Both the position numbers and the translations under genes were made by a program. Source: a virus (taxonomy: Duplodnaviria > Caudoviricetes). From it: a stretch of DNA of 64,000 nucleotides. The notes below the pieces were generated by a model. That model worked only from the letters and a program-made list of their open reading frames with translations. It was not told where the DNA came from and did not search any database. Positions 1 to 64,000 of the stretch are shown in pieces; the first letter of the stretch is position 1; the number at the start of each line of letters is the position of its first letter. The stretch spans positions 32,001 to 96,000 of the IMG/VR virus record IMGVR_UViG_3300028591_000083. One strand, written 5' to 3'.

Positions 1-653
1 TTAGTATCATTTTCCGGTTCGTTACGAGACTTCCACTTAACTTCATAATGCTGAATACCATTCACTTCTATAATAGTATTAATATCCTTTACATAAAAAT
101 CGTATCTGAAATTTGATCCATCAATAATGTATTGCTGTTCAAAATTAAGTCCAAGCTGCTCAAGAACAGAGAACATGAATTTTTCAGGATACGAAAAACA
201 ATCTCCACATGAACAAGGAACTCCAAACTCTGCAATCTTAAACACTTTTCGTCTATACTGTTTTCCGCAATCTGGGCATTTACAGTCAATAGTAATCCAA
301 GAATGATCGGTATATTGTAACGCATCAACATCATTTACAATATATTTTACAAGTTCCGGCGCAGTAGCTTTAATAGAATTTATATCCGGAGCAACTGCGC
401 CATTTTTAGAACAAATAAAACAACCATTTCCTACATCAATACCGTGTTCTGCAATAGAATATGAATCAAAATGCTTTCCATTTCGATAGTATTCACCACA
501 AGAATACCCACATTTCAAACACTTATAAGTATATGCATTTGTATAAATTTCTTTCGACTTACCACGTTTTATTGCATTTATTTTCTTTTTAGTTATCCCT
601 GTTATTTCTAATCCATTTACAACTTGACCCAATTCGTACTTGTAATTAGACAT
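1..653 (-). CDS. Zinc-ribbon + Vsr/DUF559-like endonuclease, runs off the window at its 3' end (not in ORF track)
   Basis: Hand translation from ATG 653: MSNYKYELG, several CxxC pairs (CLKC, CFIC, CPDC), then SYPEKFMFSVLEQLGLNFEQQY..RYDFYVKDINTIIEVNGIQHYE; open to base 1; GGAGGT SD. Confidence 0.75.
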   Translation of the reverse strand, partial: MSNYKYELGQVVNGLEITGITKKKINAIKRGKSKEIYTNAYTYKCLKCGYSCGEYYRNGKHFDSYSIAEHGIDVGNGCFICSKNGAVAPDINSIKATAPELVKYIVNDVDALQYTDHSWITIDCKCPDCGKQYRRKVFKIAEFGVPCSCGDCFSYPEKFMFSVLEQLGLNFEQQYIIDGSNFRYDFYVKDINTIIEVNGIQHYEVKWKSRNEPENDT

Positions 654-668
654 TAAATACCTCCGATA

Positions 669-1484
669 TTAAAGTCCGAGTTCAGCAAGAGTTTTGTTTC
701 CGCCTTGTCTTTCAGGTGACTCTCCGTGTGTAATTTGTTCGATTTCAAAATCATCGAGGATTCGATGAACTCTAATCGCACCAGAGATGACCCAAGGAAC
801 AGTGTCAGGATTAGGGTTTGTTCTATACTTGTAATACCCATTTACAGGAAGTTTTGGAAGTCCAGCAAGTGAATGTTGATACTTGTCAGAGCGATATGTT
901 GATCCATCTGGGCGTGTTCTCATATACCCTTGTTCATCTGATTCAGCTTGATAATCAATATCCATAACATAATCACATTCTGCCCACACAAAGTCATAAG
1001 GAAAATATGGTGCATTATCATCTACAACTTGAACGCATTTACCAAGTTCATCAACATAGTATATATTACCTACATTAGATGCCTTTGCACAACTATTTAT
1101 AAATGTCTGCATTGTTCTTACAGACTTTACAGCTTCGTTTGGATCATCGTCTACAATTTTCCAACTGAAAGAACGATCAAACTGTTTTGCTATAGGATAT
1201 TCAGCACAATGCCAACCGGGACGATAGCTTAGGCTTCCTGAACCAGTTGACTTAACTTGTGGTCTACCTGTTTTCGATAATCCTGCAAATTCTCCTTCTT
1301 CTGCATCAAGCCAAACGCCTACAGGGGTATCAGCACCACCAGCGTTTGCAACCATCGGAGGATACAGCTTTCCATTCTTTACTCTAAATACTTTATATGC
1401 TTTACCCTTTACTGAATTTGAGTAATCTTTATCTGAAATCTTTTCATTCATCGGATTATTAGATTCTCTAATATATAGTTTCAT
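669..1484 (-). CDS. Tagged (MKLYIRE) protein with YKVF..YRPGWH..WAECDY domain
   Basis: 271 aa ORF, SD present, N-terminal tag shared with ~20 ORFs. Confidence 0.8.
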   Translation of the reverse strand: MKLYIRESNNPMNEKISDKDYSNSVKGKAYKVFRVKNGKLYPPMVANAGGADTPVGVWLDAEEGEFAGLSKTGRPQVKSTGSGSLSYRPGWHCAEYPIAKQFDRSFSWKIVDDDPNEAVKSVRTMQTFINSCAKASNVGNIYYVDELGKCVQVVDDNAPYFPYDFVWAECDYVMDIDYQAESDEQGYMRTRPDGSTYRSDKYQHSLAGLPKLPVNGYYKYRTNPNPDTVPWVISGAIRVHRILDDFEIEQITHGESPERQGGNKTLAELGL

Positions 1485-1506
1485 CTATTAAAACCTTCTT
1501 TCTATA

Positions 1507-1719
1507 TCAATCACCAGAACCGTCTGGAACAAAAACATCATCTAAAAACTGATCAATAGGCATTTTGCTTTTTGATTCTCCTGCTTTAGATAGAAGATTT
1601 AGTTCTCCTGGATTCTCTTTGTCGTGCTGTTCGCCGTATTTATTATACCAAACAACATTAACACCACAATTTTCACAAATAACATACGCTGTTTCTTTAC
1701 CACAATTTTTACAAATCAT
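1507..1719 (-). CDS. Small double-CxxC zinc-ribbon protein
   Basis: CKNC...CENC; in operon. Confidence 0.65.
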   Translation of the reverse strand: MICKNCGKETAYVICENCGVNVVWYNKYGEQHDKENPGELNLLSKAGESKSKMPIDQFLDDVFVPDGSGD

Positions 1720-1739
1720 GCCAAATCACATTCCTTATT

Positions 1740-2021
1740 TTAATCTTCCATTGACTTCTGCCATCTATCATTTCGCTCAGTAATGAAATAATAAAGTTCT
1801 TGTGCTACTTGTTTGATATCTCTCACTGAGTTTGCTTTCCTTGATTCTTTCCAACCTGAAATTTCTACAATCACATCCCAAAGTCTGTTCTGTGGCTTGC
1901 TGTAGTATGAACTGCAATAAGCATATCCAATTTCTTCATTTCCGATATAAATTGTGTATTGGTCAGGTTGTTCTTTTTGTAAACGAATAGACGACTGTGG
2001 ATTTTCAATAATTAGTTTCAT
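1740..2021 (-). CDS. Tagged (MKLIIE) hypothetical protein
   Basis: ORF with AGGTG SD and tag. Confidence 0.75.
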   Translation of the reverse strand: MKLIIENPQSSIRLQKEQPDQYTIYIGNEEIGYAYCSSYYSKPQNRLWDVIVEISGWKESRKANSVRDIKQVAQELYYFITERNDRWQKSMED

Positions 2022-2033
2022 TTATTATTCACC

Positions 2034-2573
2034 TCAATAGTAGAAATGAATTACAACACTTCCAACTGGTTTTGCTGTTGCAAGTTCTTGAATGTAGAAA
2101 TTGAAATCATAATCTTTTATAAAGCGGCGCAAATCTCTTTCCAGTGAATCTGCGTTTGCTTTGAAACCGGCAAATGCCTCAACAGCTATTGTTTCATCTC
2201 TTGTTTTACTCGGCTCATCAATAATAGTAAAACCATTATTTTTTGCAATCTTCTTAATCATGTCTTTGTTTGCTTCATAAAACTTTCTGATATCATCGTA
2301 GTAATCTTCATTTAGGCTTTTGCACTTTGTAGTTTTCTTGCTCTCATACAGCTCACCGAAATATTCCTGAATCCCTACAAGAGCACGATGAATTTCAAAA
2401 AATGCACGTACATCTTCATCATAAGGTCTTACACCATCAGCAATAGAAGTTGATAAAGATTCATATGCTCTTTCTGTTGCTTCTTTTGTATCAATCAACA
2501 TATTCTTAATATCTCTATAAGTTGCTTCGATTTCTGATTTATCAATATAGTCTTCTTTAATAATAAGTTTCAT
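2034..2573 (-). CDS. Tagged (MKLIIKE) two-module protein
   Basis: Likely start ATG 2573; internal linker LYESKKTTKCKSLNE. Confidence 0.75.
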   Translation of the reverse strand: MKLIIKEDYIDKSEIEATYRDIKNMLIDTKEATERAYESLSTSIADGVRPYDEDVRAFFEIHRALVGIQEYFGELYESKKTTKCKSLNEDYYDDIRKFYEANKDMIKKIAKNNGFTIIDEPSKTRDETIAVEAFAGFKANADSLERDLRRFIKDYDFNFYIQELATAKPVGSVVIHFYY

Positions 2574-2584
2574 TTTTACATTCC

Positions 2585-3511
2585 TCATTTCTGGATAGAA
2601 CTCTTCTTCAACTTATGGAAAATACCATTGAATCTTTCATCGAATACTTCAATGTACTGAGAATCTTCACCGTCAGATAAAAGAAGTAGTTTTCTAGCAT
2701 CCCAATAACCGCTTCCTTGTTCATCTCTATCATAAACAATGTCTACAACTTCATATGGGATATAACCTTTGTTTCCACCATTCGGCAGATGACCGAACTG
2801 AAAATCTCTAATTACGAAATCACCTTTTTTAAGACTGTCAGTATCACAATTATAATCTTCAATATGATCTTCTACCTGACAGAACATCTTGTATGGTTGA
2901 CCTAGCTTTAGATGATCTAGGTGTTCATATACACACTTTACTTTATTGTGTCTTGTATTTCTCAACATCATACTTTCTTTTACAGAACGTCTTTTTGCTT
3001 CTTGTAGAATTCTTCCTAAGAAATAATCCATTTTTGATTTTAATGTTCTAAGCCATTCATCCATTGTTGACTGAATATCTGAGGATACATCTGGATATAG
3101 TTCTGTGATTGCTACGACTACATTATTTAGAACTGATATTGTAGCATCTACACCGTCCATAAGATTGAATCCAACACAATCCGGAACTTCAATATCCCAC
3201 TGTGTCAGAACGTCTTTTGCACTGTTTAGATTATGAATGAAGTGTCCATCCTCACAGCAAATCTCTAAGCAAGTATCACTATAATCATTTAGGAGTTTAT
3301 AAAGTTCATCTGTTGCAAGATGAAGTCTTGTAAACTCTTTTCCACAAGCGTTAATATGAATAGTATGAATATCATTAGATGCTAGCATGAATACAAAACC
3401 AAGAGCTTCTAAATCTTCATATGTACTTGAAGTATCACCTGTGTTTTGTTGTGGTTCTACCTCAAAATCAGGAGTGAATACAACTTCGGTATCTTCAAAA
3501 ATTAGTTTCAC
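2585..3511 (-). CDS. Tagged (MKLIFE) protein with Dps/ferritin-like domain plus second module
   Basis: GTG 3511 after GGGGAG SD; HTIHINACGKEFTRLHLATDELY..D..LE resembles the Dps signature. Confidence 0.7.
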   Translation of the reverse strand: MKLIFEDTEVVFTPDFEVEPQQNTGDTSSTYEDLEALGFVFMLASNDIHTIHINACGKEFTRLHLATDELYKLLNDYSDTCLEICCEDGHFIHNLNSAKDVLTQWDIEVPDCVGFNLMDGVDATISVLNNVVVAITELYPDVSSDIQSTMDEWLRTLKSKMDYFLGRILQEAKRRSVKESMMLRNTRHNKVKCVYEHLDHLKLGQPYKMFCQVEDHIEDYNCDTDSLKKGDFVIRDFQFGHLPNGGNKGYIPYEVVDIVYDRDEQGSGYWDARKLLLLSDGEDSQYIEVFDERFNGIFHKLKKSSIQK

Positions 3512-3525
3512 ACGCTTTCTCCCCT

Positions 3526-3885
3526 TTACATTAGTTTTGACTTTATTTCTTTTATAATAAGAACACAAGTTTGAAGTTCCACTGAGATATTATCTACTGT
3601 GGTTGTGTTCTTTGTGCAATCATATCTTGCCGGATTTTTAAGAAGTACAGTTTGAATACTCATAATTCCTCTTGGAGTAAATCTTACTCGAACTTCTACA
3701 TTATCTGAAATTGAAAATGACCCAGAACCGTTTGATGCTGTAAAATCATATCCTAGCTTTTCTCCGATTTCAAATAACTGATCTTCAATTACTACATCTT
3801 CTACATCATCAACGATTTCATCTTCAATATCTTCATCTTCGTGGATAGGAACATTTCTATATCTGTTCTTATACTTAAATCGCAC
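3526..3885 (-). CDS. Hypothetical protein (basic N-terminus ending PIHE, then acidic stretch)
   Basis: ORF in operon, SD present. Confidence 0.7.
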   Translation of the reverse strand: MRFKYKNRYRNVPIHEDEDIEDEIVDDVEDVVIEDQLFEIGEKLGYDFTASNGSGSFSISDNVEVRVRFTPRGIMSIQTVLLKNPARYDCTKNTTTVDNISVELQTCVLIIKEIKSKLM

Positions 3886-3907
3886 CGCAAATCCCCACCT
3901 TGCTATT

Positions 3908-4153
3908 TTAATTGTAGTTTAGCTTATCAAATAAGGATTCAGTAATATCAGCATTTGGTGTTAATCCATGATGTTCTTGAAATAACATTAGAGCCTTGAT
4001 GAACTTTTTATCACGCTTAAACGGTACACTTTCTCCTTCTGACAAATATTCAAACTTTACAAGTTTATCCTGAATCCATTTGATTCTAGCTTTCATAGGC
4101 ATATTAGAAAATTGAGTGAATTTCATCTGACCAAATATCCTCCGATTTTTCAT
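3908..4153 (-). CDS. Small peptidoglycan-binding-domain protein
   Basis: IKWIQDKL..KALMLFQEHHGLTPNADI..LFDKL resembles PG_binding_1. Confidence 0.6.
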   Translation of the reverse strand: MKNRRIFGQMKFTQFSNMPMKARIKWIQDKLVKFEYLSEGESVPFKRDKKFIKALMLFQEHHGLTPNADITESLFDKLNYN

Positions 4154-4538
4154 CTTTGCAATAGTTATCTACCACATATAATAACTTCTTTATGATTAAC
4201 TGTAAATCTTCTATCTCCTTTGTTACGTATTCAAGAGCTTCTTCTGAGACAAATCCTTGACATCCTTTAAGAAATGCCTTACAATTTTGAACGAATACAG
4301 CATTATCATCTTTTAGTTCCGAGGCTTCAAGATAAATATCATTCAGTAATCCGTCAATCATTTTGAAGAATGAGTTATTAACTTGCTGTAAATCTGTATA
4401 TACCATATAATAAACTAGCTGTCTTGATAACTCTCGTCTTATTGAAATAAGAACATCATCGGCAGTTCTTTTATAATCAAGAACCATGTCTTTGTTTATT
4501 TGGAATGCCGGTTCTTCTTCGTGATGCAGCCAAATCAT
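4104..4538 (-). CDS. Hypothetical helical protein
   Basis: 144 aa ORF coupled to neighbours. Confidence 0.65.
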   Translation of the reverse strand: MIWLHHEEEPAFQINKDMVLDYKRTADDVLISIRRELSRQLVYYMVYTDLQQVNNSFFKMIDGLLNDIYLEASELKDDNAVFVQNCKAFLKGCQGFVSEEALEYVTKEIEDLQLIIKKLLYVVDNYCKDEKSEDIWSDEIHSIF

Positions 4539-5248
4539 TTATATCCCCTCACAATGAGTTCTGATTTAATATCTTTCACCGCCGTATAAATATCTTTTAG
4601 TTCCTTATTTTTACGGAGTAGAGATTCTGCAATAGTAAGATTGTTTAGTACATTTTGAATATAACCTTTACTTACTTTCTGGCGATTCAAGGATTCATCA
4701 ATATCTTCGTCTTCTACCTCAAACAAATCTTCTTTCATCTCGTCAATGTCAATAGCACAGTCATATAGACCACTTGTAATGCTAATGATATCATTAATTG
4801 TTTCTGGATTATCATCTGTAACCATGTTTGTTAGGTCTTGTGCTCTCTCAGCAATATCCATAACATCATCATATAGTGCTGTAAGTCCATCCTCTAGGTT
4901 AGACGGATTATCCCCTACTTCATCTTCCTCATCTGCGGAAACTGTATCATATTCTTCATCTTCTTCAATTAGCTTTTCCTTATCATATACTTTAGAAAGC
5001 ATTTGAAGTGTACTAATAGATTCGTTAATTCTATTTACAATATCATTGCTATTAGAAATAGACACAGACAAAGCATCAATTTCTTTTCCGGTGTTGTCTG
5101 TAATCTTCATAATATATTTATTCGGCTTTACAATACCTTCAAGAGTAAGCATATCTTTTCTTACCTTGAACTTTGGATTCTTTGCGTCTTTAGATACTTT
5201 TGCATCTACTCCTGCGCCTTTGAAAATCTGTGAAATAAACTTGTTCAT
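4535..5248 (-). CDS. Acidic hypothetical protein, possibly head/core associated
   Basis: Start ATG 5248 after GGAG SD; acidic tracts after KLIEE. Confidence 0.7.
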   Translation of the reverse strand: MNKFISQIFKGAGVDAKVSKDAKNPKFKVRKDMLTLEGIVKPNKYIMKITDNTGKEIDALSVSISNSNDIVNRINESISTLQMLSKVYDKEKLIEEDEEYDTVSADEEDEVGDNPSNLEDGLTALYDDVMDIAERAQDLTNMVTDDNPETINDIISITSGLYDCAIDIDEMKEDLFEVEDEDIDESLNRQKVSKGYIQNVLNNLTIAESLLRKNKELKDIYTAVKDIKSELIVRGYK

Positions 5249-5270
5249 ATCTGTATTCTCTCCTTTTGAA

Positions 5271-5543
5271 TTATTCTTCATCCTTGAAGCCGTCAATGAG
5301 ATATGCACCCATTTGAACAAGGTATTCATCTCTTGCTTTTTTCAAAGATTCTGGTTCTTGTTTTGCCTTATAGGATTTATTATATCCATCAATATTTAAT
5401 TCCAAATCGCTTTCAAGGTCTTTTTCAAAATCTTCCTCAATTCTATCTTTTAAGAAATCCATAATCTCTTTAAGAAAATCATCATTAAGATCTTTACCGT
5501 TTATCCGTCTATCGGCTTCTTTAATATAAAGTTTCCGTACCAT
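5271..5543 (-). CDS. Tagged (MVRKLYIKE) hypothetical protein
   Basis: GAGGTG SD; tag. Confidence 0.75.
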   Translation of the reverse strand: MVRKLYIKEADRRINGKDLNDDFLKEIMDFLKDRIEEDFEKDLESDLELNIDGYNKSYKAKQEPESLKKARDEYLVQMGAYLIDGFKDEE

Positions 5544-5555
5544 AGGTATCACCTC

Positions 5556-5858
5556 TTACATCTTTCTCAGCTTATTCATCCAGTACCAAATAAAATATGT
5601 CATTGTGTTTAATGAGTATTTCTTATCTTCCATTCTTTGTAACTCTCTGTTAAACTTCATGTCGGTACGATAATTTGAAGATAACTGAATTGAATAATCA
5701 CGATTAAAGGAAATAGAAATATAATATCTTCCACAATAGAACTTTGCATATCTTCTTGTGTACTGAGCGTTATACAAGGCATATTTTATGGTTTGCTGTT
5801 TTAGTTCTTTATCTTTGTCAACATGAATAATCTGTTCGTATTCATATAACAGTTTCAT
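5556..5858 (-). CDS. Tagged (MKLLYE) hypothetical protein
   Basis: AAGGTG SD; tag. Confidence 0.7.
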   Translation of the reverse strand: MKLLYEYEQIIHVDKDKELKQQTIKYALYNAQYTRRYAKFYCGRYYISISFNRDYSIQLSSNYRTDMKFNRELQRMEDKKYSLNTMTYFIWYWMNKLRKM

Positions 5859-5874
5859 AGGCTTATCACCTTAT

Positions 5875-6258
5875 TTACTTAAATATATTCGGGAATGCTT
5901 GTGTTAGCAGGAATACTAATCCTCCTGAAACAATAGCCCATATAACCTTTTCCTTTAATGCGTTGGCTTTCTTAGCTGTTTCAATCAATGGAGCTTGTTC
6001 AACATCTGATAGTTTCTTTCCAAATTCTTCCTTCCACTGTTTATCAGCTTTCTGGGCACTCTTTACCTCAGACACATCCTCCTTGATATACTGCATATCC
6101 TGTGCCATAACTTTTACTGATGTTGCAATATCATGAATATCATCTACTTTACTCTGCATTTCCTTCTGGTTTGCTTCAAGAGTAGTGATACGAACATCAT
6201 GCTCTGCGACTTTTGTGCTTAGTGCTTCATTTGTCATATAAGATGCATCCCTTTCCAT
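5875..6258 (-). CDS. Coiled-coil protein with C-terminal TM, XhlA/holin-like lysis protein
   Basis: Heptad coil, C-terminal hydrophobic helix VIWAIVSGGLVFLL. Confidence 0.6.
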   Translation of the reverse strand: MERDASYMTNEALSTKVAEHDVRITTLEANQKEMQSKVDDIHDIATSVKVMAQDMQYIKEDVSEVKSAQKADKQWKEEFGKKLSDVEQAPLIETAKKANALKEKVIWAIVSGGLVFLLTQAFPNIFK

Positions 6259-6267
6259 GTTTAATTA

Positions 6268-6660
6268 TTAGATATTTTTCTTCGACTGTAGAATGTAGTT
6301 TTCAATAGAGTTAGAAACAAATGCACTAACATCACCAAAGTTATTGATGATCTTTTGTTTATCTTCTTCTGTAAGTAGTGCTTCGATTGCTGCGAATGTA
6401 TTATTAAATGCTTTGTCTTTTGCTTCGTCATCAAAATCTCCGGTTTTCTTATAATCTGATACAAACTTTTGATTCGTTGCTTCAACACAAACTTGAACAA
6501 CATAATCAAATTTCTCAATGAAATCTTTAAGTGCCTTATTCTTTGTGGACTGTTTAATCTGGTCACACTTTGTATGAATGATGTTACCGATAGAAACAGT
6601 TAGTCCGGCAAATAGAATTACAAGAAATCCGGAAAGTGCGGTTGTTAAAATATCCTTCAT
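6268..6660 (-). CDS. Putative holin (LL-H-like)
   Basis: N-terminal TM then VVQVCVEATNQKFV..KK.G.FD.EAK..A pattern of Firmicute phage holins. Confidence 0.65.
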   Translation of the reverse strand: MKDILTTALSGFLVILFAGLTVSIGNIIHTKCDQIKQSTKNKALKDFIEKFDYVVQVCVEATNQKFVSDYKKTGDFDDEAKDKAFNNTFAAIEALLTEEDKQKIINNFGDVSAFVSNSIENYILQSKKNI

Positions 6661-6662
6661 AG

Positions 6663-7055
6663 TTATTCTCCTTTCACTAAAAGGTTCAAAAGATTTTCGT
6701 TGATAGATTCAACATAAATTGTTTTCTGGAAAGAGAAATCAAAATCCTTACAATGAACTCTTATAGTAAGAATATTCATTCCTGCCATTGTGAAGTCTTT
6801 TTCAGCTAGTCTTACAAGTATTTGTCCTCTATGCGGATTCAGAACTTCTAACTCCCCTGTGAATAACACAGATTCCATTTCTGTATTTGTCACCGCTGCT
6901 GCAAGTTCTACTTCATCTCCGAAATCAACAAACTTACATTTATCAAATACTTGAAAAACAATTTCAGGCATATTATTTGTAAGACCGTGTTGAACTGAAA
7001 TAGTTGGTTTTCCACAAACTATCGGATACTTCACATCAACTGGAACGTAGATCAT
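6663..7055 (-). CDS. BppU-like baseplate/structural protein
   Basis: Beta-rich; VLNPHRGQILVRL..TMAG resembles BppU N-terminal domain. Confidence 0.45.
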   Translation of the reverse strand: MIYVPVDVKYPIVCGKPTISVQHGLTNNMPEIVFQVFDKCKFVDFGDEVELAAAVTNTEMESVLFTGELEVLNPHRGQILVRLAEKDFTMAGMNILTIRVHCKDFDFSFQKTIYVESINENLLNLLVKGE

Positions 7056-7179
7056 ATGGAATCACCCTCTCTCCAAAACTTATAAAAAGAAATCACAGTA
7101 TGAAATACCGTCATATATGTTGTTTTAATTTTTACATATATTTGATACCTATACTGTGTTTTTCCTTTATATTTAGTTT

Positions 7180-7416
7180 TTACTCAAAAGCAGACATATC
7201 ATCTGTATCTGCAATCCACTTTCTCTTATTTCCAATTCGTTCAAACATCTGTACGAATTTGCATTCAGGTATGATATCCTTGAAAAACTTTACTGCTTCA
7301 TCGTAGATATCAAATTTACATCGTTTAATTGGGGCTGATTTCATATCCTTATCACGCCAACCCATGACATAGAAATAGTGATTATCCTTCTCTTTTTCTC
7401 TTATATGTAATCTCAT
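7180..7416 (-). CDS. Tagged (MRLHIRE) hypothetical protein
   Basis: ORF with SD; tag. Confidence 0.7.
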   Translation of the reverse strand: MRLHIREKEKDNHYFYVMGWRDKDMKSAPIKRCKFDIYDEAVKFFKDIIPECKFVQMFERIGNKRKWIADTDDMSAFE

Positions 7417-7417
7417 C

Positions 7418-8113
7418 TCACTCTACTCCTCTTAATTTAGTATTTGGTATTATTTGTTTTGCGGCTTCTTGAAGTGTTTTCATTTCTTCATCTGTGAATT
7501 CCTTACAACTAGGATCTATTACACAGTCACTCTGTAGATATTTCTGTAAATAGTAATGTTTACACTTATCTATCCACATAGCAATTCTTGTTATATCGTC
7601 TGCGGTATGAAGTGTTTTTGAACACGTTGTTCTGAATTCATAATCCGCATACTCTTGATTTATTAGAAATTCTACTGACTTATTTACTTTACCAACAATG
7701 ATCTTATCAATTCCACAAGTCTGAGAATATTTTTCCAATGAGTTCTTTATGTCCATTGCTATGTAATCTACATATCCTGACTTACAAAGTTCCTCTAATC
7801 TTTCCGGCATTGTTCCGTTTGTATCTATTTTTACAAGATATCCTAGTTCTTTGATTCTTTTTGCGAATTGAATAATATCAAGATTCAATAGTGGCTCTCC
7901 ACCTGAAATACAAACAGCGTCTAATCTTCCTACTCTTGATTCTAGGAATTTATAAATATCTTCTTCTGGAATAATATTTGTTGCCGATTCAACTACTAAT
8001 GATTTATTATGACAAAACGGACATCTTAGATTACATCCATGTGTGAATATTGTGCAAGCTACTTTTTCTGGATAGTCTAATAAGGATAGTTTTTGTAGTC
8101 CTGATATTATCAT
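7418..8113 (-). CDS. nrdG: Anaerobic ribonucleotide reductase activating protein (radical SAM)
   Basis: GLQKLSLLDYP..GCNLRCPFCHN (CxxxCxxC), ISGGEP, KIDTNG, YEFRTT. Confidence 0.92.
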   Translation of the reverse strand: MIISGLQKLSLLDYPEKVACTIFTHGCNLRCPFCHNKSLVVESATNIIPEEDIYKFLESRVGRLDAVCISGGEPLLNLDIIQFAKRIKELGYLVKIDTNGTMPERLEELCKSGYVDYIAMDIKNSLEKYSQTCGIDKIIVGKVNKSVEFLINQEYADYEFRTTCSKTLHTADDITRIAMWIDKCKHYYLQKYLQSDCVIDPSCKEFTDEEMKTLQEAAKQIIPNTKLRGVE

Positions 8114-8119
8114 TTAGTA

Positions 8120-9850
8120 TCACTCACTATCTTTGTTGTTCTTTCTTCGTTTCTTTGTCTTGAAAACATCTCGCCAATCTTCCGGCTCTTTCGGATCACC
8201 GAAATAGTAAATACCATTCTTCATTCCGTCTTCATTCATGTAGGATGTTTTTGACGGTATACAAGCAGTATCTTCACTAATATATAGCTTCAATGACTCT
8301 GTTTTTGATTTTGAAGTTGGTTTACATTGAATATCATTTTCTTCACAATAGTCTTTTACATATTCATTATTTGTATATATAGTTAAATTATTGCAATCTG
8401 TAAAGGCATCCTCGTATATACCAGAAACACTGTTCGGAATTGTGGCAGATTTTAGATTTACACAACTATTAAAAGCATTGCCTTTAATTTGTTCAACGCC
8501 ATCTAACAATTTAAGGTTTTTTAGTTTTTCGCATCCTGTAAATGCATTGAAACCAATTACAGCTACACTTCCCGGTATAGTAATTGATTCTAAATTAGTA
8601 CAAAATTCAAAAGCAGAATGGCTGATTTTTTCAACACTGTTTGGAAGTGTAATCGCTTTAAGATTTTTGCAATTTGAAAAAACACTATTATCAATAGATT
8701 TTATACCACTAGATAATATTACAGAAGATAATTTTATACAGTATGAAAACCCGAAACTGCCTATATGAACTACATTATCAGGTATTTCGATTGATTGTAA
8801 ATTTATGCATCCGCTAAATGCTCGATCTCCAATCTCGGTAACACTGCTTGGAATTTTGATATATTTTAGACTTTCACATCCTGCAAACGCACTATATCCT
8901 ATTGTCTGCAAACTGTCAGGAAGTGTTACTGACTCTAGTTTTTTACAGTTGTAAAATGCCCCTTCTCTTATATGTTTTACACTGTTTGTTATTTTAACTG
9001 ATACTAAATTAGCACAATCTGCGAATGCATTATATCCAACAACACTCATGCCGTTACTTACTATAAGATTTTTTATCAACTGCTTTTGTGAATCACCTAA
9101 ATGTCCACCACTATATACAAAGGTGTCATCTGTAAGCTCCATCCCAAGCATCTTGCATATAAAGTGTCTTAATTGTTCACTTCCAACAATAATATCGTTA
9201 ATATCAAATGGATAATCGTTATCATCAAGAAAATCCCCCGTAGAACTTGAATATTGCCATCTATCACCAGTTGCCTTGTCTTTGATAATATATAATTTTC
9301 CACCGTCTTTTGTGTATTTATCATACCACTCTCTATTCTCATGGGCAGTACACCACTCTGTACCTTTTCCTAATTTCATACTAGCTTCATGGGTATTTGG
9401 AACATATACAATGTATTGATTATCTTCAAAAACAACATCATAATCATCCTCTGCTTCAGTGGAAATTCTTCCTGCTTTAACATTCTTCTTAAACCGTAAT
9501 TTCTGCCTATCTGAAAGCATTGAATCATCGTCAACAACCTGTGCTAAGATATCAGATAAATCATCTAAAGTCTTATAAGCATTAAGGTCTTTATTTTGAA
9601 TTCTATTTCTATATACTGTGAATTGATCCAATATCTTTGTCACGTCATCAAAGTCTCTATCTGAAATCTGTTTCTTATTATATAGATTCAGTATCCACTT
9701 TCCATATTTTCCAAGACTGTCTTTACCTCTATATGTTGGGTCAAGTGATATAAGTTCCATAAATGTATCATCATCTATATTTGGATAATACTTTTTTACA
9801 GCTTCTATATCTTCTATTAAATAGTTGCTTTCTGATATTCTTAATTTCAT
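8120..9850 (-). CDS. Tagged (MKLRISE) protein: helical/PcfJ-like region plus BspA-type leucine-rich repeats
   Basis: EASMKLGKGTEWCTA motif; ~10 repeats of AFxxCxxLxSIxIPxSVxxIG. Confidence 0.85.
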   Translation of the reverse strand: MKLRISESNYLIEDIEAVKKYYPNIDDDTFMELISLDPTYRGKDSLGKYGKWILNLYNKKQISDRDFDDVTKILDQFTVYRNRIQNKDLNAYKTLDDLSDILAQVVDDDSMLSDRQKLRFKKNVKAGRISTEAEDDYDVVFEDNQYIVYVPNTHEASMKLGKGTEWCTAHENREWYDKYTKDGGKLYIIKDKATGDRWQYSSSTGDFLDDNDYPFDINDIIVGSEQLRHFICKMLGMELTDDTFVYSGGHLGDSQKQLIKNLIVSNGMSVVGYNAFADCANLVSVKITNSVKHIREGAFYNCKKLESVTLPDSLQTIGYSAFAGCESLKYIKIPSSVTEIGDRAFSGCINLQSIEIPDNVVHIGSFGFSYCIKLSSVILSSGIKSIDNSVFSNCKNLKAITLPNSVEKISHSAFEFCTNLESITIPGSVAVIGFNAFTGCEKLKNLKLLDGVEQIKGNAFNSCVNLKSATIPNSVSGIYEDAFTDCNNLTIYTNNEYVKDYCEENDIQCKPTSKSKTESLKLYISEDTACIPSKTSYMNEDGMKNGIYYFGDPKEPEDWRDVFKTKKRRKNNKDSE

Positions 9851-9905
9851 TGTTATCATCCCTGTTCTTTCGTTTGCAATATTTTAATAAACGGTTACAA
9901 TCCCT

Positions 9906-11219
9906 TCAATCAACCGTTGTACTGTTTATCTGAATCAATCCTTTATCCCAATCATAAATAAAAGAATAACTGCGCTTTGTTGACATACAGTATCCACATT
10001 CTTTAGACCATGTATCAGCACTTGTTACACTTGGCAACCATCTGAATACAATACCGCCCTTTTCCTCAACCTTTTCAGAATGAATGTGTGCTAGATGAAA
10101 TTCTCTATACTTAGTCCTTGCCCATTCTTCCGGACATTCGTTAGACATGAGGAACGGAAGTTGATCTTTCTTTTCATAATATCCATGAGCAAATCCAATC
10201 AGGTTAGCTCCAAATTCAACATACTGTCTAGGTGAAGAATTTACCTTAACCGATACCCAATTATCGTTTCTAAACCATGCCGCAAGATAATTGATTGCAT
10301 AGAAATCAGTTTGGCGGCTATGATTTGATGCAATATAGAATGTAGTAACAGAAGCATACTGTTTTAGTCTTTCAATAGTTTCAACAAGCATTTCAATACC
10401 AATAAGATATAGTTCTTGCCACTTCTTATCTGTGTCTTGCGGAGTTCCACCGGTAGTTGCTTTTGAAATACCGTCAGAATTAAAGAAATCATTACTCCAT
10501 ACAAATACAATAGAATTTAGATTCTTTACGATTTTAGAAATTCTTTCACACTCGGCATCAATAACTTTGAAATATCTTTCTTTTGTGATTTCTGTACTTA
10601 CTGGTTCTCCTGTTTCATTGTCATAACAGAATCTACCTAAATGCAGATCACAAATATTGATTTCATACATAAGTATTTGTCTATCGTTTTTCTCATACTT
10701 AGAAACTGGTTCTAATGTGAACGAACGGGAAAATGTATCAAAGTGTTTTTTGATATCTTCTAAACTAATAGATTCTTTAATTGGTTTTGCTGTGATTTTG
10801 CTTTGATACAGATTCAGAATGTCTCCGCCCTTTTTCTGAGATTGCCAGAGATTATTTTTATATGAAAGAATTTCCCACTTTTCAGGACTCATACCATGAG
10901 CTTTCAGAATATTGTATGGACTGAGTTCTTCATCTTTTGCTAGCTGAATCACTCGCTCAAATGTTACTGTTCCGTCTTTACGATATTCAACAGAAGTTGT
11001 TTTTGGAGTAAACTCATCTTCCTGTTCTTCGACTACAGGTTGCTTTTCAACTCTTTGAGGAACTACTTTTATAGATGATCCATTATTGAAACGCCGAACC
11101 CTAGAACGAATACACTCATATGACAACTCAGGAAACTGATGTTGAAGAATACTATAGATCTGAGGTCTTGAATATCCCTCTGACATTAGATTAGATACTG
11201 CTTCATTAAATGTTGACAT
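9906..11219 (-). CDS. Calcineurin-like metallophosphoesterase with N-terminal HTH-like region
   Basis: DLHLGR, ND, SNH, AHG, AHIH metal-binding motifs. Confidence 0.8.
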   Translation of the reverse strand: MSTFNEAVSNLMSEGYSRPQIYSILQHQFPELSYECIRSRVRRFNNGSSIKVVPQRVEKQPVVEEQEDEFTPKTTSVEYRKDGTVTFERVIQLAKDEELSPYNILKAHGMSPEKWEILSYKNNLWQSQKKGGDILNLYQSKITAKPIKESISLEDIKKHFDTFSRSFTLEPVSKYEKNDRQILMYEINICDLHLGRFCYDNETGEPVSTEITKERYFKVIDAECERISKIVKNLNSIVFVWSNDFFNSDGISKATTGGTPQDTDKKWQELYLIGIEMLVETIERLKQYASVTTFYIASNHSRQTDFYAINYLAAWFRNDNWVSVKVNSSPRQYVEFGANLIGFAHGYYEKKDQLPFLMSNECPEEWARTKYREFHLAHIHSEKVEEKGGIVFRWLPSVTSADTWSKECGYCMSTKRSYSFIYDWDKGLIQINSTTVD

Positions 11220-11427
11220 CTCACATTCCTCCAAAAATATAAGGTTGATATCTATAGTGTTCTAAATATCGTATATTTTCCATATCTTCGGCATTACATT
11301 CTCTAAAAACAAAAGGAGAACAGACAAATGATAGCGGTCATCTGTCCATTCTCCTTTTTATATAATCAGTTTTTGTGTATCACTGATTATTTGTACCTTA
11401 ATGTAAAGCCGCTACTTTACTATTCTT

Positions 11428-11456
11428 AGTATAGCATATTTTGCTAATTTTGTCAA
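11428..11456 (-). promoter_or_regulatory. Sigma-A-type promoter
   Basis: TTGACA-17-TATACT with TG extension. Confidence 0.7.
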
Positions 11457-11840
11457 CTGTTTAGATCAACAAAAAGTTTCAACAAAAATCAATCGTTTTC
11501 ATTTTGTTAAATGATTTGTCAGGCGCGTTTATTTTTTAGTAAGGGAGTCATCAATCTTAAAGTCATATGTATCAGTATCTTTACTATTCTTTTTCTTATT
11601 AAAGTAATTATAACTATTAGTATATTACATTGTTTTAATACTTATTGTTTTAATACTTATTTATTGATTATTTTATGGTTTTAGTATTAAAGATGTAATA
11701 TATTATTATGTTACAATTTGCACTCTTGAAAACGTCTCCATAGAGTTAAAAATGTAACTCTTGTTATTCACATTTTGATAATAACAGAATCACATCATAT
11801 ACAAACAAAAGTTCATATATGATGTGATTTTTGTTTATGT

Positions 11841-12566
11841 TTACTTGAACAAACTTTTGCGATTCATGCGATTTACTTCATCGGCAAAGATCCTTGCCTC
11901 ATTTCTAATACGTTCTCTTTCATTATATGTTGGCATTGTTTCTGCATAAGTAAGTTTTCTGTTCTTAAGCTGTTCGTTTTCAGTACGCAATCTGCTCATT
12001 TCTCGTTCCAGAGAATCAAGTCTGTTTCGATCCATTTCTGCCTGTCTTTCTTTCTGCTCTCTAACTCTTGCTGCAAGAGCTTCCATTTCTTCTTCATAAA
12101 CAGCTCTATGGAATTCAGGTGTATTAACACCATACATTCTTTCTAAGTGTTTCAGATGTGCTTCTTTACATTCCTTCTCTCTCTGTTTTTCTTTTTCATA
12201 GTTTTCATGCCACTTAATGTACTCAGATGTCATTTCGTAATTTTTCGTCCACGGAGCAAAGAATGTGGTAATTACTCTCTGTCCTCTCATCCACGCAAGA
12301 ATCAATCTAACAAATTCAGCGAAAGGATAGCAGAATCCGATAAAAGAAATCAGTGCGATAAAGAATCTTGCAGGAGGTGCTTGGATAAACAGTACAAAAT
12401 TCTTTGCTTCATTGATTTTAATATAGTCGGTTATGAATCCCATAAATGTTTTGTCAAATATCGCTGCCCATGTAATATATCCTAGCAACATCATAAGAAT
12501 AACTGAAATCGTACATAGTTTCAAAAATTCCCAATTTCTAGCTTTCGGATCAAGATTAACTTTCAT
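11841..12566 (-). CDS. Membrane protein with C-terminal coiled coil
   Basis: Two hydrophobic helices then charged coil. Confidence 0.7.
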   Translation of the reverse strand: MKVNLDPKARNWEFLKLCTISVILMMLLGYITWAAIFDKTFMGFITDYIKINEAKNFVLFIQAPPARFFIALISFIGFCYPFAEFVRLILAWMRGQRVITTFFAPWTKNYEMTSEYIKWHENYEKEKQREKECKEAHLKHLERMYGVNTPEFHRAVYEEEMEALAARVREQKERQAEMDRNRLDSLEREMSRLRTENEQLKNRKLTYAETMPTYNERERIRNEARIFADEVNRMNRKSLFK

Positions 12567-12585
12567 AACACACACCTACTTTCTT

Positions 12586-12801
12586 TTAGTTATCATTCCA
12601 TCTTCCGCCAGTACGATAGTCTCCATACTTATAAATCATAAATCCTAGAAACATACTAAGGATAAACTGATAGTCCATCGGCGGTTCTTCTCCGTCATGC
12701 GCCATAAGGAATATTGAGATCATAGTCAACAGTCCGCCAAAGTACACACAGAACTTTCCAAAGTAAAATCCCATCTTATCGGCTTTATTCTTGAATTCCA
12801 T
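12586..12801 (-). CDS. Small two-TM protein
   Basis: Two hydrophobic segments; GGAG SD. Confidence 0.7.
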   Translation of the reverse strand: MEFKNKADKMGFYFGKFCVYFGGLLTMISIFLMAHDGEEPPMDYQFILSMFLGFMIYKYGDYRTGGRWNDN

Positions 12802-12851
12802 TTTAATACATCTCCTTATTTTCTTTTGTTCTACTTGTTTATTTATCTTTT

Positions 12852-13499
12852 TCAGGCTTCAATATATCTTGCGTTAGCAGTGTTTTTTCCGTCAGTATAT
12901 CCTTTATCATAAACTTCTTTATTGTTATTATAATTCATTTTCTTGTTCATCGTTCTCATATTCATTCCGGATTTCATATCTTCATAAGATTTCTTCACTT
13001 CTTCCGGAATAACGATCATTAATGCAGTACATTGTTTTTCGAGAACCGATTTGATTCCATGAAGGAATCCAATCAAATATGTATTTTTAAGTCCTGTTGT
13101 ATTTCTGCCATTGTTTCTGGCGTTCATATATTCTCTCGCTGCGAAACGATTTCCAATATTATACAAGAAATTAAACACATCTCTTGCAATAGTCGCATTA
13201 TGAGTAAACCCATAAAAACAAACTGTTCTGTTATTATTAGTCCAGAATACTTTACAGCAAAAATTGTTTGCAATAATACCGGAAAGAGAATATTTCCATT
13301 TATGTCCTGCATCGGTGTCAGCTTTAATAGATTCAATTTCTTCTTTTTCTTCCTCGATGTCAGTAAGAACGATGTCATATTTTGCCATGAGTTCCTGCGC
13401 TTTTAGTGCGGCTATCATTGCTTCATTCTCAGTTGCACCTTTATCGGATGCTGTTTTCAGCAGTTTGCTGATGATCTCAATAGCTTTTTCCTTTTTCAT
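12852..13499 (-). CDS. DUF2786-domain protein
   Basis: ISKLLKTA..ATENEA..AALKAQELMAKYDI; start ATG 13499 after GGAGG. Confidence 0.8.
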   Translation of the reverse strand: MKKEKAIEIISKLLKTASDKGATENEAMIAALKAQELMAKYDIVLTDIEEEKEEIESIKADTDAGHKWKYSLSGIIANNFCCKVFWTNNNRTVCFYGFTHNATIARDVFNFLYNIGNRFAAREYMNARNNGRNTTGLKNTYLIGFLHGIKSVLEKQCTALMIVIPEEVKKSYEDMKSGMNMRTMNKKMNYNNNKEVYDKGYTDGKNTANARYIEA

Positions 13500-13543
13500 T
13501 TTAAGTACCTCCGTTTTTGTTGTTTGGTGTTTGTCTCTCTTAC

Positions 13544-13578
13544 AAATATAGTATAACACATTTTAATCTATTTGTCAA
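13544..13578 (-). promoter_or_regulatory. Conserved phage early promoter
   Basis: TTGACA-17-TATACT with conserved TGTTATACTATATTT. Confidence 0.85.
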
Positions 13579-13620
13579 TGGTTTTTTGAAAATTTTTTTA
13601 TTTTAACATTTAGAAAATAC

Positions 13621-13649
13621 TTGACTTTTTTACCAAAGTATGTTATACT
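13621..13649 (+). promoter_or_regulatory. Divergent sigma-A-type promoter
   Basis: TTGACT-17-TATACT with TG extension. Confidence 0.75.
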
Positions 13650-13670
13650 TATACTGTGAGGTGATGTAAT

Positions 13671-13994
13671 GTGAATTCGGAACTAAATCTATGCGGCAGA
13701 AAGGACGATTCTAAATCCGCTATCGTTGCACTAAATACTTTTGTAAAATCGTTTTGTTTGGACTGCACTAGGTCTAAATCCTATGGTAAATACATTTTCA
13801 GATGTCAGGATTGTGGATTTCGTTCTGGGAGCATTTGTACTGTGAAAAACTTTGCACACTCACTTGATGAAGATTTCTACGATAAAATCAACTTTGGATG
13901 TTTAGTTTCTCCGGAAACTGATGCTGAGTTGGTTGCCGGAAACTGTTTCTATAGCACAATCTGTGCAAATTTCAGTAAGGAGAAAACGGAATGA
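13671..13994 (+). CDS. Cys-rich hypothetical protein
   Basis: GAGGTG SD; CLDC, CQDC. Confidence 0.7.
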   Translation: MNSELNLCGRKDDSKSAIVALNTFVKSFCLDCTRSKSYGKYIFRCQDCGFRSGSICTVKNFAHSLDEDFYDKINFGCLVSPETDAELVAGNCFYSTICANFSKEKTE

Positions 13995-14308
13995 TTGATG
14001 TAAAAACACTTGAAGACTTTAGACTATTTATTCTTTCTCTTGGTTTCTTCATGGATATTTCTAATCCAGTAGGTCTTACTTATGTTCTATTAAAAGAAAG
14101 AGGAAACCTTGTTTTTGAATATCGTGCCGAAGAAAGTAAGATTGTTTGCAGAATGCCTGATTTCCAATATAATGCTATGTATCCTCATGCCGGAAGAAAC
14201 AGAACATATACTCTAACTATTTCTGACTATTCTTGTGCGTCAAAAGATGTATTGGAATTTATAGATAAAATGACCAGACTGTATGAGAACAAGGGAGAGG
14301 TACTATGA
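13991..14308 (+). CDS. Hypothetical protein
   Basis: Coupled ORF, AGGAG SD. Confidence 0.7.
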   Translation: MIDVKTLEDFRLFILSLGFFMDISNPVGLTYVLLKERGNLVFEYRAEESKIVCRMPDFQYNAMYPHAGRNRTYTLTISDYSCASKDVLEFIDKMTRLYENKGEVL

Positions 14309-14688
14309 GGATCAAATATTGTGAGTCAGACACAACAAATGTTAGCATTGCTAATGTTGATAAAGCAACTGTGATGAGAGTTAAGGATGAAGACGGCAAT
14401 CCGATGTATGTTTGTTCTTGTGCGATTGCCGGAGGATTTGATCTTGTTCATATCGAAACTCTTACTTATGACAAGGCTCTTGATCTTCTTAATACTCTTT
14501 ATGAAACAGGAAATCTTGATGTTTCTTCCGATGCTGATTGCACTGTGGTTACAACAATGGGTCCATTTCAAATGGGTCTTACTGCAATGTTTAATCCTTT
14601 TGCATTGTCAGATGATGATGACGATGATGAAGATATTGATGAAGAATTAGACGATGAAGCAGGAATTGACTTTTCCTCATTCTATTGA
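14305..14688 (+). CDS. Hypothetical protein with acidic C-terminal tail
   Basis: Coupled ORF; DDDDDDEDIDEELDDE tail. Confidence 0.7.
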   Translation: MRIKYCESDTTNVSIANVDKATVMRVKDEDGNPMYVCSCAIAGGFDLVHIETLTYDKALDLLNTLYETGNLDVSSDADCTVVTTMGPFQMGLTAMFNPFALSDDDDDDEDIDEELDDEAGIDFSSFY

Positions 14689-14736
14689 CATTACCTTTGG
14701 CGTTTGTGCCATGTCCATAATCATTCCTCTTTGACG

Positions 14737-14780
14737 GAACAATCCCTCTCTAGCAGTTAAACGCCGGAGAGGGATTGTTC
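14737..14780. terminator. Hairpin between convergent genes
   Basis: gaacaatccctctc / gagagggattgttc inverted repeat. Confidence 0.7.
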
Positions 14781-14807
14781 TATGTCATACTATATGAGGT
14801 GAAGCTA

Positions 14808-16268
14808 TCAAATAGAATTTTGCTTTGCATAAGCATCTTTAAGAGCTTGTTTTGTAGCAGCTCCGCATGAACCGTCTACATCAAGTCCATTCTTAAATTG
14901 GAATGCAAGTAAAGCCCCAAGAGTAATGATTTCAAATATTCCTGTAATATCGTCATCATAATACCCTAATTCAGAAAGATACCATTGCATCCACATAACT
15001 CCTTCTTTATCAGTTGATCCTTCTTTTACTGATTTTGTTGGTTCAGTATATGGACAATCAGGAGTAGGTGTTGGTGTAGGAGTTGGCGGAACTGGTTTTG
15101 GATATAGTTTTGGATTTTTCACGAAACCTAGGAATGTATATTTTCCAGAACCTCCCCAATGTCCGTCAGCATTAGTTCTCTTTGTTGTCCAGAAAGGTCT
15201 ACTTGCTTTATATCCTGATTCTGCGGTTACAATAGAACCATCATCAAACATCTGTTCAACAGTTGCAACATGACCAGCTCCGTCAGAGCTATCACCAGTT
15301 TTACCTTTTGCGAAACAAAGAATTGCTCCGTAGCTAGGTTCTTGTGAAACTTCAAGACCTTCTTTAATAGCTTGTGCATATACGTCTTCACCATTTGGAG
15401 GATAGTTGAGATATACAAATTTTCCGGCACCGAGGATCTCATTAAATCTATCAACTGCTAATCCAACGCAATTACTTAATGTGTTCAATCCTTCCTGAGT
15501 AGGTTTTCCAATAATACAGGTAGAATATCCGCCATTTCCGATTGTATTGTAATATGGATTTCCTTTTTCTGGAATTTGAAGCATTGGTGTAAATCCTTCT
15601 GGATATGGAATTAGCTTTGGTTCTGGTTTCGGCGGAGTAGGAGTTGGAGATGGTTTTGGATATCCATTTAATCCTTTAGCTTTAATTTTAGTAGGATAAT
15701 CTACATAACAATAGTCATGATCTACTTTATCATGAAAACCATTCATATTCTGTGCGCCAGTTTGCCAAAGACCATAAGCACCAGTATATGTTGGTTTTGA
15801 CGCCCATTGAGCTAACCAAATAGCATATCTTGTTTTAATATCATCTTCAACAATACAAGTTAGCCAACTAAGGTTTGTATATAGTCCTACCCAATATCCG
15901 GCACTTTCTACTTTTTGTAAGAATGCGCGGATCATAGCAGAAGCTAAAGATTTTCCAAGATTATAATGTTCATTATATTCAATATCTAAGAATACAGGAT
16001 AATCAAACTGTTTTCCTTTTAGTCTTTTTAGAAATTCATCTGCTTCTTTTTCTGCTGCTTCAACTGTAAGAGAAGACTTGTCTAAAAACCAATAAGCACC
16101 TACATTCATCCCTTTTGCTTTTGCATTCTTATAATGAGATTCATACATATTGTCAGTATAATTTCTCTGTCCGGCTTTAATAATGCAGAAGTCACAATCT
16201 ACTTTAGTCCAATCTACTTTTGGTTGACAGTAAGAAATGTCAACGCCCTCTTTCTTATAATCACTCAT
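14808..16268 (-). CDS. Modular endolysin: GH25 muramidase + CHAP + peptidoglycan-binding domain
   Basis: GVDISYCQ, LDIEY, VDHD (GH25); SNCV..GAGHVATVE..ESG (CHAP); WMQWYL..FQFKNGLDVDG (PGBD); Pro/Thr linkers. Confidence 0.9.
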   Translation of the reverse strand: MSDYKKEGVDISYCQPKVDWTKVDCDFCIIKAGQRNYTDNMYESHYKNAKAKGMNVGAYWFLDKSSLTVEAAEKEADEFLKRLKGKQFDYPVFLDIEYNEHYNLGKSLASAMIRAFLQKVESAGYWVGLYTNLSWLTCIVEDDIKTRYAIWLAQWASKPTYTGAYGLWQTGAQNMNGFHDKVDHDYCYVDYPTKIKAKGLNGYPKPSPTPTPPKPEPKLIPYPEGFTPMLQIPEKGNPYYNTIGNGGYSTCIIGKPTQEGLNTLSNCVGLAVDRFNEILGAGKFVYLNYPPNGEDVYAQAIKEGLEVSQEPSYGAILCFAKGKTGDSSDGAGHVATVEQMFDDGSIVTAESGYKASRPFWTTKRTNADGHWGGSGKYTFLGFVKNPKLYPKPVPPTPTPTPTPDCPYTEPTKSVKEGSTDKEGVMWMQWYLSELGYYDDDITGIFEIITLGALLAFQFKNGLDVDGSCGAATKQALKDAYAKQNSI

Positions 16269-16543
16269 AAAAAATTCACCCTTTCTGAAAATCATCAAGG
16301 CATACCATAATGAACAAAAGCTGTTCATTATATAGTGTTATGTGTAAATGCGTTATTTATTTTTTGTAATCAGTTATTCCTATATTTTGTAAAAACATAA
16401 ATATTTTACATATTTCGAGAATTTCTATAACTTGAAAATGTATTAAAAATATTAAATGCTGTATTATAAAAATAACATAAATATATACAATAATGGATGT
16501 AAAGCAATTTACAAATATTTTTGAAAGGTTGTGTTATTTTACT

Positions 16544-17137
16544 ATGAGATGCAAAGATGTTTTAAAATTATTGAGAATTACAAGACAAACACTTACAAAG
16601 TATGTAAAGAATGGAAACATAAAGGTAACTACGTTACCAAATGGACAATATGACTACGATGAAAAGAGTGTATATGATTTTCTAAATAAAGATGTGCCTA
16701 GAAAAACATATATATACGCAAGAGTGTCAACACAAAAACAAAAACACGATTTAGAAAATCAAATAAATTTACTAAAACAGTATTGTTTCTCTAAAGGATA
16801 TAGGGTTGATGGAATTTTTTCAGACGTTGCAAGCGGAATAAGTTTTGAAAGAAGATCTGATATGTTTACATTATTGGATGATATTGTTGATAATAAGGTT
16901 GAAAGGGTTGTAATATCATATAAAGATAGACTTTCAAGAGTTGGATTTGATCTTTTTTATTATTTATTTAAGAAACATAATTGTGAGATTGAAGTTATGA
17001 GTGAGGTCGGTTCACAAAAACTAGACAGCGAGGAAATATTTGAGGAGATTATCAGCTTGCTTCATTGCTACTCAATGAAACTTTATAGTAATCGAAGAGT
17101 TCAAAAAATCAAGGAAGTGTTGTCAGATGAAGAATGA
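16544..17137 (+). CDS. tnpA: IS607 serine recombinase (MerR-like HTH + resolvase)
   Basis: YIYARVSTQKQ, DVASG, DRLSRVGF. Confidence 0.92.
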   Translation: MRCKDVLKLLRITRQTLTKYVKNGNIKVTTLPNGQYDYDEKSVYDFLNKDVPRKTYIYARVSTQKQKHDLENQINLLKQYCFSKGYRVDGIFSDVASGISFERRSDMFTLLDDIVDNKVERVVISYKDRLSRVGFDLFYYLFKKHNCEIEVMSEVGSQKLDSEEIFEEIISLLHCYSMKLYSNRRVQKIKEVLSDEE

Positions 17138-18356
17138 AAGTGTTCTAAGTAGGGTTGAAAAGCATATTATAAAGAAGTCTGATAAATATTTCAACACACT
17201 CTTTGATTTCTGCAAAATGTCTAAGAATTTATATAATCACGCTAATTATCTAATTAGAAATGAATTTGTATCTAACGGAAAATGGTTGAGGTATAATGAT
17301 TTGGACAAGATATTAAAAAATGATTTAGAGTTTCCTGATTACAAGAATATGCCTACAGCACAATCAGCACAGCAAACACTTAGATTATTAGATAAGAACT
17401 GGAAATCGTTCTTTGCTGAGATAAAAGATTATAGTAAAAATAAGCAAAAATATTTAGGAAAACCGAAGATGCCAAAGTATAAGAAATCCACATATATTCT
17501 GATTGTAACAAATCAAGACTGTAAATTAAATAATAATACTATATTATTTCCGAGATGCTTTAACTCATTCAGTATTAAAACAAAGATAGTTGACAATGTT
17601 AATTTTGTGTCATTGCAACAAGTTAGACTTTTGCCGCATAAAGATAGGATTGTTGCTGAGATTGTATACAATATAAGAATGCCGAGAAAACTAGATGATA
17701 ACAATAGATATATCGGTATAGACATTGGAGTGAACAATCTTGCAACTGTTTCAAATAACTTTGGGGCAGAATCGTTCATCATAAATGGTAAGCCACTAAA
17801 ATCAATAAATCAAAAGTTTAACAAACTTACAAGCCATTATAAAGCAGTGTGCAAAAGAATGAATAATCAGTATTCATCAAACAGAATAAAAAGATTATTT
17901 AACAAAAGAAATGAAAAGATAGATGACTATATGCATAAGGCGAGTAGAAAGATAATTGATTTCTGTGAAGATAATGATATACACACAATTATCATAGGAA
18001 AAAATAAAGAGTGGAAACAGAAATGCGGTATGTCAAAGAAAAATAATCAAAATTTTGTTCAAATACCCTTCGCAAGATTCATTGATATGATTCAGTACAA
18101 AGCAGAAAATATTGGTATAGCAGTCATATTGACCGAAGAAAGCTATACGAGCGGTACAAGTTTCATTGATAATGAAGATCCAGTAAAAGAGTATTATAAC
18201 AAATCAAGAAGACTTCACAGAGGATTATTTAGATCAAATGACGGAATTCTTATAAATGCAGATTTGAATGGCGCTTATCAGATTATTAAGAAAGTAGTCC
18301 CAATAAAATGGGATAGAGGGTGCGCGTTACATCCATTTGTAGTAAATATAGTATAA
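17127..18356 (+). CDS. tnpB: RNA-guided RuvC nuclease TnpB
   Basis: GIDIGVNN, EESYTS, INADLNGA; overlaps tnpA stop. Confidence 0.92.
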   Translation: MKNESVLSRVEKHIIKKSDKYFNTLFDFCKMSKNLYNHANYLIRNEFVSNGKWLRYNDLDKILKNDLEFPDYKNMPTAQSAQQTLRLLDKNWKSFFAEIKDYSKNKQKYLGKPKMPKYKKSTYILIVTNQDCKLNNNTILFPRCFNSFSIKTKIVDNVNFVSLQQVRLLPHKDRIVAEIVYNIRMPRKLDDNNRYIGIDIGVNNLATVSNNFGAESFIINGKPLKSINQKFNKLTSHYKAVCKRMNNQYSSNRIKRLFNKRNEKIDDYMHKASRKIIDFCEDNDIHTIIIGKNKEWKQKCGMSKKNNQNFVQIPFARFIDMIQYKAENIGIAVILTEESYTSGTSFIDNEDPVKEYYNKSRRLHRGLFRSNDGILINADLNGAYQIIKKVVPIKWDRGCALHPFVVNIV

Positions 18357-18423
18357 AATTATATTGAACAATAAAGAAAATTTATTAAAATAATATATAA
18401 ATTTTTTAATGATTTCCATAACG

Positions 18424-18452
18424 TTGACATTCTTGTGATTTTGTGTTATAAT
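18424..18452 (+). promoter_or_regulatory. Sigma-A-type promoter
   Basis: TTGACA-17-TATAAT with TG extension. Confidence 0.8.
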
Positions 18453-18502
18453 AATATCGAAGAATTATATTCTGCATTACAAATGAGGAGGATTAAAAAA
18501 TC

Positions 18503-18778
18503 ATGAGTAAACCAAAAGAAAACCACATTGTATTTAAGGACAAAAAAGGATATCTTTGCGCGGTAAGAAAAGACTTCTGTGATGAATATGAAGCAGAAAA
18601 AATTGCTAAAGAAAGACTTGTAAATGAATCAGTAATTCCATGTTTTGAATATGGATATATGTATCATGGATTCGGAAAAGATGTAGGATCTGATGAATAT
18701 GAAAATACTTGGTGGTTAGTAGGTGAACCTACTAATAATTCAATTCCTGTTTATGTTTTCCGCGAAAACCTAGATTAA
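18503..18778 (+). CDS. Hypothetical protein
   Basis: GAGGAGG SD, own promoter. Confidence 0.75.
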   Translation: MSKPKENHIVFKDKKGYLCAVRKDFCDEYEAEKIAKERLVNESVIPCFEYGYMYHGFGKDVGSDEYENTWWLVGEPTNNSIPVYVFRENLD

Positions 18779-18833
18779 ACTTTTTGATTTCTTCATCTAT
18801 GAAAACAGAATATATGAAAATATCACTGAGTTT

Positions 18834-19159
18834 AGTGTTAGGATAAGCACTGTTTAAAAGACAGTTATTGAGTCATATAACCCAGAAAGACGCTTTGTCG
18901 TGAGATATTAGTAGTCCTAGAATTCCTGTGTGGTTTAAGATTATATGACAATAGTCTGTGGAAACAAATTCCGTGAGGTTCTGAATATTTTTATTCATGT
19001 AAAATTGGCTTGTGAGTTAGCCCGATAACTACCAAACCAGCAAGTTGGTGGAAAGCTAACAAAACTGTCTTTTATATACTATCTAATTTCGGGAGAGAGG
19101 CAGAATGCCGTACCTAAGATCTTTAATTGATCTTTTGGTATGGCATTTCTGTTTTTTTT
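18834..19159 (+). ncRNA. Candidate structured non-coding RNA with terminator
   Basis: 12-bp closing stem 18855-18866/19063-19074, nested stem 18872-18880/18941-18949, several GNRA-capped hairpins, then hairpin 19100-19151 + T8. Confidence 0.6.
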
Positions 19160-19274
19160 GGAGAAACAAGTGCAACGTCATAACACTACTCTTGCAAAAG
19201 CAAAAGATGCTTTTTGATATCATTGATATAACAGGCGGCAATATAGAAATATCATTCTATATAAGGAAAACCTT

Positions 19275-21401
19275 TTATCTTTCTAAATCAGAAGGAGTAT
19301 CTTCTTCTACTTCAGGTTCTTTTGTTTTTAGTTCTTCTGTCTCAGTTTTTGTCAGTTCTAGTTCCTTATTTTCTTCAGGCTCTGCGTCCTCTGTCGGCTG
19401 CATTTGCATCGTCAGTGCGCGGTTGTCGCCGGTTTCAAGCGCGACTATTCTGTCATATATCTCCTGCCAGCTAGGACGATAAGGCTGATAAGCCTGCGAT
19501 ATTTTCCATGCTTGTTGGGTGCAAATCATTATATCAGTTAGTTTTTCACCTGCGCCATTGAAATAAAACGCACAGTATTTCGCATCATCAGCGATATTAA
19601 ACGTTTTTATCTGACGTGTGCCCTGCTCCACTACATTAAAAATAACATTTCTAATATTGTTACCTGAGTGCGGGAGTGCGCGGTAAAAGCTCAATGAAAA
19701 CTCCTGCTGAACGTCGCATATCATTGATATAACATACGTGCCTGCGGGTATGTTTACCGAAAAATCATCGGTAAACGACGCGGGAACGGTTGACGTTTCT
19801 GCGCTTTTTGGACACAAATTTTTCGCACCGCCATCAACCTGCTCTACAAGCGCCGCTCTATCCTCATCTGTCAGCACAGTTAACTCGCGGTTTGTTTTGG
19901 CGTAGGGTTGGAAGGTTTGGTCGGTGATGGAGGCGGGGCGGATCATTGGTTTGAAGACCATGTTATTAAATGTTACATTGCCACTAATGATAATTCGATA
20001 AGCAGCATAATGGGGCTCTGATAATTCAAAATTTACCCCATTTCCGACATCAACCGCTCCTGTAATTTGTGATAGAACTGCGCGGTATGTTGCGGTAGAT
20101 CCTCCAGCAGGGCAGCCAGTTAGCGCATATGATCCAGCGGGTAATATTGTTGTAGCTTCTGCGGATCCATCATAAAATTCAAATATTGCTGCGCTGTCTC
20201 CGCTGCTATGGGTTCCGTTAAGATTCATTGTTCCGGCATTCAGATCCCATGTGCAGGTCACACCATATCGTGTGATGGAACCACCTGCATGGGTCATCGG
20301 TAACATATTCTTCGCCCCAGCATTCGCAACTACTCCAATCTCTGTTTCCTGCCGCTGTTGATCTGTATATATTCCAGCACTTGTTACAGGATTTGTACTA
20401 CTTTGAGTAGGAGTTGAATCAAAAGTTAAAGTATCTTGTTTTCCGGCAAGAGCTGTATTTACTACTTTATTTTGAACTGGATTTGTTGAAGAAGAAGACA
20501 TTGCTGCATCAACAATAGTTTTATTTGCTCCTGATTGAATTCCATCTAGTTTTGTTTTATCAGAAGAAGTAAGTCCAGATTGAATTGTCGCCCATTGCGC
20601 AGAAGTAAAACTAGAATTATTTAAAGCATATTCAAAAGACCATGTATGAGTAGACCCATTATATTTATATCTATTATATAATGTATTTCCTGAACTGTCT
20701 GTACTTGTTACAAAAGCGTAATCATTATTTGTTATAATTCCTGAATATGCTTCTAGTTCCTCGACACTATCAAAAGTTCCAATAAAATATGCAGTATTTG
20801 TGGCAACAGAACTATTTACATATTCATATATTCCATCTGATGTTACAGCTTTTGTACTACTAGATGTAGGAGTTGAGTCCATTGTTTCTGCGGTTGCTGA
20901 AATTTTACCATCTGTTTCTGAAATTGCAGAAATATATTTTCCGGCTCCACCAACAGATTCAACATCAAGAGTTCCTAAAGCAGCAGCAACAGCTTTTCCA
21001 TCTACAGGAGAAGTACCAGAAGAATCATATGTACTACTAACATCATCTTGAGTTAAAGCAGTAACAGAATTACTTCCAATAGTCACTGTATTATTTTCTA
21101 CTTTTGCATCGGTAATTCCATATCCACTAATTGTTGTTGGTTTGCTTTTTAGTGAACTAAATGTTCCGTCAAAATCTGCAATTCCCATATCAGTTTTCAA
21201 AGTTGATGTAGTGACAATATCAGTTGTAACTGGATCATGTGCTCCTTGTGTTGTTTTTGTGAATTTTTTATTTGTTGTGTCGTAAGATACATTTGTTAGT
21301 GATCCTGCTTTATTTGTTTTCTTATCAAGTTCTGTTTTTACTTTTGTTGATAATTCAGATAAGGCATCAGCCCCTACAAATTTCTTTTCATCAAAATCCA
21401 T
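19275..21401 (-). CDS. Tail fibre / receptor-binding protein
   Basis: Ser/Thr-rich shaft with DSTPT.SST.PV repeats; two GAKNL..(F/Y)QPY beta-sandwich-type modules. Confidence 0.7.
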   Translation of the reverse strand: MDFDEKKFVGADALSELSTKVKTELDKKTNKAGSLTNVSYDTTNKKFTKTTQGAHDPVTTDIVTTSTLKTDMGIADFDGTFSSLKSKPTTISGYGITDAKVENNTVTIGSNSVTALTQDDVSSTYDSSGTSPVDGKAVAAALGTLDVESVGGAGKYISAISETDGKISATAETMDSTPTSSSTKAVTSDGIYEYVNSSVATNTAYFIGTFDSVEELEAYSGIITNNDYAFVTSTDSSGNTLYNRYKYNGSTHTWSFEYALNNSSFTSAQWATIQSGLTSSDKTKLDGIQSGANKTIVDAAMSSSSTNPVQNKVVNTALAGKQDTLTFDSTPTQSSTNPVTSAGIYTDQQRQETEIGVVANAGAKNMLPMTHAGGSITRYGVTCTWDLNAGTMNLNGTHSSGDSAAIFEFYDGSAEATTILPAGSYALTGCPAGGSTATYRAVLSQITGAVDVGNGVNFELSEPHYAAYRIIISGNVTFNNMVFKPMIRPASITDQTFQPYAKTNRELTVLTDEDRAALVEQVDGGAKNLCPKSAETSTVPASFTDDFSVNIPAGTYVISMICDVQQEFSLSFYRALPHSGNNIRNVIFNVVEQGTRQIKTFNIADDAKYCAFYFNGAGEKLTDIMICTQQAWKISQAYQPYRPSWQEIYDRIVALETGDNRALTMQMQPTEDAEPEENKELELTKTETEELKTKEPEVEEDTPSDLER

Positions 21402-21418
21402 ATTATACACCTACCTTT

Positions 21419-22198
21419 TTAAGTTGCAGCATTCCAAATATCGTCAACTTCCTGTGCTGTCATTAGTTTAATACTATCATCAAGATCATCAATAGTTCCT
21501 GTAATAACCTTGTTTTGTACTGGATTAGTAGAAGATTCACTCATTGAGGCATCAACTGTAATATTTACAAGTGATGCTAATTTTTGTTTTTCGGCGGTTG
21601 TGAAGTTTTCCTGTGATAATCCTTTACCATTTTCTTTAGTAACTTTAGTGTTCATCATACTATCAATTTGTGCTTTTGTGTACGTGTCTCCACCGCCGCC
21701 ACCTCCGCCACCGGAGCCGCCGCCAGAAGAAATATTATCATTATCAAATTCAATCTTAATATCAAATGTATCTGTTGGTGTAGTCCATAGATCAGCATTA
21801 TCATTTGTCATAATACCTCTACTATCTGTTGTGATTGAAAATACAATTCCATTTTCTTGTGTTTCATTATGTGCAGAAATTGCATAATTATCAAACAGTG
21901 GAGTAAGACTGAAATTAAAGTCACCCGGAATATTATATAACGATTTTGCATATGGTTCTGTTGGATGAACTTTTACCCATTCATTTACTGTTTCAAGATT
22001 AATTCCAAAAGAAGTAAATACCTGAGTTCCCATATAAATTTTTACATTGATAGAAGGTAATTCAGAAATCATTTGTTCTGTCCATTCTCCGCCAAGAGTA
22101 ACACAAAGAGTTCCGCAATTATAAGGCGCAGAAGTAGTAACAGTAACAGGATATTCTGTTGATCTATCAATTCCATCAATAAGAGTTGTTTTAGACAT
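21419..22198 (-). CDS. Tail-associated protein, paralog 1 (shared N-domain + poly-Gly + fibre repeat)
   Basis: KVTKENGKGLSQENFTTAEKQKL phage fibre motif. Confidence 0.7.
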   Translation of the reverse strand: MSKTTLIDGIDRSTEYPVTVTTSAPYNCGTLCVTLGGEWTEQMISELPSINVKIYMGTQVFTSFGINLETVNEWVKVHPTEPYAKSLYNIPGDFNFSLTPLFDNYAISAHNETQENGIVFSITTDSRGIMTNDNADLWTTPTDTFDIKIEFDNDNISSGGGSGGGGGGGGDTYTKAQIDSMMNTKVTKENGKGLSQENFTTAEKQKLASLVNITVDASMSESSTNPVQNKVITGTIDDLDDSIKLMTAQEVDDIWNAAT

Positions 22199-22241
22199 AT
22201 TTATTAGTCACTCCTTTTTATATTTTTACATATATTTATCA

Positions 22242-24092
22242 TTAACCTGTCCATACTATTTGAGTTGATGTTGGAGCACTTGTTGATGCTCCCCACGGAC
22301 TTCCTGTTATACTTCCTTCTGTTTTGTTTATTGTTATTGTTGCTAGTGATTGACAACCGCTAAACACACTACTTCCAATACTTGTTACAGAGCTTGGAAT
22401 TGAAATTGAAGAAAGTGAAGAACAACTTTGAAACGTATAGGTTCCAATATTCGTAACAGAACTTGGAATTATGAGTGAAGAAAGTGAAGAACAGAATTGG
22501 AATGTCTCTTTGTTAATACTCGTAATAGTGTTTGGAATTGTAATTGAAGAAAGTGAAGAACAATTACGGAACACACCATTTCCAATAAGTGTTACAGTTC
22601 TTGGAATTACGACTGAAGAAAGTGAAAAACAACTTTGAAACGTATAGGTTGCAATATATGTAGCAGAACTTGGAATCGTGATTGAAGAAAGTGATATACA
22701 ATTACTAAACGCACTATCTCCAATACTCGTAATAGTGTTTGGAATTGTAATTGAAGAAAGTGAAGAACAATAATAGAACACCCTGTTAGCAATAGTTGTT
22801 ACAGAATTTCCGATCTCAATTTTTTTTATACTGTTTAAGTAGCCAATATCTGGAGAACTGTATGAGTTATTATTATTTGTTAGGAGTGAAGATATTGATG
22901 AAGAAGATGATTGTAATACAAATCCACCAGTAATAACAGTAATAGCAATAACATAACTTCCAGTATTTGAATATATATGTTGTTCATTTTTATAGTCCAC
23001 ACTTGTAGATGTGAATGTACTATGAGCGCTCCCATCTCCCCAATCTATATCTAATTCAGAATTAGCATTTAGATATAATTTAAGCCATGGAGACAGTCTT
23101 CCTTCTGTTAGTTCAATATAAATTCTTGTTTTACCGTCAGAAGTAATATACATTTGTCCAATATCCAACTTACCATAACTTGATACATATGTTTTAGCAT
23201 CTGATAATGACCAGTTCCATCCTTGTCCTGTTAATCCTTCATGTGTTGGATTTTCAGGTAAATTATCTAATGCTGCAAACTCTTGTGCTGTATACGATCT
23301 TACAATAGTTCCATCATAATCATAGAAGTTTACATCTTTTCTTGTAGCAGAACCACCTCCGCCACTAGGAACATTAACAGTAACAGAATTATACAAAGTA
23401 GTATCAACAGTTCCGTTTTCAGTAACTTCTGATGGCATTGCAGTTTGTGCTACAAGTGCTCCACTATCTACAACTTTACCTTCATCTTCGGCAGTATAGG
23501 TATTAGGAACATTTACATCAACTTTACTATATCCATCAGCAGAATCATCAGAAGCATTATATTCTCCATTAGCAGTAATAGTTTTTTCAATAAGAGTTGC
23601 CGATCCGCCACCGCCACCGGGAACAATACTTGTATCATCAAAAATAAGTTCAATATCAAAAGTATTAGTGATAGTTGTCCAAATATCAGGTTCATCATTT
23701 GTAACAATACCATTCACTGTTTTAATACTAGATACAACACCATTTTCTTGTGTATTATTATGCGCGGTAAGAGCTTCATTGTCAAATATAGGAGTTATTT
23801 TTAGATAGAATGATTGTGGAATATCATATAGCTGAAATGTTGCATTTTGAGCGATTCCATCTTCTGTAAAAATAGAAGATGTATCAATATCAAGATTAAA
23901 ATCTTTGCACCATTCATTATCAAGAGTGAACATTTTAATATTGATAGTTGGTAGTTCGGCAACCATTTGTTTTGTCCATGTTCCGCCGAGAGTAAGCATA
24001 ATCGTTCCACAATTAGACGGCGCAGAAATCAAAATAGATTCAGGATATGTATTAGATCTATCAATACTAGAAATAATCGTTGTTTGTGCCAT
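22242..24092 (-). CDS. Tail-associated protein, paralog 2 (shared N-domain + PKD-like + BspA LRR)
   Basis: TITANGEY repeat, IDWGDG, ~8 FxxCSSLSSITIP repeats. Confidence 0.8.
   Translation of the reverse strand: MAQTTIISSIDRSNTYPESILISAPSNCGTIMLTLGGTWTKQMVAELPTINIKMFTLDNEWCKDFNLDIDTSSIFTEDGIAQNATFQLYDIPQSFYLKITPIFDNEALTAHNNTQENGVVSSIKTVNGIVTNDEPDIWTTITNTFDIELIFDDTSIVPGGGGGSATLIEKTITANGEYNASDDSADGYSKVDVNVPNTYTAEDEGKVVDSGALVAQTAMPSEVTENGTVDTTLYNSVTVNVPSGGGGSATRKDVNFYDYDGTIVRSYTAQEFAALDNLPENPTHEGLTGQGWNWSLSDAKTYVSSYGKLDIGQMYITSDGKTRIYIELTEGRLSPWLKLYLNANSELDIDWGDGSAHSTFTSTSVDYKNEQHIYSNTGSYVIAITVITGGFVLQSSSSSISSLLTNNNNSYSSPDIGYLNSIKKIEIGNSVTTIANRVFYYCSSLSSITIPNTITSIGDSAFSNCISLSSITIPSSATYIATYTFQSCFSLSSVVIPRTVTLIGNGVFRNCSSLSSITIPNTITSINKETFQFCSSLSSLIIPSSVTNIGTYTFQSCSSLSSISIPSSVTSIGSSVFSGCQSLATITINKTEGSITGSPWGASTSAPTSTQIVWTG
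22360..22790. repeat. 69-bp-period coding tandem repeat (BspA LRR)
   Basis: Recurring gaagaaagtgaagaaca-like units. Confidence 0.8.
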
Positions 24093-24113
24093 ATGAAGTA
24101 TTCTCCTTTCTTT

Positions 24114-24536
24114 TTAATTTACAGTGATCTTAATTTGAAATGTTTGTGTTTCTTCTGTCCAATATTCTCCGGATTCTATATTATCATCTATCAATCTATT
24201 ATGTCTATTCAAAGCGTCTAAATCAAATATAGGAGTAACCGCCAAACAGCAAGTTTCCGGAATATCTGATAATGCAGTCGCAGAATGAATAGAATCATCT
24301 AAAGATAGAGTAGGAGTATATGTATCAAAGAAAAATGTTTGAGTTCTTTCTTTTACAATTTCTCCATCAATATCTACATAGATATCAAATCTTAGTGCCG
24401 GAAGTTCATAAAACATTTGAGCTGTCCAATTTTCAGTAGTTATACTTATATAGCAATTTCTTCCTGTGTGTGGAAGCTCTATGATTTTTGGATATGTTTC
24501 ACCACGACATATTTCGCCAAGAACAAAAACACTCAC
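24114..24536 (-). CDS. Tail-associated protein, paralog 3 (shared domain only)
   Basis: GTG 24536 after GGAGG; WT.QM..ELP..DIP..TPIFD..AL..HN..WT..TF.I shared with paralogs. Confidence 0.7.
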   Translation of the reverse strand: MSVFVLGEICRGETYPKIIELPHTGRNCYISITTENWTAQMFYELPALRFDIYVDIDGEIVKERTQTFFFDTYTPTLSLDDSIHSATALSDIPETCCLAVTPIFDLDALNRHNRLIDDNIESGEYWTEETQTFQIKITVN

Positions 24537-24585
24537 ATTTATTTCCTCCAAACTGAATATATTACATAAATAGAGTTATAAAAAA

Positions 24586-24619
24586 CAAAGATAGTATGCC
24601 GAAAAACATACTATCTTTT
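24586..24619. terminator. Intrinsic terminator-like hairpin
   Basis: aaagatagtatg / catactatcttt. Confidence 0.65.
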
Positions 24620-24654
24620 ATACTTGAATTTGAAATTGTTAAAATAGGTACTTG

Positions 24655-24948
24655 TCAGGTCTTATATTTTACCAACTGTAATTCTACGTTCATCATAAAC
24701 TCCCTGTATTTAATGATATCATTGAATGTTTCTCGCGGGATACGGACAATACCAAAAGCATCTTCAACATCAATAGTAACTTTCTTACCGGATTTCCTAA
24801 GATAAATATCAATATGTCTTGTTTCTTTTTCAATTCTAATACAGAAACAATCCGGAGTATCAATATGTACTTTATATTTTAATGATCTAAAGTTTGTGAG
24901 TATATAGTTTTTACATTCTTCAAAGGATATTTTTTTGCCGAAAAACAT
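24655..24948 (-). CDS. Hypothetical protein
   Basis: ORF in operon, SD. Confidence 0.65.
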   Translation of the reverse strand: MFFGKKISFEECKNYILTNFRSLKYKVHIDTPDCFCIRIEKETRHIDIYLRKSGKKVTIDVEDAFGIVRIPRETFNDIIKYREFMMNVELQLVKYKT

Positions 24949-24966
24949 GATCTATCATCTCCATTT

Positions 24967-26250
24967 TTAGCGAACAACAGAAACCATTTGTGAGCTATTC
25001 AAGAAATCAGAAATTTCATCCTCAGAGAATCCCCATTCAGATGCTTCTTTATAAAACTCATCAACACAATCGCCCCCGTAAGCCTTGAAGCAATTTTTGA
25101 AAATCTGCTTCAAAGGCAAAGGGAGTGCATTCATATAAAATAGTTTAGCATATAAGTCTTTGAAAACTCCGGTGCTATTAAATGGATACAGAGTAAACAT
25201 AGTTCCTGTTTTTAGTCTTGTTTCATTTTCATAGAATCCGGAATCTTCATAATCGTGGTAACTCATGTTATTTGGAACAAAAATCATTCCAACAAGATTT
25301 CCATGATCGAATTGATAATCTGAATAAACCTCGGCATCAGTGTATCCATCATTAAACTTTCCTTCTTCTCTCATTCTGGCGATATCATCATCTAAATAAC
25401 GGGCAACACCATATAGATATTTTGTATTAGTGTCAAACATATCAATGCTCATATCTTTATGAGTTTGCGCCAAAGCATCTGCGATACACCAGACATCGTA
25501 TTTCTTATCGTACAAAATTCTATATGGTTTTGGTTTATTTACAATCCAGTTAGCTATATCTTGCGCTCTATCTGTGCAATATGTTGATGGAGCAATTTCT
25601 TCTAGTGTTTCATTTATAAACAACTTCTTTCTGGTAAATGCCTCTTTCTTATCCTTACGACCTCTTATGTATTCTAATTCCTGAGTTTCAAGATATTGTA
25701 TATATTTATAGTAATCCTTAATCTTACATCTCATTTCATCTGCGGCATCAAGAAATGTTCTATCATAATACAATACAGTGTCTTTTGGTTTCTTTTTAGG
25801 ATCTTCGTTCCATTTCTTCTTTAGATTTTTTGTTGGATTGTGATCTGAAAATCTGAATTTAACGTGTTCATATTTATCTTTATTCTGATTATAGTATTGC
25901 TGTAGTTCCCTTTGTTTCGGTTTTGGAAAATTCACATATATGTATTCAGATAAACCAAGATCTTGCGATTTATCCGGCATTATTGAATCAACATAGTTTG
26001 TTTTTTCCAAACTATCAATAAAATCAGATACAAAGCTATGAACATCATCTTTTACATCTTTAATTGGATATTCTTTTACATATTGCTTTGCCTTAGACAT
26101 ATCAAATTCTTTATCTGGGTAAGCATCTTTCCAATAATCTTTCGCATACTTTATCCTATCTCTTTTAGATATAAGTTCTAATAAACACTCAACAAACTGT
26201 CTTCCGCTATATTTTAGTAGTGGGGTTTCATTAAGTAATTTCAATTTCAT
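24967..26250 (-). CDS. Tagged (MKLKLLNE) two-module protein
   Basis: Start ATG 26250; FRFSDH motif; internal KKEAFTRKKLFINE junction. Confidence 0.8.
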   Translation of the reverse strand: MKLKLLNETPLLKYSGRQFVECLLELISKRDRIKYAKDYWKDAYPDKEFDMSKAKQYVKEYPIKDVKDDVHSFVSDFIDSLEKTNYVDSIMPDKSQDLGLSEYIYVNFPKPKQRELQQYYNQNKDKYEHVKFRFSDHNPTKNLKKKWNEDPKKKPKDTVLYYDRTFLDAADEMRCKIKDYYKYIQYLETQELEYIRGRKDKKEAFTRKKLFINETLEEIAPSTYCTDRAQDIANWIVNKPKPYRILYDKKYDVWCIADALAQTHKDMSIDMFDTNTKYLYGVARYLDDDIARMREEGKFNDGYTDAEVYSDYQFDHGNLVGMIFVPNNMSYHDYEDSGFYENETRLKTGTMFTLYPFNSTGVFKDLYAKLFYMNALPLPLKQIFKNCFKAYGGDCVDEFYKEASEWGFSEDEISDFLNSSQMVSVVR

Positions 26251-26306
26251 ATGTAAAAACACGTTCCTTATATAAAGTATTGTTATAAAATTTTAATAAA
26301 ATTTGA

Positions 26307-27542
26307 TTAAATTGTGCAAAATGTTGAAATAAATCCTGATCTCATTTGCACAAATTGTAACTTTTTTAGTGATATTTGTTTTTCAAACGTCTTATCAAAT
26401 AAATCCTTTATTTGAAAACATCCCCTTACTCTTAATGAATTTATGTAATATAATTTATTTTCAAATTTTACTAAATCATACCGTCTAAATCCAAAAACTT
26501 CGTAACTACATTTATTTCTTTTCTTTGTATTTCCTTTTAGAATTTTGTCTTTGAATATTTTTCTATTATGTCTGCGAATTTTCTTAAAATAATAAACAGT
26601 TCCGCAAGATTTTGCTCTAGGATTTCCTGAAATACATCTTGCATCAATATAATGATCCTTGTGTAGATTGTTTGTTATTCTACAATTTTTTGTAATGTAT
26701 CCAAATGTCATTGTTACATTTTCATAAATTTCTTTTAACTTTTCATAAAATGTCCAACGCATTATTCCCATAAATGCCGCATCCTTAAATGACATACCTC
26801 TTTTTATGTCTAATTTTATTTTTCCGCTATGATAATTTTTATGACAAGTTTCACAAAGAGTTATCAAATTACTAGGTGCATTTCCTCCTGTTTTTCGGCT
26901 TTCAATGTGATGAACATTTAAAATATTGTCTTTTGACTTTCCTTTACAGTGTTGGCACATATGGTTGTCTCGAAAAAGAACGTATTCACGAACATTCCAA
27001 AAATTAAGTTGATCTCCTTGTTGATATTCAACACCGGAAATTGCAGGATTTTTTATTTTTTGAATATCGAAACTAGCTGTCTCTGCTATAATTATTGAAA
27101 TAGGTAGAATTTTATGAATCATTTTAACAACTTCAAGATGTGTTTCAATCTTCTGTCTTATTGATGGTGCTAACCATCCCTTTTTCTTAGATTTAATTCT
27201 ATTTTTGAATCTTGGTTTCCTGTATCGTGTTTTCCTGTTTCTTCTTGATCGTCTCGCTTCTCTTCTTGTCGATAAATTTTCAACAATATCATTTCTTAAT
27301 TCAACATTTGCTTCAAACAACACATCTTCATTTGTTGTTGCAGAAATACCAATATGTTTACTTCCTGCATCAACTCCTAATGAGATATCTTGTTTATATC
27401 CTGTACTACCGTAAAGTAGTTGAATTGTGAATGGTACCTTCTTTACAACTTTAGCTTTTTTGTTCTTCAAAAGTTTACGTGCTTTTTGCGGTGAACATGG
27501 CATAAGAGGTTTTCCATATTTATTTAAAACATAGACTAACAT
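26307..27542 (-). CDS. iscB: IscB RNA-guided HNH/RuvC endonuclease
   Basis: PLMP, GVDAGSK, RREARRSRRNRK bridge helix, CQHC..HHI..GGN..NLITLCETCH, H..DA. Confidence 0.95.
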   Translation of the reverse strand: MLVYVLNKYGKPLMPCSPQKARKLLKNKKAKVVKKVPFTIQLLYGSTGYKQDISLGVDAGSKHIGISATTNEDVLFEANVELRNDIVENLSTRREARRSRRNRKTRYRKPRFKNRIKSKKKGWLAPSIRQKIETHLEVVKMIHKILPISIIIAETASFDIQKIKNPAISGVEYQQGDQLNFWNVREYVLFRDNHMCQHCKGKSKDNILNVHHIESRKTGGNAPSNLITLCETCHKNYHSGKIKLDIKRGMSFKDAAFMGIMRWTFYEKLKEIYENVTMTFGYITKNCRITNNLHKDHYIDARCISGNPRAKSCGTVYYFKKIRRHNRKIFKDKILKGNTKKRNKCSYEVFGFRRYDLVKFENKLYYINSLRVRGCFQIKDLFDKTFEKQISLKKLQFVQMRSGFISTFCTI

Positions 27543-27830
27543 TAAGTCTATCTCCTCTCAGAGTAATTTCTCCCACGACAATGTTGCAAATGGTTTTGTT
27601 GTTAGCAGCACTATCCCTGCAATTCAGAATTGTTTAACCACTAACCTTAGAGCGTAAGGCTGGAAGTACACCAAACGGTAACTATTTAACAAAAATAATT
27701 TTGTCATTCAAATGCAACGTAGTTTATGTTAAACATAAACTTAGTCTGATTATCAACTGCAAGAATTGCAGAACACAATATTTAATAAAATGTTTTAATT
27801 GTAATTATTATTTATTGTGTTATTGCTGAT
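27543..27830 (-). ncRNA. IscB omega-RNA (HEARO-like) scaffold
   Basis: Directly upstream of iscB; gttgat..agactaag..aactacgtt..ctctaagg..ttaaaca..aaacc..aacattgtcg motifs. Confidence 0.8.
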
Positions 27831-27842
27831 AATCACCTTATT

Positions 27843-28223
27843 TCAATCATAGCAACCTGTTTCAATTTCATCGGCAACACTTACATTAAATCTTTTAAGC
27901 ATATCAATATCGTGTTGTGTGTCATCTTCAATGGTATATGTTCCAATCTCTGTATCAATATAGGAGTTTTTGACATACTTGTCATTGTCTTTAATTAAAC
28001 GATGTTTAGAGATATACCTTATCTTGTCGAAATCAATATCTGGAAATAACTCAGATCCGAGATTTATATAGAAATATTTACTATCAGCAATTACCATATA
28101 TCTCATTCCGAAATCAAAATCTACTTCATTACACAGACAAATGTCATAAACACCATCACGATTCATAAGAGAACTAATTGTTTCAAGTTCTTTTTTAAGA
28201 GAGTTCATAATGTGTTCAATCAT
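27843..28223 (-). CDS. Hypothetical protein (paralog of upstream gene)
   Basis: GGAGG SD; ends EIETGCYD. Confidence 0.75.
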   Translation of the reverse strand: MIEHIMNSLKKELETISSLMNRDGVYDICLCNEVDFDFGMRYMVIADSKYFYINLGSELFPDIDFDKIRYISKHRLIKDNDKYVKNSYIDTEIGTYTIEDDTQHDIDMLKRFNVSVADEIETGCYD

Positions 28224-28237
28224 TTCTTTTCCTCCGT

Positions 28238-28528
28238 TTAGTCATAGCAACCTGTTTCAATTTCTTTATCTGCACAGATATTGAACTTCTCAAATAGTTC
28301 TGTTATGAATTACAACATTCCAACATGAATGCCTCTGTCCATAATCATAGTATTGGCGGTAAGAGTGAAGTACATTTTATTCTTCAAAATAACTCCATAC
28401 ATAACTCCATCAATATCGCATTTATCAACGAAATATCTATTTTCTTCAATCTCACGCTTTACAGCTTTAAGTTCTTCTTTCAGCGAAAGCATAACTTTTT
28501 CTAACATTTTGTGTTCCTCCATTTTCAC
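28238..28528 (-). pseudogene. Interrupted tandem paralog of 27843..28223
   Basis: In-frame TAA 28310-28312 followed by FITELFEKFNICADKEIETGCYD. Confidence 0.65.
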
Positions 28529-28533
28529 AAAAA

Positions 28534-29073
28534 TCAGATATTAGAAACAGCAACATGAATTTCTCTAATTGCACTCTGAGCAAGATCAGTAATATATTCA
28601 GTAAGAGCATCTACATCAATATACTTATTGAATCTAGTTGTATCCCAGTCCTTATAGTTCCCGTGATTGTCAAGAACAGAAACGTCATCAAGAACTGTCT
28701 CAACAGTCTCGCCATCAACATTGATTTTGAAACTTAGATCAGCGGAATAATATTTGAAATCAGGTCTAAGACTATCATAATCAGCTTTAATGAATCTATC
28801 AAGATCAATATACTCACTGTCAGTATCAAATGTAATAGTATACTTCAAAGAGGCACCCCATGCAGTTCCAGTTGCGAAATATTCAAATGTATCTCTATCA
28901 ATATCACAGTAATCACCATGAGTTGCAAGTTCAGAATCATTAAGAACTTCATTAGCAACTCTACAAAGTTCATCTACCGTAGATTCATCAATAGCATCTC
29001 CATTTGAATCATAACCGAAACCGTAATCTTCATCACTTTCAAAATCTTCATCTTCAAGAATAAATAGTTTCAT
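28534..29073 (-). CDS. Tagged (MKLFILE) acidic protein
   Basis: GAAAGG SD; tag. Confidence 0.8.
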   Translation of the reverse strand: MKLFILEDEDFESDEDYGFGYDSNGDAIDESTVDELCRVANEVLNDSELATHGDYCDIDRDTFEYFATGTAWGASLKYTITFDTDSEYIDLDRFIKADYDSLRPDFKYYSADLSFKINVDGETVETVLDDVSVLDNHGNYKDWDTTRFNKYIDVDALTEYITDLAQSAIREIHVAVSNI

Positions 29074-29177
29074 ATAAATCAACCTTTCTTTTATATACAA
29101 ATTATAGTTATCTAACGGACAATGCCGTTATTCTTATTGTTGTATTTTCTTAAATAAAATGTTTATTTACTGTTGAT

Positions 29178-29402
29178 TTATTTACATTTCTTATTTCGTT
29201 GTTTTCTTTTGATCTTAATTGGCGGAATGTTTACTGATTTATTAGTTGTCAAGAACTTCATCAAATTCATATATTCTTCATAAGTTCCGTCAAAGTTTTC
29301 AAGTCCTTCTGCTCTCAGCAAATAAGAAGCTGCAATGTTATTTGTTCTTGAAGCAAATTCAAGAATTCCTGCAATCGTTGTCTTTTTTGAAATTGTACGC
29401 AT
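29178..29402 (-). CDS. Hypothetical protein
   Basis: GAGG SD. Confidence 0.65.
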   Translation of the reverse strand: MRTISKKTTIAGILEFASRTNNIAASYLLRAEGLENFDGTYEEYMNLMKFLTTNKSVNIPPIKIKRKQRNKKCK

Positions 29403-29414
29403 TTATATATCCTC

Positions 29415-38674: not shown

Positions 38675-41430
38675 TTATTGAATTCTCTCAATATTTTTTA
38701 AGATAGCACCGAATTTAGAAACAGAATCAGTAATGAAATCTTTGATGCTTTTCTCGGCTTTTAAGTATTCCTCATTAGTAAGGTTTCCTTTCTCTACTCG
38801 CAAAATTTCAGAAAGGAGTTTAATGTTCTGCGACAACATCAAAAGCTCACAAGCATCTTTTTCACGGTTACTGAAAATTATAAAATCGTTCATATTCCTC
38901 TCCTTATCTATTAAACCAAATTACATAAGGATATTTGTTTCTAAGTTCTTTAATCTCATTAGGAAGTTCAATTATTCCGGCGCAGAGGTCACTTGAATCT
39001 ATATCATCAATATCCAAACCATTATCAAAACATTCACATTCAAGAATAAGATAAAGATCATCCGGATCTATTGAAACATTCGTTTCATTTTCTCCGTCAT
39101 GGAAATGTCCACCGCCATCATAAGATGTGATAACCTTATCAATTACATATTCCAGAAACTTACTGAATGTGTAGACCTTACCTTCTGTTTCAGCTTGTAC
39201 TTGTTCAATCGTTTTCATTTTTCACTTTCCTCCTTAAGCATAGTCTCAAATGATCTAATTTCATCATCAACATAAAAATCGGTCATGTCGTAGTTAAGAG
39301 ATTTTCTAAGTTTATATAGTTGAAATCCTACATAATCACATTCTCCCTCTTTATCCCGAAGAAGATTTTTATAAAACTCAACACATTTATTAAGTGAATA
39401 AACTTCCATTGCAAGTGTTTCGATAATATATAAAAGAGATCCACTTTTTCCATTATTGTGAAAAACTACTTTTCTTACTCCTTCTTTGTTAAAACGCTCA
39501 ACTTTAGTTAAAATGTTAAAAACTTCTTCGCGTGTAATTGTTTCTGTTTTATCCATGTATCATTCCTCCAAATATTCGATACGTTTGATTTTCTTTACGT
39601 CTGTCTCAACGTCAGTGATTGAAATTTCAATGGTTTGATTTCCATCGTAGTAGTCGTATACATGTCCATGTTCCCAGTAATCTTGAAGAACATCATCTAT
39701 GAGTGGAATCACCACTTCGTCAACAACATAATTCTTTTCGCCATATCTACCGCAGTTATTTTTGATGGTGTTCAAAAATTCAACGGCTTCTTCCGACCGA
39801 TCAAACACCCGTATTGCAGAATACGAATAATCCTCAATTTTTGTATATTCATAAAATTCCTGATCGAAATATCTTGAAACATGATTCTGGAGAAATTTGC
39901 TATTGAAGTAAAAATCTCCGTCTGTATAAATCGAAAACTCGACAACAGTTAATTTCTTCATATAATCACCTCAATAACTCAAATCACTTGTATTTGTATT
40001 ACACCATTGAACTGTTTTAATAAGAATGCCAATAAGCCATGTTTTTCTTTCTTCTTGTGTTTTCGCGGATAATTCATGTACTTCAGATTCTAACAGATCA
40101 CAAACTACTCCTTCAACCAGGTATCTGTAATAAAGAGTTCCGTCACCTTCTGAATTATAAAAATATCCGGTTGTAATAAGGTCAAATCCTGTTTTCTGTT
40201 TTTCTTTTGCCGCTTGATAAATAAGTTCATATTTGGTATTATAGAGTTGCAGTCTTGGAAGTTTCATTTTATTTACCTCCTACATTCATCATGTAAACTG
40301 AATATGTCTGTTTTCATAGTCTGCCAGTTTTGTGTTTGCTTTGTCAAGTTCTTTACAGATTTCAAGATACTTGATCTTTGTTCTTGCTGCTTTGAGCTTG
40401 ATATCAAACCACTGCACGATTTCCGGATCACTAAGATAAACCTTAATATCATCAGGAATAGTACCATCAATAAAATACTTTGTTATTGTCTTATCTGTGC
40501 CATCTTTCGCAAGCTCCGCGATCAGCTTAGACATCTTGTTATACACCTTTGCATACATATTAGTCATAATTATTTCTCCTTTCTTAAAGTAACGAAAATA
40601 TCAAACTCACCAGAAGGTTTAACATCTACTACATCACAATCATTAAAACGGTGATCACAGACTTGATACTTTGCAGCATAATTCTTATCAAAAACAAAAG
40701 TATCGTTTTCAAATGTTATATAAACAAATGTATATGGTGTATATTTGTTAATAAGATCCTTGAATTTCATATTTAACTACCTCCGTATTATAAAATTTTT
40801 ACTAACTCACATTCTTCTTTTAGTTAGATGTTGACAAACTTATTATAATATTCACAAGCATTCTCAAATGCTTTCTGCCTTGTTTTTGCATAACCAAAAC
40901 CAGCATTAGAACGAATATAGTCATTTTGACAAGGTGAATATCTTATTTCAATAATACTCCAGTAATAACCAAGGTCTATATCTTGTTTTGTGAAAACTTC
41001 AATCACATAATCGTTTCTCATTGTAAATAACACCTCATCAAAGTATAATTTTTTCTTCGGTAAAAACATTAACAACCTCTGCTCCTACACCAAACGCACT
41101 TCTCATCTCATATAGTTCTTCTTCTGTATAAACATGGTTTTTCATTCTTTCCTTATAGTTGTTGAGTTCTTCTGCTACTTGTGCATCTCTCATTGCAGCA
41201 TGACGATCAATATCAATAAGATCTGCATATTTGCTATGAAGAAGAACTTCCATGATATCTTCCATAAGGTAAGACCCATTTGTACTACATTTAGCAGCTC
41301 CGTTTTCAATAATCAATTCGCCGGTTTCGTAATCTTTTTCAATTTTATTGATTCTGGAAAGAGCATCGTTCTTCCAATAATCCCCAAACAAACCTTTAAG
41401 TTCTCTTACAAATCTGCTTTCCTTTTTCAT
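38675..41430 (-). other. Early cassette of small hypothetical CDSs: 38675-38893, 38904-39218, 39215-39556, 39560-39961, 39971-40267, 40289-40567, 40570-40770, 40824-41075, 41038-41430
   Basis: Coupled ORFs with SDs downstream of promoter 41469-41503. Confidence 0.7.
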
Positions 41431-41468
41431 AATATGCCCTCCTATTCATTATGGTTACTTCCTCTTAC

Positions 41469-41503
41469 AAATATAGTATAACATATTTTATCTGAAATGT
41501 CAA
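41469..41503 (-). promoter_or_regulatory. Conserved phage early promoter
   Basis: TTGACA-17-TATACT + ATATTT; terminator-like hairpin ~41520-41567. Confidence 0.85.
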
Positions 41504-41582
41504 TAGGAAATAATAAAAAATATCACACAAACATAGCAGAAAATAATCAACTATATTTGTGTGATATTACTAAATTACGAAT

Positions 41583-41942
41583 TCATATCCATTCAAGATA
41601 AAATGTTTTTGAGTCCATAAATGATGGAAATTTTGATAGATCAAAAAGAAATGGATGTCTCGAATAAGTTCTGATATATTCTTTCAGGTATAAATCAAGA
41701 AACCGCACGAATTCTTCTTTATTCATATGTATTTGCATATCTGGCGAAATATACGATTTGTTATCTGAAAGATAGTCATAAAGCTCACCTCTTTCAACGC
41801 CGTACATATATCCAATTTCATCGTGTGTCTCAACAAGAAATTCTATAAATTCGTGTTTTTCGTTTTCATTCACATATCCAAGAAGTTTTCCAAGATTCAT
41901 CGTTTCTTTTTTATCGTTCGTTACAATTAAACAAATTCCCAT
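41583..41942 (-). CDS. Hypothetical protein
   Basis: GGAGG SD. Confidence 0.7.
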   Translation of the reverse strand: MGICLIVTNDKKETMNLGKLLGYVNENEKHEFIEFLVETHDEIGYMYGVERGELYDYLSDNKSYISPDMQIHMNKEEFVRFLDLYLKEYIRTYSRHPFLFDLSKFPSFMDSKTFYLEWI

Positions 41943-41963
41943 AATAATCCTCCAAAAATATAA

Positions 41964-42788
41964 TTAGTAATTTCTAAGTTGATCAATCAAAACAAAAACA
42001 GTCATATTCACATTCGGGTTGATTGAGTGTAAATATCGTTTCATTTCTTTTATAGTAGAACCTGATGTAATGAAATCATCACAAATTAAAGCCTCAGTTC
42101 CGGATTCCATTGCTTCAAATATCTTTCGATGTTCATCAGTATCGAATTTCAAGAAGTTATAAAATCCTTCTCGCGCAATAACAGGAAGAAATCGTTTGAT
42201 CTTAAACAACTCTCCATTTTTCTTCATATTGTAAAAAACTCTTTCAACAGATCTAACAGCTCGTTCCGCCGATACTTCATCACTGTATTTGTCAGTTTGC
42301 ATCAAAAGTCGTTTTGCTTTATCTCTATCAAATCGGATATTTTCATATGTATCTTTTACAAGTTTGATGTCGAGAAATTTTCCATTCGTATATTCAAGCA
42401 TTAAACTATCCAATATCGCCATAACACCGTCTGTCTTTATATCAGAGAAATCTGTCATAAAAACAATATCGAATGAATCTAGTTTTTTATAAGCATCCAT
42501 ATGAAGCATTCCAATCTCAATGAAGTCAAAAATGCTATCTTCATAAAAATATACAGGATCGTTATAGTTGTGTTTAAATAACTTTCTGAATTCTTTGATG
42601 TCTTTTTGATTTGCTTCCGGATTAAACTTGTATGCATAGAAATATGTAAGACCATTTGCTGTCTTAATTCCACTTTCATCAGTAGATAAATGTAGAATAT
42701 CTGTGTTCAGATCTTTTGTGTAGTCAAAATCATATTTTCCTTCAAAGTTCTTAGATATGCCATCTTTTATAACCACATTATTCACCAC
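41964..42788 (-). CDS. Phosphoribosyltransferase-fold protein
   Basis: PRPP-binding loop ALICDDFITSGSTIKE; promoter TTGACA-17-TACACT at 42807-42835. Confidence 0.75.
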   Translation of the reverse strand: MVNNVVIKDGISKNFEGKYDFDYTKDLNTDILHLSTDESGIKTANGLTYFYAYKFNPEANQKDIKEFRKLFKHNYNDPVYFYEDSIFDFIEIGMLHMDAYKKLDSFDIVFMTDFSDIKTDGVMAILDSLMLEYTNGKFLDIKLVKDTYENIRFDRDKAKRLLMQTDKYSDEVSAERAVRSVERVFYNMKKNGELFKIKRFLPVIAREGFYNFLKFDTDEHRKIFEAMESGTEALICDDFITSGSTIKEMKRYLHSINPNVNMTVFVLIDQLRNY

Positions 42789-42899
42789 CTAAAATATTTC
42801 AATTACAGTGTAACACAGAAACAATAATTTGTCAATATGTAATCATCCACAAATAAGACATTTATTTTCAATGCTTACTTATGGATGATTACTAAATTA

Positions 42900-45800
42900 T
42901 TATTCCTCTATATCCGCCATAGCTTCTTCAATAAATTTCTTTATATTAGATACATTAGCGATCTTAATAAGGTTTCCATCTTCATCCTGAACAACAAGAG
43001 TTGGTGCTTGATTGATATCAAATTTTCTAGCAGTTTCCATATCCTGATCTGCGACTACAAGATCATATACAAAATCATATTCTGCTAATAACTGTTTTAC
43101 TATTTTACAGTTAGGGCAGGTTGATGTTGTAAATAGAATAGGTCTTTCTAGTTTAATATCTTCTGGTTCATTTACTTCTTGTTCTTTTGTTTGAACTGGT
43201 GTGCTTTTGAATTCACGGGAGAAATTAGTGTATTCTTTTCTATCCTTAAACTCATGAGCTTTACCATCATTAAAGTTTTGAACAGCTCTATAATATCCGG
43301 TAACACGACTATACACTTCTGTATCTCTTCCGCAATGAGGACATTTCCACTGTTCTCCGACAAGATATCCATGTTCTTGACAAATAGAATATGTTGGGGA
43401 GAATGTAACATATTGTAGTTTATAATTCTCAACAATCTTTCTAGTAAGATTCATAGCAGCTTGCCAAGAAGGAAGTTTCTCACCTAAGAAAGCATGAAAT
43501 ACAGTTCCTCCGGTATACCTAGTCTGTAACTCGTCCTGATGATCTAATGCTTCAAATATATCATCTGTATAACCTACTGGAAGATTGGAACTATTCGTGT
43601 AATAAGGTGCCCCTTCTGTTTTATCTCCGGCTGTTATAATATCTGGAAAGTCCTTTTTGTCGTGAGATGCAAATCTATGTGTAACTCCTTCTGCTGGAGT
43701 TGCTTCAAAGTTGTAAAGATCGCCGTACTGCTCTTGATAATCGGAAAGTTTATTTCTCATAAAATCTAAGACTTCTTTTGTGAACTTATAACCTTCCGAA
43801 GAAACTATGGAATCTTTAATCCAGTTTGCGTTCAAACAACACTCGTTCATACCAACAATTCCAATAGTAGAGAAATGATCATTAAAAGATCCAAGGTATC
43901 TCTTTGTATACGGATACAAACCCTGATCTAAATACTGTGTTATAACATTTCTTTTTATTTTAAGACTTCTTGCAGCAATATCCATTAACTTTGTCAAACG
44001 TGAGTAGAATTCATCTTTTGTTTTCGATGTATATGCCAATCTAGGCATATTTATTGTTACAACACCAATAGATCCTGTGTTATCTCCACTTCCAAAATAA
44101 CCACCTGACTTTCTTCTAAGTTCACGGAGATCAAGACGAAGACGACAACACATTGCTCTCACCGAATCTGGCTGTAGGTCACTATTGATATAGTTGCTAA
44201 AATATGGAATTCCATATTTTGCTGTCATCTCAAAAAGAAGTTTATTATTTGGAGATTCAGTATCCCAGTCAAAATCTTTTGTTATTGAGTAAGTAGGTAT
44301 TGGATAGGCGAAAGAACGACCATCTTCATCACCATTTAACATTACTTCAATGAACGCCTTATTTATCATATCCATTTCACGTTTACAATCTTTATATTTG
44401 AAATCTACTTCTTTTCCGCCAACAATGCAGTTCATCTCTGCAAGATCATCTGGAACTGTCCAATCTAAAGTGAAGTTTGTGAATGGAGGTTGACATTGAC
44501 CTGAGATAAATACACAACCATTCTCTCTGAATACTGCTGTTCCATTATCAACACTCGGACACCAGACGGTACCAGAGTAATCAACTTCCTCTCTTGATGT
44601 TGGGTATATGCTATTTACTTTCCTTATCTTTACATAATTTGTTGTTTTGCCAGATTTTAATTCGTCTTTAACTATATAAGAACATCTTCCTGATAGGACT
44701 GCTATTTGTTGAAGCTGATCTCTTATTACATCATTATCATATTGACAAAGTTGTTTGTCTTCATCTCCGTCAAATGATGCCCATATATGCAAAAAAAGTT
44801 CTGCTTGTGACTTACTCATTTTCATAAATTTTGAATCAATGCTTGTTTTATTTCCGCATAGATCAACAATAAATCTTGCACTATCTCCGTATAAGGTATA
44901 TTTATTTACCTTACCGAAAGCACTGTCTATACAATCAAAACTATATTTAAGTCCGAGTGAATTTAATACGTAAGAAAGCTCCTCATTTCCAAACCGATTC
45001 GGTGATTTATATATTGTAACTTTATGAATCACTCCGTTTCTAAAATCAAAGGAACCATCTGTATATACCATAGCAGCTAACGTAATTAGGTCATCGTTCA
45101 GTTCATTATTGTTTATTTCTGAACTGTTGAAAGAAAGCGGCAGCGCATAAGGCGTTTTAACATTAAATATTTCTTCGCTGCGTTTAATTACACACTCATT
45201 TGAATTATGTTTTCTAACAAGAACTCTGTGATCAGGAGTTACTGTCTGAATATAATTTCTTCCGCGATATGAATGCAACTTTCCAGAGAATTCTTTTATT
45301 ACAACTTTATTTACTGTATTTAGTTCAAGTCTTCCGTCTTTGAATGTATATATTCTGTCTCCTTCTTTTAATTCGTCATATTTCTTAAATCCGTTTTCAG
45401 ATAAAACCTCTGTATTTGTGCTGACACACCCCCACCTAGATGGCGTATTAAGACCAAACACCAAGGATTGAATACATTGATATACTTCTTTGTAAGAAAG
45501 ATTATCAACTTTTACAAATGGTGCTAATAGTGTATCAACAGAATTAAACGCTTGTGCCCCTGACCACTCAAGCGACATCGTACCCAAAAAGTTTATCATT
45601 TGATTACACAGAGTTGAAAGATGTTTTGCTGGTGCTGATGATATTTTTCTAGGTACTCCACCGAAACCTTCTTTGATAAGTGTTTTCAATGACCATCCTG
45701 CGCAATTATGAACAAAGATATCTCCTTCAATTAAGAAGTTATGATATTTAGGAACAGTTAAATCATATACTGGAATTGATTTATCCAGTTTAACAATTTT

Positions 45801-46769
45801 AGATTCTTTTAATTGTACGTGGTATTCGTTGTATCCTCCGCCAATATCATATTCTAAACCAACCACATTATCATTTTCGCAGAGTTCTGATGCCTTTACA
45901 TATGAATACTCTGATCCAGATGATGAAACTTTTTCTACAAGATACGGATGATCTAGTGTTGATTTTATTGTAATATCTCCATAACAAAGTGTGTGGAATG
46001 TCAATTCTATTACTTCGTCAACATATCTTGTAACTCTGATATCATCTGCCTGTACTACTTCAAATTCATCTTCTTTTCCGGTATGTGCAATGACATACGG
46101 TTTTTTTCGTCCTGACTTAATAAGATCCTCGAACGAAACAAATTCACTATAATCAATTCTTTCATCGTAGATGTTAGTATAAGATTCAATATAATCTTTC
46201 TCAAACTCTTGCTTTATTACAGCTACCTTTGTATCTCCTGTAAAACAATAACCTGATAACATTGAAAGATCATGAATATGCATATCACAGTTTCTATGGG
46301 CGTTTGCAATTTCTTCATCATAAATTTCAGAAAGCCAATAGTTTGCTGTTACAGCTCCGGAGTTTCCTAAAATAAGACCGCCGAGAGAATAATCAATACT
46401 TGAATTTTCTTTCACACGCCAGTCAGATTTATCAATGTAACTCTCAATAACATTCTTATAATTCAATAAAGTATCTTTAGCATTTCTAACTCTTTCGTGT
46501 TGTTTTCTATATAGGATATATGCTTTTGCTACATCTTCATATCCATAAGTCATTAGGACTTTTTCTACGCTGTCTTGAATATCTTCTACACTCAGTACAT
46601 TGTCTTTTATTTTTGTTTCTGCATCTGCTACTGATTTTATTGATATTGTTTCTATGATTGATTCTTGATAATTTCTATTACATGAATCAAAGGTTCTTTT
46701 GATTGCTGATTTGATTTTTGATAGTTCAAATAATTCTAATTCTCCGCTGCGTTTCTTAATTTGGTACAT
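42900..46769 (-). CDS. nrdD: Anaerobic ribonucleoside-triphosphate reductase with ATP cone, two inteins and C-terminal glutaredoxin-like domain
   Basis: IKKRSG ATP cone, HIHDL, RAMCCRL, TGSIGVVTINMPR, EATPAEG, YSRVTGYYR glycyl loop, CPNC Grx. Confidence 0.97.
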   Translation of the reverse strand: MYQIKKRSGELELFELSKIKSAIKRTFDSCNRNYQESIIETISIKSVADAETKIKDNVLSVEDIQDSVEKVLMTYGYEDVAKAYILYRKQHERVRNAKDTLLNYKNVIESYIDKSDWRVKENSSIDYSLGGLILGNSGAVTANYWLSEIYDEEIANAHRNCDMHIHDLSMLSGYCFTGDTKVAVIKQEFEKDYIESYTNIYDERIDYSEFVSFEDLIKSGRKKPYVIAHTGKEDEFEVVQADDIRVTRYVDEVIELTFHTLCYGDITIKSTLDHPYLVEKVSSSGSEYSYVKASELCENDNVVGLEYDIGGGYNEYHVQLKESKIVKLDKSIPVYDLTVPKYHNFLIEGDIFVHNCAGWSLKTLIKEGFGGVPRKISSAPAKHLSTLCNQMINFLGTMSLEWSGAQAFNSVDTLLAPFVKVDNLSYKEVYQCIQSLVFGLNTPSRWGCVSTNTEVLSENGFKKYDELKEGDRIYTFKDGRLELNTVNKVVIKEFSGKLHSYRGRNYIQTVTPDHRVLVRKHNSNECVIKRSEEIFNVKTPYALPLSFNSSEINNNELNDDLITLAAMVYTDGSFDFRNGVIHKVTIYKSPNRFGNEELSYVLNSLGLKYSFDCIDSAFGKVNKYTLYGDSARFIVDLCGNKTSIDSKFMKMSKSQAELFLHIWASFDGDEDKQLCQYDNDVIRDQLQQIAVLSGRCSYIVKDELKSGKTTNYVKIRKVNSIYPTSREEVDYSGTVWCPSVDNGTAVFRENGCVFISGQCQPPFTNFTLDWTVPDDLAEMNCIVGGKEVDFKYKDCKREMDMINKAFIEVMLNGDEDGRSFAYPIPTYSITKDFDWDTESPNNKLLFEMTAKYGIPYFSNYINSDLQPDSVRAMCCRLRLDLRELRRKSGGYFGSGDNTGSIGVVTINMPRLAYTSKTKDEFYSRLTKLMDIAARSLKIKRNVITQYLDQGLYPYTKRYLGSFNDHFSTIGIVGMNECCLNANWIKDSIVSSEGYKFTKEVLDFMRNKLSDYQEQYGDLYNFEATPAEGVTHRFASHDKKDFPDIITAGDKTEGAPYYTNSSNLPVGYTDDIFEALDHQDELQTRYTGGTVFHAFLGEKLPSWQAAMNLTRKIVENYKLQYVTFSPTYSICQEHGYLVGEQWKCPHCGRDTEVYSRVTGYYRAVQNFNDGKAHEFKDRKEYTNFSREFKSTPVQTKEQEVNEPEDIKLERPILFTTSTCPNCKIVKQLLAEYDFVYDLVVADQDMETARKFDINQAPTLVVQDEDGNLIKIANVSNIKKFIEEAMADIEE
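44496..45428 (-). mobile_element. Intein 2 in NrdD (311 aa, LAGLIDADG, Gln-terminated)
   Basis: SRWG|CVSTNTEVL..VTPDHRV..LAAMVYTDGS..WASFDG..VFISGQ|CQPPF. Confidence 0.85.
45705..46247 (-). mobile_element. Intein 1 in NrdD (181 aa mini-intein)
   Basis: SGY|CFTGDTKV..STLDHPY..VYDLTV..HNF..IFVHN|CAGWS. Confidence 0.92.
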
Positions 46770-46966
46770 GGTGAAAACTTCCTCTCTTTGAAAAATTTTT
46801 GTTATCCCTCCACAAGCATCCCGTTTAGGATGTACTGATAGAGTTGGAATAAGAATAATATTTCCACCGCTTTTTTGGAATAAAAATCAAGTTAAAATAG
46901 ATTCTACTATTCCTACAAAAAGTAATGGAAATATTCTAAGTATATTTTATTGGAAAAGTATAAATT

Positions 46967-46982
46967 TAACTATATGTAGTAT
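46967..46982. promoter_or_regulatory. Putative NrdR box upstream of nrdD
   Basis: taACTATATGTAGTat versus consensus acaCwAtATaTwGtgt. Confidence 0.5.
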
Positions 46983-47001
46983 TCGTATATTCTTTTATGT
47001 A

Positions 47002-50000
47002 CTAAATATAGTTCAAATAGTCTTTATCCTCAGTTATCCGGAGTTCCATTTTAGCTGTTGCAATCTCAAATTCAAGATCAGAAATTTCACGCTGTAAAGC
47101 CGAAATATTGTCTGCGTAATCTGATTTGAATTTGTCTATCTTATCTTGGAACAGAAGTCTCTTACTGTTTAGCTTTGCAATTTTTTCGTTCAATGCATTG
47201 ATAGCTTCTTGTTTATTATTTTGTGCTTCTGCTTCTTTATCTGAGTCGTATTCTTCTTCATAGTCGCCGTACTGAGCAATCGTTCTTTCCACGAAATCAC
47301 AAAGAGATTTTAACTCACTTACATTCCAGTTATTCGTGACTTCTTTTCTATCATATCTACTAATGTCATGTGTTTTAAATTTCATCAAAACATAACAGTT
47401 ACCAATTATAAGTACATATGTACTATCACAGTATGCTTCTGTGCATAATGTGAGTGTTTTCTTATTTTCCATATTTTTGTCATATAGTGTCCAATTTATC
47501 TCTTTGAGAACTTTAGATTTAATAAGTGATCCACCGAAATTTAAAGTTGTACCTTCAATCCGATCAATCCATTTGTCAACAGCTTTCTCAACGTATTCAA
47601 AGAAACCCTTATCATACTTAATGTTCATTTCTTATCCTCCTTATTCATACTAAGAACAGCATTCATTTCTTCTTTTACTGCCAAATCTAATTCTACATTT
47701 AGCAGTTCTATTTTAACGGCATTCTTTTCTGAATCTTTCTTCAGTTCTTCAATTCGCCTCTGAATATCACACTTCTGGTGCATCCAGAATAAATGAAGAT
47801 CATAAGGGCTTAATTTATTTTTGTCTAACTTACTTGTATCCATTTATTACCTCCACTCTACATCATAGATAATTTTTAGATGTGCTTTCTTTGACCAATC
47901 AAAAAATGTTCCACACCTATCACAAGCAATTTCATTTTCTCCAAGTTTCTTATTGCAAGTCGGGCAAGAATAACTTACATAGTAGTGGTCATCTTTGCCG
48001 TCATTTCCAAATGAATATTTCGCCTCTGCTTTGGGTCTAACTTTTTCAGGAATTTTGTATTCCATGTTATCACCTTTCTTTCTTTAATTCATTCTTTATT
48101 TTATTCGCCAATTCTCTAACTTCATCATCTGTCATAGAATCAATATATGGCTCAATCTCTTTTTTAATAATGTTTAATTTATAATCTAGCTCTTTCTTAG
48201 CTGCGACTATCTCTACATGGTACTCATGAAATCTAGTTCTTGCAATATCTATAAAATTTTCAAGTTCACATTCTTTCCATGTGTATGTAAAATAACTATG
48301 ACCAAAATGTGTATATGGAGATATATTTGGAATGCAATTAACTGTAAATTTATTCTTACAGGTGCTAATCAGAAGCATCTCGTCATAGCTATTTCCAATA
48401 TAAATGTTTATAAAGTCATTATTATCACTGTCTTTGAGAATAGCTACGGTAACTTTTCTATCAGATAACCAAACTGTAGATTTATTATATTTTTGATTTG
48501 TGCAAATAAATCGTTCACCAGTTTGTCCAATATCAAAAAGATAGTCTCGAATATCCAATGTTATATTATTGAATAATTCAAGAACATCGTTATTTACATC
48601 AATCATTTATACGCTCCTTATAGTCTTTCCATGCTTCTTCGTTTTCAATATAAGAGAATTCTTCTATTTCGTCAATAGGAATAATTGCAATAACGTCTAC
48701 ATCTGATTGACCCTCATTCCAGTCAAATTCTTCTATAAGTTCTCCATCCTCAGTTGTTATAAGTAGTTTTATGTATTTATATTTGTCTGTATCCGCATAT
48801 CTTTGACGAAGAAGCACAAGCACAGATTCAAAAATGCCTTTACTATCCATATATTTAATAATAGTATTACAAACATAATTTTGTGCTTCGTGAAAATCTT
48901 TGAATTTCATAATCTATTATCCTCCTATCCTTATTTTCTTTAACAAGCTCCATAGTCACGGATCAATCCTTGTCTGATATCTTCTGCCTGTTCATCTGAG
49001 ATAAGAGTTCCATCATAACGAACTGAGAAATTTTTAAGAAGTTCTGGCTTTACTGTATTTTCAAAATAATCAGTACATATATCATCTACACATTCCGGCA
49101 TGAATGAAGCATTTACTGTAACTCTCATTCTGAAAATATCAGTAAGTGTTTTGCTAGATCTAAGTAGGCAAAATTCTACTGATTGAATAAGATTATCTTT
49201 CTGTTTTAGATCCTTCTCCATTTCAGAAAAGGACTTTTTGAAGAATTCGCTCGGTTTCCTCGCAAAACCAAGAGTGAAGATTTCAAACATTCTATCTGGT
49301 ACTGTAAACTGGGTTTCAATTAGTTTAGAAATAGCCGTAGAGAATTCATATTCATAGTCTTTTTTAATCATCTATATTATCCTTCCAATAACTTAAAAAT
49401 AGTCTAGGCATTTTACAAGTTCTGATTTTTCCGAACATATCTTTTCAATCTTATCAAAATATTCCGCTTCATTATTATCTTCGGTTTTATAATAAGGTGG
49501 TGGAACACAATAATCATAAAAATCTTCCCAAGGATGAACGTGATTAAAACAGATATCTTCCGCATCTGCTAATATTTGATCTTTAGTTAGATACGAACAA
49601 TTATTGTAAAGATCAGTATAACACTCTATAAATTCTTGTTCTGTGAGATTGCATTTGATTGGTAAACAGGATACAGTAGAGAAACAGCACAAAAGTCCAT
49701 TCGGCTGTTTAATTGCAATAGTTGCCATTTGTTTTCTTCCTCCTGTCAAACATTCAATTTTGTATAGTCCGGAATCTTGAGAGTTGACGGAATATAATCG
49801 ACAATATCTTTTTCACAAATAAGCATTCAAGAAACCATCCTACTCAAAAAACCTGAGTGATTGCATAACTGGAAATTCTACCGAGCCAAACATCTCCATC
49901 AAGCCTATTGACAGTTATTCTATAATCGCTTGCTGAAATTTCATATGTGGTTAGAATCCTTTCGGTTCCGTTTTCATCTTTTACATATTCAATAACTTCA

Positions 50001-50770
50001 AAGATCATTTTTTTACTCTCCTCTTACTTTACTTGGTTATAGGTTTTTCCGAAAGAATTATGTTCGACATCTTATGTCCGCAAATAGAACAATAACATTC
50101 TCTGCGTAATGACTTATCCTGAATATATGACTTTTCATCACAATAAGAACATCTAATATCTCCGTTCTCATCAAAATACCAATCTGTTTCAACAACATCA
50201 ACATTCACATGAAACAATGTTATAAAATCCTTTAACGTAAAATTATCTGATTCTTTTGCTTCTTCAAATGTCATTGTATCTTCTCGGTATGAGATGTTTG
50301 TATAAAACGAAATGTCAGGGATATTTGGAATGCACTTACCGTCTTGCCATCTATGTTCTTTTTCGTACTTATCCTTATACGCCATCATTTCTTCTTCTGT
50401 AAGAAACCACTTGTGTTGTACCCTTATACGCTGATAGATTTCTGTTTCAAAGATAGTTAATCTATAAAGATTCATCTTAAATCAACCTCCAGAAGTCAAT
50501 AAATGAATTGAAAACATCATTCTCCATCATTTTCTTATGATTATTTTTAAGTGTTGTTGTTCCATCAGCTTCATTTTTCTGTTCAAGTTGGCATTCCAGT
50601 CTTGCACATCTTGCTCTAAGTTTTTCGTGTTCACAGTCTCTATAATTCCGCTCTAGTTCAGATAACCTTTCTTTTAGTTCATCAATTTCTTCTTTGATCT
50701 TCATACACTCGTGCGACCAATAAAGTTCTTCTGTAACAAGAGCATCAATTTTTGAATATTCCATAATCAT
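47002..50770 (-). other. Early cassette of small hypothetical CDSs: 47002-47628, 47625-47843, 47847-48065 (Zn ribbon), 48070-48606, 48599-48910, 48940-49371, 49393-49728, 50029-50475 (Zn ribbon), 50477-50770
   Basis: Coupled ORFs with SDs downstream of promoter 50869-50903. Confidence 0.7.
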
Positions 50771-50868
50771 TTACCTCCATTAACTTGTTTAAAGGCTTCA
50801 TAAAAATTTTTGAAATTTTCAAATGTTGCCATTTCTAATTCATTCAATCCTATAAATTACTAACCCAC

Positions 50869-50903
50869 AAATATAGTATAACATATATTAGTGCTTTTGT
50901 CAA
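50869..50903 (-). promoter_or_regulatory. Conserved phage early promoter
   Basis: TTGACA-17-TATACT + ATATTT; terminator ~50938-50967. Confidence 0.85.
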
Positions 50904-50975
50904 GTGATTTCAAATAAGTTTTTTCATTTAAGATATAAAAATCCTCAATCTGTTGACTGAGGATTTTGTGTAAAA

Positions 50976-53266
50976 TTACAGTGCTGGAAACTCTTTTAAC
51001 GGAAATACCTTATTCCACGATTCTTCCAATTTATGTAAAGTTTCTTCTGATTTAGGAACTGGACTACTGAATTCTCCGAGTTGATATTGATAGTCATAAG
51101 CATTTGACAGTTGATCATTAACTGCTTCAATGCAAGAATTTATCTTATTACATTTTTCAATAGTAAAATCGCTTGTCAGATAGTCATAAATATCTTTTGC
51201 CGAATTCGCGCCGATGAAGATAATCCATGTTTCAATGAATGTTCTATCTATAATATCTGAAAGATACTTTGCATATTCATCAATCAGTCCGTTATAGTAA
51301 TTAGGACAAATATCTATGAGATTTTCGGCATCCATATTCCATTCTTTAGAGAGTTTTGATGAATATGCCGCAGCTCCGGTATTTAGTTCAGAGTTACTAT
51401 TTATGACATCAATAAAATCTTGCTTATTTGAAACATCAATCATCTAACCTCTCCCAACTGATAATATATTCGTATTGAGGATTATTTCTATTTCCACATT
51501 CATTCACAGATACAACATATCCCAGTCCTCTAAGATGATTAACAATATATCCATTTTCTCCATCCTTTCCAATATCCAAGAAATCAAAATCTGTTTCACT
51601 GAAAAGAACAGATGTGTGAAATTTAGCCTCTGAAACTGCTGTGTCAATAGCTTTTTTGATTCTTGTAAATGCTAATTCATAGTCCTCGGATATCTTAGAT
51701 TGTCTAACACCAAACACCTTAAAATATGCTTCTTTGGCAGACATCAAACCATACATATCTTTTTCATCATTCATACTATATATCTCCTAAATTTCTTAAT
51801 TTGGATTACCTACTATAAGATCAATATTTATAATCTCAATAGGATTAAATTCAGGCTTATGCATTTTTTCTACATACTCCTTAAAATCCTATAAGCTGAA
51901 AACCAATAAGAGTCGCAGTTTTACTTTCACTATCACCAACAAACCTAGGAATAAGAACCCATCCAAGATCTTCTTCACGAATAGCGGATTCCGCAGCATT
52001 TCCAATAACTGTATTGTAGAATGTGATATCCGCATAGTTAAAATCGTTATCAAAGTCATTAAGATAAACTCTTGCCAGCCAGTTATGAGGAAGATAAAAA
52101 CAATTCATTGCATCGTGCCAAAATCCGTCTGCGGTAAATTTCGTACTGACAATATGATATCTCTTATCTGGATTATTCTTTAATTCAGATATGCAGCAAT
52201 CTTTTAACCATCCTTCACACACTACTTTTATTTTCATCAATCAAACCTCTCATTTTCTGTTGGAGATCCTGTAAAACTTTCAAGCCACGCAACTCTAGCA
52301 GTTACATCGTCTAGTTTTTCATCATAGTACGCTGATGTTTTGATATTGGCAATATCTATATCCTTGATTTCTTCTTTAAGTTTTTCTACTTCGTTTGTCA
52401 AAGATTGGATTTCCTTAGAAATTAAAACTAAATAATCTTTGATTGACATATCATTCACAGGTTGCTGATCAGATTCTTTTACAGGTAAATTATGTTCGTT
52501 CAACCACTTCTTTCTTGGTTCCTCATCCATTTCAGAAAGAAATTCATTAAACTCATTACAAATGTTATCGTCTTTGCTCACAGTCTCACTCTCATCTTTT
52601 TCAAAATATTCTTTATAAAGCCCATCAAATGTTTTCAGAGGTTTTTCGCGTTTTTCCCATTTCTTCATAAACTTAGTCCTCCTTATCCGATAAGGAATCA
52701 AACAACTCACAATATTGGAGTTTTTTGCCGTTACATTTCTTATTTAAGTCATTGATAAAAACTTCTTGAGATATCTTCTTTGGAACATTCTTATCCAGTA
52801 TCTTATGTTCTTCTTGAATGCATCTTAAAACAGTAAATAACAATACATTTACACATACAATCGGTATGATGGCAATATAATTTGCGTTGTAAACAGCAAC
52901 TATAAATGTTGCCAAAAGAGATCCATACAATAAAGCAAAGACTAAAAACAAGAAACAAGATGTAAGAATCATTGGAATATTTGGTCTGGTCTTTGTCTTA
53001 TACTTAAATGTTACTGAATTACAATTCTCACATAGATGTGGAACGTAGGTGTATTCTCTCAAACCATACCCGCCGAAACATTGAACAGAAACTTTCTCCC
53101 TTAATTTAGGATAGTGATAAATCTGTTTACCTATTTTCATATCAGGTTTTTCATATAATTCAATTAGCGATTCTATATCGTAATTATTACAATTCGGACA
53201 TGACGTTAATACACCAAGATCATCATTTTGCTGCTCTCCATGCTTTACCGTGAGTGTACCTTTCAT
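50976..53266 (-). other. Cassette of hypothetical CDSs: 50976-51443, 51436-51774, 51881-52240, 52237-52668, 52673-53266 (Zn ribbon + 2 TM)
   Basis: Coupled ORFs downstream of promoter 53295-53329. Confidence 0.7.
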
Positions 53267-53294
53267 ATTAGTACCTCCTGTTTTGTATTTTACT

Positions 53295-53329
53295 AAATAT
53301 AGTATAACACACTTTCTGTCAAATGTCAA
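53295..53329 (-). promoter_or_regulatory. Conserved phage early promoter
   Basis: TTGACA-17-TATACT + ATATTT. Confidence 0.85.
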
Positions 53330-53396
53330 GAGTAATCAGCAAAACATATCATAAAATTTTGCCGGATTATTGTACTAAACATTGTATGAAATAAAC

Positions 53397-53437
53397 AAAA
53401 AAGAGTCTGATAACTGTCCGTTACCAAACTCTTTTTT
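53397..53437 (-). terminator. Intrinsic terminator after thyX
   Basis: aaaaaagagt..actctttttt hairpin with T tract on minus strand. Confidence 0.7.
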
Positions 53438-53533
53438 CTAAGGCTGTTTTTATTTGGATGCCGTTAATTAAAAAGACGCAGCTTGGTACGCTTATCAAAA
53501 ACAGCTAAAAACCAGAGGCGTACTGCGTACTTA

Positions 53534-54211
53534 TCAGCTTTTTTTCTTAGGATATCTACCACAAGATTTCTTTTCTTGACAATATCCATATTCAACACAC
53601 TTAGGATGCATTGTAAGATCTACTAACTCTCGCCATTCATCTGAATACTGTCTCAGAGCTTCAATATAATCATTGAACAGTTGTCTGTATTCCCAATTAG
53701 CTCTTTGACACATTCTATTTCTTGACATATCAATTACATTTCTTGCATTCCGCTTATCTACAATTCTTGTTTCCATTGCCATAGGAAGAAGAAGTGCTGA
53801 ATCTTCTCGCGGAATCTTCAAACATTTTTCCAAATACTGAATTGATTGTCTGATATGTTCAATAGTTTCTGTATATACTTTTTTAGCCTCTTCATTGTCA
53901 CTAATGCTTTTTGGAACAATCGCGCCAAAATTAGCATAATCAATGTATCTTGTAGATTCCTGTAACCTAGTCGGTAAACATCCAATATGAGTATACCATT
54001 CTCTAATTACTCTAGCGGAATAATCATCAATTACAGTATAAATATCTGGAAATTCAATCGTTCTGCCGTGATTTGATGTAATACAATCAAGACCTCTTTT
54101 ATAATTCTTTTCTTTATCAGAAGTATCAGAACCCCAACAAATACCGGCACATTCTCCAATAAAAGAAATAGGATTTTTCATAGTCTTTTCTAAAATAGTC
54201 ACAGTACCCAT
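53534..54211 (-). CDS. thyX: Flavin-dependent thymidylate synthase
   Basis: HGRTIEF, SARVIREWYTH..LQESTRY, EDSALLLP, RMCQRANWEYR. Confidence 0.88.
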   Translation of the reverse strand: MGTVTILEKTMKNPISFIGECAGICWGSDTSDKEKNYKRGLDCITSNHGRTIEFPDIYTVIDDYSARVIREWYTHIGCLPTRLQESTRYIDYANFGAIVPKSISDNEEAKKVYTETIEHIRQSIQYLEKCLKIPREDSALLLPMAMETRIVDKRNARNVIDMSRNRMCQRANWEYRQLFNDYIEALRQYSDEWRELVDLTMHPKCVEYGYCQEKKSCGRYPKKKS

Positions 54212-54227
54212 GTATTAAGTTCCTCCA

Positions 54228-54809
54228 TCATTCTAAAATGTTTTCAAAATCTACCTCTCGTGGCTTATAGTAAACTTGACGATAAGCCGCTACAAGGTGT
54301 TTCAAAACCTCTGGATCAATAGATTGAGAATTTATCACAGATGCAATATGCAACCTATTTTTTATTGTTCTCCGTTGTTTAAGATATAATTGTAACTTCT
54401 TATAAATTCTATATCCGTCTACTCCGTTAAGATCATTTTGTTCAATGTAGTGTAGAATATCTGATATTGTTCTATCTGTTGTGCTTTGTAGAGTTCTTAG
54501 ATCATCTTCGTGTTCAGCGGCATCACGAACTATATCATTGAACTGTTCAATAGTATCAATATCCATTTTTACATCTTCATCTATTTCACTCATATAGATG
54601 AATACTGGTTCTACTCTGAAATCTGTATTTGATTCTGCAATAGTTCCTCTATGTGATCCGAGGTGAGTATTTAGTACATTTTCTGCCGCTTCTTTAGAAG
54701 TCCATAAATATGCTTCTTCTTTACTTTTCTTAAAAGAAGTTCCTGTTGTATTGGAAACATATTGTTCTCCATCTGTGATAATGTACTTTGTTATCTTATC
54801 AGATTTCAT
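54228..54809 (-). CDS. Conserved phage hypothetical protein
   Basis: D..ISDILHYIE..LN..GY..YK.L...RR.IKN motif. Confidence 0.75.
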   Translation of the reverse strand: MKSDKITKYIITDGEQYVSNTTGTSFKKSKEEAYLWTSKEAAENVLNTHLGSHRGTIAESNTDFRVEPVFIYMSEIDEDVKMDIDTIEQFNDIVRDAAEHEDDLRTLQSTTDRTISDILHYIEQNDLNGVDGYRIYKKLQLYLKQRRTIKNRLHIASVINSQSIDPEVLKHLVAAYRQVYYKPREVDFENILE

Positions 54810-54827
54810 ATAGTAAGATCACCTACC

Positions 54828-55595
54828 CTAAAATAATTTTGTACTGGTTTCTCCGTATTGTTTCTTAATTCTTGATTCTGCGATATTGAAATATTCCTCG
54901 TTCATCTCACAACCAATAAACTTTCGGTTATTTTTCAAACAAGCAACACCTGTGCTTCCAGAACCCATAAACATATCCAGAACAAGTTGGTTTTCTTCTG
55001 TGTATCGTTTGATAAGATACTCAAGAAGTTCTACTGGCTTTTGTGTTGGATGAACTCTATCAGAACCGTAATCTCTCCGGAACTATAGTATCTCACATGG
55101 ATGTCTAGTTCCGTCATCTTCATATGGGGTTACTTTAAGTTCATTTGAGGATATTGTTTGTGTAGATTTTCCTTTCGGTGAATTTTTAGATAATTTTTCG
55201 CCGGTGTATAAGACCTTTGCTTCATTGTATAGACATTGCTCTTTATAGAATACACAGATATTTTCAACATATTTTGCTGGTCTACGTTTAACTTGAAATA
55301 TATTTGTTGGTCTTTCTTTTTTCCAGTACCAATCGTACTTGTACCAAGACAGGTTACTTAATCTTAGATGTGATGCAAACGGCTCCTGTGCAAAAATACA
55401 AATACAAGCATTTGGCTTGCAAATTCTTTTAATATGATACCATATGGCATTGAGATCAATACTGTTATCCCACTCCAATGGAGTTTGACCATATGGAGGA
55501 TCTGTAAGTATCATATCTACTGAATTATTTGGGATTGATTTTAGGAGTTCATAGCAATCTCCTTTTAATAATTCATACGGTAGTTTTTCAAACAT
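54828..55595 (-). pseudogene. Beta-class N4C/N6A DNA methyltransferase interrupted by in-frame TAG (55083-55085)
   Basis: TDPPYG before the stop; HPTQKPVELL..VLDMFMGSGSTGVA..FIGCE after it in the same frame. Confidence 0.85.
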
Positions 55596-55601
55596 AATTA
55601 T

Positions 55602-56822
55602 TCACCAGTTAGAACAATTTCCTTTCCAATTCATTATTTCTGTTAAAAAAATAGTTTGTTTAGTACGTCTATGTGAAGTATTGTCAACTGCGTTATCCGC
55701 TAACATAATACATGAAAGTCTTTTTGTCATTACGTTAATCACATCTTTACTCATTGTTATTCTCCATTTCATAATCTTCAATAGTATACGCAGTTCCATC
55801 GGCTTTGATCATAGGACAAAATCCAGTATGTTGTGTTCCAATGTGCATAAAAACATAAATAACTCCTGTTTCTTTATGAACATAGATTGAGCAATCATCA
55901 GAACCCTTCAAGCACTCAAAGTGACAATTCTCTGTTTCAATGCTTGCGAAACCACATCCCGACAATAAAAGAAGCACGGAAACTGCTCCACAAAGTAAAA
56001 TTCTTTTGATCATTTTTTAACTCCTTTCGGAATATTGCACATAGATTTTCTGTTACTTATCAAAGAAATCTTATAAATAAGTTCATCCATTTGTTCCAAT
56101 AAAGAGCTTGGAATTGAGGCAAAACTTTTACAGTTGTTTATTGAAAAGTTAATTTCTTCAAGTTCTTTTCTAAGGTCAAATTCCCAGTCTTTAAGTACCT
56201 CATATTCACTTCTCATGTCAGTCATTCCTTCCGAAAATAGCTTCTGCAAAACTTTTTATAACAAGAACAACAGAACCAACAACAAGATAAACAACTGCAC
56301 AAGATGCTCGGATCAAAAAATCTCCAGAATCGCCACTTCTCATAATTAACCCTCCTCATATTCCAATACTTTACACAGGCTATGATATTTGTTTGAACTA
56401 CACCATTCGATTATAACAGCATTAGCGTCTCTAAGTTCCTTTATAACCTTTTCTCTTTCGTAGTGATTTCCATATAATGTTTTAAGTGCATATCCAAGGT
56501 CTTTTACAATGTGGTCGTAAATATCTTCGCAATAAAGTCCTTTTACTTGATAATCCCAATAAAATAGCTTTGCTATCATATAGCCACCGTGTTTACACTG
56601 TTTGTAAACAACTCTACTTATTTGACGGTCAAGTTTTTCAAAAGACTTTACAATATCAGTAGAAGATTCACTTAGCATTTTTGCAGATTCCGCGCAAAGG
56701 ATAACAGAATTGTTTTCACGTTTTTCTTTGATCCAATTCTTAATTCCTCTTCCAATCATTCCTGCAAAAATCCCAGAAGTAAAAATTCCTAACCATTCAA
56801 AAAATGTAATCATATAAACCAC
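55602..56822 (-). other. Small CDSs: 55602-55754, 55747-56013 (lipoprotein-like LLSGC), 56010-56216, 56218-56343 (TM), 56346-56822
   Basis: Coupled ORFs with SDs. Confidence 0.6.
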
Positions 56823-56849
56823 ACCTCTTCTTTATCAGAAGTTTATTTC

Positions 56850-57500
56850 TCAATAAGAAGGATATGCAAAGTCCAAACCGTGAGCACTATTAAAATTTAT
56901 ATCATCAACATCGTATTCTTGCATTCCCATATAACTAGGATATTCTGTTGTGCTTTGTTGGTTTTGTTTATTGTTAAAATCTTTATAGATCATAGAACCG
57001 GTGGCTCCTGTTTGACCTTGATATTTTCCGTTATATTGATTTTCTGCGGCATTATCCATTTGTGCAAAAACAAGTTGTGCAACTCTTGTTCCGGAAAGCA
57101 ATTTGATATTGTGATTTCCTGCATTAAATAGTTCAAGAGTAATTTCACCTTTGAAACCCGGATCAACCCATCCTGCATTTTGAACAAACAAACCAAGTCT
57201 ACCAATAGAACTTCTACCTTCAACGAATGCCGTAACATTAGAAGGAAGTTCGATTGTTTCCATTGTTGTACCAAGAACAAACTCACCCGGCATAAGAATA
57301 TACTCGTTTGCTTTAATTGTCTTGTACTCGATGTTATCATTAAATGCAATGATATCATATCTATTTGTTTTTGGAACTGCAAAGCTATTTCCTAAACGAA
57401 TATCAAGACTTGCTGGTTGAATAGAATCCGGAGTATAATTTTTAACTCCAATAACCCCAGACTTAATTGCTTCACGGATTGTTTTATCTGATAAAATCAT
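56850..57500 (-). CDS. dcd: dCTP deaminase
   Basis: MILSD, IQPASLDIRLG, EGRSSIGRLGL, AGWVDPGFKGEITLEL, YNGKYQGQ. Confidence 0.95.
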   Translation of the reverse strand: MILSDKTIREAIKSGVIGVKNYTPDSIQPASLDIRLGNSFAVPKTNRYDIIAFNDNIEYKTIKANEYILMPGEFVLGTTMETIELPSNVTAFVEGRSSIGRLGLFVQNAGWVDPGFKGEITLELFNAGNHNIKLLSGTRVAQLVFAQMDNAAENQYNGKYQGQTGATGSMIYKDFNNKQNQQSTTEYPSYMGMQEYDVDDINFNSAHGLDFAYPSY

Positions 57501-58087
57501 TTTTTAATTTCCTCCATCTTACGTTTATTTATGATTTTAAGTGCATCAAATTCTAATTTAGTTTCTACATTAGATAGTCCTGTATTAAATCTATCTTTTA
57601 GCAGAAGATCATATCTTAAACATTCAAATATGTACGAGTCATGTAGACATCCATCCATTAGTCTACAAGTGTCTCTTAATCTACCTGCTTCCTTACCGCC
57701 ATATCGTTTAAGAAATGCTCTGTATCCCTTTATAGCAGGATTACCTTCAAATGCAGTAAACTCAACCCTATTAAGATGATATTTATAGAAAATTTCATAT
57801 ACACATAGAATAACATCATCGAAAAATACTCTATTTGTTTCTGTAAACGCACACAAACCAAAGTTATTTGCCGATCTATTATCATTGTTGTATGAATATC
57901 CAATATATCCAAGAATATTATTATCCTTATCTACAGAAGCAAATTGCCTAGAATAATAACAATTATCATCACTTTGATATATCGTTCTACCCGTACCGTC
58001 CCAGTAAAACTGAAATTTTTCATCATACCAAGTTGAAATAAATAACTTTTTTAATTCATCTTGTCTTAATTGTGCCGGAATAAGCAT
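57497..58087 (-). CDS. GNAT (RimJ/RimL-like) acetyltransferase
   Basis: ILGYI, LNRVEF..GNPA..Y...GGKEAG..DG.LHD.YIFE. Confidence 0.75.
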   Translation of the reverse strand: MLIPAQLRQDELKKLFISTWYDEKFQFYWDGTGRTIYQSDDNCYYSRQFASVDKDNNILGYIGYSYNNDNRSANNFGLCAFTETNRVFFDDVILCVYEIFYKYHLNRVEFTAFEGNPAIKGYRAFLKRYGGKEAGRLRDTCRLMDGCLHDSYIFECLRYDLLLKDRFNTGLSNVETKLEFDALKIINKRKMEEIKK

Positions 58088-58103
58088 TTTTCAACCTCCT
58101 TAA

Positions 58104-58898
58104 TCATGTGTAAAACCAACCACCAACCTCATCTTCGTAGAACTCTTCACAGGTTTCTCTGTTAGAATTTATAAATAAATGTTTCTCAGAATCAAAATAT
58201 CCAGCAAAAACATCACCTTTATTCGTTTCAAAAACTATTGACATAAAGTTCTGAGGTAATCCATCTTCATTAAATGGTTGAATAGTATCTTTGAATTTTT
58301 GTGTAAAGTGTTCAATAAGATAGTCTGCATCATATGTGAATTTAGACAAATCTCCATGAGACAACTCACAGATAATTTTCTGGTACTGATCTAATGCAAA
58401 TCTTAGTCCTTCTTCATCATCGAAACCATAATCATCGAGTAAGCATTTCAGCTTATCCATAGTAACCCCCTTAAATCGTTACCCAAAGAATAGCCATAAG
58501 TCTTAGAAATCTATATAGGGCTGTAATAAAGCAAGCTCCGGATGCAAAACCAAATAACGCTGATCTTGACTTTGTTCTTGATTTCACCGCGAAATGCCAA
58601 TTATATAGTGATAGACCTACTAGAAGTAGTACATATACAATATTCAAAATAACTTCAAGTCTCATCTTGAACCACCTCTAAACCTTTTCATAAATTCTTT
58701 GATTTTCTTTGAGCGTTCAAACTCATAGATGTCTGAAACGCTTAATTTTGTTTTTCGTGATACGTAATCTTTGTTTCTTTTCATCTCATAATTCTTCCAT
58801 TCTTTACAAGTAGTTCCACATCCAGCACATCGTTTCTGACAGTGTGTATTTGTTTTCTTGTCATAGCATGGATTATCCCTACCTTCAAGCACTTTCAT
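58104..58898 (-). other. Small CDSs: 58104-58460, 58471-58665 (2 TM), 58662-58898 (Cys-rich)
   Basis: Coupled ORFs. Confidence 0.65.
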
Positions 58899-58907
58899 AA
58901 AATTACC

Positions 58908-59942
58908 TCACTTCCAAAGTGGTTGTACGAATCGTGCAACATTTGTTTCATAAAGGAATTCCATGTCTTCATGCTGCACAGATTCATCATTAATGTATCT
59001 TAAAACTTGCAAGAAGTAAACAACCGGAACCTTTTTAATATCAGCAACAATTCCGCATCCATTACTTTTCTTTACCCAGAAGTCATAAGGCTTCAACTGT
59101 TTTAGTTCAAAAATTTCAACATGAACATCAATGAACTTTCTTCCTTCATTGAGTTTATGTACTGTATTGTGCATTCCGTCAAACAGTTCTGCAACCTTAC
59201 CTGTATAATTAAGAATAATTTCGTCTGTCGTATATCCATAAAAATCTTCTGGTTTCAGATTTGTAAGTTCCGGATCAAGAAGTCTAAGGATAAGTTCTTC
59301 TGTAATGTACTTTTCGGCGGCTTGCTGTCTCTTAGGATTCAAGTTACCAAAAATAACCTGTCTAATTCTCTTACTCATTGCAAGATACTTCAATCTTCTG
59401 TAATCTCCAACCTCACCTGCACGATTAAGAATTCCTTGAAAATCAATAGTCTTAGTATACGGGAATTTTGAAATGTTTGTAAGACCACTCAATGCCTCAA
59501 AATAATTCATACTCTGCAAATTAGCGGCTGTGAGATCAATAGACACAAACTTCTTACCGTCATTATGTGGCTTATAAATATCCAGACCTTTTGAAAACTG
59601 AATTCCGTCAAACAACTTTTCATCATGTTTCGGAAGTTCCATTTCATTGAACTTACGATATGAATCAAGCTGTCCAATAACATCAATGCATCTACTTGTA
59701 GCTTGTTTATTGATGTTAATAAATTCCTGTGTGTTTCCATCGTGTAATTCAAAAATACAATCATTTGCAAACTGCATTGTAAGCAAATACTTATTAAACC
59801 AATCAAAGTTATCAAATGCGTATCTGCAATGATCGACAGAAGTCATCTGAAGTGGAACATTATAATCTTTAATATACTGAGTCCAAAGTTTTTCATCTGT
59901 ATCAAATAGAACCGGATACGGATACCTCATTTTCATTTTCAT
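58908..59942 (-). CDS. Hypothetical protein with polymerase palm-like motifs
   Basis: FVSIDLTAAN, K.IRQVIFG.LNP, TTDEII. Confidence 0.6.
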   Translation of the reverse strand: MKMKMRYPYPVLFDTDEKLWTQYIKDYNVPLQMTSVDHCRYAFDNFDWFNKYLLTMQFANDCIFELHDGNTQEFININKQATSRCIDVIGQLDSYRKFNEMELPKHDEKLFDGIQFSKGLDIYKPHNDGKKFVSIDLTAANLQSMNYFEALSGLTNISKFPYTKTIDFQGILNRAGEVGDYRRLKYLAMSKRIRQVIFGNLNPKRQQAAEKYITEELILRLLDPELTNLKPEDFYGYTTDEIILNYTGKVAELFDGMHNTVHKLNEGRKFIDVHVEIFELKQLKPYDFWVKKSNGCGIVADIKKVPVVYFLQVLRYINDESVQHEDMEFLYETNVARFVQPLWK

Positions 59943-61096
59943 TACCTCCAAAAATAGAAATCTGTGATATCTTTTGCCAATCTTCTGATTCTATCCTTAT
60001 CCGGAGTTTCCGGAAGATAGGATGTTTTATATGCTTGTTCAAGTCTTTGATCATATTCTGTTACCATATCAAAGAACTCTTTTGAAAACGATTCGCCGTT
60101 AAAGAATTTACCGTTTTTAACTTCCATCAAGAAGTCATGTTCTTTTTCTCTATATGTTTGAATAACTCCGTCATGTAGAATGTCATATCCCATCATGTAG
60201 AGGCGAAATAAATGTTGTGAGTGCTTGCATAAATGATAATCGTCTTTTTTATTATTTCGGTGTCCAAGAACTTTGTTAAACTCTTTAATATTAGAACCAA
60301 TCTCATTCATAACAGATGTGAATTGTCTGGCAGGTAACATATCAATATTCACATTAAATACAAGTTCCACATCATCAGGATCAATAGTTTTTCCATTCGC
60401 TTTTACTTCTTTATATGTATCGTAAAACAGAAGTTGAATATCATCCGGAACTACTTTATGTCCGTCAATATACACATCGTTTCCTTCTTTGTCTTTTACC
60501 TCAATGCTTACCATTTTAGTATTATAGTTTGAATATTCACGTTCAAGATGTTTCTGCATTCTATTTACGGCATCCGCCATACAAAGAACATTGGATAGTG
60601 TTCCTTGTCTTTGTCTGCCCAGAGCATTCTTTAATCTCTGGAACTGCCCTCTTGCATATTCAGCAAAAGATCTGTATGCCATCTTAGAAAGAAAGACATC
60701 TGCGTTTCTAATAAGATATTCAGCAATCGGGCTATACATTAAATAATCCTGTTTTCTGCACCCAAGCATTTCAATCGTGTTCGGATTGCAGTTATATAGA
60801 AGTTTGAACAATTTATGAATACTGTAAATAGTTGTATCTGTATTAGTTTCTGTTATTTGCTCAAACCCATTCTCACCAAATATCACATAAGGTTCTGCTT
60901 TATCGTGTAGAAACCCACATCCGGTAAGATTGTCATACGGAGGAAAACATACTCCACGAATATCAATATCTGAATTTGGTGTATTTAGTCCATATGCATG
61001 ACTTCCGCCAAGACACAGAAATATGATGTTTTCAAGATATTTATTATTCCTCAAAAAGTCATATTCTTTACCATTTACAATTTCTTTGATGTTCAT
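59942..61096 (-). CDS. Pol-beta-fold nucleotidyltransferase (YcgL/RlaP-like)
   Basis: GSHAYGLNTPNSDIDIRGV, CNPNTIEML, KHSQHLFRL. Confidence 0.85.
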   Translation of the reverse strand: MNIKEIVNGKEYDFLRNNKYLENIIFLCLGGSHAYGLNTPNSDIDIRGVCFPPYDNLTGCGFLHDKAEPYVIFGENGFEQITETNTDTTIYSIHKLFKLLYNCNPNTIEMLGCRKQDYLMYSPIAEYLIRNADVFLSKMAYRSFAEYARGQFQRLKNALGRQRQGTLSNVLCMADAVNRMQKHLEREYSNYNTKMVSIEVKDKEGNDVYIDGHKVVPDDIQLLFYDTYKEVKANGKTIDPDDVELVFNVNIDMLPARQFTSVMNEIGSNIKEFNKVLGHRNNKKDDYHLCKHSQHLFRLYMMGYDILHDGVIQTYREKEHDFLMEVKNGKFFNGESFSKEFFDMVTEYDQRLEQAYKTSYLPETPDKDRIRRLAKDITDFYFWR

Positions 61097-61125
61097 TTTA
61101 TCACTCCTTATACAATGTCCGTTAT

Positions 61126-61160
61126 AAATATAGTATAACATACTTTGCTGAAAATGTCAA
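61126..61160 (-). promoter_or_regulatory. Conserved phage early promoter
   Basis: TTGACA-17-TATACT + ATATTT; terminator ~61188-61220. Confidence 0.85.
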
Positions 61161-61229
61161 GTGTTTTTTGAAATTTTACATATAAAACAAAAAGGATGTC
61201 CCTTTGTGGAACATCCTTTGTTTCTACTA

Positions 61230-61700
61230 TCAGTACGAATATTCGGATTCAATGAATACTTGATACTTATCAGGATTTTGTAAAAGTGTTTCTAACCATT
61301 CTGGTTTGTTGTGTTCATACATTGCTAGATCTAAGGCATCCAAATTCTCTCTATCACCAAGCCAATGTTTCAACGCCATTAGATGTGAAAGATTGTGAAT
61401 AGTTGTATCTCTTACTTCTAGTTCAGACCATATCTGACTGCCCCAAATATCAGAATCAATAGGATCAATTAAATGTTCATAAATGTAATCAATAACTGTA
61501 TCAACTACCGTTACAGAACAAATAGCATTGAACTTATCTTGATATTTTTCATCTGTGTGTTTTGCTTCTTCTTCACACAAGCAATGCAATTCTTTAGAAA
61601 TTGCAAAACATTTACGCCAATAAGCCACATCTTCTCGAAACTCAGTCACGCCTGTAATAGCATTTTTAATTGTTAAATAGATTGTGTAATCTAATCCCAT
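61230..61700 (-). CDS. Hypothetical protein (MGLD..AYWRK family)
   Basis: MGLDY..YWRK..Y.SY pattern common in phages. Confidence 0.7.
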   Translation of the reverse strand: MGLDYTIYLTIKNAITGVTEFREDVAYWRKCFAISKELHCLCEEEAKHTDEKYQDKFNAICSVTVVDTVIDYIYEHLIDPIDSDIWGSQIWSELEVRDTTIHNLSHLMALKHWLGDRENLDALDLAMYEHNKPEWLETLLQNPDKYQVFIESEYSY

Positions 61701-61702
61701 TT

Positions 61703-61819
61703 TTATTTCCCCCAAATAGATTCAAGTGTTTCATCAATTTCTTTTGATGCTTTACATAGTGCAAATCCAAACATTGCTGACATGGCACACAAACAAGCAA
61801 TTCCAATAACCCTTAACAT
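61703..61819 (-). CDS. 38-aa membrane peptide
   Basis: MLRVIGIACLCAMSAMFGFALCK.., GGAGG SD, coupled on both sides. Confidence 0.55.
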   Translation of the reverse strand: MLRVIGIACLCAMSAMFGFALCKASKEIDETLESIWGK

Positions 61820-62337
61820 AGTTTCTTTCCTCCACTCTTTTTCATTTGTTTACAATTCTCACAGCTTGGAAATTCATTTGGACAATTTGATACGTTCTCA
61901 CATGGAAGTTCTCTGTAAAAAATATTTCCGGTTCTTTTACCAATAACCGCTAATTCATAAATATGATCCGTGATAACTCCATTATGGTGTCTTACATATC
62001 CTCTGAATTCATAGCGTTTATCTTTTTCGTCTACTACATAGAAATCACATGGTCTTAACGGTTCTGGACGTGATTTCTTAAAATCTTTCCATCCTCTATC
62101 CGGCTTTACAATTACATTAGGTTTCTTCTCTACTACTAATTTTTTGCTTTCTCTTATTTTTGTACCCAATTTAGGAGATTCTCTTTTAGTAGTAGGAACA
62201 ACGGTATTTTTTCTAATTCTACCACGCCGCTTTTTTGCGGCTTCAACAAGTTCAACATCTTCATTTTTTCTGTTCTTTTTCTGTGTTTCTTTTGATTCAA
62301 CTTCAAACAATGGTTTTCTGAATTCTGCTTTTCTCAC
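61813..62337 (-). CDS. Basic hypothetical protein
   Basis: GAGGTG SD; C-terminal Cys cluster. Confidence 0.7.
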   Translation of the reverse strand: MRKAEFRKPLFEVESKETQKKNRKNEDVELVEAAKKRRGRIRKNTVVPTTKRESPKLGTKIRESKKLVVEKKPNVIVKPDRGWKDFKKSRPEPLRPCDFYVVDEKDKRYEFRGYVRHHNGVITDHIYELAVIGKRTGNIFYRELPCENVSNCPNEFPSCENCKQMKKSGGKKLC

Positions 62338-62345
62338 AATACACC

Positions 62346-64000
62346 TCAGAACAACTTTCTTTTTCCACTAGGTTTACTTACAGATTTCTGAATCTCAATC
62401 TTCTGTTGAACACCTGAGATCATGTTATTGAATTCCGATTCTGTAATAATCGAAACACCTAACTCATGTGCTTTCTTATTTTTACTAGAATTACTTGTTG
62501 AATCATTGTTGATAAGATATGTTGTGTTCTTATTTACAGAGCTTCCAACCGTACCTCCGTTTGCAACAATGGTATCAAAAAGCTGCTGTCTATTTGAATA
62601 TGTTTCAAGTGAACCAGTTACAACAAATGTTTTTCCTGCAAGAATACAGGAAGATGTAACCTTTACAGGATTACCAATATTCAGATATGAAACAAGTTTG
62701 TAAAACTCAACCCTGTTATCCTCGTTATCAAAGTATTTAATCACATTATTTGCTACAACATCACCAATGCCGTACACACAAGACAGTCTGCTATAAAGCT
62801 GTCCTGATTTAAGACATTCTGTAAACTCTTTTACATCATTATTGAATTCCTCTGAAATATCTTTTGCCGTCTGACTTCCAACACCTTCAATACTAATTGC
62901 TACAAGAAGTCTATCTAATGATGTATTCTTTGAATCTTCAATAGCATCCATAATCTGTTTTACAGACTTTTCGCCAAAACCGGGAATAAGCGCAATTTGA
63001 TCCGAATGTGTAGACAATGTATACACATCTGAATATTTTTCAAGATATCCAACATCAATAAATCTATCAATAGTTTTTTCTGACAGTCCTCTAATGTCCA
63101 TAGCGTTCTTTGCAACAAATGCGGTAAACTTCTTCAACAATCTTCCGGAACAATGAGGATTCGTACAAATTAGATTCATAATTCCTTCATCAGAAACATC
63201 TACAGCCGTATTATGATAACAGTACGGACATTTATACGGAACACCGTCTTTATATGCATCTTTCAATCTATGTTCTGTATTATTACATCTGATTTGTGGA
63301 ATTACATCATTTGCCCGATAAATTTCTACATTGTCACCCTTCATAATATTAAGATCTGCCATGATTGAAAGATTATGTAAACTTGCCCTTGTAACAGTTG
63401 CATTATCCATAGGAACTTCTTCAAATACAGCAACCGGGGTAAGAACACCTGTCTTACCGACACTAAATTCAATATCAGTAATAGTAGTTTCATAACCTTC
63501 ATCGTAGAATTTGTATGCGAGTCCATTCTTAAAATGATGTGAGGTGCTTCCAAGGGAAGCTCCATATTCAATATTATTAAACATTGTAACAATACCGTCA
63601 ATAGGAATTCCGTCATTGACAGCTTTATTTCTCATGTTCTCAAATGTCTTTTCAATATAGTCTGTTGTTTTTTCTCCGTCTGTTCGCCAATAATGAACAA
63701 TGGTAAATCCATATTGAAGTGCTGTAAGAAGTCCTGAATGCATATTTCCGTCACTGGAAAGATCATTTGCATTCCAGACAACAAATCTTACTTTACGGGA
63801 TGCACATACAGCACTATCATAATTTCTTACTGACCCACTAGCAAGATTTCTTTGATTTGCTTTCTTCTTACGTTCAGAATCCCAATCTCTGATTACATAA
63901 TCAAAATCCTTTTTAAGAATGATCGCTTCACCTGTAATACGTACAACTCTATTTAGTTTTGGAATAGATTTTGGAATACCTAGAATTGTTTTTGCATTGT
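62346..64000 (-). CDS. ligA: NAD-dependent DNA ligase, 5' end outside the window
   Basis: NQRNLASGSVR, IDGIV, LAYKF, VGKTGVLTPVA, RASLHN, Zn finger, HhH, BRCT (GKTFVVTG). Confidence 0.95.
   Translation of the reverse strand, partial: NAKTILGIPKSIPKLNRVVRITGEAIILKKDFDYVIRDWDSERKKKANQRNLASGSVRNYDSAVCASRKVRFVVWNANDLSSDGNMHSGLLTALQYGFTIVHYWRTDGEKTTDYIEKTFENMRNKAVNDGIPIDGIVTMFNNIEYGASLGSTSHHFKNGLAYKFYDEGYETTITDIEFSVGKTGVLTPVAVFEEVPMDNATVTRASLHNLSIMADLNIMKGDNVEIYRANDVIPQIRCNNTEHRLKDAYKDGVPYKCPYCYHNTAVDVSDEGIMNLICTNPHCSGRLLKKFTAFVAKNAMDIRGLSEKTIDRFIDVGYLEKYSDVYTLSTHSDQIALIPGFGEKSVKQIMDAIEDSKNTSLDRLLVAISIEGVGSQTAKDISEEFNNDVKEFTECLKSGQLYSRLSCVYGIGDVVANNVIKYFDNEDNRVEFYKLVSYLNIGNPVKVTSSCILAGKTFVVTGSLETYSNRQQLFDTIVANGGTVGSSVNKNTTYLINNDSTSNSSKNKKAHELGVSIITESEFNNMISGVQQKIEIQKSVSKPSGKRKLF

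What the first reader, a model, noticed from the sequence alone, without database searches (positions are those of the whole stretch)
18834..19159. Candidate novel multi-branched ncRNA rich in GNRA tetraloops
Seen: a ~500-bp gap with no credible ORF. A perfect 12-bp stem (taaaagacagtt 18855-18866 / aactgtctttta 19063-19074) closes ~200 nt. Inside are gtcatataa/ttatatgac, tgtc-GTGA-gata, tgt-GGAA-aca, cc-GTGA-gg, tgaata/tattca, ggct..agcc and accag-caag-ttggt. A hairpin precedes it (18834-18851) and a long terminator + T8 follows (19100-19159). GNRA loops read only on the + strand. I do not recognise it as tRNA, tmRNA, RNase P, a group I/II intron or a small ribozyme. Inference: a compact tertiary-folded phage RNA.
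Basis: partly seen in the sequence, partly recalled or inferred. Interest (0 to 1): 0.75.

Follow-up and report, generated by a model that had tools for sequence, protein, structure and literature searches.

The report
New phage tRNA-array structured RNA
The flagged stretch is a real, strongly folded non-coding RNA from a family I could not find described. About 40 relatives turned up in uncultivated gut and rumen phages, nearly all sitting among the phages' tRNA genes, and what the RNA does is still unknown.

Summary
It matches no Rfam 15 family, tRNA or tmRNA.

Pattern scans and a covariance model recovered about 40 homologues (32 distinct) in IMG/VR phage contigs, gut and rumen metagenomes and two MAG contigs. 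None was found in deposited phage genomes.

Compensatory changes support:
- the closing stem P1 and helices P2, P3, P4 and P5;
- a probable pseudoknot;
- a long-range two-pair contact, C18956-G19040 and U18957-A19039.

About 60 junction and loop nucleotides do not vary. The leading hairpin and the terminator are local to this phage.

In 32 of 38 homologue loci the RNA lies within 300 nt of a same-strand tRNA (226 same-strand tRNAs, none opposite). Here it has moved out of the array, behind a 91-aa gene with a consensus promoter.

It is not the guide RNA of the IS607 element upstream, which ends at about 18423.

A sheep metatranscriptome contig covers exactly 18856-19095.

Four lineages also carry a Ro60 gene and a YrlA-like RNA in the same array, but the Ro60-binding motif is absent.

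Function is unknown. My best guess is a stable scaffold or decoy in tRNA or RNA-surveillance biology.

The parts
18855..18866 (+). P1 5' strand (closing stem), pairs with 19063-19074
   Evidence: Perfect 12 bp here. 15 distinct P1 sequences among 21 full-length members are 100% canonical in the six inner pairs, against 41% when strands are swapped between sequences.
18867..18871 (+). J1/2, conserved A(A/U)UGA(G) junction
   Evidence: Conserved as AWUGAG in most members and AAAAGG in one clade.
18872..18949 (+). P2 domain: stem 18872-18880 / 18941-18949, enclosing the long-form insert (conserved CCCAGAAAGAC, then the GUGA-capped hairpin 18889-18916) and a small CC/GG hairpin 18925-18933
   Evidence: All 9 P2 pairs show compensatory changes. 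Mean stem is 8.4 bp within a sequence against 3.1 across sequences. The insert is shared by six members. 18906 T>C in two runs turns a G.U into G-C.
18950..18976 (+). Invariant core AAUAGU-C-N-GUGGAAAC-AAAU(U)CC-GURA. C18956 and U18957 form the long-range contact P7 with G19040 and A19039.
   Evidence: P7 is canonical in 32 of 32 distinct sequences. Pair types are UA 20, AU 8, GC 4 for one pair and CG 29, GC 2, AU 1 for the other. The GURA loop varies only G/A.
18977..18980 (+). GGUU, proposed P6 with AACC 19035-19038
   Evidence: Predicted by RNAalifold. Nearly invariant, so untested by covariation. It would stack on P7.
18981..18998 (+). P3 hairpin, variable in length across the family
   Evidence: All 6 proximal pairs have compensatory changes. 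P3 is 19 to about 60 nt in homologues.
18999..19004 (+). Conserved GUAAAA junction
   Evidence: Near-invariant in alignments A3-A6.
19007..19032 (+). Pseudoknot. P4 is 19012-19019 (with G19014 bulged) / 19026-19032. S1 is 19007-19009 paired with 19020-19022 in the P4 loop.
   Evidence: 5 of 7 P4 pairs have compensatory changes and 93% of cells pair. For S1, 10 of 16 distinct sequences have 3/3 pairs in a fixed register, against 15% across sequences.
19033..19043 (+). Conserved single strand C-W-AACC-N-G-C, carrying the 3' sides of P6 and P7
19044..19060 (+). P5 hairpin: 4-bp covarying stem and near-invariant 9-nt loop GUGGAAAGC (19048-19056)
   Evidence: 4 of 5 pairs have compensatory changes. 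16 distinct stems, mean 4.2 bp within a sequence against 1.6 across. Loop variants keep UGGAA or UGAAA.
19063..19074 (+). P1 3' strand
   Evidence: See P1 5' strand. Similarity to the 88%-identical relative L083 ends at 19072.
19094..19159 (+). Long hairpin plus T8: intrinsic terminator of the ORF91-RNA transcript. Local context, not part of the family.
   Evidence: Folds in the MFE and centroid structures. Not conserved in homologues, which are followed by tRNAs.
18424..18452 (+). Consensus sigma-70 promoter (TTGACA, 17 nt, TG-n-TATAAT). Probable start of the transcript that carries ORF91 (18503-18778) and the RNA.
   Evidence: 12 of 12 hexamer matches with an extended -10. No equally good promoter lies between ORF91 and the RNA, and 18801-18842 is dispensable in a relative.

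Best explanation
Window 18855-19074 (+) encodes a stable non-coding RNA of a family I could not find described. Members are about 175-320 nt and occur in large phages of gut and rumen bacteria.

Shown:
- The RNA folds into a closing stem P1, four further covarying helices (P2 to P5), a probable H-type pseudoknot and a covarying long-range contact (P7).
- These surround about 60 invariant junction and loop nucleotides.
- The family normally occupies a 'tRNA slot' inside phage tRNA arrays, on the tRNA strand, often with only a few nucleotides between it and the flanking tRNAs.

Inferred:
- The RNA is transcribed as part of the array precursor. The nucleases that mature the flanking tRNAs (RNase P at the next tRNA's 5' end, RNase Z or exonucleases at the previous tRNA's 3' end) would cut it out.
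- P1 then protects both ends.
- In this phage the gene has left the array. It is probably made as the 3' part of the ORF91 transcript, from the consensus promoter at 18424 to the terminator at 19094-19159.

Inferred, weaker:
- All conservation sits in a structured core, and the variable parts are peripheral helices. The RNA therefore most likely works as a three-dimensional binding platform or decoy for a conserved partner from tRNA or RNA-surveillance biology. That partner could be a tRNA, a tRNA-binding enzyme, a nuclease or an RNA-quality-control protein.
- It is unlikely to act as an antisense or cis-regulatory RNA.
For: Not a known family:
- Rfam 15 gives nothing at 18700-19300 at E up to 10, and nothing over five other members.
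- ARAGORN finds no tRNA or tmRNA in the window.

Family:
- Pattern scans plus nhmmer and a covariance model give 27 + 14 matches, one per locus.

Structure:
- 89.3% of cells paired against 64.4% in shuffles (0 of 500 shuffles reach it) and 28-39% when partners are slid. 24 of 27 pairs have compensatory changes, on a MAFFT alignment not fitted to the structure.
- P1: 15 distinct helices, all canonical.
- P7: 32 of 32 canonical with three pair types at each position.
- Pseudoknot stem S1: 62% against 15%.

Strand:
- 38 G.U cells against 14 A.C cells.
- All 226 neighbouring tRNAs lie on the same strand and none on the opposite strand.

Context:
- 32 of 38 loci have a same-strand tRNA within 300 nt.
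- Gaps to flanking tRNAs are 0-17 nt in several loci.

Relocation:
- Relative L083 keeps the RNA (88% identical) in its tRNA array. That array is syntenic at 55-70% with genome positions 164-174 kb, where this phage's six tRNAs lie.

RNA evidence:
- A 240-nt sheep metatranscriptome contig equals 18856-19095 with no differences.
- A bovine metatranscriptome contig carries a variant copy (8 differences in 171 nt) directly after a tRNA-like 3' end.

Phage-specific:
- Only 1 of 151 genomes in the order of MAG G001 has a match, and that is the source MAG itself.
Against: - No experiment or read-level data show the RNA's ends, abundance or stability. Contigs from RNA libraries can contain DNA and cannot define ends (caveats).
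- No partner has been identified.
- The invariant nucleotides give no covariation. Several core pairings (GGUU/AACC, GGA/UCC versus CC-GURA-GG) and any T-loop reading therefore remain unresolved.
- Five contexts (this window, L174/L179, L176/L181) have no tRNA in the DNA held, so array embedding is usual but not obligatory.
- The - strand also folds well in isolation.
Confidence: 0.6

Rival explanations
1. It is a Y-RNA-type partner of a Ro60 (TROVE) protein. It would tether or gate Ro60, and perhaps host PNPase, as bacterial YrlA/YrlB and the phage phiLo Yrl RNAs do.
For: - TROVE plus Ro60-vWA proteins are encoded in 8 of 34 RNA-bearing viral records (4 lineages), against 0 of 46 control large-phage contigs. 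Fisher p is about 5e-4, calculated as 8 of 33.
- In those lineages the order on one strand is this RNA, tRNAs, a YrlA-like RNA, then TROVE.
- Like Y RNAs, it has a long stem joining its 5' and 3' ends.
- Phage Ro60-Y RNA pairs are known (PMC4201824, PMC12135203).
Against: - The window phage (89% complete) and most complete RNA-bearing phages have no TROVE gene.
- The Ro60-contacting motif GNCGAAN0-1G is absent from 21 of 21 full-length members.
- P1 is free to vary in sequence.
- Rfam YrlA does not match the element, while separate sub-threshold YrlA-like matches lie next to TROVE in the same arrays.
- Size is 175-320 nt against 80-130 nt.
- The control set was not matched for tRNA arrays.
Confidence: 0.12
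2. It is a ribozyme that acts on the array transcript or on tRNAs, for example RNase-P-like or self-cleaving processing, or another tRNA-directed chemistry.
For: - About 60 invariant nucleotides in junctions, a pseudoknot and long-range contacts are typical of catalytic or ligand-binding RNAs.
- Its position between tRNAs has processing-type spacing.
- Hammerhead matches occur elsewhere in one of these phages, one of them at its gathering score.
Against: - No match to RNase P or to any self-cleaving ribozyme model.
- No RNase P P4-type architecture is evident. This is my reading of the consensus against the textbook RNase P core.
- The metatranscriptome contig spans the whole element uncut.
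Confidence: 0.08
3. It is a small analogue of ROOL and GOLLD: a phage RNA that self-assembles into an RNA-only multimer near tRNA islands.
For: Same niche, namely phages and prophages, often near tRNA islands, with no known protein partner (PMC12286853, PMC5737381). The fold is ornate and pseudoknotted.
Against: No sequence or model similarity to ROOL or GOLLD. It is three to four times smaller. Nothing here bears on oligomerisation.
Confidence: 0.08
4. It is a cis-acting 3'-UTR element of the 91-aa gene (stabiliser or regulator), or a DNA-level element such as a MITE or recombination site bounded by 12-bp inverted repeats.
For: In this phage it lies between ORF91 and a terminator. It is bounded by perfect inverted repeats and has evidently changed place in the genome.
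Against: - ORF91 homologues in eight loci lack the element.
- Homologues of the element sit among tRNAs, not after ORF91.
- It is single-copy in the genome.
- Internal helices covary, with an excess of G.U on one strand.
- The inverted repeats vary freely in sequence between members, unlike transposon ends.
Confidence: 0.03
5. It is the guide (omega) RNA or another part of the IS607 tnpA-tnpB element 0.5 kb upstream.
For: A TnpB gene (17127-18356) lies nearby on the same strand, and another RNA-guided nuclease (IscB with a HEARO RNA) is in the window.
Against: - In 60 TnpB homologue loci compared, conserved DNA ends about 70-95 nt after tnpB, and none of the 69 fetched loci contains the element.
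- A related DNA contig lacks the IS and joins about 16427 to 18424 (read from a 30-letter loose end), so the IS ends at about 18423, 430 nt before the RNA.
- Homologues of the RNA have no adjacent tnpB.
Confidence: 0.01

Closest known systems
ROOL and GOLLD RNAs (Rfam RF03087, RF01998)
   Same: Orphan, elaborately folded RNAs of phages and prophages, often beside or within tRNA islands and possibly co-transcribed with tRNAs. Function unknown (PMC5737381, PMC12286853).
   Different: No sequence or covariance-model similarity. About 190-250 nt against about 580 to over 800 nt. Different helices and conserved motifs. Oligomerisation untested.
Bacterial and phage Y RNAs (YrlA/YrlB, Rfam RF02553; phiLo Yrl1/2)
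   Same: Closing stem made of the 5' and 3' ends. Occurs in phage tRNA arrays. In four lineages it shares the array with a Ro60/TROVE gene.
   Different: Lacks the GNCGAAN0-1G motif and a YrlA-type tRNA-like module. Larger. Most carriers have no Ro60. A separate YrlA-like RNA sits next to Ro60 in the same arrays.
Stable non-tRNA RNAs of the phage T4 tRNA cluster (species 1 and 2, rnaC/rnaD). Recalled from my own knowledge, not checked here.
   Same: Small stable RNAs encoded among phage tRNA genes, released from the tRNA precursor. Function unknown for decades.
   Different: T4 and other deposited phages gave no match to this family.
Interdigitated T-loop modules of the RNase P S-domain, T-box Stem I and the ribosomal L1 stalk (PMC4810234)
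   Same: Only a lead. The family has two near-invariant UGGAA pentamers (GUGGAAAC in the core, G-UGGAAAG-C in the P5 loop). Each has U at position 1 and A at position 5, as I recall T-loops having. The family also lives among tRNAs.
   Different: No structural test was possible. The core copy can alternatively pair GGA with UCC. No homology to RNase P or T-box models.
TnpB/IscB omega RNAs (HEARO, Rfam RF02033)
   Same: Structured RNA near a transposon-encoded nuclease gene in this window.
   Different: Lies outside the IS607 element and is absent from TnpB homologue loci. The HEARO match is elsewhere, at 27563-27757.

Membership tests
Any Rfam 15 family | Covariance-model match at or near the gathering score | tested here: not met
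   Whole window at gathering threshold: only HEARO, at 27563-27757. For 18700-19300 at E up to 10 the best is 25.7 bits against a cut-off of 90. Five other members at E up to 5: nothing overlaps the element.
tRNA / tmRNA | Cloverleaf or tmRNA detected by ARAGORN | tested here: not met
   No gene in the window. In homologue loci ARAGORN calls the flanking tRNAs but never the element.
YrlA / Y RNA | Encoded within about 4 kb of a Ro60 (TROVE) gene on the same strand | tested here: not met
   No TROVE in the window's genome, by Pfam model or by phage TROVE protein. Met in only 4 of the family's lineages: within about 1-3 kb in L152, L161/L148 and L163, and about 7.5 kb away in L146.
YrlA / Y RNA | GNCGAAN0-1G Ro60-contact motif near the 5' end (PMC4201824) | tested here: not met
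   Absent from 21 of 21 full-length members.
YrlA / Y RNA | tRNA-like D/T module recognised by RF02553 | tested here: not met
   No YrlA match on the element. Sub-threshold YrlA matches fall on other RNAs beside TROVE.
YrlA / Y RNA | Binds Ro60 | not testable with these tools
   Needs EMSA or pull-down.
TnpB omega RNA (IS607) | Overlaps or abuts the 3' end of tnpB and ends at the transposon's right end | tested here: not met
   The IS ends at about 18423, shown by the empty site in run X3 (read from a 30-letter loose end). The element starts at 18855.
TnpB omega RNA (IS607) | Conserved downstream of homologous tnpB genes | tested here: not met
   No similarity in 69 TnpB loci. Conserved DNA ends about 70-95 nt after tnpB in the 60 loci compared.
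ROOL / GOLLD | Match to RF03087 or RF01998; length of about 580 nt or more | tested here: not met
   No match at permissive E-values. Length 175-317 nt.
ROOL / GOLLD | Phage or prophage location near tRNA islands | tested here: met
   32 of 38 loci have a same-strand tRNA within 300 nt. This is a shared niche, not homology.
   CC-GURA-GG: the loop varies G/A only but the stem is invariant. The GUGA hairpin 18896-18907 covaries but exists only in the window/L083 subgroup. GGAA is not a hairpin loop.
T-loop / tRNA-elbow-docking module | Two interdigitated pentanucleotide T-loops seen in 3D | not testable with these tools
   Only the sequence signature (two UGGAA pentamers) is seen.

The most novel reading that the evidence does not exclude
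The RNA is a new functional class that acts directly on tRNAs or tRNA-handling machinery during infection. One version is an elbow-docking RNA built from two T-loops. Another is a new ribozyme. A third is a decoy that protects phage or host tRNAs from tRNA-targeting defence nucleases. In some phages it would work alongside a Ro60-YrlA module.
Probability: 0.15. Interest if true: 0.85.

Novelty: new variant of a known kind. Interest (0 to 1): 0.62.

Why it matters
Phage tRNA arrays are increasingly seen as counter-defence and translation-takeover modules. The non-tRNA RNAs hidden in them (GOLLD, ROOL, the T4 stable RNAs) remain unexplained.

This family adds a compact and unusually well-constrained example. 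It is about 200 nt long, has some 60 invariant nucleotides, a pseudoknot and a covarying long-range contact. That size suits chemical probing, crystallography or cryo-EM, and pull-downs.

Its partial linkage to phage Ro60 and YrlA-like genes gives a concrete, testable lead into RNA surveillance during infection. Its tRNA-slot position suggests a general route by which phages produce stable RNAs, using the host's tRNA-processing enzymes.

If it binds tRNA or is catalytic, it would be a new RNA function. If not, it is still a new entry for RNA family databases and for annotating large gut and rumen phages.

Tried and rejected
- TnpB omega-RNA idea: rejected.
- Finding homologues by synteny. ORF91 has 7 relatives, but their loci lack the element. 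The 91-aa protein found nothing in IMG/VR. The 711-aa neighbour gave two distant loci of no use.
- Deposited phage genomes: no match with three different members as query.
- First IMG/VR scan with a 20-mer from 18920-18939: nothing.
- Genome-collection patterns gave mostly chance hits. Only L084 and L102 were real.
A 3'-half model was used, so P1 and P2 were assessed on the MAFFT alignment and by script.
- The pseudoknot stem S1 with free offsets did not differ from the cross-sequence control (3.8 against 3.3). It separated only in a fixed register.
- My early idea that CUAC pairs with the P5 loop GUGG was dropped once P4 (GU[G]AGUUA / UAACUAC) proved to covary.
- RNAalifold's GU/GC extension of P6 is not supported. 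The G varies to C, U or A in step with C18956, not with the GURA segment.
- TROVE in the window's own genome: none.
- 150 other genomes of the order of MAG G001: none.
- Earlier notes of this scan hold no look-alike apart from this same stretch.
- Literature searches found no description of this family.
- Parts of the stretch without cover in the laid runs are not evidence of anything.

Full report
**What is there**

The window is positions 32001-96000 of a 207-kb IMG/VR phage record, judged 89% complete. The 336-nt stretch folds better than shuffles on the + strand (-95.3 kcal/mol, z = -3.97), and so does the - strand.

Local gene order:
- endolysin, 14808-16328 (-);
- an IS607-type pair: serine recombinase tnpA 16493-17137 and tnpB 17127-18356 (+);
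- a perfect sigma-70 promoter at 18424-18452;
- a 91-aa ORF, 18503-18778 (+);
- the element;
- a long hairpin plus T8;
- a convergent 711-aa gene, 19275-21410 (-).

**Not a known RNA**

At gathering thresholds Rfam 15 finds only a HEARO RNA at 27563-27757, next to an IscB gene. At E up to 10 nothing credible covers 18700-19300. ARAGORN finds no tRNA or tmRNA in the window.

**Not part of the IS607 element**

I fetched 69 TnpB homologue loci. In the 60 compared, conserved DNA stops about 70-95 nt after tnpB, and none of the 69 contains the element.

A bovine-gut DNA contig from a close relative lacks the IS. Its loose end matches window 16398-16427 and continues at 18424. The IS therefore spans about 16428-18423 and is polymorphic.

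**Finding the family**

Synteny through ORF91 failed. Its homologues lie in related phages whose similarity covers the ORF alone.

The run index showed that many ruminant samples hold only a fraction of the 901-nt query. Laying four runs was informative:
- A 240-nt sheep metatranscriptome contig equals 18856-19095 exactly.
- A bovine metatranscriptome contig carries 18854-19024 with 8 differences, directly preceded by a tRNA-like 3' end.

Exact-pattern scans on blocks conserved among these copies found true homologues in metagenomes, IMG/VR and two MAG contigs. A covariance model of the 3' half (R1) confirmed 27 matches. A further scan added 14 more. There is one copy per locus, and 32 distinct sequences were used for pair counts.

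None was found in 50,697 deposited phage records. Among 151 genomes of the order of MAG G001, only that MAG matched.

**Structure**

On a MAFFT alignment of 17 full-length members, not fitted to any structure, RNAalifold predicted P2, P3, P4 and P5. Counting those 27 pairs gave:
- 89.3% of cells paired, against 64.4% in shuffles (0 of 500 reach it) and 28-39% when partners are slid;
- 24 pairs with changes on both sides.

Other helices:
- **P1** could not be put in register by MAFFT. By script, its six inner pairs are canonical in all 21 sequences (15 distinct helices), against 41% when strands are swapped between sequences.
- **P4** pairs GU[G]AGUUA (19012-19019) with UAACUAC (19026-19032). 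The three nucleotides before it pair with the start of its loop (19007-19009 with 19020-19022), giving an H-type pseudoknot. In a fixed register 10 of 16 distinct sequences have 3/3 pairs, against 15% across sequences.
- **P7** emerged from the added members. The two 'variable' letters in GUC-N-GUGG and AACC-N-GC covary perfectly. U18957-A19039 is UA 20, AU 8, GC 4. C18956-G19040 is CG 29, GC 2, AU 1. Both are canonical in 32 of 32.

His accag/ttggt is replaced by P5: GUUG 19044-19047 / UAAC 19057-19060 around the loop GUGGAAAGC.

Still unresolved, because the nucleotides never vary:
- GGUU/AACC (P6);
- the choice between GGA/UCC and CC-GURA-GG.

G.U pairs outnumber A.C by 38 to 14, which fits the + strand.

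**Context**

Of 38 homologue loci, 32 have a same-strand tRNA within 300 nt and 34 within 2 kb. All 226 tRNAs in these loci are on the RNA's strand. In several loci P1 starts 0-2 nt after a tRNA and ends 3-17 nt before the next.

This phage has six tRNAs, about 120 kb from the RNA. Relative L083 keeps the RNA (88% identical, matching 18849-19072 only) inside a tRNA array. That array is otherwise syntenic at 55-70% with this distant region. The P1-bounded unit has therefore moved. It is also far better conserved than its old neighbours.

**The Ro60 lead**

Pfam on flanking genes showed TROVE/Ro60-vWA proteins near the RNA in three loci. Across whole records:
- 8 of 34 RNA-bearing viral records (four lineages) encode TROVE;
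- 0 of 46 control large-phage contigs do. Fisher p is about 5e-4, calculated as 8 of 33. The controls were not matched for tRNA arrays.

In those lineages a separate, sub-threshold YrlA-like RNA lies next to TROVE, and the order on one strand is this RNA, tRNAs, YrlA-like RNA, TROVE.

Against a Y-RNA role:
- the window phage and most complete carriers lack TROVE;
- the Ro60-contact motif of bacterial Y RNAs (PMC4201824) is absent from all 21 full-length members;
- P1 varies freely in sequence.

I therefore treat 'Y-RNA-like' as a rival, not the classification.

**How it probably works**

- *Shown:* a conserved, pseudoknotted RNA family on the tRNA strand of phage tRNA arrays, with RNA-library contigs that cover it.
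- *Inferred from anatomy:* co-transcription with the tRNAs, release by the enzymes that mature the neighbouring tRNAs, and P1 sealing the ends. In this phage, transcription would run from the ORF91 promoter to the terminator.
- *Inferred, weaker:* conservation is concentrated in a tertiary core and the variable parts are peripheral. This points to a binding platform or decoy for a conserved tRNA or RNA-surveillance partner.
- *A lead only:* two near-invariant UGGAA pentamers resemble T-loops, the motif that RNase P, T-boxes and the L1 stalk use to dock the tRNA elbow (PMC4810234).

**Comparison and novelty**

The nearest known things share the niche, not the sequence:
- ROOL and GOLLD (PMC5737381, PMC12286853);
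- the T4 tRNA-cluster stable RNAs (my own knowledge);
- phage Y RNAs (PMC4201824, PMC12135203).

Literature searches found no description of this family. Earlier notes of this scan report other, unrelated orphan RNAs in phage tRNA arrays, and one Y-RNA/Ro60 case. The only look-alike of this sequence in those notes is this same stretch.

**Verdict**

This is a genuine new RNA family in a known kind of niche. The fold is well supported. The function is open.

Noticed in passing
window 16428-18423: IS607-type element (serine-recombinase tnpA 16493-17137, tnpB 17127-18356) that is polymorphic. A closely related bovine-gut DNA contig joins about 16427 directly to 18424, an empty site. The right end abuts the -35 box of a perfect sigma-70 promoter at 18424-18452.
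   Followed up: partly
window 26307-27757 (-): IscB-type gene (RRXRR plus HNH, 26307-27542) with its HEARO/omega RNA immediately upstream (27563-27757, 89.8 bits). This is a second RNA-guided nuclease module in the same phage.
   Followed up: no
window 18503-18778 (+): A 91-aa ORF with a strong ribosome-binding site and no Pfam or PHROG match. It has 56-74% identical relatives in gut and rumen phage contigs, where it ends a small operon next to the endolysin gene. In this phage that operon's place is taken by the IS607 element.
   Followed up: partly
L152 2117-4131; L148 6974-8880; L164 2-116 with G006 252609-253067: Phage tRNA arrays that end in a sub-threshold YrlA-like RNA followed by a TROVE/Ro60-vWA gene. 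These look like Ro60-Y RNA modules of uncultivated gut phages.
   Followed up: partly
L152 8770-8833 and 9863-9938 (-): Two type II hammerhead ribozyme matches (38.8 and 32.7 bits, cut-off 37) a few kb from the tRNA array of one carrier phage.
   Followed up: no
P3 of L084, L088, L102, L151, L152 (e.g. L084 6174-6213): In one subgroup P3 is an extended arm with conserved flanks (ACGGC ... UGAGAAGG) around a variable hairpin. In two members that hairpin has a 7-nt UUGUAAA loop resembling an anticodon loop, but the loop is not conserved.
   Followed up: partly
L150 4330-4365: A contig without tRNAs that carries only the 3' block (AACCAAACCAGC ... GUGGAAAGC hairpin), preceded by a GUAGUCUGUGGAAC-like stretch. 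It may be a very divergent or partial relative. It falls below the model's threshold.
   Followed up: no
window 22242-24092 (-): 616-aa protein with BspA-type leucine-rich repeats, next to unannotated large genes. Probably a host-recognition or surface-binding protein.
   Followed up: no
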